Assembly: GCA_050230475.1 (NCBI GenBank)
Contig: JBFLGF010000042.1
Location: forward strand, 56,024-76,023
Reading direction: 5' to 3'
DNA length: 20,000 nt
From: Ancylonema sp.
Lineage: Eukaryota
Position numbers and translations under genes: made by a program. Under the pieces are notes generated by a model that was not told the origin of the DNA, did no database searches, and worked only from the letters and a program-made list of their open reading frames with translations. Positions 1-20,000 of the stretch are shown one piece after another (the first letter of the stretch is position 1; each line of letters starts with the position of its first letter).

Positions 1-149
1 TGTCCAATTTGTTTTAATTTGCGGAAAATGGAAATGGTAACGAATATCGGAAATTGTTGAAGAATCTTTGGTGGTAAGTTTATGATGTATGGAACCCCTC
101 CCAAATGTAGAAGGTAAGTACCGTCGTGGTGTGTGAACTGTAGCCAGGA

Positions 150-1113
150 GTCCTGCCAGAAACTTGACCACGTTCTCGTCCATCATGCGGCCAATGACAA
201 TATGCAGTTGCTTCTTATTGGTGGAGTGTGCAGCTGAGTCTCCGGGAATGATGCCCGTGCAGCGTTCTTTGCACCATGTGGAAGGGATGTCCCAACGTCC
301 TGCTGGGCTTTTCACCATGCCTGCACCAGCGTTAGGGTGGACGTACTTGTAGTCTGGATTGTCGGAAAAGGGGGAGAATGGCGGTAACGCTTTGTGTTCT
401 TCATGACGCACGTTGTCTGCCGATTTGAAGGTGTCGGTTTTGTACACAGTCTGCGGCTCATACCCTGTGTCAAGGACGTCGCGTAGGTCACGAACTTCTG
501 AAGTGGTAGGTAAGGCATTTTGCAGATCGGACGGGGATATCCAATTTGTCCACACATGGATGGGTCCATGTACGTTGGAGCCGAAGTTTGTACCGTCGAT
601 GATGACTAAGTGTCCCAAGAAAGCATGCACCAAAGGAATCATCTCCTTCACCCATTCTGGTGTGTCTGCGGTAATGGCCTTAGTCCAAAAGATGTAGAGG
701 GGATGGTAGTTCTGGATGGTGTAAAGTTTTTGGGTCATGTGAACCAAGGTAATGAACGGGATGACTCGATGATCGTAGAGGCCGCGTAGCTTGCCATAGG
801 TCCTTGTCATTTCTTGGTTCTAGTTGGCGACCACTAAATCGACACCTCCTCGATCTTGGTAAAGTTTATGCAGCATGTCCAGCTTGTGATTCTGGACCTG
901 GAAAGGGAGTTGGTTGTCGTAGCCTTGGATGGCGCTGTCAGCAATCTGGTAATGATGACGAAGGGGTAGTTTGGTAATGACCGCACGGGAGGTGATTCTG
1001 CAAAGATCATCGTCTTCGCTGGAGGTGAGCCATCGCAGATTTTTGTCTGCGTAAAGAGCGATCTTCGTGCCAGGATGGTCGGGTCCGCTGCAGGGCTCGT
1101 GGATGTGTAGTCC
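150..1113 (-). pseudogene. DNMT3-like C5-cytosine DNA methyltransferase fold within the retrotransposon polyprotein; catalytic motifs degenerate, one in-frame TAG at 820-822
   Basis: Manual translation continuing ORF 820..1542 past its stop; the frame stays open to base 1. Motifs appear in canonical order: I GLHIHEPCSG, II WLTSSEDD, IV GGVDLVVAN*NQEMT, V GKLRGLYDHR, VI PLYIFWTK, VIII LGHLVIIDGTNFGSNVHGPIHVWTNW, then LRDVLDTGYEPQ, IX IPSTWCKERCTGIIPG, X IVIGRMMDENVVKFL. These parallel the DNMT3 segments FDLVIGGSPC, PVMIDA..SAAHRARYFWGNL, EMERVFG and LLGRSW. Confidence 0.8.
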
Positions 1114-2954
1114 CCTTTCCGAGTGGTTCTCCCGAAAACGTCGTAAGGTTTTTTGCATTGGTACGGCTCCCAGGATGTTGATGCCGTTCCATCGTGGTAC
1201 TGGTTGCGGATGGGTAATTAAGGTACGGGGAACTCGTCGAGCTCTGTCAATGTTGTTTTCCCCGAAGATGCGGATCTGTTGGTTGAGGTGTCGGCGAGAG
1301 GCTGGTGCCATAAGTTGTTGTCGTACTACAACGGAAGCGATTATTTTGGCGTCTGTAGATGGAGGGATTTCGCCGACACTCATCATGTGGCGGATTGTAG
1401 TCTGCTCCACAGGCCATGAAGCTCTGATGTATGTTTCTCTGCTGATGCCTCTCAATGTGGCCTTGGACCTGGCAGCGTCGTTCATATCGCGCGAATCATA
1501 GAGGTGCAGGAAGTGTTGGAGTCCCAGGGGTTTCTTTGACATGTCTATGTAGCGGTCGATTGCCTCTTAGTCCCGGGTGTACTCGTTGACTTCTGTAATG
1601 GTAAGTGCAAATTTGTGGTTCTATATGTAATCTCTGGGAATGTAGCTTGCGTGTAAGAGTAGATGTTTACCTCTGTTTGTAGGCACCGGTGGGTAATAAA
1701 GTCGATTGCGGGTGTTGCGAGTTGGAGGTGATGGGGTGCGGGAGTGACGACGTGAATTGGATGGAGCAGCTTCATCGATGGGGTTGAGCTGGATGTTGTC
1801 GACACCTCGCCTCGCTCTTTCTTGTAGGTAAATTTCGTCCCGCTGTGCCGTGGTAAGCAGATTGAGGTTGACTCCATGAGGTCGATTTCTGGTAATTTTT
1901 GGGGAAGGCACAGGAAGCAACTGTTCAGGAGATTGAAACATGGGAGAGTCGATCATGGGTGATACTACAGCATAAGGGATTGCTGCATACTCAGGAGATG
2001 GCGTGGCTTCTCGGGCGGGTTGGGTACAAGCGTAGATTTACTTTTAAGTTTCCGTGGTAAGACGAATGGGTCAGGTCGACGCTGTCGACACTCCTCGATA
2101 AATGCGTCATAAAATGATGATGTCCAATCTTCCATGTTGCTGATAGTGTTCAGCACTTGAGCCAAGTCTTCTTCCGGAACCATAGTGGACATTGCTAGTT
2201 CTGCTGCCTCTTTGGTTGATGGCTGTCGGGGTGTGTTAGGGTTGTAGGAAGTCGGTAATGTAGGATTTTGTGCCATCGTGGGCGTCTTTGGTAAAATGGA
2301 TGCTTGTTGTTGCTCTTCGGGTTCTGATTCTGTGTCCGCCGCTGCTAATTCTATAGCTGCTAGATCCGCTGCTACTGGCGGAAAGTGTTGGTGCAGCGGA
2401 AAGTGTTGTCTGTGTCATTGGTAAAGTATTGCACAGAGTATAAGTCTGATGAGTCGTATCGTGTGGGAAATTATTTTCGGAACAGCTAATATTCGGATTG
2501 TCAGGTAAAACATCGAACATGGAATAAACAGTGATAATATTGTTGTATGGTAATTCCTTGTCCTGTGGAATCGTATCGTAAAGTTGATATGATGTCTCAT
2601 GCAGGCATGTGTCTTCATTTTCAACTTCCCATGGTTTGGCTAACATTCCAATATCTGAATATCGTGGTGTTTCGTATGATCGAGGATAGTTCGAGAAAGA
2701 TGTAGCTGCTTTCGTTGAGTCGTCCATGATTGCATATTGTGGTGACGGGTAAAGTACCTTGTCATTGTCATCAGTTTTGTCCATATTATCACGTTGCATA
2801 GCTTCCAACTCGATGAGTCGCTTGTCGTCTGGCGTTGCATGGCTTCCAACTCGATGAGTCGCGTGTCGTCTAGTCCGAGGATTGTGTACGACCCATAAGG
2901 TATTGTCGAATCGTCGTGGTCCTCGACCGGTTTTCGCCACTCCAACGGTTTAAT
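1114..2954 (-). pseudogene. Uncharacterised, frameshifted polyprotein segment (~600 codons) between Gag and the DNMT-like domain
   Basis: Consecutive minus-strand ORF fragments (2640..2945, 2236..2940, 1965..2276, 1621..1956, 820..1542) join through a few stops and frameshifts. Partly Pro/Ser/Thr-rich; no recognisable domain. Confidence 0.55.
2792..2873. repeat. 41-bp tandem duplication (2 copies) causing a frameshift
   Basis: cgttgcat(a/g)gcttccaactcgatgagtcgc(t/g)tgtcgtct at 2792 and 2833. The peptide RLIELEAMQR therefore appears in two different frames of the ORF track. Confidence 0.95.
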
Positions 2955-4720
2955 TTATTGACCTGCGGGTAACGATAATGTTGACGATGGTGCGTGTAAA
3001 TTAATAGGTGCACCGTTACGTAACTGGTTACACTGTTGTATCGTGTGTCCCACAGCATTGCAATGAGCGCATCGGGCTCCTAGTGTATAATCCTTGGGTC
3101 CATATTGTCGTGTCTGACTAGAATTTATCGATTTCGGTTGTCCGTAAAATTTTCCTTTGTAATTTCCTTGAGGTTGTTGACCGATAGTTTGTTGATTCGA
3201 AGGTCGGTAAGGTTGCGTATGTCCGGTAGGTGTTGCAAATTTCATTGGTAAAATGAAGTCTTTCTTGTAGTGGCCGACTTGGTTGCAGGTGTAACATGTT
3301 GGAGGTTGTCGTTCGCCATTAGTATTTTGTCGATCTGTAGGTCTTTCGTTTTGTCGTTTTGTCGTTTTGTTGTCTGTACGTTGGAGTACTTGGTGTATAA
3401 GCCTTTCGGTCAAAAAATGTCGATTTCGGTATATAAGCGTCGGATGAATTTCTCGTTCCACCCGCAGCTCTCATGTCAGCTTTTTGTTTTGCCATGTATA
3501 ATTCGCTTTCATTGGCTTCTGTCATGATCTCTTTCCTTGTTAATGGTGCTTCTCGTGGATTTGCAAAGAACCGTTGTTTGTTGGTGTCAAAATACCATTT
3601 CTTAATATGATATTGGATCGGTAAAGGAATCACTTATAGTAAACGAAGCGCAAGTTGTTTGGAAGTCATTGCATTAGATCCTTCAATCACTGAAGCTGCA
3701 TCATTAAATTTTGCGTAAATTGATGAGACTGTATCCGTCGGTGAACAAACCATATTGTCCACTTCAATCAAATATTCTGCATATGAGGTACGGAATCTTG
3801 TTTCAATTGCATCGATGAATGCTTGTAATTCATGTGATTCTGGTTGACTTGGTGGCTGTGGTTCAGTCATACCATCGCCTCTTCCATGAAATCTGTGGTA
3901 AAATTTGTCGATAGAGTAATCACGCCACATTTCGCGTAAATATCTTGTGTTGGCGTCTCCTTCGTGGTCGGTCATAAAACTTTACCATTCTCGTTGAGCT
4001 TCTCCTTTACAATAAGCCCCTAGATTTCGAACTAAATCCATCTCTGCATAGCCAGTACATTTTTCCCGTTTAAGGATTTCGTAATGACTTAGTACTGAGT
4101 TAATAAATTCGTCTTGAGTAGTGCCCAATGCTCCGTGATACGGTGTGATTGGCGGTAAGGATGCCATATTATCTCCCCAATTTATACTCTTTCTTTCATA
4201 AGTTGGTACTGCTTGCGGTGGTGTTGGCGGAGGTTGTGACGGTTGAGTAGTTGATGGTGGAGTCGGTGGTTGGATTGGTGTAGGTACTTCTCTGTTCGAA
4301 GTCAAGTCTAGACTTTTAGGATTATATGAACTCGTGTCTGAGGATAGGCTAGTTTCCCTAGTAATAGGTGCTGATCCAAATAATCTTCTAGATGGATAGT
4401 TATTGTGTCGAAAATCAGGAGAATCAAATACATTCAGTGGTGTACTGTTTTGATTTCTTTGTACCGGAACTGTAGTGTCTGGGGTTGATTTTTCTGTTGG
4501 TAATTCACTTTGTGTTTTTCCAGATTGAACTTCTATAGTAATTAGGTTGAGAAAACTGGCTGGTTAACCGTATACTATCCTTTTCAGAATCACTGTTGTC
4601 AAACAAAAAGTTTGGTAAAGTAAACGTTCCAGGAGGGATGTCTACTGCTAGTCCCGTTTGTTGTAAATCCTCCAGATTGGCAATTTCCGTTAGTCTTCCG
4701 TTAATACGTTTCCACGGCAT
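2955..4720 (-). pseudogene. gag: Retrotransposon Gag-like protein with two zinc knuckles (interrupted by stops and frameshifts)
   Basis: ORFs 3982..4305, 3634..3975 and 3319..3633 share one frame, separated by single stops. A Pro-rich N-terminus and helical capsid-like core are followed by CYTCNQVGHYKKDF (degenerate last Cys) and CAHCNAVGHTIQQC (CX2CX4HX4C) in ORF 2955..3461. Probable start is the ATG at 4720. Confidence 0.75.
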
Positions 4721-5385
4721 AAACTTTGAGAATTCACGGTGTATATGTTACTTAAATGCAATTGTGATAAATCTTGTATAATAATGGTTGTGCACGGTTT
4801 TTTTTTTAAACGTGTATATCTGGTTAAGTAATGGTTGTCAATACTTCTCAGGCGTGCAATTGTTCCGGGTGAGCAATTCTCAGTGCGTTCAGCAGCAAAA
4901 GAATGTCGATGGAAGCAACTTGTAGTGGTAGAGACAGTAAATAACAATAAAGACTTGATAATATACTGTCAATCTGTATAAAATTTCACGGTATTTGAGA
5001 GTAAATCTTGAGTACGGTATCAGTCCAGAAAATTACATACGGTGTCAATATTCTGAATTTGAGAGTAATGGTACGAGACAATAATATATTGGTAGAGCTG
5101 TTTGTAAACGAGTGGCAAATACTGTGATGTCGAATGAATTGAGCTCGGTCGAGTAAATTCGAATCGGTTCTGGCAGGACGTGAGGTCGCAAGGTAAAATA
5201 TATGTGGGGGGTATCGGTAATTTTTATTCTCGTATTTGTAAAAAAAAGTCACAGAAAACAGAATGAACTTGCAAAAAAATGACCCTCCCTTACTGGCGCG
5301 ACAGGCTGGGTACTGCGTGATCCAGGTTGGGGACTAACTCTATGAAGTATATTCGTGGTTCTCTTAGTCACAAAGCGATAAGTCC

Positions 5386-6286
5386 TGTAACAACCGGTAA
5401 CGAATGGTAGCCAAAGCAAAGATTGCAAGAATCCTGATCACATAGATGCTAGGAATTTCACAATTTCACGAAATAACTTTCACAATGATGATTCAACACG
5501 CAAATTTCACAGCAGTTTCACATAATTTCACAGAGAAACCACGCAAATCGTACAAATATCAAGTCCAGCCACTCCTGGATGCACAGATATGATTCTATAC
5601 CAACTCAAAGAGGTAGATTTCACGTACCTTTCTTGAACCGAAATCCGTCGAAGTCACGTAGTTGGTGGTCAGAGACCCTTGGTGGACGAGGATAATTCAC
5701 AAATTGCAAAACGACAGCTTGATGCAAAGTAATCGCAAACGAGAGAACGCTCGATACACACGATGTTTGCGAAAGCAAAAGATCATAGATTACGCCAGGC
5801 AAAGAATTCAGAGTGTCGAGGAAAACAATGGTGTGCAAGGAAAATCTCTTCAACGTCAAATTCAGCGAAAGCTGAGATTTGAAAGTTGTACCAAAGTATT
5901 TATTGTAAAACTCGAATATTCTACTCGCGCGCTCGCTGGGATGCGCGTGGCAAGAAATATCTAAATTAACTCGGCGCGCACGCTATAATTGGCTGAAGAC
6001 ATCTCTAATTGATTCTGAGTTGTTGATCTAAAGGGCTACGGTCACGATTGCTATTGTTGACAAGTCTGACACGTAGTCTACTCAATTCAAATACAAAGGG
6101 GAGCTAGTCAAAGATTGACTGCTCGAAACTTTAATAAAAGGGCGCCGGTCACCGACGAAGCTCGGAATGAAATGAGCGGGGGCGGAGTCGTGACAAGGCG
6201 GAAAAACATAGCGGTGCGGCATTTTAATATTCTGATAGCTGGCGATTTATACACGCATGACAGTACAGGCATATACGGGCATGACA
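5386..6286 (-). repeat. Candidate 5' LTR of the minus-strand element (outer end well supported, inner end tentative)
   Basis: Outer terminus TGTCA at 6286 (minus). Possible inner terminus ...TGTTACA at 5386. AATAAA on the minus strand at 5899-5904. No second LTR in the window and no clear tRNA PBS. Confidence 0.35.
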
Positions 6287-6443
6287 GAGCTGCCAGTTGT
6301 GGGTTATTCTGACGCTAGCCATGGTGATGATGTCGACACGAGAAAGGGGCGGGCGGGGTATGTGTTTATGAGTGCTGGGGTTGAAGTCAGTTGGAAGAGC
6401 AGTCTTCTCGAGACAATTACCCACTCTAGTTGTGAGAGTGAGT

Positions 6444-6810
6444 TGTTGGTTTTTGAGGGTCTGTGAACTTTTGTCTTTAATATCGATTTTAGGGCTTAAG
6501 TTTAGATTTGCCGATTTTGTAGTTTTGCCCGTCGATACGATTACTTTGGGCCACGTGGAAGTGTGTCGATAATATTAGGTGACTTGGCATAATACTTGAA
6601 TACGTTTGGTGTTGACTTGTCAGTTCGATCAGTAGAGATCTTTGACTGGGAGGGGGCACGGATCACACTCGATTGTACTTAGTCTGAGCTTCCATACAGG
6701 ATTATGCAATCAATCAATCTAATTCAAACTTGCACTTTCGCTGTGAATGTTTGTTTCATGTGTGTGAAGACTATTACTTCTTGCATCGATGGCAGAAGAT
6801 AGCAACAACA
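6444..6810 (+). repeat. 5' LTR of inner copia (367 bp)
   Basis: tgttggttttt...agcaacaaca; direct repeat of 11334-11718 with roughly 30 substitutions and one ~18-bp indel (counted by eye). Confidence 0.97.
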
Positions 6811-9800
6811 TTGGTATCAGAGCAAGGTACTGCATTTTAGATGGAGATAAAGTTTATTTCCAAGCTTGGCGATCTAAGGCATCTGCAACACTCGATGACA
6901 GAGACTGTCTTGAGATATGCAAAGGATTAGAAACAGATCCAGAGGAAGTTTATCCAGCATACGATGATGGGCACTGGATCACAAATCTGGATGAGATGGA
7001 TCAATATATAGAAGATATTATAAGTTTCCGAAAGCGATCGAAGAAAGCTATGATGCTACTTATGGGACTTGTGAGTGAGGACATAGATACAACTCTTGAG
7101 TAATATGAGAGAATACCAGCAGTCATGTGGAAGTACCTGAAAGAGGAGTTCGACAAAGTGACACCGAAGCTGAAGCAGCTCTCTAAGCAGCGGCTAAATT
7201 CGTCCAAAGTAAATGAGAAGCTTCCAGCTCGAGACATCAAGAGTGACTTTTTGTCCATCATCAGAGCCTGCGCACATCAAAAATATAAAGTCAGCGAGGA
7301 GGATCAAGTGATGGCGCTGTTCGCAGGGATATCGAGAACAAAGTATGGAGTGCTTAAAAAGCTGTACTTCGGTCAAGCAAAGGCTCCTGGAATCAGCTGG
7401 GTTTGGGCACAGATGGGTGTCGATGAACTTGATGATCAAAAAGAGAAAGGTGAAAGACAAGCTGAAGCACTTGTTGCAAAATAAAACTATGCAATATGGA
7501 GTGCACAACAAAAAAAATCAAATCGAAGGCGAAGTGGTGGTGGTAATCGAGGAGGTGGTGGCAGAGGTGCTGGCAGAGGTGACTGTGGGGGATATCGAGG
7601 AGGCAAAAGTGATCGAGGAGGTGGTGCTGACAGAGGAGCAGGTGGTGGCCATGTGTGTTATACTTGTGGAAGGACGGGTCATTTTAGTAGAGACTGTCCA
7701 AGGTAAGATGAGAGTTGTGACTATTGTGGCGCAACAGGGCATATTGAATTTACCGGTTTCGAAAAATATAACATGGCTCCTCGGATGCTGAGAAAAGGCC
7801 AGGAGACGGGAATAAAATATGCACACGTGAAGGAAATCGATGAAGGTGGAGATCAGGGTCATGGAGAAATTGTGGTTGGGGAAATCTGGGACTGGTCGGT
7901 GGATGTGATGAGGAACGAGGCTTTCTTTGGGATGATGGATCCAGTCACCACTCAAGTGGACAAAGAGCATACTTCAAAACTATGGTCGTAATTCCGCAGG
8001 AAATTGTGATGCATCATCTCGTTGGGAGTGTGCGCGTTAAACAATGGGGAACGGTAATGCTGAATACAGAAGGGGAATGGGGAGGCATCACGCTGAAGAA
8101 TTGCTTGTACATTCCAGGCAGGCGAGTAAACGTTTTCAATGGACAAAAAGCAAGAGAACAGGGTTGGGAGTACACTTTCAGAGGTCTTGCAGTTGAAATT
8201 ATTCCCGTCTACAAAAAGGATGGCAAGCAGATCTGCACTATTCGAGAATCGACATCTGGACGCCCATACCTTAATTTTCACGTCAATTCGCCATGATCGA
8301 CAGGATGAGGGAGAAGCAGTTGTCGCAGCTATCGATGTCAACATGCTGCATGCACGTCTTGGTCATGCCAATGAGAGAGTTCTCAGAATTATGGTAAAGG
8401 GAGATCTTGTGCGAGGCCTCGAAGGTGGTATTTCTGATGCCATGCTGAACTATGAGGGCTGTAAGCACATGATAGACCCCATCCACGCCGAGATCCAGGT
8501 GCTGGTGTAAAGGTATGTCTGGGATGAATTTCTATAGATCTGGCGGGACCGTTCAATCCAGCGTCGATAGGTGGCGGAGCATACAACATGGTCATCGTCG
8601 ACGAGTACAGCCGCAAGTCTTGGGTGTAAATCTTGCGTTCCAAAGATGATGCAGCTCCTCGACTCAAATAGTGGATTGCGATCTGGCAAAGACAAAGTGG
8701 GAAAACTGTCAACAACCTTCGATCTGACAGAGGAGGGGAATTTCTTGATGGTGACTTCAGTCAGTGGCTGAAAGGCAAGGGCATTAATCATAAGAAGACA
8801 CCACCGAATACTCCTCAGGCAAACGCTATCACGGAGCGCATGAACAGGACTCTGCAAGATCGAGCACGTTCCATGCTCTTGCACATAAAACTTCCCCTTG
8901 GACTCTGGGCTGAGGCTATTTCTCATGCATCCTACCTCAAATATCGATTCCACGTGACAAATCTGCCTAAAACTCCAAATAAATGTGGACTGGCTCTACT
9001 CCAAACGTTAGTCATCTCCGCACGTATGGGTGCAAAGTGTATGTCTGAATGGAGAAGCGAGATCGGCAGGGAAAAATGGCAACGCTAGCATGGGTAGGAG
9101 TGCTGATTGGTTGGAATTCTGACAGTCCTTGTCATAGGGCCTGGGATCCCACTACGAACAAAGTGCACAACGTCGGTCACGCTCATGCTGACTCTCATGA
9201 ATTTGTCGGTGCTGGCTGGCGGAGAGGCCATAATATTGGCAAAAATGAGAAATTGTCAGAAAAAGAAATTGTTGCAGACATGGAGTGGCTAGATTTATCG
9301 ACAGAATGTGATGATGTGTTTGGAGGGGGTGTTCGTCGTGATGTTGCTGATCATCCTGGAAATTAAACTTGGCCTTCTAGTGAGGAAGTGGTTCCCGCTG
9401 TTGTGGGAAGTCCCTTGCCACAACTTCAGAAATCCCCTTCTCATCAGATTGACGATGCTCCAGAGTTGGTGAGTAATTCCAGTGGAGACGACAGTGACCA
9501 AGATTTGCTGGAAGATGGAGCTGAGTGGTACCCGGATGATGTAACCCCTGAGAACCCTAATTTAAATTTGGCACAAGAGAAAGTCCAAACAGTAGTTGAG
9601 GCTGCTCAAGATGTTGTACGAAGATCGACAAGAGAGAACAAGGGAATTCCAACTAATCATTTTTTTGCAGCCTATGTAGCAGGACTAGATGTCGATGCAA
9701 AAACTCCAGAGTGAGTGAAAGAAGCTCTGAACAGTCGAGACAAATAAAAATGGCAACAAGCAATGGATGCTGGGACGGGAAGTTTGGAGGAAAATGAGGT

Positions 9801-11256
9801 CTTTCGTCTGGTCGATAGGCCAAAGGGCAAGAGGGTCGTCAAGTTTAAATGGGTACTTCGGATCAAAAGAAATGCAGATGGAACAATTGAAAAGTACAAA
9901 GACAGGGTTGTTGCAAAGGGTTTTTCTCAGGAATAGGGTGTGGAATATGATCAAACGCTTTCTCCTACAATCAGGTTTCAAAGTATACGCCAGCTGATAG
10001 CCATGGGGGCATCGACAGGGTTGCATATGCACCAGATGGACGTCGCAACTGCATTTCTGTATGCTCCGCTAGTGGAAGAAATTTACATGGAGGCTCCATA
10101 TGGCACTTGTAAGCCAGGGGAGGAGGGGAAGGTCTGGTTACTGCTTCGATGTCTGTACGAATTAAATCATGCACCAAGGGGATGGAACCAGCATATTGAT
10201 GATGTGCTGAAGGATATGGATTTTTGACGTCTAGAGTCAGATTTTGGGCTATACATTTTAGGAGAAGGCCCAAAAACTCTTTATCTGTCTCTATATGTCG
10301 ACGACTTGTTTCTTTTATGCATTGAGATCAAGAAGATTGGGGGTGTCAAGTCTGGACTTGGAGAACGGTACAACATGAAAGACTTGGGAGAGGCGAAATT
10401 TCTCTCGGGTTTGGAAATCAGACGGCAGCCAAATGGCGATGTATTCTTATGTCAGGAAAAGTATGCTCGAGAAGTTATAGATAAGTTTGGCATGTCTGAA
10501 TGAAAGTCTGCATCGACTCCCCTCGAGATTGGTGTTAAATTTTCTGTAAATGAGGGAGGTGCTTCTGAGGGAGCTATCATTGAAGGGGTGGGTTACAAAT
10601 CTGCCATGGGCAGTCTTATTTCTTTGTGTTCGGGTACCCGTCCAGATCTGGCTGGTGCAGTCAACTCTCTTTGCAGATACAGTCAGAATACAGGCGCGCA
10701 GCATTGGGAGGGGGTCAAAAGATTGTTGCGATATGTGGAGGGACCAGTTGGTTTTTGTCTTATGTATCAGAAAGGTGCAGCTTTGCCAGTACTTGGCTAT
10801 TCAGATGCCAGCCATGGAAATGACTGTGACACTCGGAGGGGGCGTGCTGGATATATTTTTCTCAGTGGGGGTGCTGCAGTTAGCTGGAAGAGTAGCTTGC
10901 TAAACACTGTTACCCACTCCAGCTATGAGACTGAATACTTGGCATTAAGTGCGGCTGGTAACGAGGCTCTCTACCCCCACCAAATGAAAGGAGTGGGGAC
11001 TTGGTGGGAAATCAGGTGTATTGATCTTGGGTGACAATGAGAGTTCTTTGAAATTGGCTGAAAACCCTGTATTTCATAAGAGGTCGAAGCATATCGAAAT
11101 CAAGTATCATTCAATTCGTGAGAGGGTAGCAAAGAAAAAGATTGAGCTATAGTTTGTGAGGAGTGAGGAGCAGGCAAGAGATATGCTCACAAAGCCTGTG
11201 TCAGTCAAGGTGTTGAAGGCAAATTGTGATCTTGTTGGGTTGGTGTATGAGCAGTA
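6789..11256 (+). pseudogene. Copia gag-pol polyprotein pseudogene (Gag with RGG tract and two zinc knuckles, GAG-pre-integrase, integrase, RT, RNase H)
   Basis: [14 protein letters not shown] (~7655-7700); LHARLGH (~8345); DLAGP, LRSDRGGEF and PQANAITERMNRTL (8537-8860); HQMDVATAFL (~10030); YVDDL (10294-10308); [25 protein letters not shown]. Many premature stops and frameshifts. Confidence 0.95.
6812..6823 (+). promoter_or_regulatory. Primer-binding site complementary to the 3' end of initiator tRNA-Met
   Basis: TGGTATCAGAGC one base after the end of the 5' LTR; canonical plant copia PBS. Confidence 0.95.
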
Positions 11257-11323
11257 AGGGCAAAGGGTGTGAAAAAATGATATCGATGGTTATCGTTTTT
11301 TGGAGGGGGAAACAAAAGTTCCC

Positions 11324-11333
11324 AGGGAGGGGG
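11324..11333 (+). promoter_or_regulatory. Polypurine tract of inner copia
   Basis: agggaggggg directly abutting the TG of the 3' LTR. Confidence 0.9.
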
Positions 11334-11718
11334 TGTTAGTTTTTTAGGGTCTGTGAACTTTTGTCTTTAATATCGATTTTAGGGCTTAAGTTTAGATTTG
11401 TCGATTTTGTAGTTTTTCCCGTCGATATGATTACTTTGGGCCACCTGCCGGTGTGTCGATAAGACTAGGTGATTTGGCATAATACTCGAATACGGTTGGT
11501 GTTGACTTGTTAGTTCGATCAGTAGATATCTTTGACTAGGAGGGGGCACGGATCACACTCGATTGTACTTAGTCTGAGCTTACATGCACAGTTCTGCAAT
11601 CAATCAATCTACTTCAACCTTGCAATTTTGTTGTGTGTGTTTGTAACTCTGTGAATGTTTGTTTCATGTGTGTGAAGACTATTTATTCTTGCATCGATGG
11701 CAAAAGATAGCAACAACA
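11334..11718 (+). repeat. 3' LTR of inner copia (385 bp)
   Basis: tgttagtttttt...agcaacaaca followed by the TSD tgagt. Confidence 0.97.
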
Positions 11719-12139
11719 TGAGTACCTGGCTCTTAGTTCTGCTGGCAATGAGGCCATTTACCTCAGCCAAATGCAAGGGGAGCTTGGAGTTGGGGACAAA
11801 GGTGGTGTTTAGATTCTTGGTGATAATGAGAGTTCGATGAAGTTGGTTGAGAATTCGGTTTTTCATAGACGCTCGAAACATATTGGGATCAAGTGGCATT
11901 CTATCAGGGAGCAGGTGGCAAAGAAGAAGATAAGGCTGGAGTTTGTAAAAAGTGAGGATCAGGCTGCAGATATGGTGATTAAGGTTGTGCTTGTCAAAGT
12001 TTTGAGGAAGAATTGTGTTTTGGTTGGGTTGGTTGAGGAGGGGTGATTTTATTTTGTGCAAGTTGTTGTGTTTTGTGAAAAAATCGATATAATGTGTTAT
12101 CGTTTTTGGAGGGGGAAACAAAAGTATCCAAGGAGGGGG

Positions 12140-12587
12140 TGTTAGTTTTTAGGGGCTCTGAACTTTTGTTGTCATATCGATTTTCCCGATCTGTTCGTTG
12201 TAGTTTGAGTTTTTGTCGTTATTTAGCAAGTGCCGGCCGAACTTGTTAGTGGTGATTGTGCCGATAAGTTATGGCCAGTCAGCTTAAGTGTTGATAAGTT
12301 TTAATCGATGTGGCATAACGCTAAGTTGTGATTGGTGTTGACTCATATAGTTTCGATATGTTGTTAGACGCTCTGTCGATCACACTCAATTGTACTAAGA
12401 GTGGACTTGCACGCAAGATCTTGTAATCAGACTTTCTATCTCAAGCTTGCACTTTTGTTGTGTTGATGCTTGTAATGTCGTGATCGATCGATTCATGAGT
12501 TGATTAAGAGTTGAACTTTATTATTGCAAAGATGGCATAAGAAAGTTCTCATACTTCTTGCATCGATGGCAGAAGATAGCAACAACA
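12140..12587 (+). repeat. 3' LTR of outer copia (448 bp)
   Basis: Starts tgttagtttttagg after a PPT. Ends tacttcttgcatcgatggcagaagatagcaacaaca, identical to the end of the inner 5' LTR. Interior only patchily similar (e.g. gatcacactc.attgtact). Confidence 0.9.
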
Positions 12588-12897
12588 TTGTCCGCTCACA
12601 AATGCGACTAACAAATAGGCGCAACACTATACTACATGTCCTACAAACCATGTTGACATTTAAACTAAGTTCTTTGCCTACACAACGTGCAGACCCGTAT
12701 TGTCCAGCAAAACCCCGGAACAACCCGGCCAACAGGCATGTGCCGCGGTATCGGCAACGTTAAATAATTGCCAACCCGGAAAAACTGTTATAACGATCGG
12801 TATGCCCGTTATACCATGCTCCTTTTGGCAGACCTTGTCGCTATAACAAATTATGCCTTGAGGAATGTGAATGGGTATCACACACGTTAGTTGAACG

Positions 12898-13210
12898 CGT
12901 AGTTGGCCCCGAACATGTCCGGGACATGTCCGGGCCCCGACAACCCTACCAAAATAAAAGCGTTAGAAACGACAAAGACGAACGCCTAGGCAAGTAATGT
13001 TGCCGGTGTATGTAAGCAAGATACGTAGTACACACCAAAGAGGAGACAAGTGTCATGCCATGAGAACCCTCACACTTGAGTTTCTGAAGTATAAACAAGA
13101 GGAGAAAGTGTCGTTTTTTTTCTTGTTGGCCTCGGACATGTCCGCGACGAGTAATGTCCAGGACAATTGCGGGACATCTCCTGGACAAGCTCGTCCGGCA
13201 CCCAACTATG
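12898..13210. mobile_element. hAT-like MITE (313 bp)
   Basis: Termini CGTAGTTGG / CCAACTATG form an inverted repeat with 1 mismatch. Flanked by an 8-bp direct repeat gttgaacg (12890-12897) / attgaacg (13211-13218). Clustered subterminal GGACATGTCC-like palindromes at both ends. Confidence 0.75.
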
Positions 13211-14251
13211 ATTGAACGGCCCGTTACATAGTGAAGTATTCTTTGGCGTCTTGTTTTCGAAAGCGTCCTTTTGTGACTTGCAACCGTGGCTAATGTGACA
13301 TTGAGAAGAGAAACGTTGATGTCAAGTTATCACGCAATTGTTTATTTAATAAAGCGTGTTCAACGCGTTGCGTACAAGCGGCTCAAAAATTACAAGACTA
13401 CACGCAAGAACCCAACATGACAATACAATAGAGGGCGTGCGTTTGTTGGAGTCTCGGTTTCCGCCAACACTCAAGGTGTTCGCTCTGCACAACATGGCAA
13501 GCCCTTTGAACTCGTTTTTGCCCTTTAGACACATCAGAACATTGCTCAAAAAGTGGGTGTACAACATGGTTGCGATAGATTTCCGGTGTGAACCACGCCG
13601 TTAATTCAATGGTGGTGTGAATTTGGTTAGAGGTTTGTGGGAAAACAACGACTTTGATGTTTCCTCGCTAATGATCCCTCCTCACAGTGAAAGAAATCCA
13701 TTTCATTTCGCAGTGTTCTCTTCCACAATAAAATTGTGAGTACCGTACTATCCACACATACTCACCCACAAATAATTATAAAAAGGGTGGGTTGGGTCAA
13801 ATACAATAATAGTGGGTTGTTAAAAGTGGTCATTCTCTAATGTGGATCAACAGATAATATATATCATTCAAGATTTTGCGAATTTTTATACGGAGTGCAC
13901 GGGTGGGTCAATTGGTGGTTCAATAGATTGAATTTATTCATTTTAAAAACTCGGGTCATTATGTGTGGCCAGTACGGTATACACTCCCTAATGCACACGT
14001 AGCAAGGGACCGCACAACATCCGCAAAATACTATTACACAAAGTTGAAAGTTGAATTTGATCATTGATACTACACGAGTACCCCCTCAATCCTCTCGCCA
14101 ATGCCCCAAGTAGAACTTGAGCTCCATGACAGGTCAAAGGCTGGATACCAACGCAAAGTATTTTGCAAAACGAAGGGCTAAGCACCCTTCCAGATTGTTG
14201 ACCGACCATGGAGCACGAGCCTTGCCATATCACCATAAAAAAACCAAATCC

Positions 14252-17114
14252 CTATTGTTGGACTCTCGACCTACGCACCCCCCGTTGTATCGAATTTCCA
14301 TCCACATTCCGGTCTTCGTTTCGTATCATCTCCAAGAACTTCCGCACCTCCTCTGCGCTCCCGTCCGCGATGTGTGCGTCCACCAAGGCTTCATAGGTGC
14401 CCTCCTTGGGACTGTAACGAGGAATGGGAAGATACAACAAAATGCAACATTTCATACTTGGTGGATAAATGTAATTAAGGGTAAATAACCCACAACTACG
14501 TTTTGTGGCGGGATTGTTGACAAAAATATGATGAAATAAAGCAAAACATAGAAGTAAAATATAGAATAAAATAAAATATGTTAAAATTTGATAAAAAAAT
14601 GATTTAAGCCAAACTTGGTCAACGTGTGAACCGTGGCTGAAAGGTGGCAAGACAATTAGTAAATAGTTCGAATATGGAGGTGGCTTGTCTCGAATAACGT
14701 GTACTACATTTTTTTGTCCCACCAACGCCCCCGAAGTGCACGATTCCGCAACTCAACTAAAAAAAAAGGGGGAAGAAATGAACATGCACGGGGCATGATA
14801 TATGTAGCGTATGCCCTGACCCCGCCCCCCCCTTCCCCCAACCTCATCCCCTCCCTCCGCATCCTCTTCATCACTCGTAGCGCATCCGAGAGTCGCCCCA
14901 AGTTGATCATGTGGGTGATGAGGGTGGTGTACGTGAAGTGGTTGGGTGGCACGCCGCCACGTGTCATCTCCCCAAGAACCCGGAGGGCATCCTCCATCCT
15001 CCCGTACTTGCTGAACCCAAAACCCGACGAACCCACAAAGCCACCAACATCAATTTTTGGGGTTCCCTTTCCACCCCTCAATCTTATTCCACCCCTCATT
15101 CTTATTCCACCCCTCATTCTTATTCCACCCCTCATCCTCGGGTACCCCTCCGCCCCCTCACCAGAACGCAAGGATGAGGGTGTTGTAAGAAACCGCATCC
15201 GGTTCCACCCCCCCTTTCCGCATTGCGCCCAACGTCTCCTCCGCCTTCAGGCACAGCCCCATTCTGCCGTAAGCGCCCAGAAGGGTGTTGAGGGTAATCG
15301 TATCCGGAACGAAACCGGAGGCGCGAAGATTCGCCAGCGCCGCCTCCATCTGAAAAAAAAAAAAAAAAAAAACAAAACAAACATGCAGACAGAGGCAGAG
15401 ACATGAGCTTGAGGTGGTGAATCCAGTACTCTGTTCATAACACCTGAGGTCACTGTTGTCCCCACCTGTGCCACCTGTCCCCTCTTTCCGTACAGCGCCA
15501 TCATTGCGTTCCACACGTTCAAGTCAGGTGCGAATCCCTCCTCCGCCAGCTGGCGCATCGCCCTCTCCGCCTCCTCCCCCTCCCCCGTCTTTGCGTACAC
15601 CAGCACCACAGATTTGAGGAGCACGAATGAGCCCCTCACCTCCCCCCTACCCCTCATCACCTCCACCGCCCCCCTCAGCCTCTCCCCCTCCCCCCCCTCC
15701 GCGTACGCGTGCAGCAACGCGGAGAACGCGCATGCATCGGGTCTCAACCCCCTGGACCGCATTTCTGCCACCGTGGATTCTGCCGCCTGCCATTGGCCCT
15801 CCCTAGCGTAGGCTGAAAGGAGGGACGTGAAGGTGGCGTTGTTGGGCGCCACCTGGCGCTTCTGCATGGCCTCAAAAACCTCCCTCGCGTCCTTGGCAGA
15901 CCCACAGCGGCCGTAGGCGTCGATCAGGATGTTGTACGTGTCCTGCGGCAGAGGGCAGCCGCCCGCCCTCATCTCCCCCAACACTTTTGCCAACTTTGCC
16001 GCGTCCCCCGCCCGTCCGTATGCGGACAGAAGGGTGTTGAAGGTATACGTGTCGGGGGCGCACCCGCTCTCCCTCAGGTCGGCGGAAACGGCCTCCATTT
16101 CTGCCAGCTGTCCCTTCTTGCCGTGCATGCTGAGCATGGTGTTGAAGGTGTGGAGATTGGGGCAGCAATACTCCCCCCTCCCTTTTGCCATCTTCCCATA
16201 CAGCTCCCTCGCCTTCCCCTCCTCCCCAACCGCGCCGTACGCCGCAAGCAGGGTGGTGAGGGTGACGACATCCGCCTCCACCCCCTCCCCCAGCATCTCC
16301 TGCAGCAGCCGTTCGGCCTCCCCAACCTCCCCCGCCTTCCCCCTGAGGGCTATGAGGTGGTTGTACGACACGGAGTTGGGACGGTAACCCGCCCGCCGCA
16401 TCCGCTCTACCACCTGCGCAGCCCTCTTCCCATCCCCCAACTTCACGTACATCCCGATGAGGGAGTTGTGGGTCACAACGTCGGCGGCCACCCCCCTGGC
16501 TTCCATTTCCCGTACCACCCCTTCAGCTTCTTCCACCCACCCCCCCCTCCCGGCGGCTGCAATCATGCTGTTGTAAGTCCGTACTGACGGCTCCAGGCCT
16601 TGGAGCTCCATGTCCTTTATCAGCTGGCGAATCGTTTTCCAGGAGCCCCTTCGGCGGCCGTACACAGATATGATGATGTTATAAGTCGCTAACGACGGCT
16701 GCATCCCCTCACGTTTCATTTGTTCGAAAAGCGTCAGAGTTTCTTTGTACCGCCCCTCCTTAAAAAGAGCGGACAGATGGCGGGTGTGGGCAACGACTGG
16801 GGCGAGATTTCCGTCTGCCTGTAGACCGGATCAATGCAACCCGATGTGATGTCAGCGCAAACAGCGACATCATTACTGGAATGAGGTACCGGAATCAGTA
16901 CCTTGCGGGACAAGATGGGACCCTCCAACCTCGCAGGGGACTCGTCTAACTTCGCACCAGATTCTATGGTGCGAGGTATGCTGTGAAAGCGTCTCGGGAG
17001 GGGTGAGGGGGTGAGATGATGCAGGTGAGGCACTGTGCGAGGAGCTGTGGAAGGAGATGAAGGCAAAATATATGCATTGATTGAATGAGTCCCAAATATC
17101 CTGCTGCTCGACAT
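14252..17114 (-). CDS. P-class pentatricopeptide repeat protein (~693 aa, ~17 repeats), organelle-targeted, PPR10/At5g02860-clade-like; exons 17114-16902, 16818-15466, 15349-15162, 15010-14843, 14411-14252
   Basis: Tandem 35-aa repeats (TYN.LI..YG+.G...A...+.EM...G..PD). Four GT-AG introns with compatible phases (0,0,2,2) restore canonical repeats across the junctions (GQVAQ|MEAAL, ILAFC|KYG, EGMS|PKEGTY). Total 2082 nt, no internal stops. Exon 1 is Ser/Pro/Thr/Arg-rich like a transit peptide. Irregular repeats (RGSWKTI, DTYNILIDAYGRCGS, LLHAYA, VLLKSVVLVYAK) recall At5g02860/PPR10 from memory. The 3' end of the last exon is the least certain part. Confidence 0.9.
15069..15135. repeat. 18-bp minisatellite (~3.7 copies) in PPR intron 3
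   Basis: ttccacccctca(a/t)tctta repeated in tandem inside intron 15011-15161. Confidence 0.9.
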
Positions 17115-17309
17115 GCCTGGAGACGCACGTACGAAGTGACGATAGTGAGCTGGGACGGAGAAGAAGTGGAGTCACCTGCGCATATCTTTGTGCGTTCACA
17201 CACAAATATACCGTCTGACTCAAGCAGCTGTACAGCTGAAAACTGTAGCTCACAGATGTGCTGGACCAGAAATCGTTTTCAAAGAGTGAGAATTAGTAAT
17301 TCTGAATTA

Positions 17310-17500
17310 CAGTGCTCCCTCGATATAAGGACCCTGTTTATTGATAACCTCGATATCAGGGCAGTTTTTTGAACGTGTCAAGAATCGATATAAAATGGCC
17401 CTCGATATAAGCATAACGACATTCTGTATTAAGACAAATCAATAAAAAAATGTGTCCTGTGAAATGTGTCCCTCAACGTCCTTATATCGTGTCTAGTACG
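17310..17500. mobile_element. Degenerate Tc1/mariner (pogo/Tigger-like) MITE
   Basis: TA|CAGTGCTCCCTCGATATAAGGAC at the left. Inverted copy GTCCTTATATCG at 17478-17489, with the outer part of the right TIR eroded. CCTCGATAT occurs three times internally. Confidence 0.6.
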
Positions 17501-17699
17501 CTATTTCTCGCATACAAAGATGTATGTAAAGCGAGTGAAATCTAGAATCCAAAAATTACAACTTTACGTCGATGAAAGTGATGAAAAGTATGGGTGCGAA
17601 CTAATATACATCGTTTCTTTCATAAGGCTTAGGTGACATACATGGCTCCTTTCATCGATGAACGGACGGACCGCCTCTAATTCATCTACGTGTGGCAGT

Positions 17700-18245
17700 G
17701 GCTCATGCTCCACCACCTGGATCTTGGCAAGGAGATGGGATGCCGCCTATAGAGGATGTAGTAAGGGGAATATCGCAAGACCTTTTGCTAAGTCACGCGG
17801 TAGCCCATCACGACGTAGGGCAACACCAAGTTCTAGTTAATAGCACAACGCTCTAGGAGAGTTTTTCGAAAGCCGTGCTTCATGGTCTGGACCATACGGT
17901 CGGAGAGACCATCTGCTTGGGGGTGCTCACGGGAGGCAAGGTGATGATCTAATTAAAAGTGGGATAGAAGGTCCTGAGAATCACCTTTGAATTCGGAGCC
18001 TTGGTCCGTGACGACGTCACCCATGCGCCCATGCGACCCATGCGACCCAATAAAAATTCAAGCAAAGCCCATGCAGTTCTATAAAATGACTTATCAAGCA
18101 TAGCACATGGCACATACTCCACCCATTTGGTGGAATGTTCGATCACTACCAACACATACTTGTAACCCCGTTTCGTCACCGGGAACGGACCGGCAAAGTC
18201 AACACCCCACTTATATCCAAGCCCATGGATGGGAAGGGGTTGTAG
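17700..18245 (-). pseudogene. Ty3/gypsy integrase core relic
   Basis: Manual translation: LQPLPIHGLGYKWGVDFAGPFPVTKRGYKYVLVVIEHSTKWVE...(frameshift at cccatgcg x3, ~18020-18047)...VVTDQGSEFKG...HPQADGLSERMVQTMK...YSPYYILY. D-D-E triad visible. Confidence 0.9.
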
Positions 18246-19029
18246 CTAGTTTCTGTGTATTGTGTGCTTGCTTGTGCGGGATGTTTGTATCTAAAGTGAT
18301 CGGAAGCCGTGTGCCGTGTTGCCTACGCATCGTTGTACATTATATCGTTCTCCGTATTCTTATTACTATTGCAATTGTCGTCACCTTTGCAAGAAGTGTT
18401 GTCAACCGTTTCTCTACCATCATGGAATCGTTACTAAAGATGTGCACCGTTTCTTGTCCGCTGTGCCGGATAATCTCGCAGCGAATCATTCGGCCTCGTG
18501 TCTATTCGTGTTTATTCGCTATTTTTCACATCGTTTGAGATTCTAATCGTATTTGTGCGTAAACTTGAAGCATCGTGTTCGTACATGTTTTTTGCAACTT
18601 CATCTGTAAAAATTATATGGCTATTTGCTCTGAGCTCGTTTGGCAATAATTGTGGCGTGTTCTTAAACCATGCAAATGTCAACTCTTGATCAACCTCTAC
18701 GTTGTTTTTCAAGACCTTCCAGTATTTTGTAGTGCATATTAGTCTTTCGCGAGTAGTATTTTTTTGTACACTTAGCTGATAAATCACATATAACGCCACA
18801 TTTCCATTCCTAGGGTTTTGAGTAGAGAATCAATCTACAAATGACTCTAAACTAACGAGATTATGAATCAAAGGCCAATCCAGATGTTGTGAACTCAATG
18901 GAAAGAGCCAAGTCATCCATTACAACCCGCCAACATCAACGGCGAAGAAAAAGATAAATGGTGATGTTTTGTAGATTTTATAAAAAATCTCTCGATTTCT
19001 CAGTTTGTGAGAGATTTCGGTGACAAGTT

Positions 19030-20000
19030 GTTTACTGACTTTATTAGGCACGTCACCTATGCCCCAAATTCAGCTCTTCGAGTTCACCGACAACAACATT
19101 TTTTCCACCCGTCTTCATGTACCCGTTGCATTTGAGGCGCCCCGTCCTTCTTGTCGAAATACGTGCGCTCATGATGACCTGTTGGCCCGCAAAACGAGTT
19201 GTTCTCGATTTTTGTTGGGCACTCACGGCGAAGGTGTCCACTCTTTTCGCAATAGCACGCGCGCGTGTCACCGACAACTCCTCCGCTTCCACTCCCAATT
19301 TCCTTGCCTCTACCACCGCCACCGCCACCACCTCGCCCTACTCGGTAATTTTCCGTGCCACCCTGCCGACCACTCCACTTAGTGTAATTCGCTTCCGCCA
19401 CTAAGGCTTTTGCCGTCTCCTTCTCTTTCTCTTTTTTGCCATATAGTTCGTCGATACTCATTTGGCCCCACACCCAGCCAACTCCTGGTGGTTTCGGCAA
19501 AGCGTGGTAACTTTTCTTTAGCATGCCGTACTTTTATTTCGACATCCTTGAAAACAATGCCATAACAAGATCGTTAACATCCACGTTCAGTCCTTGATAT
19601 TGTGCTCCGCTCACGATTGTCATGAAGTCATTCTTAATCGTCCGGACATTGTCCGACTCGTTGACTTTGAACTAATCAAGCTTTTGCTTGGCAAGCTAAC
19701 GAAGTTTAGGAGAGATTCGATCATGGTCTTCGTGAAGCTTCTCCCACAACTTCATGGGATTGCGTCGATCACTTTCCACACTAGCCGCTATGTTGTCACT
19801 CACTAGCGACATCATCAACATAGATGCCATTTTCTTCCGTTTGTTAAAATATATCATGAGTATCGATTACTCATCCAAATCACCTAGATTCAAGACGTAT
19901 CTATTGCCATCAATTTAATGCTTAAATTGTTAGAATATTTTGGATAGCCATATGTTATGCTTGCTAGTCCAGTTGTAACCGGTTACTCTAACCGGGAGCA
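19030..20000 (-). pseudogene. gag: Copia gag relic related to the inner copia element
   Basis: LKKSY..LPKPPGVGWVWGQMSIDEL...ALVAEANY, an RGG tract and degenerate knuckles (CYCEKSGHLRREC) align by eye with inner gag LKKLY..AKAPGISWVWAQMGVDEL...ALVAK*NY. SMLMMSLVSD matches MMLLMGLVSED. Confidence 0.85.

Follow-up and report, generated by a model that had tools for sequence, protein, structure and literature searches.

A DNMT3-like domain without its catalytic residues, probably a pseudo-enzyme under selection, in a Gypsy-lineage retrotransposon family

The window, a stretch of 20,000 nucleotides from a contig of Ancylonema sp., opens with the minus-strand sequence of a repetitive element, in which a Gag region is followed by a DNMT3-like domain. 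The window ends 43 codons after that domain and so covers the 5′ part of the element only. The features of this part, all on the minus strand and given in the direction of reading, are listed below.

1..4800, minus strand: multi-copy repeat family; contigs from runs X1-X3 cover all 30 bins, and the 3′ part of the element lies past the window edge
3652..4149, minus strand: Gag core; tblastn match to the Gag of protein P0014 (E 1e-13, 28% identity over 183 residues)
3021..3299, minus strand: pair of CCHC-type Gag zinc knuckles, with damage to the first in the window copy; found with PF00098 (E 2.5e-6) and tblastn
1621..2950, minus strand: low-complexity Pro/Ser-rich linker, broken in the window copy; no protease profile match
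1129..1620, minus strand: upstream continuation of the domain's frame, of no recognised family; protein P0023 reads through the stop at 1567-1569
130..1128, minus strand: DNMT3-like domain, probable pseudo-methyltransferase; frame residues 147-479, with X at the stop (hmmsearch, AlphaFold2, Foldseek, VIA)
1069..1095, minus strand: motif I, PCSGPDHPG, in which F-x-G reads C-S-G; Phe159 is replaced by Cys and the first Gly (Gly161) is kept
1015..1017, minus strand: acid of motif II, Glu184; kept in the window copy and in P0019, absent in P0039
820..822, minus strand: premature stop private to the window copy (contig depth and P0019)
778..825, minus strand: motif IV and the former catalytic loop; no Cys, reading N-[WY]-[NH]-[QT]-E, with the loop length of DNMT3A
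679..687, minus strand: motif VI, with W-T-K for E-N-V
556..570, minus strand: motif VIII, HGPIH, with H-G-P-I for H-R-x-R
379..387, minus strand: target-recognition loop, with L-P-P for L-P-T
178..192, minus strand: motif X, GRMMD; relatives have G-Q-A-M-D, and G..MD is kept

The Gag region upstream of the domain matches that of P0014, an intact Gypsy-DNMT3 polyprotein with the order gag-protease-DNMT-RT-RNase H-integrase-PHD, which supports the earlier reading of the domain as retrotransposon-encoded. The window element belongs to a Ty3/Gypsy-lineage retrotransposon family with a captured DNMT3 domain and has itself decayed. At position 3256, in the damaged zinc knuckle, other copies carry another letter; insertions of 1 or 7 bases occur at 2070-2071 in other copies, relative to which the linker frame is shifted in the window copy. 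Because P0023 reads through the stop at 1567-1569, the domain is likely to form part of a longer protein. A profile built from the proteases of nine relatives gave no match in the six frames of the window, where the linker is broken in this copy. The spacing between the domain and the start of RT is too variable among relatives to predict the sequence past the window edge. No canonical primer-binding site or terminal repeat was seen by eye in 4100-6500, and no tRNA gene was found.

Two placements of the DNMT3 domain occur within the one group of elements: ahead of RT in P0014 and P0002, and between RNase H and integrase in P0015, P0017 and probably L023. In elements of the liverwort type (P0005, P0009, P0010, P0011, L005 and L006) the frame ends about 90-145 residues past the DNMT domain, so that Gag and protease, and not RT, would be translated together with the enzyme.

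From position 1566 to the window edge at base 1 the minus-strand frame holds one stop only, at 820-822, as the initial annotation had described it. An hmmsearch profile of 16 relatives, from which the window sequence was excluded, matched residues 147-479 with 124 bits (E 1.4e-30 at a database size of 5.8e9); the best score among 500 shuffles and one reversed copy was 4.8 bits. The closest relative of the window protein is P0014 (blastp, 26% identity over 359 residues, E 1e-31). When longer proteins were searched, one weak match emerged, to P0002, a Gypsy polyprotein of 1651 residues whose N-terminal part is a PF00145 domain (E 0.02), and it was with this domain that the set of 16 relatives, P0002 included and some of them named from Marchantia and Closterium, was retrieved. 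Profile-profile comparison of the rows of related fragments without the catalytic residues (hereafter dead) with active DNMT3 rows returned a probability of 100 and an E-value of 5e-46 over 360 columns. A word-based search of proteins of 287-914 residues gave no match to the window protein, and peptides of the C-terminal half, scanned against metagenome contigs, matched 70 stretches, none of them confirmed. Pfam gave no methyltransferase match in the ORF pieces, the read-through or 12 dead rows, and a sequence search of solved structures found nothing for the window protein or for a dead-only profile; surveys based on PF00145 would therefore undercount such elements.

Supplied with an alignment of relatives, AlphaFold2 modelled the domain with a pLDDT of 75 and a pTM of 0.81, a predicted fold that is partly lent by the active relatives in that alignment; from the single sequence the domain did not fold (pLDDT 32). 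Foldseek matched the model to DNMT3B (E 1.6e-13), and VIA aligned 270 residues with DNMT3A at a Z of 22.5 and an rmsd of 3.3. DNMT3A and DNMT3B lead the structural ranking and are the best matches among solved structures, at 13-15% identity to DNMT3; bacterial enzymes follow at Z 18-19 and DNMT3L at Z about 10. Motifs I-X of the C5-methyltransferases are present in order, in an alignment and a model built with active relatives. These results confirm that the window domain is DNMT3-like, with homology far beyond chance. The C5-methyltransferase scaffold described earlier thus holds, and where the absence of such a fold had been considered, Foldseek and VIA returned one that is closest to DNMT3.

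In both of the trees that we built from relatives, the domain adjoins P0014 (support 87/79, not starred). P0004 was omitted from one tree, and P0004, P0011, P0012, P0013 and P0016 from the second. The branch leading to the window sequence is long, at 3.4-4.3 changes per column where the median is 0.6.

C5 methyltransferases depend on a Cys, a Glu and a pair of Arg residues for catalysis. The motif readings given earlier for the window copy (PCSGPDHPG, NQ, WTK and HGPIH) were all recovered, but the accompanying loss of the SAM site proved to be partial: Gly161, Glu184 and, in motif X, G..MD remain, but Phe159, Asp223 of motif III (now Gln) and Gly248 of motif IV have been replaced. The sequence of motif I includes a one-residue insertion, common to the window copy and its active relative P0014. 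Motif IV, G-W-[PES]-C-Q in relatives, reads N-(stop)-N-Q here and is one residue shorter, with NQEM at 819-808. At least two base changes are needed at 5 of the 10 scored motif positions, in line with the earlier remark that several of the replacements take more than one nucleotide change. Sixty columns show conservation in 85% or more of relatives, and the window sequence keeps half of them (30/60). The losses fall on chemistry and target-base residues, none of which is kept (0/6, against 33/54 of the other conserved columns; Fisher p 0.006, or 0/6 against 30/54 and p 0.024 without the re-scoring of three columns), a class of six that follows from the established C5 mechanism but was chosen after the alignment had been seen. 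Without the Cys, the Glu and either Arg, the domain should not methylate cytosine, as judged from its sequence. As a natural variant of the active site, motif VI reads E-H for E-N in P0016, P0078 and P0080, a Closterium protein and two others.

The replaced residues recur in distant relatives. An exhaustive search returned 97 hits, 13 of which group with the window sequence at about 25-90% identity (P0018-21, P0023, P0024, P0026, P0032, P0036, P0038, P0039, P0053 and P0057). The ten that we looked up are ENA proteins on single contigs of 563-1569 bases and may be decayed themselves. None of the seven dead-clade fragments that span motif IV has the catalytic Cys; six read N-[WY]-[NH]-[QT]-E, and the seventh begins partway through the motif and has the Glu only. 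The Glu of motif VI, present in 16/16 relatives, is found in 0/7 dead rows, the window included, where the position reads W, W, S, Y, Y, H and Y and is thus W or Y in five. In motif VIII the first Arg is present in 3/5 dead rows and the second in 0/5; the Thr of the recognition loop is missing from all seven rows, and an aromatic residue stands at position 305 in 7/7. One fragment, P0039, lacks both the Gly of motif I and the acid of motif II, an observation that counts against SAM binding as a conserved property. The new residues (Asn, Glu and two aromatics) are common to dead members that are about 25-50% identical. In a quick tree, six dead rows lie on one side of a branch and 20 active rows on the other with an SH-aLRT of 99, a split for which long-branch attraction is possible and whose columns include the motifs themselves; P0019, P0039, P0053 and P0057 were left out as too short. 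Taken together, the alignments point to an old pseudo-enzyme clade and not to a loss in a single copy.

Close copies tell the same story. At 80% likeness, runs X1, X2 and X3 gave 2826, 1566 and 409 contigs on 1-4800, with none from X5, and 344, 206 and 73 contigs on 480-1180; X1 and X2 are one sample, and variants were counted from depth-weighted contigs. At the stop, 820-822, another letter stands in 90%, 95% and 100% of the depth of the three runs, respectively, and the natural protein P0019 reads through this position. The 40 variant rows listed, of 111, contain no residue change at any of the positions for Cys, Glu, Asn and Arg, and the Thr at the old Asn position of motif VI shows silent variation only. 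The lowest maximum share among these rows is 0.51, so the other 71 most probably represent variants carried by a minority. Among contigs at least 80% alike, the dead residues prevail.

Changes that segregate in the domain frame are mostly silent: 23 of 30 among the listed rows, where 9.0 are expected from matched change types (p 1e-7), corresponding to a dN/dS of about 0.13 by a site-count approximation. The excess is absent from the other two minus frames. It is found in residues 243-345 (12/13 silent, p 1.5e-5) and in the former catalytic loop at 778-819, with four silent changes and no replacement listed (p 0.012). No indel listed in 480-1180 reaches 20%, and one 40-base skip stands at about 11% of X1 depth. 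Changes private to the window copy are silent in 3 of 10 cases, against 2.7 expected. It follows from the silent excess that the family keeps the domain frame under purifying selection, and from the neutral private changes that the window copy has decayed. The initial annotation had named two outcomes that would speak for mere decay, a family consensus with Cys, E-N and R-x-R and a dN/dS near 1; what we found is that neither other copies nor distant relatives have the Cys, the Glu or the second Arg, and that dN/dS is well below 1. Its proposal that the family lost catalysis and kept the fold agrees with these results, with the dead residues family-wide and the frame under purifying selection.

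As a control for decay, we kept 80 of 108 metagenome loci of active relatives. Pieces of these loci, the longer ones with up to seven stops, retain the Cys in 29/29 cases and the Glu in 27/31. The two Arg of motif VIII are kept in 20/32 and 24/32, figures that one of the two search patterns could have raised, as it held motif VIII; most of the loci carry A-H-R-P-R or decayed forms that do not fit that pattern. The dead signature, or a match to the window Gag, occurs in 0/80 loci. Since decayed active relatives keep their Cys, ordinary decay does not produce the dead pattern. We consider it very likely that the domain is a pseudo-enzyme under selection.

Among known systems, the nearest are the streptophyte Gypsy-DNMT3 elements (KnitGypsy-Dnmt3), described in the available part of the report as retrotransposon-borne DNMT3 with conserved key functional residues (PMC5890265). 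Going by that description, they share with the window a DNMT3-type domain in a Gypsy-lineage element, the lack of introns and purifying selection, and both the Gag and the domain of the window match the intact polyprotein P0014. The key residues conserved there are, however, replaced across the dead clade, and unlike in KnitGypsy-Dnmt3 and P0014, no protease match lies between Gag and the domain in the window, where the linker is broken. By sequence the window domain would therefore be a derived offshoot of the Gypsy-DNMT3 group and not an ordinary member of it.

DNMT3L and DNMT3B3, as far as the portion available describes them (PMC7608744), are likewise DNMT3 folds (here a predicted one) without catalytic residues that are kept by selection; they are host gene products, whereas the window domain belongs to a multi-copy repeat with a Gag. 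The domain model aligns with them over 171-193 residues at Z 9.6-11.6, compared to 270-280 residues at Z 20.7-22.5 for active DNMT3A/B, and unlike them it keeps the recognition region and motif X. The window domain derives from a transposon-borne DNMT3 and not from DNMT3L. SymbioDIRS-Dnmt3 and SymbioLINE-Dnmt (PMC5890265) and the EpiLTR DNMTs (10.64898/2026.05.21.726589) are also retrotransposon-captured cytosine methyltransferase domains, but in the accessible accounts they belong to other element classes or DNMT clades. SymbioDIRS-Dnmt3 is described there as active (PMC5890265), and the accessible text of the 2026 preprint reports further captured DNMTs with no mention of inactive forms (10.64898/2026.05.21.726589). 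In the literature searched, with subscription journals and preprint supplements outside its scope, we found no description of a selected dead transposon DNMT. Retrotransposon-borne DNMT3 is thus already known, and a dead form under selection in such elements appears to be new.

What the domain does can be approached from the old active site. It holds features that are either kept or new: the Asn, the Trp/Tyr, the Glu, an aromatic side chain in the pocket for the flipped base, and a flexible loop that has not changed in length. Residues 251-259 of this loop have low confidence in the AlphaFold2 model and hence do not belong to the fold core; its length is nonetheless kept and its changes are silent only, which counts for the active-site face. 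Counted from the Cys position, the loop is as long as its DNMT3A counterpart, and it carries three basic residues. A binding surface at this site would most likely be one for DNA, given that this face meets DNA in the parent fold and that the Gypsy-DNMT3 parent is thought, in the available text, to act on element cDNA (PMC5890265). Our best guess, held tentatively, is a non-enzymatic DNA-binding module at the remodelled active-site face. The captured DNMT3 domain has lost its catalytic residues and stays under purifying selection; it would be made within a Gag-linked polyprotein, may travel in the particle as active relatives do, and would there grip DNA, either its own cDNA or target DNA, without flipping and methylating cytosine. 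Such a grip would shield the element cDNA or tether it.

Against DNA binding count the canonical contacts, which are lost with the second Arg of motif VIII and the recognition-loop Thr. The basic residues of the loop are absent from the distant fragments P0024, P0038 and P0036. Net charge, -3 for the window domain against +10 for P0014 and from -6 to +12 among relatives, does not separate dead from active domains. The missing protease match upstream bears on how the domain would be released and packaged, and is counted against a packaged module. A canonical base-flipping 5mC reader is doubtful, as the residues that hold the flipped cytosine are those that were lost.

The domain could instead act as a partner, in the manner of DNMT3L or DNMT3B3, binding an active DNMT3 of the host or of a sister element and blocking or redirecting it, as an anti-silencing factor or a helper. 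The loss of the DNA-contact residues agrees with such a role, and within the dead clade few parts are as well kept as the helix that follows the loop (D-x-R-[VIL]-x-P-F). This helix aligns with the DNMT3A helix RLFFEFY, which we take to be the DNMT3L-binding face; its second Phe is, however, Ile here, and it lies within the fold core, where conservation would be expected regardless. Both known dead DNMT3 forms work through active DNMT3, according to the part of the review at hand (PMC7608744), and moss DNMT3b performs de novo and heterochromatic methylation in the sections available (PMC6453930). The clade is very distant from host DNMT3, at 13-15% identity, and overall we regard a partner role as possible but clearly less probable than DNA binding.

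It is rather unlikely that the domain is a folded relic with no job of its own, kept merely to stay in frame and to fold within the polyprotein. The columns it keeps are mostly scaffold, and its branch, several times the median length, is what relaxed constraint would give; but a flexible loop is under selection, the Asn, the Glu and two aromatics have become common at about 25-50% identity, and, measured against P0014, Gag has diverged as much as the domain (30% and 27% identity). A useless 1-kb domain could also be deleted, yet no listed indel in 480-1180 is frequent.

A new chemistry is more improbable still: a rebuilt site of Asn, His/Asn, Glu and an aromatic residue might carry out a different reaction, with or without SAM. 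Newly conserved polar residues do stand at the old catalytic site, and the window copy retains Gly161 and Glu184 of the SAM site, but both the Gly of motif I and the acid of motif II are missing from the one fragment P0039, residues differ among members at the His/Asn and Gln/Thr positions, and no known methyltransferase motif has been rebuilt. Least credible of all, at a vanishing probability, is the decay of one copy of an ordinary active Gypsy-DNMT3 element, which would account for a window copy that is dead, has stops and frameshifts and carries neutral private changes, but not for dead residues that are the majority state among close contigs and recur in independent fragments, for active-family copies with more stops that retain their Cys, or for replacements that need two or more base changes at half of the scored positions; contig variants, silent excess, control loci and independent fragments rule out decay of the window copy alone, barring an active minority lineage among the variant rows beyond the 40 listed.

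Observed over expected CpG comes to 0.85 for the domain and to 0.99 for the stretch 1-4800; it is 0.33-0.75 in 8/8 active relatives and 0.62 in a neighbouring copia element, a comparison that spans different hosts and ages. The high CpG of the window element fits an absence of self-methylation and perhaps protection. We put forward, as a speculation with limited odds in its favour, that the dead DNMT3 covers new cDNA or jams the host DNMT3, that insertions would thereby escape CG methylation, and that the same would have arisen independently in other Gypsy lineages. If true, transposons would have made an equivalent of DNMT3L that works in the opposite direction. Separately, among 43 listed sites in 1-4800 there are 16 changes of C-to-T type private to the window copy, of which six lie in a CAG context (CHG background 17%) and three in CG (background 22%); the CAG changes give a hint of host CHG methylation.

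The usual guess for transposon DNMTs is self-methylation of cDNA. The available part of the report on such elements leaves open why retrotransposons carry DNMTs (PMC5890265). A clade that has dropped catalysis and kept the domain suggests that the domain is valuable beyond methylation, and the active sister elements P0014 and P0022 allow a paired comparison with it. Were the domain to bind DNA or DNMT3, it would represent a new transposon tool against, or around, host silencing.

The rest of the window holds further elements and a host gene. A decayed Ty1/copia element lies at 6444-11633 on the plus strand, with 300-base terminal repeats that are 91% alike and matches to gag, a protease-type domain and integrase; additional copies of its 3′ end and terminal repeat, which have diverged further (families D3, D4, D7 and D14), occupy 10990-12593. 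On the minus strand, 14704-16830 is a GC-rich host PPR gene with many P-type repeats, apparently with introns. Together with the named relatives from a liverwort and a zygnematophyte alga, this gene suggests a host among the non-seed green plants or algae. A broken Gypsy integrase fragment at 17716-18251 (minus strand) is 48-52% identical to the P0014 integrase and belongs to the same broad lineage, and 19084-19533 (minus strand) holds a fragment that resembles the end of a copia gag, with a weak zinc knuckle match.
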